Below, in pieces: positions 1 to 63,221 of a stretch of 63,221 bases of DNA. A program made the translations under genes and the position numbers. Under the pieces are notes generated by a model, which made no database searches, was not told where the DNA came from, and saw nothing but the letters and a program-made list of their open reading frames with translations. This DNA is from a virus (taxonomy: Duplodnaviria; Caudoviricetes): the IMG/VR virus record IMGVR_UViG_3300022891_000003, positions 1-63,221 of that record; one strand, 5' to 3'. Every line of letters starts with the position of its first letter. Position 1 is the first letter of the stretch.

Positions 1-135
1 CCGGGTGGGCGGTGCATCGAGTGGTCATCTCGGACCTGCTCGTGCACGGGCAGGTGGGAGTGATCTCGCGGATGTGGTATCGAGTGGGGCAGTTTCGTTC
101 GCCGTCTACTAGTGCGGCCGTGGACTCGTATCTGG
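1..135. repeat. Terminal direct repeat, left copy (circular assembly overlap)
   Basis: 1-135 matches 63087-63221 except position 9 (g vs t at 63095). Confidence 0.95.
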
Positions 136-473
136 CGCTGGCTCGGGCCGCGTGGGACAAGGCTGATGATGAGGACATCGTGGTCCTCGGGTACGAGGGG
201 TTCTCGTTGCAGATGCTCTCTTCGGACCCGGCGTTGCTGGAGCCGGTGCGGTTCGAGGCCGTCCTGCACGATCGACTGCGGGGGAGCGGGGTGGTGGCGG
301 AGAGACAGATGCCGGGGGAGCGGTCCATCATCACGGATGCTCGGTTGCGGTTGTGGGGGCTGTGGCAGCCGGGTGTGGAGCATGGTCGAGATGCGCAGCG
401 GCACGGCTTGGCGTTCCTGCGCCGGTTCGCCGGTCAGGAGGCGTTGCGTAAGCGTCTCGGATGGGAGGGGTAG
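1..473 (+). CDS. RuvC-like Holliday junction resolvase, C-terminal part
   Basis: In frame with the 63041 start; GYEGF and HGRDAQRH motifs typical of phage RuvC-like proteins. Confidence 0.75.
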   Translation, partial: GWAVHRVVISDLLVHGQVGVISRMWYRVGQFRSPSTSAAVDSYLALARAAWDKADDEDIVVLGYEGFSLQMLSSDPALLEPVRFEAVLHDRLRGSGVVAERQMPGERSIITDARLRLWGLWQPGVEHGRDAQRHGLAFLRRFAGQEALRKRLGWEG

Positions 474-532
474 GTCGTTACTTTTACTTTCATCCTCCTC
501 CCGGTGCTGGGGCCTAGCACTGTCAAAAATCC

Positions 533-572
533 GCCCCTCACGTGCGCGGGTCGCGACACGCGCGACGCGTGA
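533..572. promoter_or_regulatory. Palindromic element centred on GTCGCGAC (copy 1)
   Basis: GCCCCTCACGTGCGCGGGTCGCGACACGCGCGACGCGTGA, similar to 46228-46270. Confidence 0.55.
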
Positions 573-715
573 AGAACCGAAAAAAGAAAATCCGGCCAAG
601 CCAATACGCGTCTCGTCTAGGAAATCAAAAGTAATGAAGAGTCGAGTCGTAGGTGTATAGGTAGTAGAACCCCATAAGTAATTACGGAAAGTAAAAGCAT
701 GCTAGGCTGTGGGGT

Positions 716-1042
716 ATGGGAAAGCAGATAACTACGTACCTGCGCGGGCCGCTGGTAGACGCGTATGAGAAGGCTCTCGAAGGAGAGGGTCAGAGCTCAT
801 ATCAGCTGCTTACGCAAGCAGTGCGGGAGTTCCTGGCGTTGCGTGGCTACATCGCACCGGCGCCTAGGAAGGTGGCTGTTGTCGGTCCGGAGAAGGAGGT
901 GTACGAGAGGGAGCTGGACCGACAGGCCGACTTCGTAATTCGAGACAAGGCGCTACTGCGGCGCATTGAAGAGAAGCTTCGGGTAGAGCAGGAGGGAGTT
1001 TCCAAGGTCGGGCTTCGGCGCAGGCGTAGGCTTGCGAGGTAA
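716..1042 (+). CDS. Ribbon-helix-helix-like DNA-binding protein
   Basis: N-terminal strand QITTYL followed by helices ending LLTQAVREFL; basic C-terminus. Confidence 0.5.
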   Translation: MGKQITTYLRGPLVDAYEKALEGEGQSSYQLLTQAVREFLALRGYIAPAPRKVAVVGPEKEVYERELDRQADFVIRDKALLRRIEEKLRVEQEGVSKVGLRRRRRLAR

Positions 1043-1076
1043 TGGCAATCGTCTTTTTTCCTTGGGGGTAAAAGTA

Positions 1077-1253
1077 ATGTCACAACCAAGCAATCAGCCG
1101 AGCGAGTTCGGCGGGTACCCGGGCACGATTCAGCCGGAGCCGCACAAGCTCACAAGCGTCGAGGAAGCACGCCTGGCGCGGCGCGTTGACTCGGCTTCAG
1201 CGGAGGACAACATCGAGGCCGCTCGCGAGCGGGAAACGAAAGGCGAGTTCTGA
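1077..1253 (+). CDS. Hypothetical protein
   Basis: ATG after GGGGG-type RBS; typical codon usage. Confidence 0.5.
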   Translation: MSQPSNQPSEFGGYPGTIQPEPHKLTSVEEARLARRVDSASAEDNIEAARERETKGEF

Positions 1254-1422
1254 TGGTGGGCAGAAGAAGGCCCATGTATGCCACCACGTCGAACGGTAAA
1301 CGGATTTTGATGGGAATGCAAAAGATCAGCCTATCTCAATTTATTCGGGAGTGGCTCACCGAGAGAGCTCCGCTTTTTGCGCTGCTGATAAGCACGGCGG
1401 CTCTTTTTGTGGCGGTGTTCAA

Positions 1423-1539
1423 GTGAAGGCGTGGCAGGTGCTGGCGCTCGGGCTACCGGCGTCTTTCATCGTGGGCACCACGCTGGCCTACTGCGCCATG
1501 ATCGTCGGGGCCAGCTTCCTCGGGTCGGTGTTCGGATGA
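1423..1539 (+). CDS. Small membrane protein
   Basis: Hydrophobic 38 aa ORF, overlaps next start (ATGA). Confidence 0.45.
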   Translation: MKAWQVLALGLPASFIVGTTLAYCAMIVGASFLGSVFG

Positions 1540-1817
1540 GCGACCAAGAGCCCGACGCGATGCAGCGGGCGCGGCTGGCCAACGGCGGGCGCGGTGAAGT
1601 GAACGCTGCGCCGGGCAAGTTTCAGCAGGCCGCGCAGGAGGCGCTCAAGCCGACGTATCGCAAGAAGCTCATGGACAACGGCCAGGCAACCCCGTCGTTC
1701 ATGATCGTCGTATACGAGGGGTGGCGCAGCTGGATCCTCTGCACGGACATGTACGAGTGGGCGGCTGACCGGCTCATTCTCATCTTGGAGGAGGTTGAGG
1801 TGTCGTGGCCTCAATAA
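1536..1817 (+). CDS. Hypothetical protein
   Basis: ATG coupled to upstream stop. Confidence 0.55.
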   Translation: MSDQEPDAMQRARLANGGRGEVNAAPGKFQQAAQEALKPTYRKKLMDNGQATPSFMIVVYEGWRSWILCTDMYEWAADRLILILEEVEVSWPQ

Positions 1818-1975
1818 GTGTGCAGGTCACGTGGATGGATGGGCGGCGGGAGACCTATACCCGCGTAGAGAAGGCCAACCTGGACAAAGAGGGCCGCAAT
1901 CTGCTCGTATATGAGCGCGGCGTGCTGACCATGGTCATTCCGCTGGGTAACGTGCGCCTGGTGGAGTACACGTGA
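1805..1975 (+). CDS. Hypothetical protein
   Basis: GGAGG RBS upstream, 56 aa, fills gap and couples to next ORF (GTGA). Confidence 0.45.
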   Translation: MASISVQVTWMDGRRETYTRVEKANLDKEGRNLLVYERGVLTMVIPLGNVRLVEYT

Positions 1976-2178
1976 TTGTCAAGTACTGGGTCGTTCTGTT
2001 CGTGGCCTGGGCGGTGTGGGCTGTGGGCGGCTGGGCGGTGACTCTGCTGCTAGTGCGCCATATGCACAACGACGCGTTCAGCGCCATCGGCATTGCGGTG
2101 TGGCTGATGGCGAGCGCGGTCGGCGTCGGTCTGGGGGCTGGTTCGGTACTGGACAGATGGCGCATGCGCGGCCGGTAG
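1972..2178 (+). CDS. Two-TM membrane protein
   Basis: Two hydrophobic segments. Confidence 0.55.
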   Translation: MIVKYWVVLFVAWAVWAVGGWAVTLLLVRHMHNDAFSAIGIAVWLMASAVGVGLGAGSVLDRWRMRGR

Positions 2179-2187
2179 ACTACTGGC

Positions 2188-2880
2188 ATGGGATGGACAC
2201 CGAAGCGCACCAGCGGGGCGGGGTCGAGCGCTGGAGATGGCTCGGCCTCCCCCACCCCACCTCGTCGCAGGCGTAGCGCCGTAGTGGCGGCCGGAACGGA
2301 CGACCTACCGGCCGCGCCGGTACGGCCTCCGGGTGGTGTGAACAATCAGGCAGGTTACGGCCGGGATGACAGGCCGCGTGACATCACCGTGCGCCTTGGC
2401 AAGCGGTGGAGCGAGATCGTAGGCAATGTCAAGGCGGGTGAGTACACCTGGGCCGAGTTCGTAGACGGCCTGGATGAGGAGGAACTGGCCCGTGGCCAGC
2501 TGAAAGACAAGAACGGCAAGTTCCAGGGGCGCCCGCCCACCGTGGTACCGCGCGAGTTCCTGCTGGCCTGCCAGCGGGAGATGAAGCGCCGTTTCGACGA
2601 GCTCTTCCAGAGCGACGTTATCCCCATCGCCAAGGAATACCTGAAGATGGCGCAGTCCAAGGACCTGAAGCCCGAGACCAAGGCGAAGATGTTGCAGTAC
2701 GCCATGGAGCGGGTGTTCGGGGGCATCCCCAAGGACGTCACCATCCGTCAGGAGCAGCCGTGGGAGCAGCTCGTGGTTAACGTCATGGGCAGCGACGACG
2801 ATCGGCAGATACCTCCGCATCTTCAGGAGCGCTACGAGCGCTACGAGGAGCGTAAGGGCGGGGATAACTTCGAGGAGTAG
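2188..2880 (+). CDS. Terminase small subunit (putative)
   Basis: LDEEELARGQLKDKNGKFQGRPP motif recalled from actinophage TerS-like proteins; upstream of TerL. Confidence 0.6.
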   Translation: MGWTPKRTSGAGSSAGDGSASPTPPRRRRSAVVAAGTDDLPAAPVRPPGGVNNQAGYGRDDRPRDITVRLGKRWSEIVGNVKAGEYTWAEFVDGLDEEELARGQLKDKNGKFQGRPPTVVPREFLLACQREMKRRFDELFQSDVIPIAKEYLKMAQSKDLKPETKAKMLQYAMERVFGGIPKDVTIRQEQPWEQLVVNVMGSDDDRQIPPHLQERYERYEERKGGDNFEE

Positions 2881-2886
2881 GGGGAC

Positions 2887-3186
2887 GTGGTGGCTAGCGC
2901 GGACATGGAGACCGTTGTCACCTTCTTCGCTAATCCGTACCTGCGTTGCGACACTTGCGGCAGGCGCGCCGTGGGTATCGTAGGCGCGATGAATCAGGTG
3001 GTGAACCTACTCAACGGGCTCATCACCGTGACAGTTCCAGGCACGGCGCTCAACTGGCCGTGCTATGACCAGGCCACCCGCACTAGCGTGTGCGAGAACT
3101 GGACCAGCACCACCGGTTGCCAGCACGTGATGGCGGATCGGGCTCGGCACAGCAACAGCTTCACGTTCGAGGGAACGAGGAGGTGA
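2887..3186 (+). CDS. Cys-rich hypothetical protein
   Basis: CxxC plus further Cys/His. Confidence 0.5.
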   Translation: MVASADMETVVTFFANPYLRCDTCGRRAVGIVGAMNQVVNLLNGLITVTVPGTALNWPCYDQATRTSVCENWTSTTGCQHVMADRARHSNSFTFEGTRR

Positions 3187-3190
3187 GGTT

Positions 3191-3310
3191 ATGGCAGGCA
3201 ACAGCATCAAGTGTCCGCGTGTGTACCGTGCCCTGAGGCGGAAGGGCTACGGCAAGACCAAGGCGGCTACCATTAGCAACGGCCTACGCAAGAAGAGAGG
3301 ACACTGCTAA
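3191..3310 (+). CDS. Small basic protein
   Basis: GAGG RBS; MAGNSIKCPRVYRALRRKGYGKTKAATISN..., 39 aa, below the ORF-track cutoff. Confidence 0.55.
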   Translation: MAGNSIKCPRVYRALRRKGYGKTKAATISNGLRKKRGHC

Positions 3311-3498
3311 TGGCGCAGCCCGAGGAAGAGACCCCGGTAGAAGGCACCAAGACCCATGTCTACGAGATCAGGGTGACGGTGCCGCAGAGCACTACCCTGC
3401 CCGTTGACGAAGACGTGGTGGACGCGGTGCGCGGTGCGGTCGGTGGTAGCCTGCCTACCGAGGCCCTCCGCATCAGTGCCAGTTACGACGAGATCTAA
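3310..3498 (+). CDS. Hypothetical protein
   Basis: TAATG coupling. Confidence 0.55.
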   Translation: MAQPEEETPVEGTKTHVYEIRVTVPQSTTLPVDEDVVDAVRGAVGGSLPTEALRISASYDEI

Positions 3499-3597
3499 CA
3501 ACAGACCCTCGGCCCCGTAGGCAGGCGAATGCGCCACCGGTACGTCCGGAGCGTAGAGCGACCAAGCGCGGGGCCGAGCTATACCTAGGAGCTAGGC

Positions 3598-4053
3598 GTG
3601 CTAACCGTTACCAAGTCGACCGTGACGGCCATTCTGCGCTGGGCCAGCGAGCACCCCGAGGTGGAGGTCTGCGGGCTCGTATGGGCTTCTGAGCGGCCTG
3701 GAGCCTTCCGTCAGACGGTGCACCCGCTGCCCAACATCCACCCGAAACCGCAGAACTACTACCGCACGGCGCCGAAGGACGTTCGTGAGGCGTTCGAGTT
3801 GATGGACGAGCAAGGCGGAGAGCCGTTGGCCTGGTATCACAGCCATCCGAGCGGTAAGCCGGACCCCAGTGTGGAGGACATGCTGGGTGCCATGAACACC
3901 GGCATGCATTACCTCATCGCTTATCCGGACAAGGAGCTGGCGGCCAAGATGCGTGGCGACCTGTTCCGCGAGGGGCCGCCCTGGCGCATCAGCGCGTGGG
4001 AGTGCATCAGCACTGGCGTGCTGGTCGAGGCGGAATACGAGGTGCAGGGATGA
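3598..4053 (+). CDS. JAB/MPN+ (Mov34) metallopeptidase
   Basis: EVCG...WYHSHPSGKPDPSVED = JAMM motif E...HxH-x7-S-xx-D. Confidence 0.85.
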   Translation: MLTVTKSTVTAILRWASEHPEVEVCGLVWASERPGAFRQTVHPLPNIHPKPQNYYRTAPKDVREAFELMDEQGGEPLAWYHSHPSGKPDPSVEDMLGAMNTGMHYLIAYPDKELAAKMRGDLFREGPPWRISAWECISTGVLVEAEYEVQG

Positions 4054-4145
4054 AGACCCTGATAGCCGTACTGGGCGGGGTAGTTCTGGGGGTCGTCGGG
4101 TTCGCAGCCTGGCTCATGTGGTACTTCCGGGACGTGATGAAGTGA
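4050..4145 (+). CDS. Small membrane protein
   Basis: 31 aa hydrophobic ORF coupled to both neighbours. Confidence 0.5.
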   Translation: MKTLIAVLGGVVLGVVGFAAWLMWYFRDVMK

Positions 4146-5644
4146 GAACCGTTCACCTGAGCAAGCCGCGCTTGTGGCGGGAGCTCGGGTACCGGCCGAA
4201 TCTGGCGCAGCGCAAGGTGCATCGGAGCCGGGCGCGGCACCGGGTCAACTGTGCGGGCAGGCGTACCGGTAAGAGCGTCAGTGGTGGGCGGGAGCTCATG
4301 CCGTGGGCCATCATGGCGCGGCACATGAAGCCGATGCTGGACCAGATAGGCGTGCGCGCGGAGTACTGGATCGTGGGGCCTAACTACACGGACAGCGAGA
4401 AGGAGTTCCGCGTCTTCTACAACGACGCGCGGCGCATGGGCATGCCGTTCGACAAGCCCGGTACCTACTACGACCCTAAGGGCAACATGAGCGTGAGCCT
4501 GTGGGACGGGGCGTTCATCTTGCACGCCAAGAGCGGCGCGCACCCGGAGTCCCTGGTCGGTGAGGGCCTGCACGGCGTCATCATGAGCGAGGCGGCCAAG
4601 CTGAAGGAAAGCGTTTGGCAGCGGTTCATCCGACCCACCCTGGCTGACTTCGTGGGCGAGAGCGTGTGGAACACTACGCCGGAGGGCAAGAACTGGTTCT
4701 ACGACATCTTTCAGCAGGGCCAGGACCGCAACCGTACGGACTGGGAAAGCTGGCGGCATCCGAGCTGGGTAAACACCAGTGTCTTTCGCAAGCAGACCAC
4801 CCAGGAAGACGTCAACGTGCTCAAGGAGATGCTTGAGCGAGACCTGAGCGGGGTTGATGATGTCGTGCTGGCCGGTCTTAACGTGGACCCCGAGATCATC
4901 GCCATGGCCAAGGACCTTACCCCGGAAGCGTTCGCGCAGGAGGTCGAGGCCAGCTTCAGCGAGCACGTCGGGCGGGTGTTCAAGCGCTGGGATGAGGACA
5001 AGCACGTAACAGATCTGCCGTACAACCCGGAGTGGCCGCTCTACATCGCCACCGACTACGGCTACACCGATCCGAACGTGGCGCTGTTCATTCAACCCGG
5101 TCCGCACGGCCAGATCAACGTCATCGCGGAGTACTACCGCACGCACCGCACCAACGAAGAGTTCGCGCTTGACGTGCTGAGCGATCCTCGCCTGAGCTGG
5201 CTCGTGACCAAGGCCAAAGGCATCTATCCGGAACCCGCCGACCCGGGCGCCACCGAGACGCTGTGCGAGTACTGGCAGCTACCGGCCTTCGGCGGCACCC
5301 AGAGCGAGATCAAGCCGCGCATCGAGGCCATCGAAGCCAAGCTCAAGCACCGAAACGCGCATCTACCGTGGGAGCACGAAGAGCGGGTGCCCTGGCTGCG
5401 CTTCGACCGGAGCTGCACCTACGGCCGGTACGAGATGGACGCCTACAAGTGGCCGGACAAGCGCAAGCGCAAGGGACCCAACGGCACGGAGGTCCCGGAG
5501 GACAAGGACAACCACGTGCCCGAGGCGCTAGGGCGCTTCTTCGCTGGCCACGGGCTCATCAAGGGTACGCGCTCGAGGGTGAGCGATGCCCTCGGTAGAG
5601 GCCCCGACTCGGTGCGTAGGCGGCGCACGGCCCGGCGCCGGTAA
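4142..5644 (+). CDS. terL: Terminase large subunit
   Basis: Walker A AGRRTGKS, Walker B-like VIMSEAA, TTPEG coupling motif, nuclease ATDYG and DKDNH; likely GTG start at 4142. Confidence 0.92.
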   Translation: MRTVHLSKPRLWRELGYRPNLAQRKVHRSRARHRVNCAGRRTGKSVSGGRELMPWAIMARHMKPMLDQIGVRAEYWIVGPNYTDSEKEFRVFYNDARRMGMPFDKPGTYYDPKGNMSVSLWDGAFILHAKSGAHPESLVGEGLHGVIMSEAAKLKESVWQRFIRPTLADFVGESVWNTTPEGKNWFYDIFQQGQDRNRTDWESWRHPSWVNTSVFRKQTTQEDVNVLKEMLERDLSGVDDVVLAGLNVDPEIIAMAKDLTPEAFAQEVEASFSEHVGRVFKRWDEDKHVTDLPYNPEWPLYIATDYGYTDPNVALFIQPGPHGQINVIAEYYRTHRTNEEFALDVLSDPRLSWLVTKAKGIYPEPADPGATETLCEYWQLPAFGGTQSEIKPRIEAIEAKLKHRNAHLPWEHEERVPWLRFDRSCTYGRYEMDAYKWPDKRKRKGPNGTEVPEDKDNHVPEALGRFFAGHGLIKGTRSRVSDALGRGPDSVRRRRTARRR

Positions 5645-5688
5645 GCTGGCGGCTAACGGCCATGTAGCGCCGTCGTGAAGGAGGACCA

Positions 5689-7212
5689 GTGTCACAGCCC
5701 GTAGCGTTCAGCCAGTGGTCGAGCGCGAGTCAGTTCGTCAAGACCCTGCCAGGCTGGGTGCCACCGACGCACCAGCAGCGCATCGCCGCGTACGGCATCT
5801 ACAACGAGATTTACTGGAGCCACATCTCCAGTGAGTACAAGGTGATGAACCGTGGTCTGGATGCGGATGACCAGCCGGTGTACGTACCCAGCAGCCGCAT
5901 CGTTGTCGACACTATCAACCGGTACGTGGCGCCCAAGCTCACGTTCAGCGTCGATCCGGCCACCGGGACGGAAACCAGCCAGCTCCAGGCGCGCCAGGCG
6001 TTCGAAGCGCTGTTCGCTCGGGAGCGATGGGGCAGCCGGTACAACGCGGCCAAGCGCGACGGAACCATCAACGGAGACTGGGGCTGGCACATCACCGCCG
6101 ACCCCGCCAAGGAGCAAGGCAAGCGCCTGAGCATCGTGCCGTTCCGGGCGGAGAGCTACTTCCCGGTGTTCGAGGACGAGATGGTGCTCGGCGGGGACCC
6201 GGACAAGATGGTCATGGTCGTGCTGGCCGAACAGGTACAGGTCGGGGAGGACACGCGCGTCCGCACGCAGCGTTACGTCCGCCAGGAAAACGGCACCATC
6301 GCGAGTACCGTCGACCTGTGGGAGCCGGACAAGTGGTTCCTGTGGGGGTACGCCGATGACGACGCGGACCCCGTCGAGGTAATCAGCCCTCCCACCCTCC
6401 TTCCCGCAGGTATCACGGCTTTCCCGGTGTATCACGTGCCGCACCGGCCTAGCGTGGGCGAGACGTTCGGTAGTAGCCCGATGCGCGGTCTCGAGGTGCT
6501 TCAGGCGGCCCTGAACCAGGGCATGACCGATGAGGACCTGAGCTTGGCGCTCATGGGCCTAGGCGTGTACGCCACGGACGTGGCCGGTAGTCCACGTAAC
6601 GACCAAGGGGAACTGATCACCTGGCCCATCTACCCTGGTGCGGTCATCGAAAACAGCAAGGGCTTCCGCAAGGTGGAGGGCTTGACCGGCCTCCAGCCGT
6701 ACACCGACCACCTCGGTCGCCTGGAGGGGTACTACGGGGACGCTACCGGCGCCACGGACGCGGCGCGCGGGCGGGTGGAGGTGCAGGAGGCGGAGAGCGG
6801 GGTGGCCCTGCGGCTGCGGCTCGGCCCGACACTGGCGTTGGCGGAGGATCAGGACGCCATCATCCTGGACGTGCACGCTCAGATGTTCTATGACCTAGTG
6901 CAGATGTGGTTCCCGGCCTACGAGCAGCTCAACTTCACGGACGTCACGGTCAAGCCGGTGCTGGGGGACAAGCTCCCCGTAAACCGCAAGGAAGAAGTGG
7001 AGATGGTCAACGGTCTGGTGCTCGGGGGAATCCTCAGTGCGGCCAGCGCGCGGCAGTACCTCGTCAAGCGTGGCTTCGCAGATCTGTTCGACCCGCGCGA
7101 GGGCGAGCTGGTGCTCGCGGAGAAGGTCGCGAACTCGGCGGCCGAGCAGGGGGACAGCGCCCTCGAGGGCCGGGAGAAGGACGAACTGGCCGACGGGGAC
7201 GTCGATGAGTGA
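5689..7212 (+). CDS. Portal protein
   Basis: 507 aa immediately after TerL; ESGVAL motif typical of SPP1-like portals. Confidence 0.85.
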   Translation: MSQPVAFSQWSSASQFVKTLPGWVPPTHQQRIAAYGIYNEIYWSHISSEYKVMNRGLDADDQPVYVPSSRIVVDTINRYVAPKLTFSVDPATGTETSQLQARQAFEALFARERWGSRYNAAKRDGTINGDWGWHITADPAKEQGKRLSIVPFRAESYFPVFEDEMVLGGDPDKMVMVVLAEQVQVGEDTRVRTQRYVRQENGTIASTVDLWEPDKWFLWGYADDDADPVEVISPPTLLPAGITAFPVYHVPHRPSVGETFGSSPMRGLEVLQAALNQGMTDEDLSLALMGLGVYATDVAGSPRNDQGELITWPIYPGAVIENSKGFRKVEGLTGLQPYTDHLGRLEGYYGDATGATDAARGRVEVQEAESGVALRLRLGPTLALAEDQDAIILDVHAQMFYDLVQMWFPAYEQLNFTDVTVKPVLGDKLPVNRKEEVEMVNGLVLGGILSAASARQYLVKRGFADLFDPREGELVLAEKVANSAAEQGDSALEGREKDELADGDVDE

Positions 7213-7471
7213 CGAAGAGGACCGCCGAAGCAAGAGCGCACAGCTTTCCAGGGCCATCGAGGATCATCTTGCTGCCGCCGGTGAGACCGACATGCTGGGC
7301 GACTGGATCGTCATCGCCAGCACGGTGACCGTGGACAGGCAGGGCGACCCGGTAGCCCGGTATCACATGGCCTTCAGCGGAGGCAGCATGCTGGACCATC
7401 ACGCGCTCGGACTTCTGGCCAAGGCTGACGAGCTTTTGAGCGATGGGACTATGCGGGAAGAAGAAGGCTGA
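7205..7471 (+). CDS. Hypothetical protein
   Basis: ATG overlapping portal end; coupled to next gene. Confidence 0.55.
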   Translation: MSDEEDRRSKSAQLSRAIEDHLAAAGETDMLGDWIVIASTVTVDRQGDPVARYHMAFSGGSMLDHHALGLLAKADELLSDGTMREEEG

Positions 7472-8388
7472 TGGCTCAGCCTCTTCCCAAGCCGAATCAG
7501 CCACTCCTGGACGTGCTGAAGCTGAGCGGTACCACCATCTCCGAGATGAATCAGATGCTGACGGACGGCGCGCAGGAAGCCGAGCGGCTCATCCCCAAGC
7601 TGCTCGAGAAGCACACCACCGGTAGTCAGGTGAAGGCGGCTCAATTGCAACTGGTGTTGCGCGAGCTGAAGGTAGCGCAGTCGGCTCTGTGGGGCGATCT
7701 GGGCGCCGTAACCCGCTCAGGGGTAGAGGCGAGCGTACTCCAGGCCGCGACAAGCGCAGAGGGCGTTCTGCTGCGAACGTTCAACAAGCACGGCATTCCC
7801 ACGAAGGACTATCTGGCCAGCCTGCGCGAGCAGGCTCGGCAGGGCATCCAAGCCGTGCTGGCCAAGGCTCAGAACGGTATTCCACTCAGTCGCGCGGTGT
7901 ACAAGACGCAGGCGCTGGCGCAGGGGCTCGTGGACCGTAAGCTCAAGCAGGGCCTCCTGCTCAACATGAACGCCAAGGCCATCGCCAAGAGCGTACGGGA
8001 CCTCATTGACCCCAAGGTCAAGGGCGGGGTCAGCTACGCCGCGCATCGGCTAGCCAGGACGGAGATCAACAATGCCTACAAGACCAGCCAGGAGAACCGC
8101 TACGCCGGAGAGCCCTGGACCCGTGGCATGCGGTGGAACCTCAGCGGCAGCCATCCCGCGCCCGACATCTGCAACGCCCTGGCCTATCGAGACGATCATG
8201 GTCTCGGAGAAGGCGTCTACCCAGTTGGTGGTCGGCCACGTAGTCACCCTAACTGCCTCTGCTATCTCACGCCGGAGCAGCTGAGCGAGGACGACTTCAT
8301 CGACGCGTTCGTGGCGGGCGAGTACAACACCTACCTCGACGAGCAGCTGTACGGGTACGCTCCGAGAGAGGACCTGCCATGTCCGTGA
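7471..8388 (+). CDS. MuF-like minor capsid protein
   Basis: RLARTEIN, DICN and HPNCLC motifs; post-portal position. Confidence 0.8.
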   Translation: MAQPLPKPNQPLLDVLKLSGTTISEMNQMLTDGAQEAERLIPKLLEKHTTGSQVKAAQLQLVLRELKVAQSALWGDLGAVTRSGVEASVLQAATSAEGVLLRTFNKHGIPTKDYLASLREQARQGIQAVLAKAQNGIPLSRAVYKTQALAQGLVDRKLKQGLLLNMNAKAIAKSVRDLIDPKVKGGVSYAAHRLARTEINNAYKTSQENRYAGEPWTRGMRWNLSGSHPAPDICNALAYRDDHGLGEGVYPVGGRPRSHPNCLCYLTPEQLSEDDFIDAFVAGEYNTYLDEQLYGYAPREDLPCP

Positions 8389-8603
8389 GCAACAACAGGC
8401 CGTGCCCCACCTGTCAAGGACCTAACCGACAGACCACCGACATGATCTGCCGTACCTGCCTGACCAGCCACAGCCCCGAGTCCTGGGCCTGGTGGACCAT
8501 CGCAGGCGACGAGCTGATGAAGATGCTCTACCGTGTCCAGAACGGCGACGAGCCCGGCATCGTCTACACCGAGGCGTACGTCAACTCGGATCACGAACGG
8601 TGA
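8385..8603 (+). CDS. Small Zn-finger protein
   Basis: CPTC...CRTC. Confidence 0.5.
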   Translation: MSNNRPCPTCQGPNRQTTDMICRTCLTSHSPESWAWWTIAGDELMKMLYRVQNGDEPGIVYTEAYVNSDHER

Positions 8604-8743
8604 TGCCCGTGATCACGTATCGATGCACGTGGTGCAGTCGCGTGCGGCTGTGGCTGCACGGGCTCCTGGTCTGTACGTGGTGCGACCACGCGAACAGCAT
8701 GCCGAACGCGGACCAGGTGGAGAGGCCACCCGATGCCCGTTAA
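8603..8743 (+). CDS. Small Zn-ribbon protein
   Basis: CTWC...CTWCD; TGATG coupling. Confidence 0.45.
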   Translation: MPVITYRCTWCSRVRLWLHGLLVCTWCDHANSMPNADQVERPPDAR

Positions 8744-11342
8744 CTTCGTGAACCCGTACTCGGGAGAACCGGAGCAGACGTGCAGCGTCAGCTTCGGCGC
8801 ACAGACTCAGCTCGCGGACGCCGTCGGCAAGCCGCTGACCGAGGCGGAGTTCGGCAAGGGCAAACTGCTGGGTGAGTGGGGTGTCATCAAAGCCAAGCTT
8901 GCCAAGAAGGAGATACCCGACGGAACCAAAGTGCTCAGCTACGAGAACGAGGCGCTGGGCAGTCGAGGATTTCTGTTCATAAAGAACGGAGAGCTGTGGA
9001 AGACCACCTACCATCCGAAGCTAGGTAGGAATGTATCTCCTACAAAGGCAAAGCAGGGCGAGCTGTTCATTAACAGCGGAATCTACAAGGTCAGCATCCC
9101 GCAGGCGGTAGCTCCGGCCAACCAGCAGAAGCCGGAGGCCGTTGACGTAACCCCGGACTACATCACGAAGATTGCGCTGGCAGACGTCAAGAAGTTCAAG
9201 GACGGCCAGGTGTTCGCGGTCAAGGCCACCGGAGAGTTTGTTCGGTGGAACGCCAAGGATTCCGGGTTCTTCGAGCATGTGGTGCCGGACCCCAGCGGAT
9301 ACGGCAACGTCGTTCAGAAGGAGTTCGTGTTCTTCAACGACGAGGTGAAGAGCGGGCAGGGCTGGCTCGTGCCAGATGGCAGCAGCACCACTCCGAGCGC
9401 AACCGCCAAGAAGGTGGCTCCGCCGCCGACCAACCTTACGGCACCCATCGCCTCTCCCACCCCCGCCCCTCCCGTGCAGTCTGGAAGTACTAGCCCAGGC
9501 AGCATGAGTCACGAAGACGTGGCGGCCATGTTCGTCAAGATCAAGGACGACCTGGCTAAGGAGAAGGGGCTGAATATCAAGGGGGCCAATGCCGCGCTAG
9601 ACGAAGAGGTGTATAAGGCCATCGGGGGCGCTACCGGCTACACTCCGGTAGAGGTCAAGGCCAAGATCGATGCATACAAGGCGGCCGGTAACAAGCTCAG
9701 CGCGCTGAAGAAGAAGGTGCTGGCGGGCACGTACAAGGTTCCGGAAGGCAAGGCGGTACCGGCTAAGCAGTCGGCGCCGAACAGCCCGCTGGCCAAACCC
9801 ACGACCAAGGCCAAGGCGCCTGACCCCAAGCCGCATGGCGTGCCTACGGTGGCTACGCCGAAGCTGACCGAGGCTATCAAGGTCGAGGTCAAGCAGGCGG
9901 TGGAAGCCAAGCCTGCCAAGGTGTACAGCGATGAAGACGTGGCCAGTGCGTACATCATCGCCAAGGACGCCATCGTGGCGAACAACACCAAAGGCTGGAC
10001 GCTCTACACCAAGAATGACGAGTTCGATCTGGAGATAGCTGTCCAGGTGGGGCTCAAGACGGGGCTGAACCCGGCTCAGCAGAAGGCGGCTATTGCCAGC
10101 TACCTCGCCAGCGGCAAGAAGCTGAGCACGCTCAAGAAGCAACTCGCCAAGCAGGGTGCCTTCACTCCGCAGGCGGACAGCTTGAAGAAGAGCGGTACGG
10201 CTAAGACTGCGGCGGAGAAGAAGGCGGAGGTGGATGCCAAGGCGGACGCGGGTTACACCCCCACACCCACGATCACCACCCCGGCAAAACCGGCCACGAA
10301 AGCCAACCCTTCTGGTTCTCCGGCCGTAGATACGGCCAAGCCACCACCCAAGGCGGCGGAGAAAGACTATCTGGGTTCTGGCGACCCCTCTTGGATGATG
10401 GACCATAACAAGTCCAGCATCTTCACCAGCTTCAAGCTGGACCAGGGGAACAAGGCATGGCTCAGCGGCTCTGCCATCGATAACTATGAAGCCATTCTCA
10501 ATACGTACGAGAAGTTCAAGGACTTCGCGTGGGTAGACAAGAGCTTCAGCCTGCTACAGGTCCTTCGCGTTGTAGACGAGGAGGGCGCTAAGAAGGCGGG
10601 GGTGGCTAACGGTCATCTATTCGAGAAGAAGATTGTCGAATGGCTGACCACTCCGGCTGGCACTCAGGCCATCAAGGACCTGGAGCATAAGAAGGCCAAG
10701 GAAGCTGTCGCGAAGGCGGCCAAGGAGGCTAAGACCAAGGCGGAAGCTGAGGCCGCCAAGAAGCTCATGGCTAATCAGCCGCCCCTTCCGGCTGACAGCG
10801 CATCTTTCCAGGAGATGACTCCGACCAAGGCTCTGCGGTTTCAGGAAAGAATGCTTGCGGCTAAGCCGTTCGGCAGTGGGGAAAAGACCGGCCTCCGGCA
10901 CTACACCGGCGATGCGTACATCGAGATGAACAGCTACCTGCGCGGGCAGTCCACCAGCATCGGCACCACGAGCAAGCGGGCTATTGACCAAAGCTCGCGG
11001 GGTATGCGGCCTAGCCCGGAGCCGATGCTGTTGCGGCGCGGTACTGGATTCATTCAGTTCGGGTCGGACGTTAACGCCAATACCATCTGGGGCATTACCG
11101 GCAAGACCTTCGAGGACAAGGGCTTCCTCAGCACTAGCGCAGCCGGGAAAGCGGCTTTCGGTGGTCAGGTGGCCATGGAGATCGAGGCTCCCGCCGGAAC
11201 GCCTGGTATGTGGGTGGACAACTTCAGCAAGCATCCCGGTGAGAACGAGTGGCTTCTGGATAAGGGCACCAAGATGAAAGTTCTAAACGTGCGCAAGGAA
11301 GGTAACACGTTCGTCGTGCGACTTAGGGTGGTGAACGACTGA
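8733..11342 (+). CDS. Large protein with C-terminal VIP2/C3-like ADP-ribosyltransferase domain
   Basis: YT..Y..MN.YLR, RRG, GFLSTS and ENE (R-S-E) motifs; Ala/Lys/Pro-rich linkers and two internal repeats. Confidence 0.85.
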   Translation: MPVNFVNPYSGEPEQTCSVSFGAQTQLADAVGKPLTEAEFGKGKLLGEWGVIKAKLAKKEIPDGTKVLSYENEALGSRGFLFIKNGELWKTTYHPKLGRNVSPTKAKQGELFINSGIYKVSIPQAVAPANQQKPEAVDVTPDYITKIALADVKKFKDGQVFAVKATGEFVRWNAKDSGFFEHVVPDPSGYGNVVQKEFVFFNDEVKSGQGWLVPDGSSTTPSATAKKVAPPPTNLTAPIASPTPAPPVQSGSTSPGSMSHEDVAAMFVKIKDDLAKEKGLNIKGANAALDEEVYKAIGGATGYTPVEVKAKIDAYKAAGNKLSALKKKVLAGTYKVPEGKAVPAKQSAPNSPLAKPTTKAKAPDPKPHGVPTVATPKLTEAIKVEVKQAVEAKPAKVYSDEDVASAYIIAKDAIVANNTKGWTLYTKNDEFDLEIAVQVGLKTGLNPAQQKAAIASYLASGKKLSTLKKQLAKQGAFTPQADSLKKSGTAKTAAEKKAEVDAKADAGYTPTPTITTPAKPATKANPSGSPAVDTAKPPPKAAEKDYLGSGDPSWMMDHNKSSIFTSFKLDQGNKAWLSGSAIDNYEAILNTYEKFKDFAWVDKSFSLLQVLRVVDEEGAKKAGVANGHLFEKKIVEWLTTPAGTQAIKDLEHKKAKEAVAKAAKEAKTKAEAEAAKKLMANQPPLPADSASFQEMTPTKALRFQERMLAAKPFGSGEKTGLRHYTGDAYIEMNSYLRGQSTSIGTTSKRAIDQSSRGMRPSPEPMLLRRGTGFIQFGSDVNANTIWGITGKTFEDKGFLSTSAAGKAAFGGQVAMEIEAPAGTPGMWVDNFSKHPGENEWLLDKGTKMKVLNVRKEGNTFVVRLRVVND

Positions 11343-11500
11343 TGGCAGACAAGAAGGAGCTCACGCCGCTCAGTGATCCGGAAAACGTGATGATGGTAGA
11401 TGTCACGCCGGAGGAAGAGCAGGGCATGAGCGTAGAGGACGCGTACCGGCATCTCGCCGGAATGCCACCCGCACCAGTAGATGTGGAGGCGGAGGAGTAA
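11342..11500 (+). CDS. Small acidic protein, candidate ART inhibitor
   Basis: 52 aa MADKKELTPLSDPENVMMVDV...EAEE, TGATG-coupled to the ART gene. Confidence 0.55.
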   Translation: MADKKELTPLSDPENVMMVDVTPEEEQGMSVEDAYRHLAGMPPAPVDVEAEE

Positions 11501-11844
11501 TGCCTATCACCAAGAAAGACATCATCATTCCCCAGTCTGGAACTTTTCGACTGGTAATTACGGTTGTTGGTGGGCCGCCCAGCATGAGCGGTTACACCGG
11601 CGAGATGCAAATCCGCAAGACCAAGGTAAGCGAGGAAACTCTGGCCGAGGTGGACCCCACTTGCTTTTTGGTGGACGACCTGAATAGGCAGATCGTACTC
11701 GAGATACCAGACGAGGATACGGCAGCCTACGATTGGTCCGGCAACGCGGTGTATGACCTGTACATCGAGGGTCCTTCCGCTGATCGCTGGCGGGTGATTC
11801 AGGGCCTAGCGTTCCTGGACAAGACAGTAACGAGGGAGGACTGA
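11500..11844 (+). CDS. Virion structural/adaptor protein
   Basis: Beta-rich, AVYDL motif seen in BppU-like/fibre adaptor proteins. Confidence 0.55.
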   Translation: MPITKKDIIIPQSGTFRLVITVVGGPPSMSGYTGEMQIRKTKVSEETLAEVDPTCFLVDDLNRQIVLEIPDEDTAAYDWSGNAVYDLYIEGPSADRWRVIQGLAFLDKTVTRED

Positions 11845-11845
11845 G

Positions 11846-12364
11846 ATGGTCGCCGCTAGCGACATCAAGATCAAGTACAGCGTGGTTACCGGCTCGGCGG
11901 GTAATAGCACGACCGGTACTGCGGCAGGTAGCCTCGGTAAGTACGTCAGCACCACGGAAGCCGCCGGGAGCACTAACGTCTTCTTCGACGACGTAAGCAG
12001 CTCGGAGGCCAGCGCCGGGGACACGGAGTACCGGTGCGTGTTCGTACACAACGCTCACGCGACGGACAGCGCTCTCAACGTGCAGGTGCAGGTCGTGAGT
12101 GAGGTGGGCGGCGGCGGTGTGACGGCTGCGGCGCTGGACAACATAGCGGCCAGCGCGGTAGGCAGCAGCAGTGCTCAGGCCGCCCAGGTGGCCGATGAGA
12201 ACACCGCCCCGAGCGGGGTGGGCTCCTTCGGTACTACGGCCCTCGGCATCGGGACGCTGGCGGCGGGTCAGGTGAAGGCGGTGTGGCTGCGGCGCACCGT
12301 GAGCGCCAGTACTGCGGGGATGACGGGGGATGGCTTCACTCTCCGCGTTACCGGCGACGGCTGA
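11846..12364 (+). CDS. Virion structural protein
   Basis: SLGKYVS...EYRCVFV...VWLRRTV; Ala/Ser/Gly-rich. Confidence 0.6.
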   Translation: MVAASDIKIKYSVVTGSAGNSTTGTAAGSLGKYVSTTEAAGSTNVFFDDVSSSEASAGDTEYRCVFVHNAHATDSALNVQVQVVSEVGGGGVTAAALDNIAASAVGSSSAQAAQVADENTAPSGVGSFGTTALGIGTLAAGQVKAVWLRRTVSASTAGMTGDGFTLRVTGDG

Positions 12365-12388
12365 TAACGAAGGATTGGAGGCAGGGCA

Positions 12389-13480
12389 ATGAGCGACACC
12401 ATCTTCGGTGCTGAAGTACCGGCGCTGAACAACCTTACCGACGGGGCCTCTTACTGCCTTGCCACCAACTTCATTCCGGCGGTAGCTGGTAACGCCACTC
12501 ACGCCAAGTACCCGTTTCCAGACTCTGCAGGTACGGGCTACACCGCCTCTATCTATCGAGTATCGGACGGTGTCCGGCAGGGCTCGGTAGCCACATTCAG
12601 CGATACTAATCCGGGCTGGCGCACGCAGGCTTTTCCGGCCCCGATACCGCTATCCGCCGGGGTGGAGTACCAGATCTCGATATTCATCCCGGATAGGTAT
12701 CAGGCGACTACGGGTTATAGCTGGCCGAAGGTCAGCGGAAACCTAACGGCCAGTGCGGACAATGGCTGGCTGGCCATCACTCCGTCTTCGAATACCTTCG
12801 CAACTATCGAGAGCGGTAATGCGGCCAGTTACTTCGCCGACATCGTGTTCGAGCCCAGCTCGGGTACGCCGTTCACCAAAGACGCCACGGAGCGCTACCG
12901 GGTACTTAACTCGTTCACGAAGAACCAGACGGAGACGTTTCGGGTACTGAACGGCTGGACCAAGAACACCGCCGACAGCTACCGCGTGCTCAATGCGTTC
13001 ACCAAGAACCAAGGAGACACGTACCGCGTCCTGAACGGGTTCACCAAGGACGCGCAAGACCGGTATCGAGCGCTCAACAGCTGGACCAAGGACCAAGCCG
13101 ATACTTACCGGGTGTTCAGCACGTTCTCGAAGGACGTCACGGACACCTGGACGGTGTTGAGCACCACCGGTTTCGTGAAGGACGTGGCTGACCACTGGCG
13201 GGTGTTCAACCCGTTCGCCATGGAGGCCGTAGAGAGCTACCGAGTACTCAATCCGTGGTCGGTACAGGAAGATGATGTCTGGCGGGTGCTTAACACCTGG
13301 CTGGTCGTCAAGGCCGACAGCTGGCGGGTCTACGCCACGTTCACCCGCGACGTGACGGACCGTTATCGGGTATACAGCGACACCATCCCACCCCCGCTCC
13401 CCGCAGGAGCAATCGCGTTTCTGGAGGACAGTGCGCGTTCCGTTCTGACTGCAGAAACGGTGCTGGCTCGCTTGGAATAA
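12389..13480 (+). CDS. Fibre-like protein: N-terminal DUF4082-like domain plus ~12 x 14-aa repeats
   Basis: GW...F.AP and YFADIVF in the N-domain; repeats like FTKNQTETFRVLNG. Confidence 0.65.
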   Translation: MSDTIFGAEVPALNNLTDGASYCLATNFIPAVAGNATHAKYPFPDSAGTGYTASIYRVSDGVRQGSVATFSDTNPGWRTQAFPAPIPLSAGVEYQISIFIPDRYQATTGYSWPKVSGNLTASADNGWLAITPSSNTFATIESGNAASYFADIVFEPSSGTPFTKDATERYRVLNSFTKNQTETFRVLNGWTKNTADSYRVLNAFTKNQGDTYRVLNGFTKDAQDRYRALNSWTKDQADTYRVFSTFSKDVTDTWTVLSTTGFVKDVADHWRVFNPFAMEAVESYRVLNPWSVQEDDVWRVLNTWLVVKADSWRVYATFTRDVTDRYRVYSDTIPPPLPAGAIAFLEDSARSVLTAETVLARLE

Positions 13481-13602
13481 GGGTCGGGAAGAACGTACCC
13501 TGGATAGATGGCCGCTCGGGTATGCTGGGCGCAGCGATGGCACAGCGAGGCCAACTGTTAGGGCACGGCGAGGCCCGAAAACCCAGTAGAAAGCAGACCG
13601 CA

Positions 13603-14340
13603 ATGAAGACGATCCAGTATGACCAGCTGAAAGAGGACGGAATGCCGCATCAGGACTTCGGGATCCTGCTCTCGCCACTATTCACGTGGCGTGGCAGGGA
13701 CGTCTACCCGGTGTTCGGTGCCGAAGGGGACGACGACGGTGGCGAGGAAGAGGGTCCGGACAGCGAGCCGGACGACGACGCCGACGACGACACCGGGAAA
13801 GGCTCCGACTCCGACAGTTCGGACACGGTAAGCCTGGAGAAGTTCGAGGAACTGCGCAGGCAGCTCAGCGCGAACGACAAGGCGCGGGCCGTTCTGGAGA
13901 AGCAGCTCAAGGACATCAACGACGCCAAGAAGGACGAGCTGACCAAGGCCACCGAGAGGGCCGAGGAGCTCGAGAAGACGGTCGGGGAGCAGGCCAAGGA
14001 GCTTGCCAACCTCCGTCTCCAGAACGCCTTCTTGAGCGCCGACACCGGCATCACGTGGCACGACCCGGCGGATGCACTCGACATCGCCGAGCGTCGGGGG
14101 TATCTGGCCGAGGTGGTCAGCGAGGACGGCAAGGTCGACGCGGCCAAGCTCGCGGTCAAGCTCAAGGAGCTGGCCAAGAACAAGCCCAACCTGGTCAAGG
14201 ACTCGGACGGCTCCGGCGGGGACAAGGGTAAGGACAAGGACCAACAGCTTCCTTCCGGCAGACCTGTTGGCAGCAAGGGCGGCAAGGGCGGCGACAAGGA
14301 CACCAAGGTCCCGGACCGCTACGCGAAACACTTCAGATAG
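13603..14340 (+). CDS. Capsid scaffolding protein
   Basis: Acidic tract then coiled coil, upstream of capsid genes; start uncertain (13603 or 13642). Confidence 0.75.
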   Translation: MKTIQYDQLKEDGMPHQDFGILLSPLFTWRGRDVYPVFGAEGDDDGGEEEGPDSEPDDDADDDTGKGSDSDSSDTVSLEKFEELRRQLSANDKARAVLEKQLKDINDAKKDELTKATERAEELEKTVGEQAKELANLRLQNAFLSADTGITWHDPADALDIAERRGYLAEVVSEDGKVDAAKLAVKLKELAKNKPNLVKDSDGSGGDKGKDKDQQLPSGRPVGSKGGKGGDKDTKVPDRYAKHFR

Positions 14341-14357
14341 TAGGGAGGGCAGTAGCC

Positions 14358-14747
14358 ATCGCACGTTACGACAAGTACGAACCGCTCAGTGGCGGCTTCC
14401 GTGCCCCGCTGAACATCGACTGGCCGAGCGCGGACCTGAACAAGGTCGTCCCGGTCAGCCTGAACACCAGCGGGAAGATCATCAAGGGCACCAGCGGCCA
14501 GTCCGGCTTCGTGGGCATCGTGTGTCTCACGAAGGTGGTTCGCGCCACCGACATCGTCGACGTGATGCAGGACGGCGAGGTCGTCGAGCTCACTGGCCTC
14601 ATCGCTGGGCAGCGGTACTTCGCGTCGGCCGATGGCACGACCCTGGTCCCGGCGTCCGGCACCATCACTGGCCTCCAGATGATCGGGTGGACCGTCGAGG
14701 CCACCCGCATGATCGTCCGGTGCCAGACCGGCAAGAACATCACCTGA
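14358..14747 (+). CDS. Head decoration/cement protein (apparent ATC start)
   Basis: GGGAGGG RBS 8 nt before ATC; reads (M)ARYDKYEPLSGGFRAPL...; lies between scaffold and capsid. Confidence 0.7.
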   Translation: MARYDKYEPLSGGFRAPLNIDWPSADLNKVVPVSLNTSGKIIKGTSGQSGFVGIVCLTKVVRATDIVDVMQDGEVVELTGLIAGQRYFASADGTTLVPASGTITGLQMIGWTVEATRMIVRCQTGKNIT

Positions 14748-14760
14748 GAGGGGTGACCGA

Positions 14761-16029
14761 ATGACCACGCTTCAGATCCCCGGCACTGGCCGTCTGGTGC
14801 TCCCCGGCAGCATGGTGGACCCGGCTCGCCGGATCCGTGGCGCCATCAACCTGCTCGCCGACCCCGGCTTCCGGCGCGAGCTGGGCCTCGAGATCGCCCC
14901 GTTCGGTGGTAGCCAGCCGACCGGTTTCCACACCGAAGGCGACGTCATCCGCACCACTGTGGATGGCATCGACACTAACACCCTGTGGGCCGAGTTCACT
15001 CGGGTGCTGGATGCCCTGCGGGAGCAGCGCCAGCCGCTCATCGATCTGCTCACCTACACGGTGGTCCGGCCGTACGAGCGGATCCCGCAGGCGGGCTCCA
15101 ACATGAACTTCGAGAAGGCTTCGGAGTTCGGTGTCCCGGTCGCCGTTCGTACCGGCGTCACGTACTACTCGCTGGGCTTCGCCTTCGACTGGTACGACAC
15201 CGGCGCGCGGTACACCTGGAAGTACCTCGCCGAGGCCGACGCGGACCAGATCCGTTCGGTGTTCGACACGGTGCTCGAGGGCGACCAGCGGCTGCTCTTC
15301 TCGGAGGTGATGCGCACGCTGTACCGGAACACCAACCGCATCACCACCATCGAAGACACCGACTTCAACGTCTACACCTTCTACAACGCGGACGGCACAG
15401 TCCCTCCGACCTACCGCACGAACACCTTCTCGGGTTCGCACACGCACTTCGTGACCAGTGGCGCGGCCACGATCACGAGCGGCGACCTGGACGAGGCTCA
15501 GGACGATCTGGCCAGCCACGGCTTCAGCGTGGAACAGGGCTACGTCGTCATGCACCTGGTCAACAAGCAGGAGTCGGCCACCATCCGGGGCTTCAAGAGC
15601 TCGGTCAACGGCGGTACCGCGCGCTGGGACTTCATCCCGGCACAGGGCACGCCGAACTTCCTCCTGCCGGTGCAGCTCCAGACCAACCAGAACGGCGTCC
15701 CGCAGCCGCCGAGCACGTACCGAGGCTTCAAGGTTCTGGGTCAGTACGGCGACGGCCTGATCCTGGAGAACGACTACTTCCCGGCGGGCTACGTCGTGAC
15801 CACGGTCACCGGCGGCCCGGAGAACATCACCAACCCGATCGGCATCCGGGAGCACCGGCGGCGGGAGCTGCGCGGCCTGCGCATCGTCAAGGGTCGCAGC
15901 GACGACTACCCGCTCCAGGACTCGTACTGGCAGCACGGGTTCGGTACCGGCGTCCGCCAGCGCGGCGCCACGTACGTCATGCAGATCACGACCAGCGGCT
16001 CATACGCCGTCCCGTCGATCTACGCCTAG
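14761..16029 (+). CDS. Major capsid protein
   Basis: 422 aa, strongly biased codon usage, GAGGGG RBS, synteny, downstream hairpin. Confidence 0.85.
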   Translation: MTTLQIPGTGRLVLPGSMVDPARRIRGAINLLADPGFRRELGLEIAPFGGSQPTGFHTEGDVIRTTVDGIDTNTLWAEFTRVLDALREQRQPLIDLLTYTVVRPYERIPQAGSNMNFEKASEFGVPVAVRTGVTYYSLGFAFDWYDTGARYTWKYLAEADADQIRSVFDTVLEGDQRLLFSEVMRTLYRNTNRITTIEDTDFNVYTFYNADGTVPPTYRTNTFSGSHTHFVTSGAATITSGDLDEAQDDLASHGFSVEQGYVVMHLVNKQESATIRGFKSSVNGGTARWDFIPAQGTPNFLLPVQLQTNQNGVPQPPSTYRGFKVLGQYGDGLILENDYFPAGYVVTTVTGGPENITNPIGIREHRRRELRGLRIVKGRSDDYPLQDSYWQHGFGTGVRQRGATYVMQITTSGSYAVPSIYA

Positions 16030-16110
16030 TCCGGAGCGCGGGGAGGCCGGTTCCATTGCGGTCGCTGGTCCTCCCCGCCCTCCCCATCCGCAGTAAGGAG
16101 GGTAGTAGAA

Positions 16111-16623
16111 GTGGCACGAGAAATCGACTGGTCCAAGCCCATCAGCGACGAGGACCGGGAGTGGCTCGAGCAGCGCCCGGACATGCCCGCAGGCAACGGC
16201 ATGACCAACATTCAGCGCCTCGAAGCCAACGACGTCGAGAACGATCGGACCGAGAACACCAAGAGCCGGGCCGAGCGTATCGAAGAGCTCCGCACCGCTA
16301 TCGCCAACGCTCAGAACGAACTCGAGCGGCTCGAGGTGGAGGAGGGAATCGCGGCTAACCCGAACGTGGCCAAGCAGGGTGACCCCTCCGTCGGCCTGGT
16401 GGTGGACAACACTTCCGTCGACGGGGACAACCCGGAAGGCGCGCCGGAGGGCAAGGAAAACTACTCCGACGAGAAGTACTGGACGGTCGCCAAGCTCCGC
16501 GAGGAGCTCGAGAACCGTAACCGGGAACGTACGGCGCAAGACCTGGATGCCCTCCCGACGTCCGGCAAGCGTGCCGACCTCGTCGAGCGGCTCCTGAAGG
16601 ATGACGAGGAGCTGGAGGACTGA
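16111..16623 (+). CDS. Head-associated protein with C-terminal SAP-like motif
   Basis: WTVAKLREEL...LPTSGKRADLVERL. Confidence 0.6.
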   Translation: MAREIDWSKPISDEDREWLEQRPDMPAGNGMTNIQRLEANDVENDRTENTKSRAERIEELRTAIANAQNELERLEVEEGIAANPNVAKQGDPSVGLVVDNTSVDGDNPEGAPEGKENYSDEKYWTVAKLREELENRNRERTAQDLDALPTSGKRADLVERLLKDDEELED

Positions 16624-16946
16624 TGGCCACCGAGGACCAGGTCCTGGAGCTGCGGGACCTCATCAACGAGACGGACGACACGGACGGATGGACCGACGAG
16701 AAGCTGTCGGCCATCATCGACGCCACGGACTCGATGAACTCCGCCGCCTCCCGGGCCTGGTACCTCAAGGCCGGTCAGTACGCCAGCCTGGTCGACGTCA
16801 CCGAAAGCGGCAGCAGTCGTAAGCTCGGCGACCTCCGCAAGAACGCCGTGGAAATGGGTGCGCTGTACGCAGCGGCCGACGGCACGCCGGAACCGACCAC
16901 CACCGATGCCCCGGTTGTCCGGCGTATTCGGAGGACGGTCGGATAA
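16623..16946 (+). CDS. Head-to-tail adaptor
   Basis: Size, synteny, DVTESGSSRK motif. Confidence 0.65.
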   Translation: MATEDQVLELRDLINETDDTDGWTDEKLSAIIDATDSMNSAASRAWYLKAGQYASLVDVTESGSSRKLGDLRKNAVEMGALYAAADGTPEPTTTDAPVVRRIRRTVG

Positions 16947-17326
16947 TGGGGATCCGGCAGGCGGAGCTCGCCATGCAGCGAAGGCTCACCAAGGCGTTCA
17001 TCGCGGCGGACTGGCGGTCCGTCGTGCTCATGCGCGCTGAGATAACAGAGGACGGCGCGGGCGGGTTCGTTACTGGCGAGCCCGCTCCGCTGCCCTCTCA
17101 AGTAATGCGACTGATAGCGCAAGGTAGTACCGGAGCTGACAGTAAGCAGCGCATGACGGCCAACGGGCAACAGGTGACTCCCGAGTACATCCTGCTCGGT
17201 CTTCACGACGCGGATATCCAGCGTTGGGATTCCTTCGAGCTGGACGGGCGCCGGTACGAAGTGGTTTTCGTGAACGAGAACCGGCAGTACGAAGCAAAAG
17301 GGGAGGTGGCCTACCTTGGCGAGTAG
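16946..17326 (+). CDS. Head-to-tail stopper
   Basis: DIQRWDSFELDGRRYEV motif; synteny. Confidence 0.65.
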   Translation: MGIRQAELAMQRRLTKAFIAADWRSVVLMRAEITEDGAGGFVTGEPAPLPSQVMRLIAQGSTGADSKQRMTANGQQVTPEYILLGLHDADIQRWDSFELDGRRYEVVFVNENRQYEAKGEVAYLGE

Positions 17327-17678
17327 CTTCCGCTGGGACACCTCCAAGTTCGAGAACCCCAAGCACATGGAAAAGCAGCTGCTGCGGGCGGTGTTCGCAA
17401 CCGTCAAGTACTGGGACGGGCCGATCGAAGCATGGATGAAGCACAACGCACCATGGAACGACCGCACGACCAACGCGCGTAACGGCCTGTTCGCCAAGGC
17501 GCAGCGGGAGGCTGACAAGCTGTTCTCCATCGTGCTCGGGCATATCGTGGACTACGGCGTCTACCTCGAAGACGGTACCGAGAACATGCGAGCTCGGCCC
17601 ATCATTAGACCAGCCATGGACCTGTTCGGCCCCAAGGTGGTCAACACCTTGGTCCGCATCCTAGACAGGCTCGGCTGA
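17316..17678 (+). CDS. Neck protein (HK97 gp10-like)
   Basis: APWNDRTTNARNGL, YGVYLE, MRARPII. Confidence 0.7.
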   Translation: MASSFRWDTSKFENPKHMEKQLLRAVFATVKYWDGPIEAWMKHNAPWNDRTTNARNGLFAKAQREADKLFSIVLGHIVDYGVYLEDGTENMRARPIIRPAMDLFGPKVVNTLVRILDRLG

Positions 17679-18088
17679 TGCGCGCGACGGTCCGCAACCT
17701 CATCCTCTCCACCCCCACCCTCCTCGCAGTCGTGCCTGCCGATCGCTGGTATGCCCCGGGTGGGGTCGTGGACTCCCCGCCGAAGCCTTTCGTGGTGCTC
17801 CGCTGGCTGGCGCCGGTTACCGGTAACGCCAAGAGCACGTTCGCTAAGCAGCTTCGTGTTGACGTGCACGACAAGCGTGGCTCGTACCAGAAAATCGAGC
17901 AGGTGCTCGGCAGTCCGGACAAGGGCACTGGCATCTACGGTCTGTTCTCCGCCGTGCATGATCTGGTCGGAGTGGACGGGCGCATCACCCAGATGGATTA
18001 CCTGGGCCACTCTGGCGACCAGGAAGACGACACGTACATGACCAACTTCAAGTTCAGTAGTTGGCAAGTGATTGGAGTAGACCTGTGA
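17678..18088 (+). CDS. Tail terminator
   Basis: PFVVLRW, VDVHD; synteny. Confidence 0.6.
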   Translation: MRATVRNLILSTPTLLAVVPADRWYAPGGVVDSPPKPFVVLRWLAPVTGNAKSTFAKQLRVDVHDKRGSYQKIEQVLGSPDKGTGIYGLFSAVHDLVGVDGRITQMDYLGHSGDQEDDTYMTNFKFSSWQVIGVDL

Positions 18089-18426
18089 CGGACAACTTCG
18101 TGGCTCAGGAGCAGGAGATCGACGCGGACGAGTCGGTCGCTCCGGATGAACTGGCCCCCGAGGAGCCGGAGGAGCCCGCCAAGATCGAGTACATCGAGTT
18201 CGTCGGTCAGGAACCGTACGGCACGGAGTTCTACCGGGGCGAGCACGGCACGCACACCGTGTTCGCGAAGGACTTCAAGGAGTACCACGACCTCGAGCTC
18301 GGCAAGAAGGAGGTCGTGTGGCGCAAGGGGAAGAACGGCCGGATGCTGGTGCCGGTGACGGACATCACGCCGGAGGCCGCCGAGTACCTGGAGAGCGACC
18401 CAATGTTCAAGCGGGTCACGCTGTAG
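18085..18426 (+). CDS. Hypothetical virion-module protein
   Basis: GTGA coupling; good codon usage. Confidence 0.6.
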   Translation: MTDNFVAQEQEIDADESVAPDELAPEEPEEPAKIEYIEFVGQEPYGTEFYRGEHGTHTVFAKDFKEYHDLELGKKEVVWRKGKNGRMLVPVTDITPEAAEYLESDPMFKRVTL

Positions 18427-18620
18427 AACTGCGGTGCCCGGAGGGCATCAAGTTCGGAGAGCTGATCGGCCGCGAGATCGAGGTGAAGTGCCGTAGCAGT
18501 CGCTGCGGTGCGGAACCGGGGGTGGTGGTTCTTCACCGCTTCGACAGCAGTACAGGACAGGTCCTCGGGACCACCCGGTACCGGACCCTAGTAGTTGAAG
18601 GGAGTGACAATGGCAATTAA
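18420..18620 (+). CDS. Small Cys/His protein (start uncertain)
   Basis: ELRCPEG...EVKCRSSRCG...VLHRF fills the gap before the major tail gene; no canonical start at the apparent N-terminus. Confidence 0.45.
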   Translation, partial: AVELRCPEGIKFGELIGREIEVKCRSSRCGAEPGVVVLHRFDSSTGQVLGTTRYRTLVVEGSDNGN

Positions 18621-19155
18621 CAACATCCGCCTCCCCTATGGCCTCCGGGACATCAAGGTGGCCACGCTGGACGGCGCAGGCGTCAAGGGAACCCTGGTCG
18701 ACCTGCCCAACGCGCAGACGCTGGAGTTCCAGGAGGAGACGGAGACGCAGACGCTGCGCGGTGACGACACCGACGTGGCCAAGCGAGTCACCGTCAGTGG
18801 CGTCAGCTGGACCCTCGAGGCAGGCGGCATCCAGTTCCAGGCGATGGTCGTGATCGCCGGTGGTACGTACGCCACCACCGGGACCACGCCGAACGTCAAG
18901 AATACCTGGATTCGGATGGGCACGGACGCTTACCCGGACTTCTATCTGTCCGGCCTTGCGATGAGTGAGAGCGGCGGCAGTCACGCCACCATCATTCACC
19001 GCGCGAAGGCCGAGCAGATCTCCGGCAGCCACACCGACGGCGAGTTCTGGGTCAGCCACGCAGAAGGTACCGGCTTCGCCACCCTCACGGCGGCGGACGT
19101 CGGCAAGGTCTGGACCATGCAGGCCGACGAGACGGCGCTCAGCGCGGCGCCGTAG
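18610..19155 (+). CDS. Major tail protein
   Basis: LPYGLRDIK...LRGDD; followed by hairpin, chaperone and tape measure. Confidence 0.85.
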   Translation: MAINNIRLPYGLRDIKVATLDGAGVKGTLVDLPNAQTLEFQEETETQTLRGDDTDVAKRVTVSGVSWTLEAGGIQFQAMVVIAGGTYATTGTTPNVKNTWIRMGTDAYPDFYLSGLAMSESGGSHATIIHRAKAEQISGSHTDGEFWVSHAEGTGFATLTAADVGKVWTMQADETALSAAP

Positions 19156-19162
19156 CAAGACC

Positions 19163-19195
19163 GGGGGCCGAGTATCGATGGGGAGCTCGGCCCCC
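19163..19195 (+). terminator. Hairpin terminator after major tail gene
   Basis: GGGGGCCGAG...CTCGGCCCCC. Confidence 0.55.
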
Positions 19196-19234
19196 ACCTA
19201 ACAACCGTTCACAGACGCCAAGGAGCGCAGAACA

Positions 19235-19828
19235 ATGGCACAGCCCAACTTCTCCGACATGAGCCCCGCAGAGTTCGCAGCCTGGAAGGCGGCCAACACT
19301 CCGAACGCGGACGGCCAGCAGTACCTCACCACCCTCCCGGACTCCATTCAGCCGAACTTCCCGAAGCCGAACGGCACCGAGAGCGACAAGGACCCGTACG
19401 CGGTCACGGCCTGGGGCTCTCAGGAGTACGACTTCGTGGTCCCGAGCGGCCAGCGCTGCCGGATGAAGAAGCTCCGGCCGGAGGAGCTCATCGGCAACGG
19501 CCTGCTCGACAAGATCACACGGCTTCCGGGACTCGCCGACGACCAGATCAAGAAGGCCGAAGGCCAGCCGCCGTCTGCTCTCATCAGTGCCCTTCCCTCC
19601 AAGGAAGACATGGAGAAGGTTATCGAGGTTCTCGACGAGCTGATCCCGCTGGTCGTGGTCCGGCCGGTCGTTCTTTCGATCCCGAAGCCCGACGAGACCG
19701 GAGCTGTGCAGGGTCGCTTCGAAGGCGTCGTCTACACCGACGACATCGAGCTCGCCGACCGCATCGCCATCATGAACCGGGCGACGCAAGGCGTGAGCAA
19801 GATGGATAACTTTCGCGAAAAGTCCTGA
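19235..19828 (+). CDS. Tail assembly chaperone (gpG-like)
   Basis: Between major tail and tape measure genes; AAGGAG RBS. Confidence 0.75.
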   Translation: MAQPNFSDMSPAEFAAWKAANTPNADGQQYLTTLPDSIQPNFPKPNGTESDKDPYAVTAWGSQEYDFVVPSGQRCRMKKLRPEELIGNGLLDKITRLPGLADDQIKKAEGQPPSALISALPSKEDMEKVIEVLDELIPLVVVRPVVLSIPKPDETGAVQGRFEGVVYTDDIELADRIAIMNRATQGVSKMDNFREKS

Positions 19829-20096
19829 GGCCCTGTTCAACGCCTGGTCGATGTCGAAAGCTATGAGCTGTCGGCCAAGTGCGGTGTACGGGCTGGAGCA
19901 AGGCAGCTTCGAGTCTTACGCGTTTGACAGCGCCGTGGTCCGATGGGGCAGTGCATTTGACGCAGCCCTGCAGGACGCCGTGCAAGGCGCCAAGAACGAG
20001 CAGGGGGCCGAGGCTGCACGCCAGCGGGTTATCAGGCGCTGGCTGCCATCTGAGCGCCGATACGCCGACCCTGCCAAGCGCGGTTCGGCACTGTAG
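19803..20096 (+). CDS. Tail assembly chaperone extension (gpT-like), probably reached by frameshift
   Basis: Open in the +1 frame across TTT CGC at 19811-19816. Confidence 0.6.
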   Translation, partial: WITFAKSPEALFNAWSMSKAMSCRPSAVYGLEQGSFESYAFDSAVVRWGSAFDAALQDAVQGAKNEQGAEAARQRVIRRWLPSERRYADPAKRGSAL

Positions 20097-20111
20097 GAAC
20101 GGGAGCGGGGC

Positions 20112-23100
20112 ATGGCGTACGACCTCGGCACTGCCCATGGCAAGATCGAGCTGAGCTATGACGGTGCAGAATCCGTCGACAAGGCCAAGAAGGACATCGA
20201 TAGTGTCGGTGACAAGAGCAAGGACACCGACCGGGATCTTTCCAAGCTAGGGGCCACTCTCAAGGGTCTCGGCAAGGGCGCCAGCCTAACCTTCCTCACG
20301 GTGGGGATGACCAACGCGGCTGCGGGCGCTGCCGATCTGGTCGTCGAGCTTCTAGGGATCGTTCCTCAGCTCACGAGCATCGCCAGCTTGGCCAGCGCCC
20401 TCCCCGCTCTCTTCGCAGGCGGTGCTGCCGCGCTTGGTACGTTCAAGGCCATCACGGCAGGCGTCGGTGACACGCTCAAGGCAGCCTTCGATCCCAAGGG
20501 CGCTAAGAAGTTCGCCGAGGGGCTCAAGGAACTGAGCCCGGCCGCGCAGGAGTTCGCACGTGCGGTGCAGGCGAACGTCAAGCCTCTTCAGGAGTACCAG
20601 AAGTCCGTCCAGGAAGCCTTCTTCAGTGCCAGTGGGCTGACCAAGGCACTACCGGTGGTCAGTGACATCCTAGAGCAGTTCCGACCGCACATCATCGGAA
20701 TGGCTCATGACTTCGGGGAGGTGACCAAGCAGGTAGCAGCTTTCGCTACCGAAGGGCGTACGGTCACCTTCCTCGAGGACAGCATCTCCACGTTCCGAGA
20801 CGCGCTCAACAGCGTGCGGCCAGCCATCGAGCCCATCCTCACGGGCCTGCGGGCAGTGGGGGAGGTGGGGATGCCCCTGCTGCTCAACCTCGGTGGTGCG
20901 GTAGGGGACCTCGGCGTCAAGTTCGGCAACTGGCTGAACGCCATCGCTAGCGACGGTCGGCTCAACGAGTGGATAGATACGGCCATCGGGACGCTCAAGA
21001 CGCTGGGCGGTATCCTGCAGAACGTCGGCAGCATCTTGCAGTCGGTGTTCCAGGCCGCCGGGCAGACCGGTGGCGGGCTGCTGCAAACCATCGAGAAGGT
21101 AACCGGAGCGTTCGCTACGTTCCTCAACAGTGCGGAGGGCTCGGCCGCGTTGCGCAGCCTGTTCCAGGGCATCAGTGACGTAGCCAGCCAGCTAAGTCCG
21201 GTCATCACTACGCTCGCGGGTGCTCTGGCCGGTGCGCTGGGGCCAGCACTTACCCGCATTGCCACCGAACTCGGGCCGGTGCTGTTGCAAGTGGTTCAGG
21301 CGCTGGCTCCAGCGTTCGCACCGCTGGCTAAGGCGATTGCCGACGTGGTCATCGCCGTTGCCCCCCTCCTCCCTCCCCTTGCGCAGGCTGTGGCGCTGTT
21401 CGCTCAGTTGGCGGCTGGTGCCCTGAGCTCTATTGCGAGCGAGCTGGGGCCGGTTATCGGCCTGCTCGGTCAGGGTCTCGTGAGCGTGCTCAAGGAGCTG
21501 GCTCCGGTTATTCAGCAGGCTCTCGTGCAGGGCTTGCCGCTTGCTGCTCAGGCTGGATTGGCGTTGCTCCAGGCGTTCCGGCCGCTGCTACCTGTCATGA
21601 TCCAGTTCGGGCAGGTGCTGGCTCAGTCGCTCATGGACAACCTCCCGGCGTTGCTATCCATCGCCCAGCAGCTATTGCCGGTCATCGCCCAGCTAGCTGC
21701 GGCCTTCGCGGGAAACCTGGCAACGGCCCTGCAAGCCATCATCCCGCTCATCCCGACTATCGTGAGCGGCATTGTCGCCTTCCTGCGAGTGTTCTACGGA
21801 ATCATCTCCGTGATGCTTCAGGTGTACACAGCAATCATGCAATTCATCGGTGGCCTGGCGCAGATACCGGGCAAGATCGTGGAGTTCGTGACTGCGGCCA
21901 AGAACTTCATCGTGAACGGGTTCAACGCAGTGGTGACGGCAGTCAGTACGGCCATCACTAGTATCGTGAACTTCTTCACGGCTCTGCCCGGCCGCATCGG
22001 AGCTGGGTTGGCTGCGCTGCCCGGGGTCGTCTGGAACCTTATCAAGAACACGGCTACGCAGGCCGCATTCCTGTTCGGCCAGATGATCGGTACGTTGGTA
22101 AGCCTGAGCATCAACGTGCCCCGGCGCATCGGTGCGGCGCTGGCCGCTCTGCCGGGGGTGGTGGCCAACCTGGCTCGCAGCGCCTGGAACGCTGCGCGTA
22201 GTGCCTTCGTAGCGGGAGTCAACGCAGCGGTCAGCTTTGCTCGCCAGTTGCCCGGCCGCACTCGCAGTGCTATTAGTGCGCTGGTGGGGAACCTGCGCAG
22301 CCTGGCGGTCAGTGCGTGGAATGCGCTCAAGAGCGCGTTCTCCGGCGGCATCAACAATGCGGTGAGTCTGGCGCGCGGCTTGCCAGGACGCATCAAGGGC
22401 GCTCTGGGCAACCTGGGTAGCCTCCTGGCCAGTGCAGGCCGCGATGCCGTGCAGGGGCTTATCAACGGGCTGCGTAGTGGCATTGGTGCGGCTGCGGACG
22501 CCGCGCGCAGCTTGGGTAGCTCGGTCATGAGTGGCATCCGGAGCACGCTGAAGATCAAGTCTCCATCCAAGGCCATGATCACCATCGGTCGATACGTGGT
22601 GCAGGGTCTTGAAAAGGGGCTGCTGGGCAGTGCCGCACAGATCAAGGCCGCCTCGAACAAGCTGGCCAACTACATCAACGACGCGTTCAGCAACAAGCTC
22701 ATCAAGAGGGGTGCGCGCAACAGCGTCCTGAGCACGCTTGCCAGCGGCACCCGACAGCTTACGGCGTTGGTCAATCGCACGAACACTGTTGCCGCACAGC
22801 TCAAGAACGCGCAGACCAAGCTGGCCGATGTGCAGAAGGCGTACAACGACGTTTACGCCAATGCCGTGCAGAAGACCAAGGATACGTTCAGCTTGGTCAC
22901 CAGCGGCCAGACGTTCGTCAACCTGGACTTGACCAAGGAGCGTTTCCAGGCGGCTGTCGACCAGGCCAAGAAGTTCGCGGCAAACATCGCGAACCTTGCC
23001 AAGCGTGGTCTCAACAAGGACCTGTTGCAGCAGCTCGTGGATGCCGGGGCAGCCGACGGCGGGGCCATGGCTGCGGCTCTGGCTGGTGCCAGCAGCGCCA

Positions 23101-23660
23101 CCATCAAGGAGTTCAACGCGCTCCAGGGGCAGCTCACCAGTGCGGCCAAAAGCGTGGGTAAGACCACGGCGGATGCCATGTACGGCGCCGGACTCAAGGC
23201 TGCGCAGGGATTGGTGGCTGGTCTCCAAAAGCAGCAGGTGGCCATTCAAAGGCAGATGGATAAGATCGCCGATGCGATGGTGGCGCGCATCAAGAAAGCG
23301 CTCAAGATCAAGAGCCCGAGCCGCATCATGTTCAACCTGGGCAGGTTCACCACGGAGGGTCTGCTCGACGGCCTGTTGAGCCTCAAGCGCCAGGTGGCGC
23401 TCGCCGCCCAGCAGCTAGCGACCTCGAGCATCATTCCTACGGTGCAACTCACGGCCAGCAAGAGCGCGGCGCAAGCGCAGCAGAACGCGGCAAGTGCTGC
23501 TGTGGGCGGGTCGGTGTTCCAATACAACCAGACGGTCAATGCGCTACCCGGAATGAGCGCCAGCGCGGTGGCCAAGTACAGCCTGGACCGAATGAAGTAC
23601 GCGCTTACCGGGGGCGTCGTTGCGGCTGCCCTCCCAACCCCTTCTCCCGCAGGAGTGTGA
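20112..23660 (+). CDS. Tape measure protein
   Basis: 1182 aa Ala/Leu-rich helical, LGTAHGKI start, two IKSPS motifs. Confidence 0.92.
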   Translation: MAYDLGTAHGKIELSYDGAESVDKAKKDIDSVGDKSKDTDRDLSKLGATLKGLGKGASLTFLTVGMTNAAAGAADLVVELLGIVPQLTSIASLASALPALFAGGAAALGTFKAITAGVGDTLKAAFDPKGAKKFAEGLKELSPAAQEFARAVQANVKPLQEYQKSVQEAFFSASGLTKALPVVSDILEQFRPHIIGMAHDFGEVTKQVAAFATEGRTVTFLEDSISTFRDALNSVRPAIEPILTGLRAVGEVGMPLLLNLGGAVGDLGVKFGNWLNAIASDGRLNEWIDTAIGTLKTLGGILQNVGSILQSVFQAAGQTGGGLLQTIEKVTGAFATFLNSAEGSAALRSLFQGISDVASQLSPVITTLAGALAGALGPALTRIATELGPVLLQVVQALAPAFAPLAKAIADVVIAVAPLLPPLAQAVALFAQLAAGALSSIASELGPVIGLLGQGLVSVLKELAPVIQQALVQGLPLAAQAGLALLQAFRPLLPVMIQFGQVLAQSLMDNLPALLSIAQQLLPVIAQLAAAFAGNLATALQAIIPLIPTIVSGIVAFLRVFYGIISVMLQVYTAIMQFIGGLAQIPGKIVEFVTAAKNFIVNGFNAVVTAVSTAITSIVNFFTALPGRIGAGLAALPGVVWNLIKNTATQAAFLFGQMIGTLVSLSINVPRRIGAALAALPGVVANLARSAWNAARSAFVAGVNAAVSFARQLPGRTRSAISALVGNLRSLAVSAWNALKSAFSGGINNAVSLARGLPGRIKGALGNLGSLLASAGRDAVQGLINGLRSGIGAAADAARSLGSSVMSGIRSTLKIKSPSKAMITIGRYVVQGLEKGLLGSAAQIKAASNKLANYINDAFSNKLIKRGARNSVLSTLASGTRQLTALVNRTNTVAAQLKNAQTKLADVQKAYNDVYANAVQKTKDTFSLVTSGQTFVNLDLTKERFQAAVDQAKKFAANIANLAKRGLNKDLLQQLVDAGAADGGAMAAALAGASSATIKEFNALQGQLTSAAKSVGKTTADAMYGAGLKAAQGLVAGLQKQQVAIQRQMDKIADAMVARIKKALKIKSPSRIMFNLGRFTTEGLLDGLLSLKRQVALAAQQLATSSIIPTVQLTASKSAAQAQQNAASAAVGGSVFQYNQTVNALPGMSASAVAKYSLDRMKYALTGGVVAAALPTPSPAGV

Positions 23661-23661
23661 T

Positions 23662-24537
23662 ATGGCCACGATCTTCAAGCACAAGGTGGTCGCCAACACC
23701 GTCACGTTCAACGACTCCTCGGTGCTCCCTGCGGGGGCGCAGGTGTGGGGGTTGGACATCATGGATGGATGGAAGGACACCGGGGATCCAGAAGAGTCTA
23801 TCGTAGAGCTGGGCAGTTATCGAGACGGTAGCAGTAGCGCCAGCTTCTACCCGATCAGGAGCAAGTACGTCACGGTCGGCGGGTACGTGCTGGCGGCCAG
23901 TGAGGCGGAGGCTGAGGCCCTCGCTGACGTGCTGGCGCGGGATGCCTTCCCGCGCAATCAGTCGTTGGTGCTGACCCGGTATGAAGCGGTGCCCAAGTTC
24001 GCCAATGCACGGCGGAGCGGGCCGGTAGAACTCGACTGGTCTGCTGTGCAGACGGGCTTCCGGTGGACCACGGTCCTCGTCCTAGAAGATCCTTTCCGGT
24101 ACAGCACTGAAGTGCTGAGCGGTAGCGCGGGCGTCGCGGCTACGAGTACGGTCGGGCATACCTTCCCGGTTACCTTCCCTATGACGTTCGGCGCTTCTGT
24201 GAGTGGCACCGGAAACGGTACCAGCGTCAATAACAAGGGGACCGCGTACAGCAGTAACTTCACGGCCACACTCAACGGGGTTCTCAACAAAGGCGCTTGG
24301 CGTCTGGCCAACGATACTACCGGCAAGTCCATCGGGTTCAACGTGGCGCTGGCTACTACTGACCAGTTCGTTCTGGATTTCAAGAATCAAATCGCACTGC
24401 TCAATGGCTCACCCGTGAGCCTGGACTACACAGGTACGTTCTGGCAACTGGCACCCGGTAGCAACAGCATTCGACTATATGCCGAGTACGACGCCAATGC
24501 CAGCGTAACCATCACCGGATACTCGGCGTGGGAATAG
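23662..24537 (+). CDS. Distal tail (Dit-like) protein
   Basis: DPFRYS and LAPGSN motifs; follows tape measure. Confidence 0.75.
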   Translation: MATIFKHKVVANTVTFNDSSVLPAGAQVWGLDIMDGWKDTGDPEESIVELGSYRDGSSSASFYPIRSKYVTVGGYVLAASEAEAEALADVLARDAFPRNQSLVLTRYEAVPKFANARRSGPVELDWSAVQTGFRWTTVLVLEDPFRYSTEVLSGSAGVAATSTVGHTFPVTFPMTFGASVSGTGNGTSVNNKGTAYSSNFTATLNGVLNKGAWRLANDTTGKSIGFNVALATTDQFVLDFKNQIALLNGSPVSLDYTGTFWQLAPGSNSIRLYAEYDANASVTITGYSAWE

Positions 24538-24547
24538 GAGAATTGCA

Positions 24548-25633
24548 ATGACGCTTCAGGCAGTGGCGGGGTTCCTAGGCCAGAGTGGTATTCAGCATCC
24601 GGCCAATCTGTACCGCAATCTGGTCAGCGGTCTGGCCGGTAAGCGGTCCGGCTTCTTCCGATACAACGACTTCACCCTCACGCCGAGTGGCGGTGCCATG
24701 AGCTTGCAGATCGGCGCCGGGGACGCAGTACTCATGGGCACGGAGGCGGTGACCACGCAGGGCGGGTACTACGTCTGGAACAATGCGACAGAGACTCTTG
24801 CCTGGCCCGCGAGCACGAGCCTGCCGCGCGTGGACAGCCTGATCCTGCGGGTAATCGACACTGACTACGGTGCGGACCCGGCAGGCAGCAAGGCGACCTG
24901 GGAGGTTGTGAGCGGCACTCCGGCGGCCAGCCCGAACCCGGTGTCGGACAGTCAGTTCGCGCCCGCAGGGTCGTTCTACCACCCCGGCGCTTGGCTACGA
25001 GTGGCCGACTTCACGGTTCCTGCCAGCAGCACGAACCTGGCGGCAGCCACCCTGAGCCATAAGCGCAAGTACGCACGTCTCGGTAGGCACACGATGACGC
25101 TCAATGCGGACTTCCCAGCGGACCCGCAGACCGGCGATCAGGTAACCGTCATCGACAGCTCGAATCCGGGCGGCCTATACATCTATGCCGGTGGTGGCTG
25201 GGTGAGCGTGGGCGGTCGTAGGACGAGCTACACACCGGCGCTACAGGCGAGCACCACCAACCCGACTCTCGGTACGGGTAGTACGGCTCTCGGATGGTAC
25301 TTCTACGGACCGGGCAATACCGTCACGGTGGGTTTCTTCATTCAGTTCGGTTCTTCCGGCGTAAATGCCGGTAGCGGCCAGTATCTCATCACGCTTCCAG
25401 TTGCTGCGAATGCGGCGCTGGGTAGTGGTCAGCCTGCCATGGGTGCGGGCATGATCCGCCGTAGCTCTGGCGGAGACATTCGGGCGGCTACGCTCTACAT
25501 CCCGTCGAGCAACCTGGGTGTGGTCAGCATGGTTCCCGACGCTACGGGCGGTACCATTGGTGCTACGGCGCCCTGGTCGGCAGCCTGGGCGGCTAGCGAT
25601 TACCTCGCTGGCGAGATCACCTACCCCATCTAG
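24548..25633 (+). CDS. Minor tail protein
   Basis: PRVDSLILRV...GTP motif common to actinophage minor tail proteins. Confidence 0.7.
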   Translation: MTLQAVAGFLGQSGIQHPANLYRNLVSGLAGKRSGFFRYNDFTLTPSGGAMSLQIGAGDAVLMGTEAVTTQGGYYVWNNATETLAWPASTSLPRVDSLILRVIDTDYGADPAGSKATWEVVSGTPAASPNPVSDSQFAPAGSFYHPGAWLRVADFTVPASSTNLAAATLSHKRKYARLGRHTMTLNADFPADPQTGDQVTVIDSSNPGGLYIYAGGGWVSVGGRRTSYTPALQASTTNPTLGTGSTALGWYFYGPGNTVTVGFFIQFGSSGVNAGSGQYLITLPVAANAALGSGQPAMGAGMIRRSSGGDIRAATLYIPSSNLGVVSMVPDATGGTIGATAPWSAAWAASDYLAGEITYPI

Positions 25634-25640
25634 GAGAATC

Positions 25641-25778
25641 ATGAGCCAACCGGAGGAAGACCTCGAGAGATACGCGGGCGAGGAGATCCCTGACCCGTGG
25701 GAAGACCTCGAGCAAACCGACTGGCCGAACGAGGAGGTGGACGAAGATGGCATCGTGGGTGCTGACCAAGGGGCTTGA
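25641..25778 (+). CDS. Small acidic protein
   Basis: AGGAG RBS; MSQPEEDLERYAGEEIPDPW. Confidence 0.5.
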   Translation: MSQPEEDLERYAGEEIPDPWEDLEQTDWPNEEVDEDGIVGADQGA

Positions 25779-26475
25779 GAGCTTCCGCGGCAACATCAAC
25801 GCCCGGTTCCCCAAGCGCGACAAGAAGAGCGACGGCACCATCGGCGACCAGACTCACGCCAGCGGTACCAGCGGTCACAACCCGGACATCACCGGCAAGG
25901 CCGAGTACCGGGACGGCGACAAGCTGAACGAAGTCCGCGCCTGGGACATGGACAGCGACCTAAACGACCAGTACGGCTTCACCGCCGAACAGCTCGTGCA
26001 GTACCTGATCAAGCTGGCACGGTCGGGAGCCTACGTCCCGTTCAAGTACATCATCTACAAGCGCCGCATCTGGCGTAAGAGCAAAGGGTGGAAGACCGAG
26101 ACGTACACGGGGCCGAGCCCGCACACCGAGCATGTGCACTTCTCGGGTGACTTCTCGCAGAAGGCAGACAACTACATCGGAAACCTGGGCATCAAGGACC
26201 TGGGTATTCCGAAGAAGGAGAGCAACGTGGCCCGCACGCTCAGCGACGAGGACGTCGAAGCCATCGCACAGAAGGTTTGGCTGTACGCCATGGCCGACCC
26301 GGAGAAGCCGAAGGGCACCACTCCGGAGACGTACGACAGCACGACTGCCGGGGCGTTCCTGCGGTTCCTCCCCCGACGCATCGCGCAGGAGACCGCGAAG
26401 CGGGACGGTCGCCTGGCCGCCATCGAGACGACCGTCAACTACATCTGGAAGAAGATCAACGGAACCGTAGTCTAG
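25747..26475 (+). CDS. Endolysin (M15-like Zn peptidase)
   Basis: DGTIGD..H...SGHNPD...VRAWD...HTEHVHFS. Confidence 0.75.
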   Translation: MASWVLTKGLESFRGNINARFPKRDKKSDGTIGDQTHASGTSGHNPDITGKAEYRDGDKLNEVRAWDMDSDLNDQYGFTAEQLVQYLIKLARSGAYVPFKYIIYKRRIWRKSKGWKTETYTGPSPHTEHVHFSGDFSQKADNYIGNLGIKDLGIPKKESNVARTLSDEDVEAIAQKVWLYAMADPEKPKGTTPETYDSTTAGAFLRFLPRRIAQETAKRDGRLAAIETTVNYIWKKINGTVV

Positions 26476-26500
26476 GCTGCGGTAGAAGAGGGAGGGTCCG

Positions 26501-27649
26501 GTGTCGGCACCAGTACTCCAGTATCCAGTGCATCACCCCGTGCGCCGCACGCGCATGGGCATGCTGGACATTCGAGATGCCAAGTGGACGGAGGTCGTCA
26601 ACGGCGGTACGACGTTCACGGGCAAGGTGACGGTGCCGGACAACTCCGTTGTCATTGAGAATATCCGCAGCATGACCACGCCGTACGCAGCGGCCATCTA
26701 CGCCACGCCCGGAGACGGGCACATCAGCTTCGGCGGACCAGTGGTCAACCGGGAATGGGACAGCGACAGCAACTCCCTGACCGTTACTGCAATCGACTGG
26801 AAGAGCTGGTTCTACCGCATCGTCGTCGGGCCGAGCGTGTATGGCAACAGCGCGTTGTCTCAGACCTTCACGAACGTTGAACAGCTCACTATCGCGAAGG
26901 CCATCATCGACAAGGCGTACCTCGAGGGCATCAATTACGGCACGCCCATCATCGAGACGGCCAACTACACCACCGGCTTCAACCGCGACTACATCCAGGC
27001 GGGCGTGGACTTCAAGACGCTGGGCGCGCATCTAGATACGCTGGGCGGCTACGCAAACGGCGGCTTCGAGTGGGAGGTGGAGCCCTACTACGCCAGCGAC
27101 TCCTACCCCCGCCTCCGCGTGCAGTTCTACCTCCCGCAACGGGGCGGGGTGGTGCCCGGGCTCGTGTTCCTCAAGACTCCGGACGGCGGCAACATTCTCC
27201 GCATTGAGGACATGGAAGAAGACGCCAGCGGAGTGGCTCGCCGGGTGTGGGCAGTGGGAGAGGGCCCGAACGCGGAGAGTACTCCATGGGGCAGCGACAG
27301 CGACCCGGATCTCGGGCTGCGTAACGTCCTCAGAACCGACCAGGTGACCACATACAGCGGGGCACTAACCACGCCGCAGCTCGCCAGCTACGCTCGGGCT
27401 GAGCGGCTCTACCGGTCGAACGTACTCGGAGGCATGAGCTTCCTGGTGCGGCTGGACAATCCAGACTGGATGACCTACGGCAAGGGAGATCGGTGCCGCA
27501 TCGTGGTGCGGGACAGATTCCTGAACATTGACCAGAAGAACGTACGCATTCTTAGTCGAGAGATAGATCCCGACAACAACACGGCGAAGATCACGGTCAA
27601 CCTCAACGACGTGGTTCTGCCCGAGGTAGATTCCGGAGGGTCGGTATGA
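26501..27649 (+). CDS. Minor tail (Tal/hub-like) protein
   Basis: FGGPV, GGFEW, YGKGD motifs; tail module. Confidence 0.7.
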   Translation: MSAPVLQYPVHHPVRRTRMGMLDIRDAKWTEVVNGGTTFTGKVTVPDNSVVIENIRSMTTPYAAAIYATPGDGHISFGGPVVNREWDSDSNSLTVTAIDWKSWFYRIVVGPSVYGNSALSQTFTNVEQLTIAKAIIDKAYLEGINYGTPIIETANYTTGFNRDYIQAGVDFKTLGAHLDTLGGYANGGFEWEVEPYYASDSYPRLRVQFYLPQRGGVVPGLVFLKTPDGGNILRIEDMEEDASGVARRVWAVGEGPNAESTPWGSDSDPDLGLRNVLRTDQVTTYSGALTTPQLASYARAERLYRSNVLGGMSFLVRLDNPDWMTYGKGDRCRIVVRDRFLNIDQKNVRILSREIDPDNNTAKITVNLNDVVLPEVDSGGSV

Positions 27650-28452
27650 CCAGCAAGAGCGTCCCCACGACTCCGGAAGGCAAGTTCGCCGCGCAGGTTG
27701 AAGCGCTCATCGAAAGCAAGCTCCGCCAACAGCGGTTCGTGGTGCCAATGTTCGCAGCCGACCCGCCGGAGACCGACCCGACGAACCTGTGGATGAGGTA
27801 CGACGGTAGACTGCGCGGCCGGTATTGGAACGGGGCCAGCTACACGTACGTCGACTACCCGATGCGGAGCGACATCACCGCACCCCCGGCGGTCCCGGTA
27901 TACCCTGCCAAGCCAGCCACTCCACTGGCCCCTCAGACGACGGTAAGCCAGTGGACCGCTCTGTGGTCCCAGACGTACACTGGCACCGGCACGAAGCGTA
28001 CCGACACTATCGGAGAATCCAACCTGGTGTTCGGTCAGGACGCGGGCGGTGTCTACAGCACTCAGAAGGCGCTTTTCGGATTCGACTACGCCAGCATTGT
28101 TACCGCTTTGACGGGCAGCACCATTCAGAGCGTGCAGCTGGACTTCGTGGCGCTCAGTACGTTCTTCGGAGGGCCGGTAAGCGCATTCCTGGGGATGCAC
28201 AACCAGACCGCCGAGCCCAGCACCTTCGACGTCACGACCACCATTCTGCGGTACGGCGATCTGGAGACGTTCGTGCCTGGCGGAGGGTTCTCGTGCACTA
28301 TCCCCATCTCCTTCGCGCAGCAGTTGCGCGCTGGTACGGCCAAGGGAATTGTTCTCGAGGCTCAGAATAACGACAAGGGCAACTCCGGCATCGTTGCCGG
28401 GGTGGGCAGCGGTTACACACCGCCCGTGCTCACGGTCACGTACGCGAAGTAG
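27646..28452 (+). CDS. Minor tail protein
   Basis: C-terminal PVLTVTY; Thr/Gly-rich. Confidence 0.65.
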   Translation: MTSKSVPTTPEGKFAAQVEALIESKLRQQRFVVPMFAADPPETDPTNLWMRYDGRLRGRYWNGASYTYVDYPMRSDITAPPAVPVYPAKPATPLAPQTTVSQWTALWSQTYTGTGTKRTDTIGESNLVFGQDAGGVYSTQKALFGFDYASIVTALTGSTIQSVQLDFVALSTFFGGPVSAFLGMHNQTAEPSTFDVTTTILRYGDLETFVPGGGFSCTIPISFAQQLRAGTAKGIVLEAQNNDKGNSGIVAGVGSGYTPPVLTVTYAK

Positions 28453-28466
28453 ACGGGGGAGAATCT

Positions 28467-28811
28467 ATGGCCGAGGTGCAGCCACCGGCTTCTGTGGACC
28501 TAGGGTTCTTGACTGAGATACCGAAGATCATCACCGACCTGGGTTGGGTCGGTGTCGCCATGCTCGTCGCGTACATGTTCGCGACCAACCGCTGGTATTC
28601 CTCCAGACAGCATGATCGCGAGCTGGAGCTGGAAAGGAAGGTAACCGAGGTATGGAAGCAAAACGCCGAAGAGCTGAAGCCTATGCTGGAGCAATTGCTC
28701 GACACGCTCAAGCCCCTGGGACAAAGCGATGCCGCCATCCTGAAAGCCATCGAGGGTATCCAGGCCAGCCAGGAATTCGAGCGTCGACTACGGGACCGAG
28801 GTCGTGACTGA
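28467..28811 (+). CDS. Membrane protein, lysis module
   Basis: One TM then coiled coil. Confidence 0.6.
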   Translation: MAEVQPPASVDLGFLTEIPKIITDLGWVGVAMLVAYMFATNRWYSSRQHDRELELERKVTEVWKQNAEELKPMLEQLLDTLKPLGQSDAAILKAIEGIQASQEFERRLRDRGRD

Positions 28812-29037
28812 CGTGGGATGGAGTTGGCGCCGTCGCACCCCTGACCCCCGCCCTTCCGCAGAGAAGCGGCTTGCCGAAGCTGAGGCCGCCCTGCGTGGGA
28901 CCGAACAAATCAAGGACCAGGCCACCAAACAGGTAAGCTTGTTTCAAGAGCTTCGCCGGGGGTGGGACAGGGTGCACCAAAAGAACAACCTGGCGGGACT
29001 TTTCACTGAGGAGTACCGGAGAACACATGGAAATTGA
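28804..29037 (+). CDS. Hypothetical protein, lysis module
   Basis: Coupled to neighbours. Confidence 0.55.
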   Translation: MTDVGWSWRRRTPDPRPSAEKRLAEAEAALRGTEQIKDQATKQVSLFQELRRGWDRVHQKNNLAGLFTEEYRRTHGN

Positions 29038-29365
29038 AGGAGGAGCTTGGCACGTATACGGGGACTACGCACTTTACGCGGCGGCAGCCTCCGCATTCGT
29101 GTTCGTGATGCTCTACATGGTCTTGTCTCCGTGGTGGCGCACGGCAGCAGGGCGCAACATCATGGCGGTCATGGGCGCACTCGGGGCCGGGCTCGTGTAC
29201 TTCGGATGGATAGTCCTCCGAGGTGGCGTACCGGCTGGCTTCTGGCCAGCGAGGGCACTCCTGTTCACCGCAATGTTCCTTGCTATCGGATGGCGGGTCG
29301 TTCTGTTCATCCGGGAGCATGTTCTGGCTAGGTGGAAGGAGCAAGAGAGTGAGCGAAATCGGTAA
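29027..29365 (+). CDS. Putative holin
   Basis: Three TMs, PWWRTAAGRNIM motif. Confidence 0.65.
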   Translation: MEIEGGAWHVYGDYALYAAAASAFVFVMLYMVLSPWWRTAAGRNIMAVMGALGAGLVYFGWIVLRGGVPAGFWPARALLFTAMFLAIGWRVVLFIREHVLARWKEQESERNR

Positions 29366-29729
29366 GACCATCGTCTCCTTCGTGTGGGCGGTCGTCAGCA
29401 TCATCATCCCCATGGTCAGCGGTGACCACCACATCGACTCTGTCGAGTCCGTTATGATCATCACTGCCGTAGGCAACAACGTCATCGTGTATCTAGTTCC
29501 CGCGTTCCCGCAGTTCAAGAGCGCCAAGACCGTTGTGACGGCAGTGCTCGCGGGTGCGGCCGTGCTCCAGCTCGCAGTGGCCAGCGGCGGCTTCGGCGGC
29601 ATGGACCTTAATGACTGGTACCAGGTCATCGCTGCCGCGCTGTTCACGCTTGGCGTGTGGTACGCACCGGCAACGAGCAGGGGCGCCGTGAACGGACCCG
29701 TGCGAGTCTCGGCCGGATTCAACAACTAG
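29349..29729 (+). CDS. Putative holin (four TM)
   Basis: Duplicated TM-pair units ending VYLVP / VWYAP. Confidence 0.6.
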   Translation: MSEIGKTIVSFVWAVVSIIIPMVSGDHHIDSVESVMIITAVGNNVIVYLVPAFPQFKSAKTVVTAVLAGAAVLQLAVASGGFGGMDLNDWYQVIAAALFTLGVWYAPATSRGAVNGPVRVSAGFNN

Positions 29730-29795
29730 CCTGGTAGGCTGGGTCAAGTCGGGAGCAACTTCTCCCTTCCGGCCGAGCACGCACACCCAGTAACC

Positions 29796-29830
29796 GAGGG
29801 GCCCCGTAGGAATTCCTGCGGGGTCTCTTG
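29796..29830 (+). terminator. Terminator ending the late operon
   Basis: GAGGGGCCCCGTAGG-AATT-CCTGCGGGGTCTCTT. Confidence 0.6.
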
Positions 29831-29849
29831 CGTGTCTGGAGATAGGTCC

Positions 29850-29878
29850 TTGCGCCTTCTCGATCGGGATGATAGAGT
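29850..29878 (+). promoter_or_regulatory. Sigma70/HrdB-like early promoter
   Basis: TTGCGC-N17-TAGAGT then TCTCA. Confidence 0.65.
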
Positions 29879-29904
29879 TCTCTCATAAGCAAACAGCAGG
29901 GCCT

Positions 29905-29920
29905 ACTACCCGGGAGGGTA
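29905..29920 (+). promoter_or_regulatory. GGGA-loop RBS hairpin
   Basis: AC-TACCC-GGGA-GGGTA before ATG 29924. Confidence 0.75.
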
Positions 29921-29923
29921 ATC

Positions 29924-30130
29924 ATGAACCAGGAACTCCGCGCCCAGCAGGTCGAAATCCTCCAGGAGCGCATCACCAACGGCCAGGCTCAGCTCCTCAA
30001 GGAGGTCGCCGCCGGTAACCGGGCGGTCGCCCACACCCTCGTGAACGACATCATCGACGCGCAGCGGGACCTGGAGGACATGGGCGCCAAGCCCTACGCC
30101 GGTACTCACGAAGCCAACTTCACCGCCTGA
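29924..30130 (+). CDS. Hypothetical early protein
   Basis: Behind promoter and RBS hairpin. Confidence 0.7.
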   Translation: MNQELRAQQVEILQERITNGQAQLLKEVAAGNRAVAHTLVNDIIDAQRDLEDMGAKPYAGTHEANFTA

Positions 30131-30195
30131 GCCCACGGTTGGGGCACGTCTCGCACGTGCCCTTTCCCGGTCGCTCAGACCATCAAGCATCGGCT

Positions 30196-30211
30196 ACTAG
30201 CTCGGGAGAGC
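30196..30211 (+). promoter_or_regulatory. GGGA-loop RBS hairpin (covariant stem)
   Basis: ACTA-GCTC-GGGA-GAGC before ATG 30215. Confidence 0.7.
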
Positions 30212-30214
30212 ACA

Positions 30215-30667
30215 ATGGAAAAGAAGATGACCCGCGCACAGATCCAGGTGCGCAACACCCGACGCGCGGCGCACGTAGCCTTCCTGGTCGGTGCTGCGGC
30301 CAGCCTGGCGGCCAACGTGTACGCCAGCCAGCACACCGTCGTGGGGTGGATCGTGGGCGCGTGGCCCGCGCTGGCGCTCCTCGCCGGTATCTACCTGTAC
30401 GAGAACGCACCCAAGGTGTGGTGGATGAAGGGCACGCTGGGTGTGCTGATCGCAGCGGCAGCCTGGGCCAGCTACTGGCACCTCGTGCACGTCATCGGCA
30501 GCACTGGGGCTGACAAGGTGACCACGTACGTGCTCCCGCTCACAGTGGACGCCATGATGGGCATCGCGCAGGCCGTGCTCAAGCACGTCACGTGGCCTCC
30601 CACCCGCCCCACCACCCGCAGGAAGGCTCCGGCAGCGAAGCCGGTGCGCAAGCTGAAAGCAGTCTGA
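30215..30667 (+). CDS. DUF2637-like membrane protein
   Basis: ASLAAN...AWP...AAWASYWH...LPLTVD. Confidence 0.65.
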   Translation: MEKKMTRAQIQVRNTRRAAHVAFLVGAAASLAANVYASQHTVVGWIVGAWPALALLAGIYLYENAPKVWWMKGTLGVLIAAAAWASYWHLVHVIGSTGADKVTTYVLPLTVDAMMGIAQAVLKHVTWPPTRPTTRRKAPAAKPVRKLKAV

Positions 30668-30686
30668 GAATTTCTCGCCGGGGTCC

Positions 30687-30716
30687 TTGTGACCCCGGTC
30701 TCTCGGATGATAGTGT
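30687..30716 (+). promoter_or_regulatory. Early promoter
   Basis: TTGTGA-N18-TAGTGT then TCTCA. Confidence 0.6.
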
Positions 30717-30753
30717 GGTCTCATCAGCAAGGGGAACACACAAGGGAGCAATC

Positions 30754-30963
30754 ATGCAGCAGGCAATGGCCACCCAGTCTAGGCTCATCTCGAAGGCCAA
30801 GGAGGCCCGTAGCAAGTACCACGTCGCTCGGGCCGCTCGCCGGGACTCCGGCGCCAACGTTGAGAACAATCGGGAAGCCAAGGCGCGTCGTGCCTACGAG
30901 GCGGCCGTTGACAAGCTCCGCGACTATGAAGCCGCCAACACTCTTGCCCCTGCGTACTTCTGA
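30754..30963 (+). CDS. Hypothetical protein
   Basis: GGGAG RBS, ATG 30754. Confidence 0.6.
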   Translation: MQQAMATQSRLISKAKEARSKYHVARAARRDSGANVENNREAKARRAYEAAVDKLRDYEAANTLAPAYF

Positions 30964-30995
30964 GCCCGGAGCGTGAGGACCGTCTAGCACGGTCC

Positions 30996-31024
30996 TTGCG
31001 CAGGTCCCTCAGGACTGCTAATGT
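30996..31024 (+). promoter_or_regulatory. Early promoter
   Basis: TTGCGC-N17-TAATGT. Confidence 0.5.
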
Positions 31025-31049
31025 GAACACATCACAGCAAGGAACACCA

Positions 31050-31064
31050 ACTACCCGGGAGGGT
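31050..31064 (+). promoter_or_regulatory. GGGA-loop RBS hairpin
   Basis: ACTACCC-GGGA-GGGT before ATG 31069. Confidence 0.75.
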
Positions 31065-31068
31065 CATC

Positions 31069-31473
31069 ATGCAGCTCGCCATCACCATCACCGACAACAC
31101 CGGCTCCGACCTGATCGAGGCTCTGGCCAGCGGTACCGCGCAGGTGCACAGCGTTCGGGAGAACGGCACCACCCGTCGGCGCCACTACCTGACCGGCAAG
31201 GACCTGGAGTACGCCCTGTGGGTGCGCCTCCAGCGCGAGGGCCAGACCGCCGATGAGGCGGAGGGCATCCCGGCGGTCACGCCGCGCAGCATGGCCAGCA
31301 TCGCCAAGGAGATGCACGTGAGCATCGCGGCCATCCGGCGTATGCTGGTGGACCTGGCCATCACCGAAGAGCTCGAGGAGCTCGAGGCTGACGAGCTGGA
31401 GGCCATGCTGATCGGCAGCGACGAACTCAACGAGCAGCCGCACGAGGATGTTCAGCTCACCGAGGTCAACTGA
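31069..31473 (+). CDS. HTH DNA-binding protein
   Basis: SMASIAKEMHVSIAAIRRML; acidic tail. Confidence 0.65.
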   Translation: MQLAITITDNTGSDLIEALASGTAQVHSVRENGTTRRRHYLTGKDLEYALWVRLQREGQTADEAEGIPAVTPRSMASIAKEMHVSIAAIRRMLVDLAITEELEELEADELEAMLIGSDELNEQPHEDVQLTEVN

Positions 31474-31505
31474 ACTACCGGGGCGGCTACAGCCGCCCCA
31501 AGCAA

Positions 31506-31593
31506 GCCCCTGTAGCTCGAATATGTACTGGGTAGAGCATCCGCCGACCACTGTGAGGCGGGCAGGTTGCCGGTTCGAGTCCGGCCAGGGGCA
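31506..31593 (+). ncRNA. tRNA-like RNA 1 (enlarged D loop, 11-nt anticodon loop)
   Basis: GCCCCTG/CAGGGGC acceptor, GCTC/GAGC D stem, GCCGG-TTCGAGT-CCGGC T arm. Confidence 0.75.
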
Positions 31594-31623
31594 CGCAAGT
31601 AAGAACCCAGTCAGGAGGACGCA

Positions 31624-31956
31624 ATGGGGAATGAAGAGCACCCGTTCAGCATGGGAAGCCCGCGTGACGCGCTGGTGAACCTGGTCGAGCGCGCACTGCG
31701 CGCGGAAGCCGGGGTTCGGGAGCAGCAGACCAACGGGAAGCCCACCGGCTACTACGCAGGACGCAAGGCCGGGTTCGTGGCCAGTGCGGCCACCTTGGCC
31801 AGTATGCTGTTCGGCACCGACTACGAAGCCGCCAAGGCCACCATCAGCAAGAGCGTGGCGGATGCGGGCAAGGGACTGCTCTCCAGCGACCTGCGGCGGC
31901 CCAGCTTCGCGGGCCAGCTCGCCACCGAGATCACCAACTCCGCCCTCAACCTGTAG
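31624..31956 (+). CDS. Hypothetical protein
   Basis: AGGAGG RBS. Confidence 0.65.
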   Translation: MGNEEHPFSMGSPRDALVNLVERALRAEAGVREQQTNGKPTGYYAGRKAGFVASAATLASMLFGTDYEAAKATISKSVADAGKGLLSSDLRRPSFAGQLATEITNSALNL

Positions 31957-32036
31957 CTCCGACGAACCCCACCGGCCGGAGTGCTTCCCTAGGCGCTCCG
32001 GCCTTCCCTTACCCTGTAGCCACTGGGAGGTAGCCC

Positions 32037-32207
32037 ATGCGTACCGCGCTGCAACTGTTCACGTTGGCCTGTCTGCTCATCACGCTGGTGTTCGGAATAG
32101 CCACGGCCTGCACCATCATGAGCTACGAACCGCTCCCGCAACCGACCACTCAAACGTACTGCGATAAGTACACCGACCAAGAGATATGTCCGGAGGACAG
32201 ACCATGA
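32037..32207 (+). CDS. Small membrane protein
   Basis: GGGAGG RBS, N-terminal TM, ATGA coupling. Confidence 0.45.
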   Translation: MRTALQLFTLACLLITLVFGIATACTIMSYEPLPQPTTQTYCDKYTDQEICPEDRP

Positions 32208-33091
32208 ACCCCACCCGCCCCTCCTTCCGCAGGCTTGCCGCTCTTATCGCGACGCTGGCGCTGCTGGCGACCCCGCTCGGGGGCAGCTCGGCACACGCCG
32301 CGCCTAGCCGCGCCAAGGCGCAATGCGGCCCGACCAAGGTGGCCAGCCACAAGACCGCTACAACCGTAGCCCCCGAGAACACCGTTGCGGGCATCAACGC
32401 CGTTCCTGCGCAGGGAGCGGGGGTGGTGGAGCTTGATGTCCAGTGGACCAGCAGCGGGTTCCCCGTCCTGATGCACGACGCTACTGTGAACCGCACCACC
32501 AACGGTACCGGCGAGCCGAGCACACTCAGCCTGAGCGCCATCACCGCGCTCAGCGCCGTCGATGATCCGGCTACCACCTGGAAGACCGACCCCAGGTACA
32601 AAGACGTGAAGGTACCGTACGGCTGGGACTTCATGAACGCCGCGCAGGCGAACAACCTGGACGTACTCGTTGACGTGCACGCGGAGCCCACCCAGCTCGG
32701 GATGGAAAAGCTGGTCAACTACATGGACCGATGGAGCTACCGAACCCGTACGACCATCATGAGCACCTCCGCGCGCATCCAGGCCATGAAGTCCTGGTAC
32801 CCCGGCCTCAACTACGCACTGATCGAGTATCCCCCGAACGGGCGGAGCTACACGCCGAGCTACCTCAAGAGCATCGGAGCCGGTGCGTACGTGATCCCCG
32901 TGCAGAGCCTGAGCCAGCTCGGCGGAGCGGACTTCGTGCAGTACATGCACGCGCAGGGTGTGAAGGTGTTCGTGTGGACGAGCGACAGCGCGGCCCTGGA
33001 CTCCATCTCCGGTTGGGCCAAGGTGTTCGACGTGCAGGCGGACATGCTCATCACGAACGACCCCGCCGGTGCGCTTGCGCAGTGCCTCTGA
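32204..33091 (+). CDS. Secreted glycerophosphodiester phosphodiesterase (GDPD family)
   Basis: Signal peptide (RR, AHA); SHK..PENT, VELDV, VLMHD, VFVWT, LITND. Confidence 0.8.
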   Translation: MNPTRPSFRRLAALIATLALLATPLGGSSAHAAPSRAKAQCGPTKVASHKTATTVAPENTVAGINAVPAQGAGVVELDVQWTSSGFPVLMHDATVNRTTNGTGEPSTLSLSAITALSAVDDPATTWKTDPRYKDVKVPYGWDFMNAAQANNLDVLVDVHAEPTQLGMEKLVNYMDRWSYRTRTTIMSTSARIQAMKSWYPGLNYALIEYPPNGRSYTPSYLKSIGAGAYVIPVQSLSQLGGADFVQYMHAQGVKVFVWTSDSAALDSISGWAKVFDVQADMLITNDPAGALAQCL

Positions 33092-33113
33092 ATCTCATAG
33101 GCTGACCCTACCA

Positions 33114-33127
33114 ACTACCCGGGAGGG
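33114..33127 (+). promoter_or_regulatory. GGGA-loop RBS hairpin
   Basis: ACTACCC-GGGA-GGG before ATG 33132. Confidence 0.7.
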
Positions 33128-33131
33128 CAAA

Positions 33132-33701
33132 ATGGCCAGCAAGATGTGCAGCGCTTGTGGTAAGCGTCGGGTCGCCACCGGCAAGTCCAGCGGCTATGAG
33201 GACAAGGCGTACTGCGCGCAGCAGGACCTCTGCTACCCCTGCGGGGACGAGGGCCAGATGTCCATCAACCACGATAACGGCCACGAGAGCTACCCCGAGG
33301 CGGAGTGCTGGGGATGCCACCCGGAACTCGACGAGAGCGCCAAAGACCCCAAGGCGGTGACCACCGGCCCCAAGGCGCAGGGTGCTCGCCGCCCGCAGCT
33401 CAACCACAAGGGGCACAGCCACCCGCAGACCCCGGCCGCGCGTCGGGAATGCAAGAAGCTGTTCTGGGCCAGCATGACCATAATGCCGAGCGACCTGGAG
33501 CTGGCGGAAGCTATGGGCTCCTGGGACGCCAAGCTCGACGGAAACGGTAAGCTCTGGGTGGCTGTTCCCGGTACGAAGGTGGAGGCCGCCACGGACGGCA
33601 GCGGCAAGACCCGTCCGGCCAAGTGGAACGTTGCTCCACTCGGCCCCAAAGGCGGCGTCGGGCACAGCCTGAAGGTTGCTGCGAACAAGGCTTCCAAGTA
33701 G
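33132..33701 (+). CDS. Cys/His-rich hypothetical protein
   Basis: CSAC, CYPC, CWGC, HSHPQTPAARREC. Confidence 0.65.
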   Translation: MASKMCSACGKRRVATGKSSGYEDKAYCAQQDLCYPCGDEGQMSINHDNGHESYPEAECWGCHPELDESAKDPKAVTTGPKAQGARRPQLNHKGHSHPQTPAARRECKKLFWASMTIMPSDLELAEAMGSWDAKLDGNGKLWVAVPGTKVEAATDGSGKTRPAKWNVAPLGPKGGVGHSLKVAANKASK

Positions 33702-33775
33702 CCCGCTACGCCCCGTGAGAGCCCATGCCCTGATAGGGTGTGGGCTCAAGCATTTCCCCAGCCAAGGAGGGCTTT

Positions 33776-34213
33776 ATGCGGTTCAAGTTCGTGCAGGCGT
33801 TCATCGCTCTGCTCGCTTCAATCGGCCTGTTCGCCGCCTCGCCGGTGTACCCGGTCCAGGCCGCTCCGATCGCGAACTGCGACGACGGTCGGCTGTGCCT
33901 CTACGACGGCACGAACTACGGGACCTACAACTGGACCCAGTACGACATCTCCTGGATCGCGACGTGGCCCAACGGCTGTCTCAACCTGCCGAGCGGCTAC
34001 AACAACAACATCAGCTCGTTCATCCTGAACCCGACTGAGAACCAGAAGAACACCACGATGTCGAGCTACTACGTGCGCATGCACATGAATGCGAACTGTG
34101 CCGGGTACCCGACGCCGATCGGCGAGATGACGGAGTGGACCGAGCCCAACCTCACCGTGACTGACTGGGGCAACGTCAGCAACGCCATCACCAGCATCTC
34201 CATCCGCAACTAG
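33776..34213 (+). CDS. Secreted peptidase-inhibitor I36 / beta-gamma-crystallin-like protein
   Basis: Signal peptide; C..G.LCLY...NY.G, NNNISS and NAITSI motifs. Confidence 0.7.
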   Translation: MRFKFVQAFIALLASIGLFAASPVYPVQAAPIANCDDGRLCLYDGTNYGTYNWTQYDISWIATWPNGCLNLPSGYNNNISSFILNPTENQKNTTMSSYYVRMHMNANCAGYPTPIGEMTEWTEPNLTVTDWGNVSNAITSISIRN

Positions 34214-34239
34214 CTCCACGCACGAATCGGGCCGGGGTC

Positions 34240-34269
34240 TTGCACCCCGGCTCGACTGCGTGATAGAGT
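34240..34269 (+). promoter_or_regulatory. Early promoter
   Basis: TTGCAC-N18-TAGAGT then TCTCA. Confidence 0.65.
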
Positions 34270-34292
34270 TATCTCAACAGCAAGGCACCACC

Positions 34293-34308
34293 ACTCAGCC
34301 GGGAGGCT
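34293..34308 (+). promoter_or_regulatory. GGGA-loop RBS hairpin (covariant stem)
   Basis: ACTC-AGCC-GGGA-GGCT before ATG 34312. Confidence 0.7.
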
Positions 34309-34311
34309 AGC

Positions 34312-34884
34312 ATGAGCACCAAGCACTTCGATCAGACTCTCGCTCTCAAGACCCTCGGTAGCATCATGAAGGAACACGGCATCACGCACGCCGAGCTGCA
34401 CGCGGTGTTCCCGGAGCGGCCGACCACCGAAGACCAGTGCACCGAGGTTGCCGCTTGGCTCAGCCGCAAGATCACGGAGCGCAAGGCTGGGAGCACCAAC
34501 CCTCCCGCCCCTCTTCCGCAGGCCAGGCCGAAGTTCGTCACGGCCGAGATGCTGCCGGAGGGCAACTACGCGGTGCCCGGCAAGGACGGCGGGAAGACCC
34601 GCTTCTACCGGGTGAGCCACAAGGAGGGCAAGGGCAAGTGGGCAGGCACCACGTTCGTCAACATCAAGGAGCGCGCTAGCGACGACCTGTACGACATGGC
34701 TAGCAAGAGCGCCGAGGCTGCTGCCAAGTGGGCCATCTTGGACTACGGGTACGAGCGGTCTCGCCTGCTGTTCTCCGAGAAGTACGACGCTTGCTGGCAC
34801 TGTTTCCGTGGCCTCACCGACGAGGACAATCTGTACAAGGTCTACGGGCTCGGTCCGGTGTGTGGCCCGAAGATCATGGGCTGA
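34312..34884 (+). CDS. DUF6011-like Zn-binding protein
   Basis: CWHCFRGLTD...GLGPVC. Confidence 0.7.
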   Translation: MSTKHFDQTLALKTLGSIMKEHGITHAELHAVFPERPTTEDQCTEVAAWLSRKITERKAGSTNPPAPLPQARPKFVTAEMLPEGNYAVPGKDGGKTRFYRVSHKEGKGKWAGTTFVNIKERASDDLYDMASKSAEAAAKWAILDYGYERSRLLFSEKYDACWHCFRGLTDEDNLYKVYGLGPVCGPKIMG

Positions 34885-34941
34885 TCTGGAGGCCCCGGGG
34901 CTACCCGGGGCACCCCGCCACTCTGTAGAGTGGTCTTACCT

Positions 34942-35018
34942 TCCCGCCTGGCGCAATTGGTCAGCGCGCTCCGGGGTGCAAACTCGGAGGGGTGTCAGTT
35001 CGACTCTGACGGCGGGAG
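34942..35018 (+). ncRNA. tRNA-like RNA 2 (7-bp anticodon stem, GCA centred)
   Basis: TCCCGCC/GGCGGGA, GCGC/GCGC D stem, CTCCGGG-GTGCAAA-CTCGGAG, GTCAG-TTCGACT-CTGAC. Confidence 0.75.
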
Positions 35019-35031
35019 CGCAAGCGCAACC

Positions 35032-35046
35032 ACTACCCGGGAGGGT
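35032..35046 (+). promoter_or_regulatory. GGGA-loop RBS hairpin
   Basis: ACTACCC-GGGA-GGGT before ATG 35052. Confidence 0.75.
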
Positions 35047-35051
35047 CAGCA

Positions 35052-36041
35052 ATGAACAGCAACCCCATGCTCGCCAAGATTCGCGCTCTGCTCGACAAGG
35101 CAGAGTCGACCACCTTCCCCGAAGAGGCGGAGGCGTGCCGGACCAAGGCTGAGCAGCTCATGGCCAAGTACCGTATCGAAGAGGAACAGCTCATCGCGAG
35201 CGACCCCACGGCGCTCTCGCCGGTATGGGGAGATACTCCGCTAGTGAAGCGGAGCAGCTTCTACAGGATGAACTACTGGTCGATGTTCTGGGCAATTGCG
35301 GAACACGCCGGTATCCGGGTAAACCCCGAGTGGCTGATCCAGGATGGGGAACTTCACCTGGTGGCGCACACTGTCGGCTACGAAGCCGATCTGCGGTACG
35401 CGGAGGCTCTGTTCACAAGCGCGCGTATGGTGTTCACCGAGAAGCTGGAGCCGCAGATCAACCGCAGCATGACCGAAGAGGAGAACATCTTCCGGCTGCG
35501 TGCGGCGGGTATCGAGCGAGTCCGTATCGCAGACATGGTTTGGGGCATGGGCTCCCGGCACGACAAGCGGCTGCTCAGCAAGGTCGGTCGGGTGTACGCG
35601 GCGGAGTGCAAGCGACGCGGCGAGACCCCTGCGGTGGCGGGGAGGGGAGTGACCGGTGCCGCCTACCGCGAGCAGTACGCCGAGCAGTTCGTGGTCACGC
35701 TGAGGGTTCGACTGCGCAGGGCTCGCCAGGCGGCTAGCACTGGCGTAGTGCTCCACGGTCGCCAGGAGCGCGTCAACGAGGCGTTCTACACACGCTTCCC
35801 CCACCTGCGGCCCCGCCCGATTAGCGGCGAGCTGGAAAGCGACCGGGCGCCCGTTAAGAAGTGTGAGAAGTGCGCCAAGAGCAAGCGCGGTGCCTGCACG
35901 GAGCACTACATCCCCGTGGGCCGGTCTTCCGGTGGCCGGGACTACTACAGCGCGGCAGCGGTGCGCGGCCGGGAAGCTGGCGCGGCAGCGGCTCGTAACG
36001 TGGACCTTGGTCCTGGCGGTCGCGGAAAGCTCGAGGGCTGA
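35052..36041 (+). CDS. DUF2786-domain protein
   Basis: KIRALLDKAEST...EEAEAC..KA..LMAKY. Confidence 0.8.
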   Translation: MNSNPMLAKIRALLDKAESTTFPEEAEACRTKAEQLMAKYRIEEEQLIASDPTALSPVWGDTPLVKRSSFYRMNYWSMFWAIAEHAGIRVNPEWLIQDGELHLVAHTVGYEADLRYAEALFTSARMVFTEKLEPQINRSMTEEENIFRLRAAGIERVRIADMVWGMGSRHDKRLLSKVGRVYAAECKRRGETPAVAGRGVTGAAYREQYAEQFVVTLRVRLRRARQAASTGVVLHGRQERVNEAFYTRFPHLRPRPISGELESDRAPVKKCEKCAKSKRGACTEHYIPVGRSSGGRDYYSAAAVRGREAGAAAARNVDLGPGGRGKLEG

Positions 36042-36043
36042 CC

Positions 36044-36244
36044 ATGTGCCAGACGGTGGCGGAGGTGCGGGCACACGTGCTCGCCCTCCTAGACCGGGGC
36101 TACAGCCCCGAAGAGTGCGAAACCATGCTCGAGGCAGCCATCCTTACCGGCGGCTGTATTCTTCGGGCTACGGCCCTTTCAGACCCGACCAACGTACTGA
36201 TGCAGGAGGTGACCGAAGATGGCGCAGCCCCGAGGCCCAGTTGA
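36044..36244 (+). CDS. Hypothetical protein
   Basis: GAGGG RBS. Confidence 0.5.
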   Translation: MCQTVAEVRAHVLALLDRGYSPEECETMLEAAILTGGCILRATALSDPTNVLMQEVTEDGAAPRPS

Positions 36245-36434
36245 CATTCTGGGTGTTACCACCCGGACCAATAGCAGCGCTGACCGATACTGTGCTAGCG
36301 AGGCGTGCCCGGTGCCTCTCATCGAGGTGGGCAAGACGTACGAGCGGGTGGCCCGCGACGAGCACACGTTCGAGAGTTACCACCCCGCGTGCTTCGGGGA
36401 AGAGTTCGGGGAGCGGAGGCTTTACGGTGACTAA
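36219..36434 (+). CDS. Small Zn-finger-like protein
   Basis: C....C...YHPACF; GGAGG RBS. Confidence 0.55.
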   Translation: MAQPRGPVDILGVTTRTNSSADRYCASEACPVPLIEVGKTYERVARDEHTFESYHPACFGEEFGERRLYGD

Positions 36435-36568
36435 GTGCCCGGTCAAGTGGAATCCGGTAACGTGGCCGTACGTCACCTCGTGCTCTTTGGAGCGGGGCCA
36501 TGTCGGCAGGCATCAAGACAAGGCGGGCAACGAGTTGCTTAACATCCCCGGCCAAGAGGAGGCCGAAG

Positions 36569-37192
36569 GTGACTAACTGGCTGGCAGACCCGGTCGCGTG
36601 TGCGATACGGCTCAAGAAGGAAAGCGGGTGCACGATCTTGGCAGGAAGGAACGAGGTCATGAGCCGGACCACTCTGGTGAACCGGGAAGAGAAGCCGAAG
36701 GGGGCGATGTACCGCTGGGGCCACCTGTTCGTTCGGGTGGACGGCAAACCCGGCGAGGTGCGGCAGTTCGTCCCTGGCACTAGCGACGGGAGCGGCAACG
36801 AGGCGGGTCATATGCGCCTGAGCGCCGAACACGCCAACGTGATGAGCGACTTGCTTCGCGCGGCGTACGTGAACGCAGGCGGCAGCAACTGCGGCGGCAA
36901 GACGCTGTACGAGATGATCTGGGACGAGATGATGGTCGTAACGGACCGGCTAATGTCGGACGTGGAGGCCGACCAGGAAAGCGACCCGGACGACGTGGGC
37001 GCGGCGCGCAGTCTGGCGTGGGTCATCGCCGTGATGCAGAACCCGTACCTGCCGAACGTGGACGCCGTGCGTGAGCAGGTCATGGAGCGTTGGGATGCCA
37101 TGGACCACGAGCCCGCCCCGGGGCAGCTCACGGAGAAGGAGAACAGGTTGCGAGAGCGTCGCATGTCGAGGAGGGCTCGTCGCCGTGGGTAG
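36569..37192 (+). CDS. Hypothetical protein (start 36569 or 36659)
   Basis: Good codon usage, operon context. Confidence 0.6.
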   Translation: MTNWLADPVACAIRLKKESGCTILAGRNEVMSRTTLVNREEKPKGAMYRWGHLFVRVDGKPGEVRQFVPGTSDGSGNEAGHMRLSAEHANVMSDLLRAAYVNAGGSNCGGKTLYEMIWDEMMVVTDRLMSDVEADQESDPDDVGAARSLAWVIAVMQNPYLPNVDAVREQVMERWDAMDHEPAPGQLTEKENRLRERRMSRRARRRG

Positions 37193-37349
37193 CCTGTTCG
37201 AGTGGGAAGAGCCCAATCCGGACTGCAAGGAGTGCCAGGAAGAAGGGCTCGTGCCTGCGCGCAACCCGGGGGACATGCACGAGCCTAAGCCGTACACCGG
37301 CGAGCTCGATTGGGACCGTGACCCGGTCTTGCACCCGTTCGTCGACTGA
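37185..37349 (+). CDS. Hypothetical protein
   Basis: GGAGG RBS; CxxC. Confidence 0.45.
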   Translation: MGSLFEWEEPNPDCKECQEEGLVPARNPGDMHEPKPYTGELDWDRDPVLHPFVD

Positions 37350-37357
37350 CGTAGAGT
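37329..37357 (+). promoter_or_regulatory. Early promoter
   Basis: TTGCAC-N17-TAGAGT. Confidence 0.6.
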
Positions 37358-37370
37358 GACCGTAGCAACT

Positions 37371-37385
37371 ACTACCCGGGAGGGT
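37371..37385 (+). promoter_or_regulatory. GGGA-loop RBS hairpin
   Basis: ACTACCC-GGGA-GGGT before ATG 37389. Confidence 0.75.
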
Positions 37386-37388
37386 TAC

Positions 37389-37700
37389 ATGAGCATCTTG
37401 GGAGAGCGAGACGGCCTTGCCGTAGAGATCAGCGAACTGATCAATGCGATAGCCGATGACCATGAACTTATCGAGGAGTATCAGGAAGGCGACCCGCCGA
37501 GCTTCACCATCACCGACGTTCACGAGCCGAAGAAGACGGACAACATTCTGTTCGTAACCACTAGCTCCGGGAACCGTTTTCGCATTGCGGTGGAAGTGGC
37601 AGAAGCGGAGACGTACGTGCCGCCAAAGCGCCCCGGCAAGACAGATAAGCAGAGAGCCTTCGAAGATCGCACTGACTTCCCTGGTTGGGAGAACCTGTGA
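37389..37700 (+). CDS. Hypothetical protein
   Basis: Start defined by the RBS hairpin. Confidence 0.65.
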   Translation: MSILGERDGLAVEISELINAIADDHELIEEYQEGDPPSFTITDVHEPKKTDNILFVTTSSGNRFRIAVEVAEAETYVPPKRPGKTDKQRAFEDRTDFPGWENL

Positions 37701-38407
37701 GCCGCCAGGAGCGCGGCGCGATGCGTCGCAAGCTGGCTGAGCGCAAGGCCCGGGAGATTGTCGAGCAGGCTACCGCCAAGGTGGTGGCCGCTCGGCCCTC
37801 CCAGCCCTCCTCTCCGCAGGACCAGGCACAGGAGTGCAAGCGCCTGCGGGACGGCGGTATGGTGTGGTGGCTTATCGGGCAAAAGCTGGGGCTGGCGGGC
37901 CAGGCCGGGAGTGCCAGCGAGCCCGAGGCTAAGCGTGGTGCGGGGGCAGCCAGGCGGCTGTACGCGGCTGCGAACCGGGGCGAGGTGCCGCGTACCCAGC
38001 GGCAGCGCGCTGGCACGGTGGCCAAGCCAACCGGCCCGGCGAGTCGGGGCGTGCCCGCGTACATGCGCAAGGAAGCGCTCGTGCGTGATGGCCATGTGAT
38101 CCCCCGGGACCTGCCGGATGAGGAAGTGGAGGCCATGCTGGTCGGTCGTCGCATCGAATGGGCTATCGACATGGCCAAGCTGACCAATACGGATCCGGAG
38201 ACCTGGGGGCCAGAGGACGGTCGTTGGGTGCGGCAGGAGGCCAAGGTACACGTTGACCCGCAATGGGTGCGCGTAGTGCGTGACGAGGATACAGAAGAGC
38301 GCATCCTGTACTTCCGGGAGTACAACGGCTTTGACACCGATCGGCAGAAGCACATGAGTGGCCCCACGCGGGTCATACGAGTCGACAGCATCTACACCGT
38401 CGCATAA
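37697..38407 (+). CDS. Hypothetical protein with possible HTH
   Basis: LRDGGMVWWLIGQKLG. Confidence 0.6.
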   Translation: MSRQERGAMRRKLAERKAREIVEQATAKVVAARPSQPSSPQDQAQECKRLRDGGMVWWLIGQKLGLAGQAGSASEPEAKRGAGAARRLYAAANRGEVPRTQRQRAGTVAKPTGPASRGVPAYMRKEALVRDGHVIPRDLPDEEVEAMLVGRRIEWAIDMAKLTNTDPETWGPEDGRWVRQEAKVHVDPQWVRVVRDEDTEERILYFREYNGFDTDRQKHMSGPTRVIRVDSIYTVA

Positions 38408-38426
38408 CTAGCCAGGAGGAGAAGCC

Positions 38427-38717
38427 ATGGCTGAAAAGATCACACCAGGCAGCAAGTACGCCCGGCTCGTGCTGGGAGTGCGCAAGCTCCAGCGCGGCCA
38501 GGTGTACGTAGCCACGAAGGGGCACGACTTCAACTGCCTACCGCAGAGCTTCCAGAATGTCGTGCATCTGGTCGCCCGTAGCAAGGAGGGCAACTGGAAG
38601 GCCACGACCGCCATTGTGGGCAACCAGGTGTTCTTCGCGTACTACGAAGCGCGGGACTACATGAAGCCGAACATGCCCGCGATGCCGCTTGTGCGCAAGG
38701 CGCGGGGAGAGCAATGA
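38427..38717 (+). CDS. Hypothetical protein
   Basis: AGGAGG RBS. Confidence 0.6.
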   Translation: MAEKITPGSKYARLVLGVRKLQRGQVYVATKGHDFNCLPQSFQNVVHLVARSKEGNWKATTAIVGNQVFFAYYEARDYMKPNMPAMPLVRKARGEQ

Positions 38718-38843
38718 GCGACCAGGTCAAGTACTGGATCATGGGCTTCGTCTGGGGTGTAGCCCTCACGCTCTCTGTGCTCGCCCTGGTGATGATGGTG
38801 GTGGCGTCCGACTGAGATTCGTAGTCCAGCTCATCGCACGGCA

Positions 38844-38872
38844 TTGTGACGGTCGATGGGCTAGGCTATGGT
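38844..38872 (+). promoter_or_regulatory. Promoter for helicase operon
   Basis: TTGTGA-N17-TATGGT then TCTCA. Confidence 0.55.
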
Positions 38873-38887
38873 TCTCATAGCTGTTCT

Positions 38888-38901
38888 ACTAGCCGGGAGG
38901 C
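38888..38901 (+). promoter_or_regulatory. GGGA-loop RBS hairpin
   Basis: ACTA-GCC-GGGA-GGC before GTG 38906. Confidence 0.7.
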
Positions 38902-38905
38902 CGCA

Positions 38906-40825
38906 GTGCGTATCGAAGCCCATCTTGCCGAGAAGGTCAACCGCATCGAAGTGCGCATGTTCGGTAACGGCAGCAAGAGCGATGCGTACACCAGCACCCG
39001 CAAGGCGGTCTCGGCCAGCCGGTACGTCGGACAGCTCGACAACGGGTGTAAGTTCTGGTACCCGCTGAGTGCCGACAAGTGCGTAGAGATGCGGGAGGTT
39101 TGGGGCAAGGACCTGAAGGTGCACAAGGCGCTGGGGGATTGGTACCGCAAGGCTGCCGCTCTGCGCGCAGCTCAGGTCGCCCGCACCACTCAGACCGACG
39201 CAGAGCTGCCAGCCCTGGCCGCGCAGTACCCCAAGCTGAACGCCTGGCTTAAGGGCGACCAGCGCGTCACAGCGGCTTGGATCGCTAACGCGTACCGCAA
39301 CGGCGGTCTGCTCGCTGACGAGGTGGGTACCGGCAAGACGGCTGGTGTGGTGGCTGGCCTGGTAGAGGCGGACATCACTGGCCCGACGCTCATCGTTTGC
39401 CCCAAGATCTCGGTTCGCGCCGTGTGGCTGAAGGAGTTGCGCGCACATACGGACATCCCGGTCTATGCGTGCAGTGGCAGTCGCAAGGCTCGCGAGAAGA
39501 CCATTACCGAGTTCCTGACTGACCCGAGCGAGTTCAAGGTGCTGGTGGTCGTGGCGGAGATGCTGCGCATTCGGGCCATCCGCGAGAAGGGGCGTATCAC
39601 GGAGGAGCTCGGCTTCGAGTACCCGGCGCTCTTCCCGGTGCGGTGGTCGGCTGTCGTGATCGACGAGAGCCACAAGGTGCTCGGTGGTCTCGATGTGGTC
39701 AAAGGCAATCTGGCTGGGGAGGGCATCAAGCGCCTGAGCTACACGCCCAACAGTTTCAAGCTGGCCGTGAGCGCTACCCCATTCGGCAAGGGAGGCAAGG
39801 TAGAAGCCCTGTTCGGCACGCTGCACTGGCTCTGGCCGGACGAGTTCACTAGCAAGTGGGCCTGGCTGGGCCGGTACTTCGAGGTCTACGATGAGAAGGT
39901 GTTCATCCGTGGCGGCCGAGGTGCCACCAAGCCGGTCAAGCGCATCGGCGCTCTCCAGAACGAGGCTGGCCTCTGGCGGGACCTGGGGCCACGCGTGCTT
40001 CGCCGTACCATGGAGGAGGTCAGCCCCGAGCACCGTGGCCTCAAGAACTGGATTGAGATACCGTGCGAACTAGATGGTCCGCAGCTCGCGCAGTACCGGC
40101 GCTTCGCAGATAACGCCGAGCTGGCCGTAGAGGGCGGCATCATCAGCACGGTCGGCGTACTCGACTTCCTGACCCGTTGCCGTCAGTTCGCTAACGGGCA
40201 ACTGCGGAAAGAGGGCGGGAGGGTTGTCTACACCGGCTACTCCGCCAAGATCGACCGCCTGCTGGCGCACTTGGCCGACAAGCACCCCGGCCGCAAGGTG
40301 GTCATCGCCAGCCAGTACAACGAGTTCCTCGACGCGGTGCAGGCTCGCTTGCACGCCGAGGGCTACGGCACGTACCGGCTCGACGGCAGCACGACCGAGA
40401 AGCGCCGTAACGACATGATGAACGCCTTCCAGGGTGACCCCACCTTCACCGGGCCGGACGTCACGTGCCGCAACTGCCAGGTCGGCCGAGGCAAGCCGCA
40501 CGGAGCTAAGTGCCTGGCTGCCCGCCCCGAGCTGTTCCTGCTCAACACGCAGGCCGGTGGCGTCAGCATCACGCTTGACGCGGCCGACGAACTGCACGCC
40601 CTTGACGAAGCCGACCCGGACACCATGACCCAACTCTTCGGGCGCATCTTCCGGCGCGGTCGGGCGCACGAGGTGTTCTTCTACACTTACCGGGCCATGG
40701 GCACCATCGACGAGGAGCTCGGCCTGAACGTGGCCGACCGGCAAGAAAAGCAGCGGCGTCTACTCGATGGCCGTCGCGGTATTGAGTACGCCCGCCAGAT
40801 CGCCAAGTACAAGAAGGAGTCGTGA
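38906..40825 (+). CDS. SNF2-family (SF2) helicase
   Basis: LLADEVGTGKT, VIDESH, SATP, AGGVSITL, QLFGRIFR. Confidence 0.9.
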   Translation: MRIEAHLAEKVNRIEVRMFGNGSKSDAYTSTRKAVSASRYVGQLDNGCKFWYPLSADKCVEMREVWGKDLKVHKALGDWYRKAAALRAAQVARTTQTDAELPALAAQYPKLNAWLKGDQRVTAAWIANAYRNGGLLADEVGTGKTAGVVAGLVEADITGPTLIVCPKISVRAVWLKELRAHTDIPVYACSGSRKAREKTITEFLTDPSEFKVLVVVAEMLRIRAIREKGRITEELGFEYPALFPVRWSAVVIDESHKVLGGLDVVKGNLAGEGIKRLSYTPNSFKLAVSATPFGKGGKVEALFGTLHWLWPDEFTSKWAWLGRYFEVYDEKVFIRGGRGATKPVKRIGALQNEAGLWRDLGPRVLRRTMEEVSPEHRGLKNWIEIPCELDGPQLAQYRRFADNAELAVEGGIISTVGVLDFLTRCRQFANGQLRKEGGRVVYTGYSAKIDRLLAHLADKHPGRKVVIASQYNEFLDAVQARLHAEGYGTYRLDGSTTEKRRNDMMNAFQGDPTFTGPDVTCRNCQVGRGKPHGAKCLAARPELFLLNTQAGGVSITLDAADELHALDEADPDTMTQLFGRIFRRGRAHEVFFYTYRAMGTIDEELGLNVADRQEKQRRLLDGRRGIEYARQIAKYKKES

Positions 40826-41160
40826 TGGCCCAGTACGACAAGTTCCAGCCAGGTACCCATCATCCGTTCGAGGCACCTCGGTATCTCACCGACGAGGAGT
40901 ACTTGCGCAAGCTGCGTGTCATGCTGCGTGAGGCCGTGAAGGAAACCCAGCGGCTCGATGCCAAGTGGAACCGGCTCAACGACGAGCTCACCGCCAAGTT
41001 CCAGAGCGAGAATGTGGTGGAGCCGCTCCTGAGCGAGCTGAAGGGCCACAACGTAGAGCTCTCCGCCGCGTTCAGTGGCGGGGTGTGGTGGCGGGACAAG
41101 GCCGTTTACCTGTCCGCCGTCATTCAGGCCGAACTAGCCATGAAGGAGGCTGGGCTGTGA
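40822..41160 (+). CDS. Hypothetical coiled-coil protein
   Basis: AAGGAG RBS; coupled. Confidence 0.6.
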   Translation: MMAQYDKFQPGTHHPFEAPRYLTDEEYLRKLRVMLREAVKETQRLDAKWNRLNDELTAKFQSENVVEPLLSELKGHNVELSAAFSGGVWWRDKAVYLSAVIQAELAMKEAGL

Positions 41161-41483
41161 TAGTCGTCGGGTTCGTATTGGGCCTAGTTGTCGGTATGGG
41201 TGTGATGGCAACCGCGTTCGGTGCCCAAACCCGCCAGCGTTACGCTAGCCCGTTCCTGCACGAGGGGGAGTGGGGGTGGCCGCAAGTTCAGGGCATGGGT
41301 GACCAGAGCCGAGTCCTGTGGCATCTCCAGACCGTAGACGGGCGCGAGGTGGCCCAGGTACTGCCACACGTGCACGAACCCCTGGTGTGCAACATCGGAC
41401 CAGGTCTGGCTCACATGGACGAGTGCATCTGCGGCGCTACGCGGAGTGGGGTGTACGGGGGATGGTTCTTGCCGCGTACGTAG
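41157..41483 (+). CDS. Membrane-anchored hypothetical protein
   Basis: N-terminal TM; CICG. Confidence 0.5.
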   Translation: MIVVGFVLGLVVGMGVMATAFGAQTRQRYASPFLHEGEWGWPQVQGMGDQSRVLWHLQTVDGREVAQVLPHVHEPLVCNIGPGLAHMDECICGATRSGVYGGWFLPRT

Positions 41484-41701
41484 CCGGTCTTATCACGACG
41501 CCTGCGGCCTTTCTAGGCCTCGTGGCGGGTATGCGGTGGTGGCGCTATCTGCGCCGAGCGCAGGGCGACTCAGAGGTGGTGCACCTACAGGTATGGGATC
41601 CCCCGCCCCCTCCCCTCCCGCAGGACGAACCGGTAGTCAACCGCATCAGTATTCGAGCGGTTCCCGGGCGCAGGCGCAACGTACGCGGTCGCAAACGTTA
41701 G
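41462..41701 (+). CDS. Membrane-anchored hypothetical protein
   Basis: N-terminal TM, Pro tract. Confidence 0.45.
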   Translation: MVLAAYVAGLITTPAAFLGLVAGMRWWRYLRRAQGDSEVVHLQVWDPPPPPLPQDEPVVNRISIRAVPGRRRNVRGRKR

Positions 41702-41802
41702 TTGGAAGACAGAAAGACAGAGAAGGTAGGCCAGACCGCGACTAGGCGTGGCATGATGGTCTAGTCGCAAGGCAATGCCATCGCATAAACAAGGAGAAGA
41801 AC

Positions 41803-42312
41803 ATGCCGCGCACCCGAAAGACCGCCCCGGCGCCCGAGCCCGAGGTCGCCGAGACCGAGGAGACCGCCGGTAGCAAGCGCGGTCCGAACGAGCTCACTAC
41901 TGTCTTCGTCGGCTGGCTCAAGGACACCTACGGCGTCGACGCCGACCCGGAGGTCGTGTACCTCGCTCAGACCACCCGGCGCGAGTTCCGGGAGTCCGAC
42001 GCCTACCAGGACTACCTCGAGGCGGCCGAAGAGCGCAAGGAGGCGGCGGCGAAGGCGAAGGCCGAGCGCGCCCAGGCAGCGGCAGCGGCGGCCGAGGAGA
42101 CCACCTCCGAGGAGCCCGCGAAGCCCACCACACGCAGTCGTTCGCGCAAGGCGGCGGCGCCGGTGGCGCAGGCCGAGCCGGAGCCCGCGAAGCCCACCAC
42201 ACGCAGTCGTTCGCGCAAGGCGGCGGCAGCTCCGGCCGGTGCCGAGGCCGACGCGCCTGCCGAGGCCGCGAAGCCCGCGCCCCGTACCCGCACCCGCAAG
42301 GCGCCGTTCTAG
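41803..42312 (+). CDS. Histone-like/nucleoid-associated protein (putative)
   Basis: AAGGAG RBS; Ala/Lys/Pro/Arg-rich tail with duplicated EPAKPTTRSRSRKAAA. Confidence 0.65.
   Translation: MPRTRKTAPAPEPEVAETEETAGSKRGPNELTTVFVGWLKDTYGVDADPEVVYLAQTTRREFRESDAYQDYLEAAEERKEAAAKAKAERAQAAAAAAEETTSEEPAKPTTRSRSRKAAAPVAQAEPEPAKPTTRSRSRKAAAAPAGAEADAPAEAAKPAPRTRTRKAPF
42111..42227 (+). repeat. 48-bp exact direct repeat (42111-42158, 42180-42227)
   Basis: GGAGCCCGCGAAGCCCACCACACGCAGTCGTTCGCGCAAGGCGGCGGC twice. Confidence 0.9.
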
Positions 42313-42347
42313 TAGGACCCCGAGCATGTTGAAGGCGTGCTCGGTTC

Positions 42348-42418
42348 GGTGGGATAGCTCAGCGGTTAGAGCAGGCTCCTTCGCAGCCCGGTAGCTGGTT
42401 CGAATCCAGCTCCCACCA
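42348..42418 (+). ncRNA. tRNA-like RNA 3 (short anticodon stem, loop CCTTCGC without U33)
   Basis: GGTGGGA/TCCCACC, GCTC/GAGC, GCTGG-TTCGAAT-CCAGC. Confidence 0.75.
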
Positions 42419-42598
42419 CGTTACAGCGAAAGTTTGAGAGGTAGGCCGGGGATACTTCCCCCACAGGAGTGCATAGTGCACGCTCCGGCCAGACCGTATC
42501 AGCGAGCGACTGTATCCGGGGCACCCACGGTCCGGTGCATGAGCAGGGTCGTACTCATCCACGTCGAACGCAAACCGGCGACCCGGCCCTGCTCGTAA

Positions 42599-42726
42599 CG
42601 CGGGATAGCTCAAGACAGTCATGATTCGCGCAAAGCGTTACCTGGCGTGGCTGCACGGAAGAGCGGGCCAAACCTCCTTCAGGTGGAGTTAGGGCAAGGA
42701 TGCTGGTTCGAGTCCAGCTCCCGCGA
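42599..42726 (+). ncRNA. tRNA-like RNA 4 (~49-nt D loop, elongated anticodon arm)
   Basis: CGCGGGA/TCCCGCG, TA-GCTC...GAGC, GCTGG-TTCGAGT-CCAGC. Confidence 0.7.
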
Positions 42727-42730
42727 CTGT

Positions 42731-42845
42731 GGGAAGTGAGTTAAGGCGGTACCCCAACGGAACTGCAAACGAGCCGCTAAGGATGCTCACAACCGGGGTG
42801 TAATTGGGGATCCTTTGACCCGCTGGCATACCTGCTCGCTTCCCG
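42731..42845 (+). ncRNA. Putative structured ncRNA
   Basis: Closing helix GGGAAGTGAG/CTCGCTTCCC; internal CCCCAA/TTGGGG complementarity. Confidence 0.45.
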
Positions 42846-42872
42846 CTCCCCAACCAACACAGAGGAGAAGCT

Positions 42873-42968
42873 GTGGAGGGTTACAAAAGGGCGCTGGCCT
42901 GGTTCGGGCTGGCTATCTTGCTCGGCGTAAGTACGGCCGTGGGGGTGGCTCTGTGGCTGTCCCGTTGA
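42873..42968 (+). CDS. Small membrane protein
   Basis: GAGGAG RBS, 31 aa with TM. Confidence 0.5.
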   Translation: MEGYKRALAWFGLAILLGVSTAVGVALWLSR

Positions 42969-44080
42969 TTAGAACTTCAGAGCGCGGGGACTTCAAATCT
43001 TGCATGTTTTTTTGGTACCACCACTGGCATAGAGGGCTGACCAGTCCACGAGTACCGACGTGGAGTTGGTTCGGCACAGCCATCCACAGGGCGCTCGAGG
43101 TGCGCTACCCCGTCGGCACTAAGCGCGGTGCGCTACCTGACGTGCTCGAAGCTTTCGAGGTGGCCTGCGGCGATGAGCACGGTCGTATCTGGGAAAAGGG
43201 CGGGGACCTCGACGACGAGGAAGTGCACGACAGCATGGACCTCGGCAAGGCCATGCTCACCGGCTACGTCAAGCACTACGGGGATGACAGTCGTTGGCAG
43301 GTCATCCACACCGAGCAGCCTTTCCAGATTGACGTACGGGACCCGCGCACCGGCAGGCTCATAGCGGTGTACTGCGGCACCTGGGACCTGTTCGTATGGG
43401 ACCGCGTGGACAAGGTCTACCGGCTGGTGGACCACAAGACCCGTAAGCAATTCAAGACGGACTGGTCCTTCTACGACCTGAACGATCAGGGAGGTAGCTA
43501 CCTCTGGGTCGCGCCGCAGGTGCTGCAACACCTCGGCCTACTCGGTCCCAAGGACCACATCGACGGCATCGTGTTCAACATGCTGCGTAAGGCCATGCCG
43601 CAGCCGACCGCCGAAGACGGCATACGCTACAACCTGCCTAAGAAGAAGCATTACCTGGAGGCTCTCCGAGGCACGGCTCCAGCGCTTACTGGTCGAGAGA
43701 CCATAACCATTCTTGCTGAGTACGCTCGGCAAGCGGGTATAGACGTGAAGGGCGACGCCAGGGCCGTCCAACCGGCCCCTCTCTTCCGCAGGTACACGAC
43801 CCATCGTGGTCTAGAACAGCGCGTGAACCAGGGCCGGAAGGTGCTGGCCGAGGCGACGCACATGGACCTGGTGCGCAGGGGTAGGCTACCTATCCTCAAG
43901 CATCCTACCGAGGACTGCGTGCGGTGTCCACTCTTCGAGTTCTGCCAGCTAGACGAGCTCGACCCCGAAGAAGCCGAGGGGTATGCGGCTAGTATGTTGG
44001 TCAAGCGTGACATGTACGCAGACCACCGGGAAGCGATGCAGCAGGGCGGTCTCGAAGTGAAGGAGAAGCGTGCCACCTAG
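42953..44080 (+). CDS. PD-(D/E)xK / Cas4-like exonuclease
   Basis: FGTAIHRALE, E..F, GTWD, VDHKT, C-terminal CxxC...C. Confidence 0.85.
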   Translation: MAVPLIRTSERGDFKSCMFFWYHHWHRGLTSPRVPTWSWFGTAIHRALEVRYPVGTKRGALPDVLEAFEVACGDEHGRIWEKGGDLDDEEVHDSMDLGKAMLTGYVKHYGDDSRWQVIHTEQPFQIDVRDPRTGRLIAVYCGTWDLFVWDRVDKVYRLVDHKTRKQFKTDWSFYDLNDQGGSYLWVAPQVLQHLGLLGPKDHIDGIVFNMLRKAMPQPTAEDGIRYNLPKKKHYLEALRGTAPALTGRETITILAEYARQAGIDVKGDARAVQPAPLFRRYTTHRGLEQRVNQGRKVLAEATHMDLVRRGRLPILKHPTEDCVRCPLFEFCQLDELDPEEAEGYAASMLVKRDMYADHREAMQQGGLEVKEKRAT

Positions 44081-44885
44081 GAGAAGAAGTACGGGGGCCA
44101 GTACCGGTAGACCGCAGGCCATCACGAGTCTGCAAGGCTCGGCGGCACCTCGGTACCGCAACTGGATCGTGTACGGCGAGAGCGACACCGGCAAGACGGT
44201 GCTCGCAGGCACCGCACCGCGCGGCCTGTTCTTGACGACGGACGTTGAGGGAACAGAAAGCGCCAAGGAGATGGGCAGTGCGGCTGACGAGCTGCGCATC
44301 AACAGCTTCGAGGAGTACTGCGAAGCCGTGCAGTGGATCGCGTTTGGTGGCGGGGCCAAGGAATACGACTGGGTCACCACCGACACCATCACCGAGCTCG
44401 AAGAGCTGTGCTGGCAGGCGCAGCTCGTGAGCAACGACGTGAAGCGGGCCAGCAAGTACCAGCCGAACAAGGCAGACTATCCGCTCGTGTGGGCCAAGGT
44501 CAACGAGCAGCTCATGACGTTGAGCCGGGCGCCTATCAACAGCCTACTCATCGCGCACACCATGCGGATCGACCGCGAGACCGACGACGGCGAGGACACG
44601 GTCACGTTGGCCATGCCTGCTATCGGCAGCCGTAAGCGTGGCGACACTAGCGCCAAGCTGTGCGCTCAGCACGGCGTAGTCGGCTACATGCGCAAGGTGA
44701 CCGAAGAGGGTGGCAAGGTACAGCGCCAGCTCTTGACCGAGGGAAGCAGCCGTTGGCTGGCCCGGGACCGCACGACCAAGCTTGGCGGGGGCATGGTCGA
44801 TCCGACCATCCCGGCTATGCTCGCCCGCATCGAGGGCGGCACCACCACGACTCCCGCGCGCCGCAGGGCGCGTCGGGCACGCTAG
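44070..44885 (+). CDS. AAA-family (Sak4-like) ATPase/recombinase
   Basis: YGESDTGKT, DTITE, LIAH. Confidence 0.8.
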   Translation: MPPRRRSTGASTGRPQAITSLQGSAAPRYRNWIVYGESDTGKTVLAGTAPRGLFLTTDVEGTESAKEMGSAADELRINSFEEYCEAVQWIAFGGGAKEYDWVTTDTITELEELCWQAQLVSNDVKRASKYQPNKADYPLVWAKVNEQLMTLSRAPINSLLIAHTMRIDRETDDGEDTVTLAMPAIGSRKRGDTSAKLCAQHGVVGYMRKVTEEGGKVQRQLLTEGSSRWLARDRTTKLGGGMVDPTIPAMLARIEGGTTTTPARRRARRAR

Positions 44886-44900
44886 GAGAAGGAGCACCAC

Positions 44901-45722
44901 GTGGCAAAGAGGACCGTTAGCTTCGGTGATTACAAGGAGCCGGAGTACGAGGAGTACACCGGAGAAGACCCGCCCGCCAACCGGTGGTTCAACGCTGCCT
45001 GTACCCGGGCTCGTTGGGACGCCGAGAGCGAGTCCATCGTTTTCATCTTCGAGATCTCCGAGGGTGACTTCAAGGGCTGGGGCAAGAGCTGGTACGCGCC
45101 GGTCGAAGGTGACCGCAAGTGGAAGGCGCAGGAGGCCATCCGCGCTCTCCAGGGCGGCATCACCAAGGACCTGACGCTCGACTGGGAGAACGAGAGGGCC
45201 GTCGAGCTCTGGCTGAAGAAGGCCAAGCCGGTTCGCATCCGTACCCGCGAGTGGAACGACAACATCCAGGTGGGCAAGGTTCGCCCGTTGCTGGAGTCGG
45301 TCGGCGGAGGCAGCAAGCCGAGCACCCCGGCACCCGACCCGGTCGAGGACGATGAGGCCCCGGTCGAGGACTACACGGCCGAGGAACTGTCCGAGATGTC
45401 CGTAGAGGACCTCGAGGAGGTGCTCACCGAGGAGTTCGAGTTCTCGGAGGAGGACCTGCCCGAGAAGGGCAAGGGTCGCGGCGCGGCAGCGAAGTACAAG
45501 AAGGACCTCATCGAGGCCGTACTCGCCGAGCAGGAAGAAGGCGACGACGAGGACGGTGACGAAGACGGCGAATTCGAGGACGGGTTCGAGCAGGAGGACG
45601 GCGCGGAGGAGGAGCCGGAGCCCGAGCCCGAACCGGAGCCCGCGCCGCGTGCACGCCGTTCGCGTGCGACCAAGGCAGCACCCGCCAAGGCAGCACTCGC
45701 CACCCGGCGCCGCCGGGGGTAA
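44901..45722 (+). CDS. Single-stranded DNA-binding-like protein
   Basis: Follows exonuclease and ATPase; beta-rich N-domain with long acidic tail. Confidence 0.55.
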   Translation: MAKRTVSFGDYKEPEYEEYTGEDPPANRWFNAACTRARWDAESESIVFIFEISEGDFKGWGKSWYAPVEGDRKWKAQEAIRALQGGITKDLTLDWENERAVELWLKKAKPVRIRTREWNDNIQVGKVRPLLESVGGGSKPSTPAPDPVEDDEAPVEDYTAEELSEMSVEDLEEVLTEEFEFSEEDLPEKGKGRGAAAKYKKDLIEAVLAEQEEGDDEDGDEDGEFEDGFEQEDGAEEEPEPEPEPEPAPRARRSRATKAAPAKAALATRRRRG

Positions 45723-45786
45723 GCTATAGCAGCAACGCACTGTGCAGGGGGTCGGCTCACGAGGCTGGCCCCCTCTCCTGCGAGAT

Positions 45787-45827
45787 GCTATAGTAATCTC
45801 ACGGGTCAGTCACTCAGCCGGGAGGCT
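45787..45827 (+). promoter_or_regulatory. -10 element (TATAGT, TCTCA) plus GGGA-loop RBS hairpin
   Basis: TG-C-TATAGT; ACTC-AGCC-GGGA-GGCT at 45812-45827. Confidence 0.65.
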
Positions 45828-45831
45828 AGCA

Positions 45832-46032
45832 ATGAACACTTTATACGCCGTCACTCCGAGCTTCGGCTACACGCCCTGCGCACCTCGCGTGTACGTCAGA
45901 GCCTCTAACTGGCAGGCCGCAGTGACCGTCGCACAAGCCATTACCCCTAACGTTCACAGCTGTCGCCCGACACACTGGCCGGTGGCTCTGGTCACGCACG
46001 CACCACCGAACGCAACGGTGCACGGTGCCTGA
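45832..46032 (+). CDS. Hypothetical protein
   Basis: Start defined by the RBS hairpin; atypical codon usage. Confidence 0.5.
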   Translation: MNTLYAVTPSFGYTPCAPRVYVRASNWQAAVTVAQAITPNVHSCRPTHWPVALVTHAPPNATVHGA

Positions 46033-46047
46033 CAGCACGGCAATGCG

Positions 46048-46070
46048 GGCCGCCTTCGGGCGGCCTTTTT
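46048..46070 (+). terminator. Intrinsic terminator
   Basis: GGCCGCC-TTCG-GGCGGCC-TTTTT. Confidence 0.85.
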
Positions 46071-46181
46071 GAGAGGCCCCTCTATCGGCCCTCAAACTCA
46101 GACTGCGGGCAGAGAGGGGTGGGAGGGATACCCGCGTAGGGTTGGCATATCTGAACTCGTCAGCGTCGGCGTGGTTGACTT

Positions 46182-46318
46182 GCCTCCTAGATCCCCGCCG
46201 CGCCAGCCCTAGCCAAGAAAAAAAGAGGCCCCTCACGTGCGTGCGCGTCGCGACGCGCGACACGCGAGGCGATGGTTTTTGTTTGGCCAGCCGCCAGACC
46301 GCCGGGGATCTAGGAGGC
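46182..46318. promoter_or_regulatory. Large inverted repeat/cruciform, candidate replication origin
   Basis: 16-bp perfect IR GCCTCCTAGATCCCCG/CGGGGATCTAGGAGGC enclosing A/T tracts and palindrome CGCGTCGCGACGCG; upstream of primase-helicase. Confidence 0.6.
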
Positions 46319-46481
46319 CCGGGAAGTTGATGAAGGGACAGATAGAAAGACCGTAACCGAGGCCCCCGATGCGCTACAGTGGCCAGGCTGCCTTAAGCCC
46401 AGCAGCACACACGCTGTGAAGCTCAATCATCTTTAGAGGATAGATCGAGTTCACGTATGTAGTAGTTAGAGAGGAGGGGTT

Positions 46482-46745
46482 ATGGCAGAGAACACCCTTT
46501 CGCCGGTAGGGTTCGATTCGAGCAAGATCGTGAAGACGCACTTGGATCCACAAGAGCGCTTCGCCATGGCGTGCATGTTCGGCAACACGCAGGACACGGT
46601 GCCGCAGGCTGCGTTCGTGCGATACGTGCTGACAGCTGGTATCGAAGCGCTTGGCTGGACCGAGGATCGCCGCATCAAGGAGTATGCCGCCTACCGGCTC
46701 AAGTGCCTGCGGGACGGCAAACCCAACCTGTTCGAGAGCGAGTAG
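46482..46745 (+). CDS. Small RHH-like DNA-binding protein (putative)
   Basis: GGAGG RBS; IVKTHL strand then helices ending AFVRYVL. Confidence 0.55.
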   Translation: MAENTLSPVGFDSSKIVKTHLDPQERFAMACMFGNTQDTVPQAAFVRYVLTAGIEALGWTEDRRIKEYAAYRLKCLRDGKPNLFESE

Positions 46746-46747
46746 CA

Positions 46748-49603
46748 ATGGTGCGTGGCGCAGGGTGGCGCGAGAAGTTCGCGCCGTGGCTCACGGGCCA
46801 GGAAGACGAGGACGGAGAGACGCGCGGCTACTGCCCGCTGCACGAGAACCCGGAGACAAGCCGAACACCCAGCGCCAGCTACAACTTCGGCCAGGGCAAG
46901 TTCATGTGCTTCAGTCGGTGCGGCGGGTACAGCGTTGCAGGGCTGGCCAAGATGGTGGACAACGGCGACATGCCAGAGCCCAAGCGACAGCAGGAGCCGC
47001 GCGATGAAGTTGCTGAGCGGCGCAAGCGTCGGCGCAAAGCGGATGGTGTGCAGAGTGCAGCGCTGCCCGACGAGCGCCAGATAGACGCGTGGGCGGCGGC
47101 CCTCGGTGGCAACCAGATCATGCTGCGGGACATTCTGGCCAAGCGTGGCCTCACCCGCAGTACTCTCCGCAAGTACAAGATCGGGTACGACGGAGAACGA
47201 ATCATCATCCCGGTACGGGACCCGCTGGGCCAGCTGGTGAACGTGCGCCGGTACGGCATGGGTCTCAAGGCGAACAAGATGCTGAACTGGCCAGGGTACG
47301 GGGACGCCACGCTGTGGGGCATGGACGCCCTGAAGATGAAGCGGGTGTTTCTGCAGGAGGGTGAACTGGATGCCTTGCTCCAGCGCCAGTACGGTTTCCC
47401 CTCCCTCTCTGCCACCGCAGGGGCGGGGACCTGGTTGCCCGAGTGGAACGTGCACTTCATCGGCAAGATCGTATACATCACATACGACGTGGACCAGCAG
47501 GGCGAGCAAGGCGCCCGCAAGGTGGCCAACCAACTCCGCGACGTGGCGGAGGCCGTGCACATCGTGAAGTTGCCGATGACGGTTACCGGCAGTGACCAGA
47601 CGGATTACTACGTCAACCAGGGCTACGGCAAGCAGAACTTTATCGATCTGTGTAAGACCACTCCGCCGTACCGCGAGCGCAAGCTGAGCCGAGGAAGGGC
47701 CATCAAGGAAGTGCCCGAGGTCCGGATGCGGGACAGCTTCGACCCGGCGCTGGTGGACACGCCCGTCAGCATGGTGGCCACCGTGAGCGGCCGTAGTGCC
47801 ACCCCAACCGTCCTCCCCCGCAGCTACGTGATGAACTGCGGACAGGACTGGCAGAAGCCGAAGTGCAGTGTGTGCCCGATGAACAACCGCTGGGGTGGGG
47901 AGCACAAGGGAGAGATCCCCAGCGACGATCGCGTACTCCTACAGATGATGGATATGCCAGATGACAAGCGCCGTGGCGAACTCCTACGTAGTCTGGAAGT
48001 CCCGGGTACCTGCCCGCGTGTCGAACTGCACCTGGAGAGTCAGTGGCGTGTTGACGAACTCGCCGTGGTGCCTAACATCGACGACCCGGAAGACAGCGAT
48101 GGTGACCAGGTCCTCCGGCGTATCTTCAACGTCACCGAACACGGAAAGCTGACTCCGGTCAACACGACGGCGCGGCTTACCGGCGTGAGCACGCCGAACC
48201 CGAAGAGCGGGCAGGTGGTGTTCCAGGCGTGGAATTTCGAGGAGACCAAGACTAGCCTGGACCGATTCGAAATGACGGAGGAGTTGCGTGCTGCTCTGGA
48301 GGATGTCTTTCAGCCCGGACCCGAGCAGTCCCCAATGGATAAGCTGCAAGAGCTGGCTCGGGACCTGGCTGCCAACGTCACCCACATTTACGGGCGACCC
48401 GAGCTCCACATCGCGTACGACCTCGTTTGGCACTCGGTCCTGGACTTCGGCTTCCGGGGTAACCGTATCGGTAAGGGTTGGCTCGAGCTGCTCGTCATGG
48501 GTGACACCCGAACGGGTAAGAGTGAGGCGGCAGAACGGCTCCGGCATCACTATCAGTGTGGGGTCCTCAAGAGCTGCGAAGGGGCCACCCTTGCTGGCCT
48601 GGTCGGCGGCGCGCAGCAGATTGGCAACAGTTGGGTTATCACCTGGGGAACAATCCCCCTTCAGGATAGAAGGCTGGTGATCCTGGATGAAGTATCCGGC
48701 ATGAGCGACCGCAACATCATCGAACAAATGAGTGCAGTACGCAGCTCCGGTCGCGCCCAGGTCAGCAAAATTGTCAGCCAGGAAACCTTCGCCCGAACTC
48801 GCACCATCTGGATCAGCAACCCAGTTGATGGCCGCCCAATACAAGCGACGAACAATGGGGCCATCGACGCCATCGGCAAACTTATTACGAACCCGGAAGA
48901 CATTGCTCGTTTCGACTTTGCTCTCGTTGCCGCACAGGAAGACGTAGATAGCAGTGTCATCAACAGTGCCCGACCACCCCGAGCCCATCATCGAGCTACC
49001 CGTGAGCTCTCTTCCGCACTTGTCACGTGGGCCTGGTCGCGTCGTCCGGATCAGGTTCACTGGGGCAAAGGAGTCGAGCGCCACGTCCTCGCCACTGCCG
49101 AAGCCCTCGGAAGACGCTACATCGCTGATCCACCGCTGGTTCAACCGGAGAACGTAAGGATCAAGCTGGCCCGGCTGGCCGTCGCGGTAGCTACCCGCCT
49201 GTTCAGCCACGACGGCAAGGGCGAGGGCGTCGTCGTGTTGAACGAGCACGTTGATGCGGCCGTCCAATTGCTCGACGAGGTGTATGGCAAGCGCTGGTTC
49301 GGCTACGCTGACCATAGCAAGAAGGAGATCAAGGCCAGAGAGAACGCACGCCGCTACGAGGTGGAGTGCCGCAACTATCTGGCTGGGCATGAAGGTGTTC
49401 TCAGCACGCTGCGTACTGCCATCAACGACAGTCAGTTCCGAGCCCGGGACTTCCAGGAGTTCGGCGGTATGGAGCAGGACACTGCGACGCATGCCGTGGG
49501 GCAACTGTTGCGCATGGGCATGGTTCGTAGGCGCAGCAAGGGCTACATCAACATGACCCCGGAGCTAATTCGCATCGTTCGGGATATGGAGGATGATCAG
49601 TGA
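46748..49603 (+). CDS. Primase-helicase: Zn finger + TOPRIM + MCM-like AAA+
   Basis: CPLHE...CFSRC; EGELD, YDVD; GDTRTGKS, AGLVGG, VILDE, ARFD. Confidence 0.88.
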   Translation: MVRGAGWREKFAPWLTGQEDEDGETRGYCPLHENPETSRTPSASYNFGQGKFMCFSRCGGYSVAGLAKMVDNGDMPEPKRQQEPRDEVAERRKRRRKADGVQSAALPDERQIDAWAAALGGNQIMLRDILAKRGLTRSTLRKYKIGYDGERIIIPVRDPLGQLVNVRRYGMGLKANKMLNWPGYGDATLWGMDALKMKRVFLQEGELDALLQRQYGFPSLSATAGAGTWLPEWNVHFIGKIVYITYDVDQQGEQGARKVANQLRDVAEAVHIVKLPMTVTGSDQTDYYVNQGYGKQNFIDLCKTTPPYRERKLSRGRAIKEVPEVRMRDSFDPALVDTPVSMVATVSGRSATPTVLPRSYVMNCGQDWQKPKCSVCPMNNRWGGEHKGEIPSDDRVLLQMMDMPDDKRRGELLRSLEVPGTCPRVELHLESQWRVDELAVVPNIDDPEDSDGDQVLRRIFNVTEHGKLTPVNTTARLTGVSTPNPKSGQVVFQAWNFEETKTSLDRFEMTEELRAALEDVFQPGPEQSPMDKLQELARDLAANVTHIYGRPELHIAYDLVWHSVLDFGFRGNRIGKGWLELLVMGDTRTGKSEAAERLRHHYQCGVLKSCEGATLAGLVGGAQQIGNSWVITWGTIPLQDRRLVILDEVSGMSDRNIIEQMSAVRSSGRAQVSKIVSQETFARTRTIWISNPVDGRPIQATNNGAIDAIGKLITNPEDIARFDFALVAAQEDVDSSVINSARPPRAHHRATRELSSALVTWAWSRRPDQVHWGKGVERHVLATAEALGRRYIADPPLVQPENVRIKLARLAVAVATRLFSHDGKGEGVVVLNEHVDAAVQLLDEVYGKRWFGYADHSKKEIKARENARRYEVECRNYLAGHEGVLSTLRTAINDSQFRARDFQEFGGMEQDTATHAVGQLLRMGMVRRRSKGYINMTPELIRIVRDMEDDQ

Positions 49604-49779
49604 GTCACATAGGCAACTGGATCGCCGTTCGTGGCCGAGCGACGGGGCGGCGCATCAAGGTGACAGAGGTAACCGAAGACGGGACCGTGAAGTTTCGCTA
49701 TCCCTATAACGGCGGCAACCAGACCTCCAAGATGAGCCTGGAGGCCCTGGTCAAACTATACGAGAGAGACCCCGAATGA
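49600..49779 (+). CDS. Hypothetical protein
   Basis: GGAGG RBS; coupled both sides. Confidence 0.5.
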   Translation: MSHIGNWIAVRGRATGRRIKVTEVTEDGTVKFRYPYNGGNQTSKMSLEALVKLYERDPE

Positions 49780-50612
49780 TGTTCAAGAAGCGCGTGGTGG
49801 TGTTCGGTGCTGGTCCGGCCGGGCTGATTGCGGCTCAGGCTGCGGAGGACGCGGGGCGGGAGGTGTTCTTGTTTACCGCCCCTGACGCACGCGGCAACCC
49901 TCGCAAGAGCGAACTGCATGGGTGTCAGTACCTGCACGCCCCCATCCCTCGGTTCAGCCGGGATGCCAGCGGTCCGCAACGCTTGGTCAGGTACCACCTT
50001 AAGGGGTCTTCCGAGGACTACCGCCGCAAGGTGTACGGCGAAAACTGGGACGGAGAAGTTAGCCCCGACGAGTACGGCCCCGAACAGGACCATTACGCCT
50101 GGGACTTGCGGGACACCTACGACCGGCTGTGGGGGGCATGGTTCTCTCGTATTACGGCCATGGATTTGAACCCACGCATGGCCGGTAGGCTCAGCGAGGT
50201 TCGCGGGCAGATCTCTCTGTGTACCGTCCCCGCTCCGGCGCTGTGCCTGCACCCCGACGAGCACAAGTTCGTGAGCCAAGGCATCTGGGCCATGGGCAGC
50301 CGCGTACCGTCGGGCAACGAGACCCCGGAGAACTACCTCCCGTACCGTGCGCCGGACATGACGGTGGAGTGCAACGCGGAGGTGGCGCCGCGCTGGTACC
50401 GAGCGGCCACGGTGTTCGGTCACAGCACCATCGAATGGCCTGCTGGCCCCAAGCCACCCATCAGCGGCGTCGTGGCTGTCAACAAGCCGCTCAGCACCGA
50501 TTGCACGTGCCACGGGCGGCCGACCTGGCACCGCATCGGGCGGTACGGGGAGTGGCGCAAGGGCGTGCTCACGCATTCGGTCTACGAGCGGGTTAGGGGG
50601 CTGCTGAAGTGA
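49776..50612 (+). CDS. FAD-dependent oxidoreductase
   Basis: VVVFGAGPAGLIAA Rossmann motif; IGRYGEW C-terminus. Confidence 0.75.
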   Translation: MMFKKRVVVFGAGPAGLIAAQAAEDAGREVFLFTAPDARGNPRKSELHGCQYLHAPIPRFSRDASGPQRLVRYHLKGSSEDYRRKVYGENWDGEVSPDEYGPEQDHYAWDLRDTYDRLWGAWFSRITAMDLNPRMAGRLSEVRGQISLCTVPAPALCLHPDEHKFVSQGIWAMGSRVPSGNETPENYLPYRAPDMTVECNAEVAPRWYRAATVFGHSTIEWPAGPKPPISGVVAVNKPLSTDCTCHGRPTWHRIGRYGEWRKGVLTHSVYERVRGLLK

Positions 50613-50867
50613 AGGCCCGTAACGTAGACCGCATCATCCTTACGCTCATCGCCGTCGGGCTCATCGGCGGTATGACGTACGTGGTGGTGACCAGGTGAAG
50701 GCGTGGGAGCTTAAGACCGGCCAGCGCATCCGGCACAGCGTCGAGGTGGTTTACTTGAAGACCATCAGTCACACCATGGGTAACATCATCCACGTTACTG
50801 CTCGCCGACCGAACGGGGAGTTGATCAACCTCCAGCTCCTTCGCGAGTGGGACGTGGAGGTCGTGCA

Positions 50868-51506
50868 ATGAAGCCGGTCGTGGCGCTGGACATCGACGGT
50901 ACCCTGCTGGACTACCACGCGCACTTCACGCGGTTCGCCAACCAGTACTTCGATATCCGGGTGGACCCGAACGGATACGACGCCCGGTTGCCGTTCTACA
51001 AGTACCTGGGTGTGAGCAAGACCAGCTACCGCAAGTGCAAGCTCGCGTACCGGCGCGGTCAGCTCAAGCGCAGCCTACCAACCCTCCCCCTCCCCTATCC
51101 GCAGGCGAGCGAGCTAACGCGCCAGCTCCGCCGGTGGGGGTGCGACATCTGGCTGTGCACCACGCGGCCGTACTTGAGCCACGACGAGGTTGACGACGCC
51201 ACGCGCCACAACCTGCGCCGAAATGGAGTGCAGTACCAGGGCCTGATCTGGGGCGAGCACAAGTACCGTGAACTAGTGCGCACAGTGGGTGGTGACAGAG
51301 TGGCCGCAGTGCTCGACGACCTGCCGGAGATGTGTAGGCAGGCGGAGGCGCTGGGGTTGCCGGTGGGCTTCGCTCTACGGGCGCACAACGAACGGCAGTA
51401 CCGGACGGACATTGCGAACGTGTGGCCGCCGGTACGCACGCACGATGAAACTCTCGAATGGCTGCGCAAGCGGCTCGACATATGGAAGGCAGAGCAGCAG
51501 CGATGA
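50868..51506 (+). CDS. HAD-family 5'-nucleotidase-like phosphatase
   Basis: ALDIDGTL, TTRP, K, VLDD. Confidence 0.8.
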   Translation: MKPVVALDIDGTLLDYHAHFTRFANQYFDIRVDPNGYDARLPFYKYLGVSKTSYRKCKLAYRRGQLKRSLPTLPLPYPQASELTRQLRRWGCDIWLCTTRPYLSHDEVDDATRHNLRRNGVQYQGLIWGEHKYRELVRTVGGDRVAAVLDDLPEMCRQAEALGLPVGFALRAHNERQYRTDIANVWPPVRTHDETLEWLRKRLDIWKAEQQR

Positions 51507-51925
51507 CTATGGAAGAGCTGTTTCAGAACAACGGCTACCGCACTGACCTGGTCGGCCCGGAGGAGCGCTACGTCAGCACCGACGAGCGGGGGCGTAGTGT
51601 CATTGGGCCGCGTCGTCATGGGCACCGACCCCGGCGTGGCTGGTGGCGCAATAAGCACACAAAGCAGACCAAGAAAGCGGGAACAGCCGTGCACGACGAC
51701 ACCACCATCGTTATCATCGACCGGAAGGGCGTGGAGGTGGCCCAGCAGGAGCCCGGGCTCAAGGGGTGGGCCGCACACCAGAAGAAGGTGTGGCTGAGCC
51801 GGTTCTACGACGCCGGTTGGCACAAGGCCGTGCAGCACACGGCCGTCGACGTCCTCCTGTGGGCTGCGGGGCTCAGCATGGCCGCCGTCATGCTCAAGGG
51901 CGCCTGGTGGATCGTGACGCTGTGA
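51503..51925 (+). CDS. Hypothetical protein with C-terminal TM
   Basis: Coupled ORF. Confidence 0.5.
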   Translation: MTMEELFQNNGYRTDLVGPEERYVSTDERGRSVIGPRRHGHRPRRGWWRNKHTKQTKKAGTAVHDDTTIVIIDRKGVEVAQQEPGLKGWAAHQKKVWLSRFYDAGWHKAVQHTAVDVLLWAAGLSMAAVMLKGAWWIVTL

Positions 51926-52404
51926 AGACTCACGGGTTCGTAGGTAGCGGCCCTGGCTTCAAGTGCCGATACGTCGGCCCCGAAGACACCGACCGAGTGT
52001 GCGGCTTGCAGGTTGCAGACCCCATCCACAATGTGATGCCGATCCAGAAGTCTTCCCCCTTCCCCGACCCCATTTTGGTTAGCGGCCAGGAGCCGCAGCA
52101 CTGGCCCGGCAGCGCCGAGGCTGTCTGGGCGGCACACAGCGCGCTGGTGGCCGACAAGCTCACTAAGAAGAGGGCCTACGGTGATGCCTGGATGCGCCAG
52201 GGTTACATGGGCAACCTGGCCCGCATCATGAGCAAGGCGGCTCGCCTGGAGAACATGCTGTGGCGGGATCAGGTGCAAGGGCTGGATTTCGACATCTCCC
52301 AGGACGGCGACCAGGAGTCGGTCATGGACACGCTGATCGACCTGTCGGCCATGTGCTCCCTCATGATCGCAAACCTTGAGGACGGTAACCGGTGGGGCAG
52401 ATAG
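51922..52404 (+). CDS. Nucleotide-modification-associated / MazG-like helical protein with N-terminal Zn module
   Basis: K..AYGDAW...G....I..K..RL...ES..DTL.DL. Confidence 0.65.
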   Translation: MKTHGFVGSGPGFKCRYVGPEDTDRVCGLQVADPIHNVMPIQKSSPFPDPILVSGQEPQHWPGSAEAVWAAHSALVADKLTKKRAYGDAWMRQGYMGNLARIMSKAARLENMLWRDQVQGLDFDISQDGDQESVMDTLIDLSAMCSLMIANLEDGNRWGR

Positions 52405-52982
52405 GGCACAGCGAACCCGGTCGGCGGATTATGCTGCGGCGGCTGTACGCCCGGTACGCGGCCGACAGCACATTGGCCGGAGTGCGCAACGAGGCCAAGG
52501 GCGTGCTCGTGCCGGGGGATGGCCCGATGTACCCACGGCTGATGTTCGTGGGAGAGGCACCCGGCGCGCGGGAGGCCGCACTGCGTAAGCCGTTCGTCGG
52601 AGCCAGCGGTAACTTCCTCAACGAGCTACTGGAGTCCGTCGGGCTTAACCGCACCGAGATCTACATCACGAACGTCGTCAAGTACCGGCCGCACCTGAAC
52701 AGGGACCCAACGGACGCCGAGGTGCACGCGGGCATCCCGTACCTCCGCCGAGAGCACCGCATCATCGGTAGGCCGCCGATGGTGATGCTGGGCAAGCATG
52801 CGCGCAAGACCGTAGAGGAGGAATACCGCCTGCCGATGGGCCTCACTGTTGGCGAGTGGTTCACCCTGAAGGACGGCACGCACGTACTTCCGCTCTACCA
52901 TCCGGCCTACGGCATCTACCAGCGCAGCAACCGACCGCTTATGTTCGAACAGTTCAAGAAGGTGCTCGATGCTCCTGAGTGA
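52392..52982 (+). CDS. Uracil-DNA glycosylase family 4-like protein
   Basis: FVGEAPG..E...PFVG.SG, YITNVVK.RP..NR.P, LYHPA. Confidence 0.85.
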   Translation: MGQIGHSEPGRRIMLRRLYARYAADSTLAGVRNEAKGVLVPGDGPMYPRLMFVGEAPGAREAALRKPFVGASGNFLNELLESVGLNRTEIYITNVVKYRPHLNRDPTDAEVHAGIPYLRREHRIIGRPPMVMLGKHARKTVEEEYRLPMGLTVGEWFTLKDGTHVLPLYHPAYGIYQRSNRPLMFEQFKKVLDAPE

Positions 52983-53475
52983 CCGCACCATCGCCAGCCT
53001 GCTGGACAGCGGCGACATCAAGATCGTACCCGCTCCGACTAACGAACAGATTCAGCCCATCAGTCTGGACCTCAAGCTCGGCAACAGCTTCGCTCTGCAA
53101 ACGCCGGAGCCTGGGCAGTGGCACCGGTTCATCGGTGCACACACCGTCGTGCGGCCCGGGGAGTTCCTGCTGGCGTGCACGGAAGAGCGCATTACGCTAC
53201 CGGCGCACATCGCGGGCTTCGTGCACGGCAAGAGCACCTGGGCGCGTAAGGGCCTGATGGTAGAGGCGGCTGGCCTGGTGGACCCGGGCTTCGACGGCAC
53301 CATCACTCTCGAGCTCAAGAACCTGAGCCACCACCCCCTCCCCCTCGTCGCAGGGCGGGCCATCTGCCAGCTCAGCTTGCACGCGGTAGACACTGCCGTC
53401 GTGCGGCCGTACGGCTCGGCCGGACTGGGCTCGAGGTACCAGAACCAGGTGCGCGCGGAGCCGCCCCGTGCGTAA
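52969..53475 (+). CDS. dcd: dCTP deaminase
   Basis: MLLSD, QPISLDL, GKSTWARKGL, VDPGFDG.ITLE, ICQL, YQNQ. Confidence 0.88.
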   Translation: MLLSDRTIASLLDSGDIKIVPAPTNEQIQPISLDLKLGNSFALQTPEPGQWHRFIGAHTVVRPGEFLLACTEERITLPAHIAGFVHGKSTWARKGLMVEAAGLVDPGFDGTITLELKNLSHHPLPLVAGRAICQLSLHAVDTAVVRPYGSAGLGSRYQNQVRAEPPRA

Positions 53476-56400
53476 GCGCGCTGAGCTGCACGCGCACACC
53501 ACGTTCAGCCCGGGCGACGGGTATGCCATGCCGCAAGCGCACTTCGAGGCGTGCGCAGAGCTCGGCATTACGGCGCGTGCCCTCACCGAGCATGGGAACG
53601 TGAGCAGCCATGCAAACGCGGAGCGCGCAGCGGCCAAGGTCGGCGTGAAGGACATCAAGGGCTGCGAGCTCTACTGCGAGACCGAGGATGAACGGGGCCA
53701 GCTAAAGCACCACCTGACTGTACTCGCCATGAACGACACCGGCCTGCGCAACCTCTATGAGGTGGTGACGAAGAGCTGGGACAACTTCCGATACAAGCCA
53801 ACCACCACTGGCGAGATGCTGGCCGAGCACAACGATGGTCTCATCGTGCTGTCGGGCTGCCTCGGCGGCCGGTTGGCTACTGCGGTGATGGGAGGGAAGG
53901 GTGGGGAAGAACACGCGGCGGACCTGGAGGCGGGCTCTCGAGTTGCGGGGCAGTTCCGAGAGGTATTCGGTGACCGATACTATCTGGAGGTGCAGGCGCA
54001 CCCACTGCTCGAAAAGCAGCGTGCGTACAATCGTGCAGTGGCACGTATTGGCCAACGAATGCGTATACCACTCGTGGCAACCGGTGACGTGCATTACCCG
54101 ACGGAGGATGACCAGGACATCTACCCCATCCTCCACGCTATCGACCGGGGCGGCTCGCGCAACACGGTTGAGGCGCAGGCGCAGAGCTGGGAGTACGGTC
54201 TGGTACTTGCGCACCAGTCAGCTGACGCTGTATATGAGGGGCTCAGAGAAACTGGCCTACGCAGCTCGGTGGCGGATAGCGCTATTGAAACCAGCCTCGA
54301 GATATCGGACCGTTGCAACGTCACTCTCCCGAAGCTCAAGGACCTGGTGTTCCCCGGGGAGGCACCGAGCCGGGAGCTGTTCATGCAATGGCTCCGGGAG
54401 GGTTGGCGGTACCGGGGGCTGAACCGGCTTACCGGGGCTACCCGCAAGGCGTACCTGGCTCGTCTGAAGTATGAGACAGAACTCATTCTGTCGAAGGGCT
54501 TCACCGACTACTTCTTGGTCATCAGCGAGATGGTGAAGTGGTCCAAGCAGCACGGCATCCCCGTCGGCCCGGCGCGCGGCTCGGCCGCTGCGTCGCTGGC
54601 GTGCTGGCTGCTGCGCATCACCGAGGTCAACCCAATGCTGTTCCCCAACCTCATCTTCGAGCGGTTCATTGACATCAATCGGCACGACCTGCCGGACGTT
54701 GACCTTGACTTCGACGACGAGCTGCGGCACAAGGTGCGCGAGCATCTGGTAGAGCTGTACGGCGCAGAGCGCGTGGGTAACATCGGAACGTTCACCATGT
54801 ACCGGGGCAAGAACAGTCTAGAGGACGTGGCCCGGGTGTTCAACATCCCGAAGACTGCGGTGGAGGAGGTGAAGGGAGGGCTGCTGGAGCGTTCTTCGGG
54901 TGACCTGCGGTACGGCCAAACCATCGAGGACTCCCGCGCGTTGTTCCCCAAGGTCGAGGCGGTGTTCACCAAGTACCCCGACCTCAACCACTCACAGCGG
55001 CTCGAGGGCAACGTCAAGGGCTTCAGCGTGCATGCGGCCGGGCTGGTGGTGGCCAACGGCTCGCTGACCGAGAACCTGGCGGTGTACAAGCGCGTTGACC
55101 CGAAGGGCAACGTCATCGGCGAGGTGCTCAGCATTGACAAGTACGACGCTGAGTACTTGAACGTTTTGAAGATCGATGCGCTGGGCCTGACCACCATGGG
55201 CCTCATCCGACGGGCGCTGAACTACATCGGAATGACGCTGGAGGATTTGTATGCTGTCCCGCTGGATGACGAGAAGGTCTACGAAGGTTTCCGGCGGAAT
55301 GAGGTCATTGGCATCTTTCAGTTTGATGGGCGTGCCATGCGTTCTGTCAACCGAGAAGTCAAGCCGGACACGTTCGCAGAGGTCTGTGACATTAACGCTT
55401 TGGCTCGGCCCGGTCCGCTGCACTCTGGAGCGGCTGCCGAGTACATCATGGCCAAGCACAAGAAGAAGATGGTGGAGAAGCTCCACCCCATCGTGACCGC
55501 CATCACCGCGCACACCAACGGGCAGATCGTTTACCAGGAGCAGATCCTGCGGGTAGTGCGGGAGCTCGGCGGGTTCACGTGGGAAGAGGCCGCCCTGGTC
55601 CGCAAGCTCATCAGCAAGAAGCAGGGCGAGCAGGCGTTCAACCGGCTCATGGGCAAGTTCCTCGAGGGCTCCCGGGCCAAGGGCGTCAAGGACGCGGTGG
55701 CGGCCAAGGTGTGGAAGCAAATCGTGACCGCTGGCGCGTACGCCTTCAACGCCGCGCACTGTGTCTCGTACGGGATGCTGGCCTACTGGACCATGTGGCT
55801 AAAGCAGAATCATCCGCTGGCCTTCTACGCGGCAGCCCTGGCCAAGTACAAGGACGAGGACAAGGTGCTGGACATCCTGAAGGAGGTGACCGGCAAAGGT
55901 ATCCGTGTACTCCCGCCGCACCCCGAGCTCTCGCATCTCACGTGGAGCATCGAAGGCGACGCCCTGCGGGCTGGCCTGGTGCAGGTGAAGGGCATCGGCG
56001 AGAAGACGGCCGAGCTGATGCTGGCACATCGCGATGCATGCGGACCACACAGTATGATCGACTGGGCCGACTACACCGCCGTCAAGGGTATCGGCCCGAA
56101 GACCATGGAGACGGTGCAGGAGTTCTGCGCCAAGGAAGACCCGTTCGGTATCCACCAGCTGCGTCGGTCGCTGGATCGCATGCGCTGGTGGATCAAGGAG
56201 AAGGGGGCCAAGTTTGACCTCCCCTACCCTTCCTCCCGCAGTGAGGACATCCCCTACGAAGCCATCCGGGGCGAGCACGTCTGGCTGGGCCGCATCGTGC
56301 ACCGCAACCTGAAGGACATCTACGAGCTGCACCGCTCGCGGACCGGCGAGGAGCTGGACCCCAAGAAGGTCAAGGAGCCGCAGTACGTCAACTACGCCGT

Positions 56401-56593
56401 GCTAGTTGGCGAAGATGAGACCGGTCCGTTGACCATCACGGTGCACCGGTACGGCGGGTTATACGAAAAGTTCAAGGACGACATCTGGGACATCGACCAA
56501 GATAAGGACCTGGTTCTGGTTCGCGGCTACAAGCGGGCCGAGTACCGCCGAGCCATCTATGCCACCGAGCTACACGTACTGACGGGAGAATGA
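53468..56593 (+). CDS. dnaE: DNA polymerase III alpha subunit
   Basis: PHP LHAHTTFS, ARGSAA, PDVDLD, HAAG, KIDALGL, YAFN..H. Confidence 0.95.
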   Translation: MRKRAELHAHTTFSPGDGYAMPQAHFEACAELGITARALTEHGNVSSHANAERAAAKVGVKDIKGCELYCETEDERGQLKHHLTVLAMNDTGLRNLYEVVTKSWDNFRYKPTTTGEMLAEHNDGLIVLSGCLGGRLATAVMGGKGGEEHAADLEAGSRVAGQFREVFGDRYYLEVQAHPLLEKQRAYNRAVARIGQRMRIPLVATGDVHYPTEDDQDIYPILHAIDRGGSRNTVEAQAQSWEYGLVLAHQSADAVYEGLRETGLRSSVADSAIETSLEISDRCNVTLPKLKDLVFPGEAPSRELFMQWLREGWRYRGLNRLTGATRKAYLARLKYETELILSKGFTDYFLVISEMVKWSKQHGIPVGPARGSAAASLACWLLRITEVNPMLFPNLIFERFIDINRHDLPDVDLDFDDELRHKVREHLVELYGAERVGNIGTFTMYRGKNSLEDVARVFNIPKTAVEEVKGGLLERSSGDLRYGQTIEDSRALFPKVEAVFTKYPDLNHSQRLEGNVKGFSVHAAGLVVANGSLTENLAVYKRVDPKGNVIGEVLSIDKYDAEYLNVLKIDALGLTTMGLIRRALNYIGMTLEDLYAVPLDDEKVYEGFRRNEVIGIFQFDGRAMRSVNREVKPDTFAEVCDINALARPGPLHSGAAAEYIMAKHKKKMVEKLHPIVTAITAHTNGQIVYQEQILRVVRELGGFTWEEAALVRKLISKKQGEQAFNRLMGKFLEGSRAKGVKDAVAAKVWKQIVTAGAYAFNAAHCVSYGMLAYWTMWLKQNHPLAFYAAALAKYKDEDKVLDILKEVTGKGIRVLPPHPELSHLTWSIEGDALRAGLVQVKGIGEKTAELMLAHRDACGPHSMIDWADYTAVKGIGPKTMETVQEFCAKEDPFGIHQLRRSLDRMRWWIKEKGAKFDLPYPSSRSEDIPYEAIRGEHVWLGRIVHRNLKDIYELHRSRTGEELDPKKVKEPQYVNYAVLVGEDETGPLTITVHRYGGLYEKFKDDIWDIDQDKDLVLVRGYKRAEYRRAIYATELHVLTGE

Positions 56594-57273
56594 TCATGGC
56601 AAAGTTCAGCGAGCACGGGGTGGCCTACCTGACCGAGCCACGCCCGGGGGTACCGCAGGCAGCGGAGCCGTTCTACTGGGACCGCCGGTTGTCAGTGGCT
56701 GCCAACGTCGGAGCCATCCAGCACTACATCAACAAATACGAGCGGATGCTGCCCAGTAGTAATCTGTTCGACGAGGCGGCCATCATGGTTCCGAACAGGG
56801 CCGTGGAAGAGCGGCTTTGCAACGAACTGACGCTGGGTGGCTGGCATGAGTTCAACAGCGCCTACGATCTGGTGCACACCAGCCCGTTCGGCACGCGGTA
56901 CATCGTGACGTACAAGTTCTACCGGCACTCCGCCGTGCCGTGGCGGCTGGAGGTCATGCGTCTGGGGCACAAGGCCACCGGTGATGGCCTGGCTGGTTTC
57001 AGCCCGTTGCATCAGGCCCTATGGACGGACGGAGACACACCGGCGTGGGAGGATTGGGCCGAGCTGCCAGTGCCGCACCTGAGCTTCAAGCCGGTGGGGC
57101 AGGATGCGGGGAGAGCTGCCCGGCGGGCGCTGGACCACATGCGTAACGAGATGGGCTTCCTGCTGGCGCAGGGCTGCCAGTCCACGTACGGCGAGTTCTG
57201 GTACCTGCTGCACCAGGACGCCCCTCGCCAGCTCTACATCAAGCCGCGCATCAACCGCAGGGACGGAGCGTGA
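56590..57273 (+). CDS. Hypothetical protein (possible VOC-like fold)
   Basis: LEV, HLSFK, YIKPRIN; sits inside the nucleotide cluster. Confidence 0.55.
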   Translation: MIMAKFSEHGVAYLTEPRPGVPQAAEPFYWDRRLSVAANVGAIQHYINKYERMLPSSNLFDEAAIMVPNRAVEERLCNELTLGGWHEFNSAYDLVHTSPFGTRYIVTYKFYRHSAVPWRLEVMRLGHKATGDGLAGFSPLHQALWTDGDTPAWEDWAELPVPHLSFKPVGQDAGRAARRALDHMRNEMGFLLAQGCQSTYGEFWYLLHQDAPRQLYIKPRINRRDGA

Positions 57274-57373
57274 CGCCGCACGAACAGTGCCCGCTCAAGG
57301 AGAAGCACGGCTATCACGAGTGGTACAAAGGACCTTTCCGACGTCAGTGCAAGGGGAGAAAGAAGGCAGCCAA

Positions 57374-58066
57374 GTGAACAAGATTCTCGTAGTGGGGGCA
57401 CGGCCCCGGTCTATCGGCAGCGCCATCGCCAAGGTTGCCGAGAGCAAAGAGTACGAAGTGGTGCTGGCCGGTATCCACAACGAAGACGTGAAGATGGATG
57501 TGGTGGCCGACGCCATCGGCAGCTTGCGGGAAAAGCTGGTGCGCATCAACCCCGACCACATCATCTGCACGGTCGGCATGAACATGCCCGAGTCCGCCAT
57601 GGCCGACGATCCGGCCGACTGGTACCGCTGGCACTTCGAGACCAACGTGACCGGTCCGATGCGGTTGTTGCAGGCGTGGACCGACGTGAACAAAGACCGC
57701 AGCATGCTCAAGCACTACGTCGCCATCAGCAGCAACAGCGCCCGAGTGCCGCGCACCGCTTCAGCCGCGTACTGCGCTAGCAAAGCGGCCCTCTCGCAGG
57801 CCCTGCGGGTGAAGGCGCGGGAGGGAGAAGGCGGCGACAAGTGGGGAGTCGTGGTCTACGGCTACGAGCCTGCGCTCATCGCCGCGACGCCCATGACCGA
57901 GGAGGCGGCCCACAAGTGGGGTGCCGACAACCTCACCCGCATGCGCGGTTCTGGGCTGGCAAGGGGCATCTGGGTCGGCTCTTTTGCCCAGTACGTAGTG
58001 CACGGCCTACATCTCGGGCCTGCCATGAACGGCATGCTGGTGCCGTTTGATGGGGATGAGCGCTGA
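57374..58066 (+). CDS. Short-chain dehydrogenase/reductase
   Basis: VVGA...IG, N..G, ISS, YCASKAAL. Confidence 0.85.
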   Translation: MNKILVVGARPRSIGSAIAKVAESKEYEVVLAGIHNEDVKMDVVADAIGSLREKLVRINPDHIICTVGMNMPESAMADDPADWYRWHFETNVTGPMRLLQAWTDVNKDRSMLKHYVAISSNSARVPRTASAAYCASKAALSQALRVKAREGEGGDKWGVVVYGYEPALIAATPMTEEAAHKWGADNLTRMRGSGLARGIWVGSFAQYVVHGLHLGPAMNGMLVPFDGDER

Positions 58067-58252
58067 ACGGCCCGTTAGGGTTGCGGTGGGCAGTTTGGTG
58101 TGGCAAGGTTTGCCCCGTGAAACTGGTACGCGACATCGCATGCTTCCTGGCTTTGCCTGCCGGTCTTGTGCTGGGGCTGGCAGGCCACATGGTGAGAGTA
58201 GCGGGGTAAGGCCCCCCGACCCGCTCTCTCCGCAGGGTTGGCCCACCCTGCG

Positions 58253-58321
58253 ACCCCTGCTAGCCGCCGCCCGTGGAGGGATGGCGTGGGATTACTGCCC
58301 GTTCGAGTCGGGCCAGGGGTA
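58253..58321 (+). ncRNA. tRNA-like RNA 5 (acceptor + T arm, single internal hairpin)
   Basis: ACCCCTG/CAGGGGT; GCCCG-TTCGAGT-CGGGC. Confidence 0.65.
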
Positions 58322-58358
58322 CGACGCCGCACAGTGCGGCGCGATTGAAAGGAACGCA

Positions 58359-58904
58359 GTGAACAACGAAGAGACCATGATCGTGATGACCAAGGACCAG
58401 CTCGCGGCGACCAAGAAGAAGGGTCGTCGCATCCTCGGCATCCCGGCCATCATCGCCGCCCCCATCGCGGCCGTTCTCGCCTTCGGCGGCGTCGCCCTCG
58501 CGGCGATCCTGTTCAGCATGACCGGCTCGGCCACGGCGCAGGCCGACAACGGCACCACCCCGACCATCTCCGGCGAGCACTTCAGCGGCAAGTTCTACCC
58601 CGGCGCGGAGCGGGACCTGATCTTCACGGTCAACAACACCAACGAGTTCCCGGTCAAGGTCACCAGCATCGCCGCGACCGGCATCTCGGACCTGACGGCG
58701 GGCTGCGAGGGCGGCGCCAAGCTGAGCGGCTTCGCCACGGCGTTCAACCAGGACAAGGCGCTGGCCGGTGGTGGCGTCACGGTTCCGGCCGGGGACTCGG
58801 CCGTCGTGACCATCCCCAAGGCGGTCAAGCTGCACCCGTCGGCGACCGCCGGGTGCGGCTTCAAGATCAACCTCAAGGTAACCGGCTCCGGCGCGGGAAA
58901 CTAA
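58359..58904 (+). CDS. Secreted pilin/fibre-like Ig-fold protein (short form)
   Basis: AAAGG RBS, GTG 58359; KKKGRR + hydrophobic + ALA signal peptide; YPG...F.V.N.N.FPV motif; two Cys. Confidence 0.75.
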   Translation: MNNEETMIVMTKDQLAATKKKGRRILGIPAIIAAPIAAVLAFGGVALAAILFSMTGSATAQADNGTTPTISGEHFSGKFYPGAERDLIFTVNNTNEFPVKVTSIAATGISDLTAGCEGGAKLSGFATAFNQDKALAGGGVTVPAGDSAVVTIPKAVKLHPSATAGCGFKINLKVTGSGAGN

Positions 58905-59011
58905 CCGGGCTCGCTCGTACCGGCGGCAACCTCTGGCCGCTTGCGGCAGCTGGAGTCGCGCTGGTACTGGCGGGTGTGCTAGTTCGAAGGGTAGGGTTTG
59001 GTCATGGGTAG
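58895..59011 (+). other. Predicted -1 frameshift site and LARTG sortase-anchor extension
   Basis: G_GGA_AAC at 58895-58901 immediately before TAA; -1 frame reads LTGLARTGGNLWPLAAAGVALVLAGVLVRRVGFGHG*. Confidence 0.75.
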
Positions 59012-59123
59012 TAAACCACCGAAGACACCACCGTCAAGGCCGATTCGCCAACCCGCCAAACCGCAGTACCCGAAACCGGCCCCCACCCCTCGGCCAGCGC
59101 CGAGGCCAGGGCCCAAGAGGTAA
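59004..59123 (+). CDS. Pro/Arg/Lys-rich peptide
   Basis: MGSKPPKTPPSRPIRQPAKPQYPKPAPTPRPAPRPGPKR, followed by a hairpin. Confidence 0.4.
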   Translation: MGSKPPKTPPSRPIRQPAKPQYPKPAPTPRPAPRPGPKR

Positions 59124-59156
59124 CACGCGGGGTCGGCCGCCACCGGCCCCGCTTAC

Positions 59157-59214
59157 GCCCCGAGCCAGCTAACACCTGGGCAGGAAACCAGCGGTTCGAA
59201 TCCGCCGAGGGGCA
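59157..59214 (+). ncRNA. tRNA-like RNA 6 (minimal)
   Basis: GCCCC/GGGGC-A-CGCA; CCAG/CTGG hairpin; GCGG-TTCGAAT-CCGC. Confidence 0.55.
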
Positions 59215-59226
59215 CGCAGTACCACG

Positions 59227-59241
59227 ACTACCCGGGAGGGT
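59227..59241 (+). promoter_or_regulatory. GGGA-loop RBS hairpin
   Basis: ACTACCC-GGGA-GGGT before ATG 59244. Confidence 0.75.
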
Positions 59242-59243
59242 GT

Positions 59244-59402
59244 ATGGCTATCTTCGATTTCGTTTTCAGGAGCGTTAGAACCGGGGACAAGAACACCGGC
59301 GGCTCGTACAACATGACCACTGGCAAGATTGTGCACCCACCCAAGGGCTCGGGCAAGAAGGCGCCGGTGGTCAAGGCCAAGATGCAGAGGCGAGAAAAGT
59401 GA
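59244..59402 (+). CDS. Small basic protein
   Basis: 52 aa behind the RBS hairpin, GTGA-coupled to the ThyX-like gene. Confidence 0.6.
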   Translation: MAIFDFVFRSVRTGDKNTGGSYNMTTGKIVHPPKGSGKKAPVVKAKMQRREK

Positions 59403-60613
59403 GCGCAGGACAGATTACCGACCACCCGTACATCGGCGAGCTGGGCCCGGGAGGCTCTTGTCAGTACGTGCACCGAGAGCGCCGGGGTGCGGGTAGCGAT
59501 CCGTGGTGGGAGGAAACCTTCTGCGGACGGCAAGCCATGGACCACTCCGAGGCGTACCAGAGCGACGAGCAGTTCGCTGCGCTCAAGAGCGATCTGGATC
59601 GGCACGAAGCAGTACGTAAGGCCACGATGAAAGGTCAGCTGGTCCGGAAGGCCGACGTGGCGCAGTACGAACGGCCGCCGATGCCGGATGCCGCTCGGCG
59701 CGGTCCGGTGGTGACCCTCATCGACGCTCCCGTGGATCCACTGGGCACGCTGGCCGTGATCGGCGGTATCTACACCGGAAACGTCTATCGGTCGAAGGCC
59801 GAGGTTACCGACGAGCAGCGCCGCGCGATGCTGGCGGAAATGCAGGCGACCGTGCTCAACGGTCCGCTAGAGTCCATCGTGTTCACCTTCCTGGTCGAGG
59901 GCGTAGGGCGGGACATCACGCACCAGATGGTGCGCGGGCGGTTCGCCTTCTACGCGCAGGAGTCGCTTCGCTTTGCGGTGGCGGAGGACTGGGCGCAGGA
60001 GGTGCCGCTGCCGCCCTCCCTGGCCTCCCTCCCGCAGGACCACCCCGCTGTCGGGGTGTGGCTCAAGGCGCTGAACGGTGCCGAGGACTCCTACGCCGCG
60101 CTCATCGGTGCGGGCATACCTGCGGAGGAGGCGCGCAAGGTGCTGCCGCACGCTATCACGACTAGGTTGCACTGGGTGGTCTCGCTGCGCACGCTGGTGC
60201 AAGAGGCGGGTAAGCGCACGTGCACGCAGGCGCAGTTCGATTGGCGGCAGATCTTCGGTGGCGTGGCCAAGGAGTTCCGGGAGCGCAGTGTGTTCTCAGG
60301 TGTGTACGACGTGCCGTTTGACGGGGCACCAGGAACAGCTCCTATGAACGACGCATGGCAGTACAAGGCGTTCGCCGACCTGATGCGGCCGGTGTGCTAC
60401 CAGACCGGGTCGTGCGGCTTCATGGCTAAGTTCGACCGGGGCTGCACCATCCGTTCGCGGGTGGACAAGCTCGAAGCTTTGGGCGTTCCGAGCAGCGAGT
60501 GGCACAACGGATGGACCCCGCCGGACAATGAGGCGGGTCCCGGTGTGGCTCCTATCTGGCCCGAAGAGTGGGCGGCGGACCCTGCGGCGGCGAGGGTCAG
60601 GGAGGAAGACTGA
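59399..60613 (+). CDS. thyX: ThyX-like FAD-dependent thymidylate synthase with N-terminal extension
   Basis: GPLE...F.F...GV.R..THQMVR.R...YAQESLR, EEAR.VLP. Confidence 0.8.
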   Translation: MSAGQITDHPYIGELGPGGSCQYVHRERRGAGSDPWWEETFCGRQAMDHSEAYQSDEQFAALKSDLDRHEAVRKATMKGQLVRKADVAQYERPPMPDAARRGPVVTLIDAPVDPLGTLAVIGGIYTGNVYRSKAEVTDEQRRAMLAEMQATVLNGPLESIVFTFLVEGVGRDITHQMVRGRFAFYAQESLRFAVAEDWAQEVPLPPSLASLPQDHPAVGVWLKALNGAEDSYAALIGAGIPAEEARKVLPHAITTRLHWVVSLRTLVQEAGKRTCTQAQFDWRQIFGGVAKEFRERSVFSGVYDVPFDGAPGTAPMNDAWQYKAFADLMRPVCYQTGSCGFMAKFDRGCTIRSRVDKLEALGVPSSEWHNGWTPPDNEAGPGVAPIWPEEWAADPAAARVREED

Positions 60614-60894
60614 TGAACGGCAACCAGCAACGCGAGGCACTGGCGAGCGGGCAGCCCGTTCTCGAAGGACCGGAACCCGTTCGTATGGTTCCTGCCAACA
60701 AGCACCAGCCCGGCGGCAAGAGGATCCCGTCCGTCATGGTGGAAATGATGACTGGCATGATCCAAAACGGCATCGAGTTTGAGGTCTCTGTCAGCTCTGA
60801 GTTCCCCAACTACGATGGTCAGTATTACGCCATGATGACCTGGGGGAGCATGCTCGGGAAAAACTTGGCCAAGTGCACGTGCGAGGGGGAGTAG
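60613..60894 (+). CDS. Hypothetical protein
   Basis: GGAGG RBS; TGATG coupling. Confidence 0.55.
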   Translation: MNGNQQREALASGQPVLEGPEPVRMVPANKHQPGGKRIPSVMVEMMTGMIQNGIEFEVSVSSEFPNYDGQYYAMMTWGSMLGKNLAKCTCEGE

Positions 60895-61157
60895 TGGCCA
60901 CCCTGCTCGGGGCCCAGAAGGCGCTGGAGTCCGGTCGGGCGATGCACCCCGGAGAGGTGGCCCTGCTGCTGCGCTTCAACCCCAAGACGGTCAGCAGGTG
61001 GTGCAAGGACCGCAAGGTCCCGGCCTTCCAGACTCCCGGTGGACACTGGCGTATTCCTGCCCAGGTGGTCCGAGACATGTTGAACGGAAAGATCGAGTGG
61101 AACCGGGAAGAGATTGACCAATGGGCCAACCAGCCCTGGCTGAGGGGGAAGCCGTGA
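60894..61157 (+). CDS. BldC/excisionase-like MerR-family HTH protein
   Basis: PGEVALLLRFNPKTVSRW...TPGGHWR. Confidence 0.8.
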   Translation: MATLLGAQKALESGRAMHPGEVALLLRFNPKTVSRWCKDRKVPAFQTPGGHWRIPAQVVRDMLNGKIEWNREEIDQWANQPWLRGKP

Positions 61158-61351
61158 TCAAGAAGCATTACACCGTCACCGTTCAGGTGAAGGAGGTCAC
61201 CCCGGGCTACATCGAGGGGACGGGATCCAACGCCGTCCGGCACGACCGAGCGGTCGAGGACGTGATCAACATCTCGGTTCGGGCGGAGGACGAGGAGGAT
61301 GCTGTGCGGCTCGCCATGCAGCAGCTCACGGCGCTCGGAGGCCGGTCGTGA
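61154..61351 (+). CDS. Hypothetical protein
   Basis: Coupled ORF. Confidence 0.55.
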   Translation: MIKKHYTVTVQVKEVTPGYIEGTGSNAVRHDRAVEDVINISVRAEDEEDAVRLAMQQLTALGGRS

Positions 61352-61653
61352 ACAAGCAGGAGGCGCTGGAGGCGCTGCTTGAGGAGTGCCGCCTATACGA
61401 GCAGCCGCATGAGGAGACCCGGTTGGTTGACCCCAGCTCGGTGCATGACTACGTGCTGGACCGCGCACGCAAGCTGGAGACCATCGTGGCCACCGGCGGG
61501 GAGCCGGACCAGCTGTACGACCGGGTGCGGGCCGTACTTATCTCGTTGGCCGGTGGGGCCTTGTACCTACTGGTGGACGAGGTGGAGGTGGTGGAGACCC
61601 GGTCGCTGGAGGATTGGCTCGCCGATGTGGACCCGCTCGGGAAGAGGGACTGA
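61348..61653 (+). CDS. Hypothetical protein
   Basis: Coupled ORF. Confidence 0.55.
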   Translation: MNKQEALEALLEECRLYEQPHEETRLVDPSSVHDYVLDRARKLETIVATGGEPDQLYDRVRAVLISLAGGALYLLVDEVEVVETRSLEDWLADVDPLGKRD

Positions 61654-61880
61654 TGCCGAAGCTCGTGCAGTACAAGGTCAAGGTAGAGACGCGCGTGGTG
61701 GTTCTGGCAGACAACGAACCGGTGGCTGAGTACATCGTGGCTGCGGACAGCGACAAGCAGTGGAGCGACCGGCCCGGCGCTATCCCGAATCTGGTCGAGG
61801 TCGCCATGACCAAGAACGTGCGGCAGACCAAGGTGATGGCGGCAGCCGTCGAGAACAACGAAAGGAGTCGATTGAAATGA
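61653..61880 (+). CDS. Hypothetical protein
   Basis: Coupled ORF. Confidence 0.5.
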   Translation: MPKLVQYKVKVETRVVVLADNEPVAEYIVAADSDKQWSDRPGAIPNLVEVAMTKNVRQTKVMAAAVENNERSRLK

Positions 61881-61975
61881 CCTGGGACCAGGTTTTCATG
61901 GCCGTGGTGCTCATCGGCTGGACGGGGTTCGTCGCCGCGTTCGTCAAGGCCGTCAAGGCGGGGGACAAGAAATGA
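61877..61975 (+). CDS. Small membrane protein
   Basis: AAGGAG RBS; single TM. Confidence 0.5.
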   Translation: MTWDQVFMAVVLIGWTGFVAAFVKAVKAGDKK

Positions 61976-62688
61976 GCGTGGGCGTGAGCGGTCGTCGGCA
62001 CGTGTTCATCGGTACCGTCGGGGAGCAGTGTGAGAACGAGGCAAGCGAGTGCGGGCTGAACTACTCGGCCTCGTTGCACTACAACGATGACGACCACCCT
62101 TACGACCCGCCTTCAGAAGCGGAGGGCTGGGCTGCCTGTCAATGGCGTATGCAGAACGTGCCCGCTGGTCTCACGGAGCTCTACTGCCTGCGCGAGGAGG
62201 CGGACGCCGTGCACCATCACGACGACGAGCCGGTGACGGAGCGTATCGAGATGCCGTCGGCTGGTCGGCCGGTCATGGACGTGCCGTACGAAGACGGTGC
62301 GATGGGGGACGCCGGTTCGTGGGCCGCCCGGATGGCGGAACGCGTCGAGGGGATCGTGAGCGGGCTGCGTGTCTCGCCGGGGGAGATAGGGATCCCCGTC
62401 GGGAAGGAAGGCTCGGCCGCCCGGGCGCGCTGGAACCTGGAGAACGCGGAGCCGGTGAAGAGTGGCCCGTGGTCGGTCCGGCAGTGGTACGCCCCGGACG
62501 GCGGGCTGCCGGAGGACTGGGAGGAACCCGGGGAGCTCATCTGCGCGCTGAACGTCCTGGGGGAACCCTTCACGGTGGAGACGTGGTGGGCGGACAGCTC
62601 GACGCGTATGGTCCGCGTGGTGTGGGGTGCGCTGTACGGCGTCGGAGATAAAATTTTCCCGATGGTGGAGTCGTGGCCGGAGGGGTAG
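61972..62688 (+). CDS. Hypothetical protein with two N-terminal H-C-C-H modules
   Basis: HVF...C...CG...H and HPY...C...C...H. Confidence 0.6.
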   Translation: MSVGVSGRRHVFIGTVGEQCENEASECGLNYSASLHYNDDDHPYDPPSEAEGWAACQWRMQNVPAGLTELYCLREEADAVHHHDDEPVTERIEMPSAGRPVMDVPYEDGAMGDAGSWAARMAERVEGIVSGLRVSPGEIGIPVGKEGSAARARWNLENAEPVKSGPWSVRQWYAPDGGLPEDWEEPGELICALNVLGEPFTVETWWADSSTRMVRVVWGALYGVGDKIFPMVESWPEG

Positions 62689-63040
62689 GGGTCGTCCGGT
62701 GGGGTGTGCGTGAGGGGTCGTCCGTCGTAGTGGTGGCGGACGGCCTCTCGGCCTTTCAGCGAGAGGCGCGGTTGCGCGCGGCGGGGGTTGCGGCGCAGGC
62801 GTGTTGGAGCGTGCGAGACGGCGGGGATGCCTGGCATTTGATCTCGTGGGAGTCGCCGTTGCGCCCCGACCCCGCTCCGCCCGCAGGACCGACGCAGCGG
62901 CCTCAGATACCGCTTGGCCCTAGTGGTTTCGGGGAGTCGGTGAGTAGATGGCTTGGCGTGGCGTACGGGGCCGATAGCGTCGGTGTTGGTGGCGGGTGGC
63001 GAAGGTGGCTGCGTCGTAGTAACGGGCAAAAGGGGCGATA

Positions 63041-63221
63041 GTGGGCGGCGCGTTGGTAGTCGTGTGGGCCGACCCGGGGGTCACGACCGGGTGGTCGGTG
63101 CATCGAGTGGTCATCTCGGACCTGCTCGTGCACGGGCAGGTGGGAGTGATCTCGCGGATGTGGTATCGAGTGGGGCAGTTTCGTTCGCCGTCTACTAGTG
63201 CGGCCGTGGACTCGTATCTGG
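63041..63221 (+). CDS. RuvC-like Holliday junction resolvase, N-terminal part (continues across the junction to 473)
   Basis: GTG at 63041 gives MGGALVVVWADPGVTTGWSVHRVV; DPGxTTGW is the RuvC/RNase H-fold first strand. Confidence 0.75.
   Translation, partial: MGGALVVVWADPGVTTGWSVHRVVISDLLVHGQVGVISRMWYRVGQFRSPSTSAAVDSYL
63087..63221. repeat. Terminal direct repeat, right copy
   Basis: Same 135 nt as 1-135 with one mismatch. Confidence 0.95.

Follow-up and report, generated by a model that had tools for sequence, protein, structure and literature searches.

Both programmed frameshifting and sortase anchoring are textbook mechanisms in their own right. In Escherichia coli dnaX, ribosomes shift to the -1 frame at a heptamer followed by a hairpin, and the gene yields tau and gamma, two isoforms that differ at their C-termini. 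SasX of staphylococcal prophages is reportedly a prophage-encoded LPXTG surface protein. The tail assembly chaperones G and GT of lambda-type phages carry an X_XXY_YYZ heptamer near the end of the short ORF, from which a minor, C-terminally extended product arises at a fixed ratio. Chaplins ChpA-C of Streptomyces coelicolor are class E sortase substrates with LAXTG signals (PMC5148588). In a literature search outside subscription journals and supplements, we found no published case in which frameshifting decides whether a sortase signal is added, and the words 'sortase' and 'LPXTG' are absent from the first 300,000 characters of the recoding review PMC5009743.

Here we analyse a locus in a 63,221-nucleotide stretch of DNA from an uncultured actinobacterial phage (IMG/VR record IMGVR_UViG_3300022891_000003), the whole of which is referred to as the window. 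With a probability of about 0.78, one of its genes encodes an exported beta-sandwich phage protein in two forms, via a programmed -1 frameshift that adds a sorting signal for the host sortase. The programmed -1 frameshift adding a sortase signal appears well supported by the comparison of phage sequences given below. The features of the locus are collected in Table 1.

Table 1. Features of the locus, in window coordinates.
Feature	Position	Strand	Remarks
Shine-Dalgarno-like GAAAGGA	58347..58353	+	Read from sequence; 5 nt upstream of GTG start
Frame-0 gene (P0001), 181 codons + TAA, putative short isoform	58359..58904	+	GTG start; GC3 0.945
Putative export signal: KKKGRR, ~30-residue hydrophobic segment, TGSATAQA before Asp63	58413..58544	+	Identified by eye; kept in family alignments
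Predicted beta-sandwich body, residues 65-178, conserved Cys116 and Cys166	58551..58892	+	AlphaFold2 pLDDT mostly 83-97
Slippery heptamer G_GGA_AAC, in phase; last sense codons Gly-Asn	58895..58901	+	Same heptamer in L053 and L208
Frame-0 stop TAA, directly 3' of heptamer	58902..58904	+	4/4 close homologues also stop after Gly-Asn
-1 frame tail (P0002), 36 codons + TAG, read only after a shift	58901..59011	+	GC3 0.556
Extended imperfect hairpin (core 58909-58975), candidate frameshift stimulator	58906..58978	+	4-7 nt 3' of heptamer
LARTG pentapeptide (class E type LAxTG), -1 frame	58910..58924	+	Translation
20-residue hydrophobic segment, -1 frame	58925..58984	+	Translation
Charged tail: Arg-Arg, six further residues, stop (59009-59011), -1 frame	58985..59011	+	Translation

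The frame-0 protein and its family

The preliminary description had reported the ORF, heptamer, hairpin, -1 frame LARTG tail and stop from the letters alone, and each lies where it was said to lie. The GTG start is consistent with the N-termini of homologues in the alignment. The N-terminal segment of the frame-0 protein would be a signal peptide (AxA site) or an uncleaved signal anchor, and AlphaFold2 gives pLDDT values below 60 over this putative export segment. Of the two Cys residues, C166 is conserved throughout the family alignment and C116 almost throughout. Fold searches describe the body as a generic Ig-like beta-sandwich, with a best Z of 7.4 (ApaG); even the best rows for fibres are weak (CanA cannula, E 5.8e-3, TM 0.29; TasA, rank 43; archaeal pili, Z 5.2-7.1). 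The protein had initially been labelled 'pilin/fibre-like', a label that finds no support in this generic fold, with no outstanding pilin match and no pilus sortase. Profile searches placed P0001 in no Pfam, NCBIfam or PHROG family. The LEA_2 rows returned for it were weak and below the cut-off.

A profile of the family gathers 542 matches at E <= 0.001. The four close homologues of P0001, drawn from Logan, JGI and NCBI, are 61-83% identical to it and all four stop after Gly-Asn. Among the 150 best cluster representatives, Gly-Asn is the commonest end (21 proteins), the next being AS with 14, whilst none of the 150 carries an in-frame sorting signal. Altogether 26 of 155 proteins end in Gly-Asn (the 21 representatives, the window protein, its three nearest homologues P0004-P0006 and the L053 protein described below). 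The residue before Gly can take a G-ending codon in all 26 of these GN-enders; among the 129 members with other ends, the residue at the corresponding position cannot in 22. Judged from these sequences, Gly-Asn-stop is a trait of the family. An alignment of P0010 with P0005 shows a variable beta-sandwich between two conserved ends, and in one phage the family gene adjoins an integrase. Searches by nucleotide and protein recovered little else: tblastn of P0001, P0015, P0022, P0157 and P0056 against 50,697 phage records returned nothing, as did blastn of the locus, and scans of viral, metagenome and genome contigs seeded with P0001, A1, A2, P0005 and P0007 gave either distant cellular paralogues (L001-L003) or nothing.

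Paralogues are found in 33 of 401 genomes of a phylum-wide sample (E <= 1e-5), a count that includes the unpublished genomes G176, G241 and G020, and in 17 of 401 genomes of a class-wide sample (E <= 1e-12). Of the paralogue ORFs examined, none terminates on the heptamer or carries an anchor in the -1 or +1 frame, a result that for L009, L011 and L013 rests on the same three unpublished genomes. The cellular paralogues have no SipW-type peptidase as a neighbour; TIGR02228 matches in 5 genomes score under the cut-off and are distant from these loci. The pattern of the whole cassette had no match in the 401 sampled Actinomycetota genomes, and its reversed control had 3.

The slippery site and the -1 frame

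The gene ends GCG GGA AAC TAA, in which G_GGA_AAC is the sole in-phase XXXYYYZ of the gene. Given an Ala-Gly-Asn end, this heptamer would be expected in about 3.6% of cases from the codon usage of the phage (GCG 0.345 x GGA 0.105). For E. coli, PMC5009743 describes G_GGA_AAG as highly shift-prone and A_AAC-ending heptamers as much less shift-prone than A_AAG-ending ones, the latter a point against the frameshift reading; the same paper places the g-t shift of haloarchaeal virus HCTV-1 at G_GGA_AAC. GGGAAA is absent from the list in the PRFect paper. Moreover, G_GGA_AAC directly before a stop joins pairs of tail-module genes in three other high-GC viral contigs, L071, L099 and L119 (phrog_569 and phrog_680, category tail). 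Because -1 frameshifting is established in that gene class, these pairs count in favour of slippage at this heptamer. The chaperone pair of the window phage itself has a +1-type junction at TCC_TGA and is therefore no internal control for the heptamer, and the record of Mycobacterium phage Hawkeye has no annotated frameshift.

The hairpin downstream of the heptamer folds at -45.3 kcal/mol, compared with -38.6 +/- 3.4 for shuffled sequences (z = -1.99), and 5 of 200 shuffles fold as well; its stability is thus only modestly unusual. The site matches no Rfam family.

Read from 58901, the -1 frame starts LTG-LARTG. Across all six frames of the window, the arrangement of L[PA]xTG, a hydrophobic run, basic residues and a nearby stop is found at a single place, 58910. 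Simulating the window 150 times with a third-order Markov model produced the same pattern once (0.007 per window), a rate at which chance is rejected as the source of the pattern at 58910. Against the curated models the tail scores 21.5 bits for NF058582 (cut-off 27) and 14.2 bits for TIGR01167 (cut-off 15.9); because these models are very short, the sub-cut-off scores weaken the claim of a sorting signal only slightly. The tail has no Pfam match. The exact 52-residue sequence of the -1 ORF is absent from a collection of 15 billion proteins and the ORF has no relatives of 28-91 residues, as would be expected if gene callers skip such ORFs. The earlier observation that the window encodes no sortase holds: no PF04203 match was found in its record or in those of L053 and L208, and control genomes do match.

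The same design in two distant phages

A DNA pattern scan of viral contigs for the heptamer, a stop and L[AP]xTG identified two further phages. The L053 record is 112.6 kb long, with direct terminal repeats and an estimated completeness of 100%. Its gene at 10333-10908 (P0157) ends GTG GGA AAC TGA, and its -1 frame encodes LALTG, a hydrophobic run and RTPRKRR before the stop. The L208 record (130.8 kb, 93% complete) holds a gene (P0056) that ends CAG GGA AAC TGA, followed in the -1 frame by LPGTG, a hydrophobic run and RLRARRR-stop; the end of this tail directly precedes the ribosome site and GTG of the next gene. Both proteins belong to the family (hhalign probability 99.7%, E 2.6e-26; profile E 7.6e-29 and 8.7e-29), and pairwise identity among the three proteins is 26-31%. 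L053 also encodes an ordinary in-frame LPVTG protein next door, and therefore would use a host sortase anyway. The tail of L053 gave the only NCBIfam pilin row, a match of 9.5 bits.

The hairpin of L053 starts 6 nt after the heptamer and folds at -57.4 kcal/mol (z = -4.84), with none of 200 shuffles as good. For L208 the z is -1.63 and 12 of 200 shuffles are as good. Structure 3' of the heptamer is thus present in all three phages and is clearly non-random only in L053.

The three tails have an architecture in common but unrelated sequences, a combination that implies selection acting on the -1 frame. The sorting signal in that frame is complete in 3/3 GN-ending members whose DNA was read (of 26 GN-enders), the two distant ones having been found with a pattern that demanded the heptamer, the stop and L[AP]xTG and was therefore blind to GN-enders lacking a tail. 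The proposal that homologues would keep the heptamer before the stop together with an LxxTG, transmembrane and basic tail in the -1 frame is accordingly borne out in the window, L053 and L208. The LPxTG pattern scan gives a lower bound, and further cases may exist. A scan with a gap of 15-44 nt before LAxTG matched 74 stretches and yielded no new anchor. A scan for the motif NxNxFPVKVT returned L053 and one unrelated match, and a contig scan seeded with P0157 returned only its own record.

In the three phages the tails have a lower GC3 (0.56-0.73) than the gene bodies (0.91-0.95). In the tail chaperone of the window phage, the segment read only after frameshifting shows a smaller drop, from 0.86 to 0.74. 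The drop in the tails exceeds that of the chaperone segment, and the tails are therefore poorly adapted in their codons, a point against the frameshift reading.

Alternative readings, mechanism and known systems

The most serious competitor accepts the frameshift and takes the tail to be a C-terminal membrane anchor or retention signal only, without sortase processing. The tails score below the cut-offs of the curated NCBIfam sorting-signal HMMs, which fits this reading, as does the charged tail of the window, where RR is followed by six uncharged or weakly charged residues, a weaker end than those of L053 and L208. Nevertheless, L[AP]xTG precedes the hydrophobic segment with the proper spacing in 3/3 tails, the rest of which differ, and this counts against a plain membrane anchor because such an anchor needs no motif; we regard it as improbable. 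Less probable again, and by some way, is that the protein simply ends at Gly-Asn, with a hairpin that serves to terminate transcription or stabilise RNA and a -1 frame signal that is left untranslated. High-GC phages often have GC-rich hairpins downstream of genes, the window hairpin reaches a z of only -2, and the low GC3 of the tails would also be explained. Against this, the hairpin site has no terminator-like T-run, the signal pattern is rare in simulated windows (0.007 per window), and each of three genomes whose proteins are 26-31% identical has a complete signal, identically placed and in the corresponding frame, the L208 tail ending exactly before the start of the next gene.

Two further readings suppose that an in-frame anchor was put out of frame. 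In a decaying gene, an ancestral anchor would have been cut off by a one-base deletion in a GGGAAAA-like run, leaving the tail as a remnant. This would need the same break at the same heptamer in lineages 26-31% identical, with three tails left intact whilst their sequences changed, and an ancestral in-frame anchor has no counterpart in any of the 150 representatives; we consider it very unlikely, marginally more so than an untranslated signal. An indel introduced by assembly or sequencing would have the same appearance, and the short homopolymer runs within GGGAAA lend themselves to such an error. However, X7, a diverged soil contig of 1248 nt from another study, differs by 55 substitutions and 0 gaps over 58450-58927, a comparison that informs on gaps over the whole piece and on single bases ahead of its last 47, which include the heptamer. 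X2, a 6116-nt contig from another sample and possibly the source of this DNA, shows 1 substitution and 0 gaps; the read pieces X4 and X6 cover parts of the gene only. Moreover, the four close homologues end at the same residue, and the L053 and L208 assemblies have the same frame arrangement. An indel error had been named at the outset as one finding that would overturn the reading; with X7 ungapped across the site and 4/4 close homologues stopping at the same Gly-Asn, that objection fails, and we give it next to no weight.

In the preferred reading, a frameshift that adds a sorting signal, most ribosomes would stop at the TAA after Gly-Asn and release the short form. Some would slip back one base on G_GGA_AAC, helped by the downstream hairpin, either in a two-tRNA slip or by slippage of the Asn tRNA whilst the stop codon waits in the A site. 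Translation of a further 36 codons by the slipped ribosomes would append LARTG, the hydrophobic segment and the basic end. Once the long form is exported, the housekeeping sortase of the host (class E type, LAxTG) would cleave it at the Thr-Gly bond and attach it to peptidoglycan. The terminase of the window phage shares 44-47% identity with its counterparts in phages of Nocardia, Gordonia, Mycobacterium and Microbacterium, and soil Actinobacteria typically have class E sortases with LAXTG signals (PMC5148588). The sequences show the features themselves, their departure from chance and the recurrence of the design in three distant phage genomes; we infer the slippage, its rate, the sortase processing and the role. 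Of the original proposal, the comparison of phages upholds the -1 frameshift that adds a sorting signal and the borrowing of a host sortase, whilst the isoform ratio and the biological role found no support.

We lean slightly towards a broader version, in which a Gly-Asn-stop subfamily of phage envelope proteins adds LAxTG or LPxTG, to suit the host, by a -1 slip on G_GGA_AAC at the stop codon, so that every infected or lysogenic cell would produce, with the sortase of the host, a fixed mix of free and wall-linked molecules. As to function, a wall-fixed envelope protein that alters the surface of the infected or lysogenic cell, for example to exclude other phages, is our best guess, a tentative one that we consider more likely wrong than right. 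The variable beta-sandwich and the integrase neighbour in one phage would fit a surface shield in an arms race, e.g. superinfection exclusion. A wall-linked minority could also seed or tether the assembly of a free majority.

If the main reading is true, this is a new use of recoding, one that sets the ratio of the released or membrane-bound form of a protein to its covalently wall-bound form, and actinobacterial phages exploit the housekeeping sortase of their hosts. Gene callers annotate such genes as short, anchor-less proteins, and phage-encoded wall proteins would therefore be under-counted. Small and naturally occurring, the cassette of heptamer, stop, hairpin and signal would be a device for tuning surface display in high-GC Gram-positive bacteria.

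The locus resembles G/GT of lambda-type phages in its heptamer near the end of a short ORF and in the minor extended product, at a fixed ratio, that would result. It differs in that the extension is a targeting signal of 36-40 residues and not a folded domain that binds a virion protein, and in that the gene lies outside the tail module. What it has in common with the class E substrates is an exported protein whose C-terminus would carry LAxTG, then a hydrophobic segment, then a basic tail. The signal of the known substrates, however, is in frame and present on every molecule, whereas here it would be reached through a change of frame, in a viral gene whose genome has no sortase, and one of the three phages (L208) has LPGTG. 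The likeness to SasX is that the sortase of the host would place a phage gene product on the host wall; SasX differs in having an ordinary in-frame anchor, with no recoding and no second, anchor-less isoform. Lastly, the shift in dnaX shortens the protein, whereas here it would lengthen it and add a sorting signal.

The proposed frameshift gene, its product and its family

A programmed -1 frameshift at G_GGA_AAC-stop is the reading that we favour for this gene, at a probability of roughly 0.78. On this reading, slippage at the heptamer would add a sortase sorting signal, giving a longer isoform that the host housekeeping sortase would link to peptidoglycan, while the short exported protein is made alongside. 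As a best guess, such a wall-fixed surface protein would alter the cell surface, e.g. to exclude other phages.

The window spans a whole IMG/VR virus record (63,221 bases, classed linear) whose estimated completeness is 100%, and searches for tyrosine and serine integrases in it were negative. The large terminase shares 44-47% identity with its counterparts in Nocardia, Gordonia, Mycobacterium and Microbacterium phages, and we therefore regard the record as an uncultured phage of an actinobacterium. The gene is flanked by SDR-like and ThyX-like genes, with DnaE upstream. Its frame is open far upstream, and the database entry for the same gene (P0003) begins at ATG 58281. Homologues favour a start at GTG 58359, and the public gene calls are probably 26 residues too long. 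A short Pro-rich ORF overlaps the 3' end of the -1 frame tail; no exact match to it was present in the protein collection, and it may be non-coding.

Features of the window and of the viral contigs compared with it
Sequence	Feature	Coordinates	Strand	Description
Window	Open frame upstream of gene	58047-58358		ORF from TTG 58047
Window	Frame-0 ORF (protein P0001)	58359-58904	+	181 residues; 3' end GCG GGA AAC TAA
Window	P0001 N-terminus			short stretch, KKKGRR, ~30-residue hydrophobic segment, TGSATAQA
Window	P0001 body	residues 65-178		beta-sandwich, AlphaFold2, block pLDDT means mostly 83-97
Window	-1 frame tail	58901-59011		from the heptamer's C: Leu-Thr-Gly, LARTG, 20 hydrophobic, Arg-Arg, 6 residues, stop 59009-59011
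Window	Pro-rich ORF	58998-59123		41 codons, TTG start, GC3 0.64
Window	Chaperone pair	19235-20096		G ORF 19235-19828, ends AAG TCC TGA; +1 frame open 19797-20096
Window	Tape measure gene	from 20112		1182 aa
L053	Record			112.6 kb; direct terminal repeats, estimated completeness 100%, serine recombinase
L053	Gene P0157			3' end GTG GGA AAC TGA
L053	-1 frame			six residues, LALTG, hydrophobic run, RTPRKRR-stop
L053	Upstream ORF	9775-10095		106 aa; DGIACD (Excalibur-like) motif
L208	Record			130.8 kb; 93% complete; tyrosine integrase ~1.8 kb from gene pair
L208	Gene identical to representative P0056			3' end CAG GGA AAC TGA
L208	-1 frame			five residues, LPGTG, hydrophobic run, RLRARRR-stop
L208	Tandem paralogue			directly after frameshift gene; long Pro/Thr-rich tail, no anchor
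L208	Integrase			opposite strand, beyond gene pair
L071	Tail-module pair	11007-11740		probable G/GT chaperone pair
L099	Tail-module pair	9421-10274	minus	probable G/GT chaperone pair
L119	Tail-module pair	1192-1928		probable G/GT chaperone pair

Read from the DNA, the preliminary description of the ORF, the heptamer and the -1 frame LARTG tail was correct throughout. Its label of a pilin/fibre-like protein found no support. P0001 matched no Pfam, NCBIfam or PHROG family above threshold, and fold searches returned generic Ig-like beta-sandwiches only (ApaG, Z 7.4; an archaeal pilin, Z 7.1; LEA14, Z 5.7), all with Z under 8, values that are common among unrelated chains. The top Foldseek match was a Pyrodictium cannula subunit (E 5.8e-3, TM 0.29).

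Searching 1.84 billion cluster representatives with a profile recovered 542 proteins at E <= 0.001, and C-termini were read in the best 150 of these. Among these 150, Gly-Asn was the commonest terminal dipeptide (21, followed by AS with 14), none carried an in-frame sorting signal, and the longer members had Pro/Thr-rich tails. Gly-Asn is retained despite the variable length and sequence of the preceding Gly/Ser/Ala/Gln linker. Within the best 150 of 542, it terminates 19 of the 68 members without an 'AAW...SGSG'-type N-terminus versus 2 of the 82 with one. When P0001, P0004-P0006 and P0157 are added to the 21 representatives, the residue preceding Gly can be encoded with a third-position G, as the heptamer requires, in all 26; at the same position in members without Gly-Asn, 22 of the 129 residues lack that option. 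Two members, P0010 and P0005, form a mosaic in which the cytoplasmic N-terminus, membrane segment and last ten residues are nearly identical and the beta-sandwich is very different, a pattern suggestive of recombination or of diversifying selection acting on the exposed domain.

Of 401 Actinomycetota genomes sampled, 33 had cellular paralogues (17/401 genomes of one class at a stricter threshold), and no heptamer or out-of-frame anchor was present among those examined. In uncultured Actinomycetota (L002, L003, L016-L022, L261-L268 and other loci) they lie in tandem, 2-3 genes to an array. Every gene has the 'AAW...SGSG'-type N-terminus, and in many cases one gene's stop overlaps the next gene's start (ATGA/GTGA). 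Near these loci there was no SipW-type peptidase and no family name matched; the arrays are an uncharacterised secreted-protein operon.

Recurrence of the cassette in L053 and L208

The viral contig collection was scanned for the heptamer followed by a stop, a gap and then codons for Leu-Ala-x-Thr-Gly or Leu-Pro-x-Thr-Gly, obtained by back-translation. This matched 21 stretches for Ala with a short gap, 74 for Ala with a long gap and at least 120 for Pro. A script screen of the matches listed left two, in the viral contigs L053 and L208, in which the -1 frame encodes a closed sorting signal, and no others. In both, the gene upstream of the cassette belongs to the window's family (hhalign probability 99.7%, E 2.6e-26; profile E 7.6e-29 and 8.7e-29), though the pattern made no such demand. 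The expectation that homologues would share the heptamer-before-stop and the -1 frame LxxTG tail was thus borne out in both, although three out of three (of the Gly-Asn-ending members whose DNA was read) is not an unbiased rate, as a pattern search detects only cassette-bearing relatives. The three proteins are 26-31% identical in pairs and their tails are unrelated in sequence, save for what the stop codon forces. A full targeting signal in the same alternative frame, behind the same heptamer at this divergence, would be hard to explain without translation of that frame.

The L208 tail stops 12 bases short of the GTG of its tandem paralogue, and the position of the pair beside the integrase (loci L208 6391-7121 and G404:C1:81854-82387) is typical of lysogenic-conversion genes. 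In L053, the ORF that directly precedes the frameshift gene carries an ordinary sorting signal in frame (LPVTG, hydrophobic run, RRRRRS), so that two candidate sortase substrates are adjacent, one in-frame and one recoded.

Chance, sequence error and weak translation

Could the tail have arisen by chance? We defined a sorting signal as L[PA]xTG followed, after a short spacer, by 14 or more uncharged and mostly hydrophobic residues and then by two basic residues, with a stop within 50 residues. The window's six frames contain one match, at 58910, and 150 windows simulated under a third-order Markov model gave one match in total. Given Ala-Gly-Asn, the heptamer is expected in ~3.6% of cases (GCG 0.345, GGA 0.105, from codon usage in ten large genes of the phage). 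Against the favoured reading, the tails score under the curated cut-offs of the NCBIfam sorting-signal models, which are short. The L053 hairpin begins 6 nt past the heptamer at -57.4 kcal/mol (z -4.84), with none of 200 shuffles as good; those of the window (z -1.99) and L208 (z -1.63) are not distinctive alone. No Rfam family or terminator-like T-run was found at the window hairpin site.

An indel error displacing an in-frame anchor was examined by aligning contigs from four public runs to 58300-59150. A 6116-nt contig from run X2 differed by one substitution and no gap, and may itself be the source of the window DNA. A 1248-nt contig from run X7, a soil metagenome of another study and year, had 55 substitutions and was gapless over 58450-58927; it ends 2 bases past 58927, with differences near piece ends untabulated, leaving the tail unreadable in it. 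The tabulated substitutions explain all amino-acid differences between P0001 and P0004 from residue 56 onward, and the contig therefore encodes the homologue P0004. Moreover, all four close homologues (83, 79, 75 and 61% identical; Logan, JGI and NCBI assemblies) stop right after Gly-Asn. Together with the gapless diverged contig, this rules out an indel artefact for practical purposes.

Codon usage is a point against translation of the tail: GC3 in tail versus body is 0.56 vs 0.95, 0.68 vs 0.91 and 0.73 vs 0.95 in the three phages, a larger drop than in the window's own frameshift-only chaperone segment (0.74 vs 0.86). Low tail GC3 would be expected of a seldom-translated segment under relaxed codon selection, but equally of one with weak or no translation.

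Comparison with known frameshift and anchoring systems

Class E sortases of soil Actinobacteria recognise LAXTG signals (PMC5148588). That the window encodes no sortase had been proposed and held up: none was found in the window, L053 or L208 records by a search that matched control genomes.

For mammalian ribosomes, G_GGA_AAC is listed as one of the most shift-prone heptamers, and haloarchaeal virus HCTV-1 uses it as its g-t shift site; in E. coli, A_AAC-type heptamers are outperformed by A_AAG-type ones (PMC5009743). The window's own tail assembly chaperone pair does not follow the -1 heptamer design; its downstream frame is the +1 frame, and the tape measure gene starts just past it. In RECODE, a UCC placed immediately ahead of a stop recurs as a +1 shift motif, with 139 cases (PMC10885494).

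We found no published precedent for a frameshift-added sortase signal among the open-access main texts searched. In three other high-GC viral contigs (L071, L099 and L119), G_GGA_AAC abuts the stop of a ~120-160-codon ORF, the -1 frame is open for 122-125 codons more and both halves match tail-category PHROG families (569, 680). We take all three as probable G/GT chaperone pairs whose slip site directly adjoins the stop, the same arrangement as in the tail assembly chaperones that are the classic phage -1 frameshift. A heptamer abutting the stop would thus be a design already used by such phages, and the novelty would lie in the combination of two known mechanisms, programmed frameshifting and sortase anchoring.
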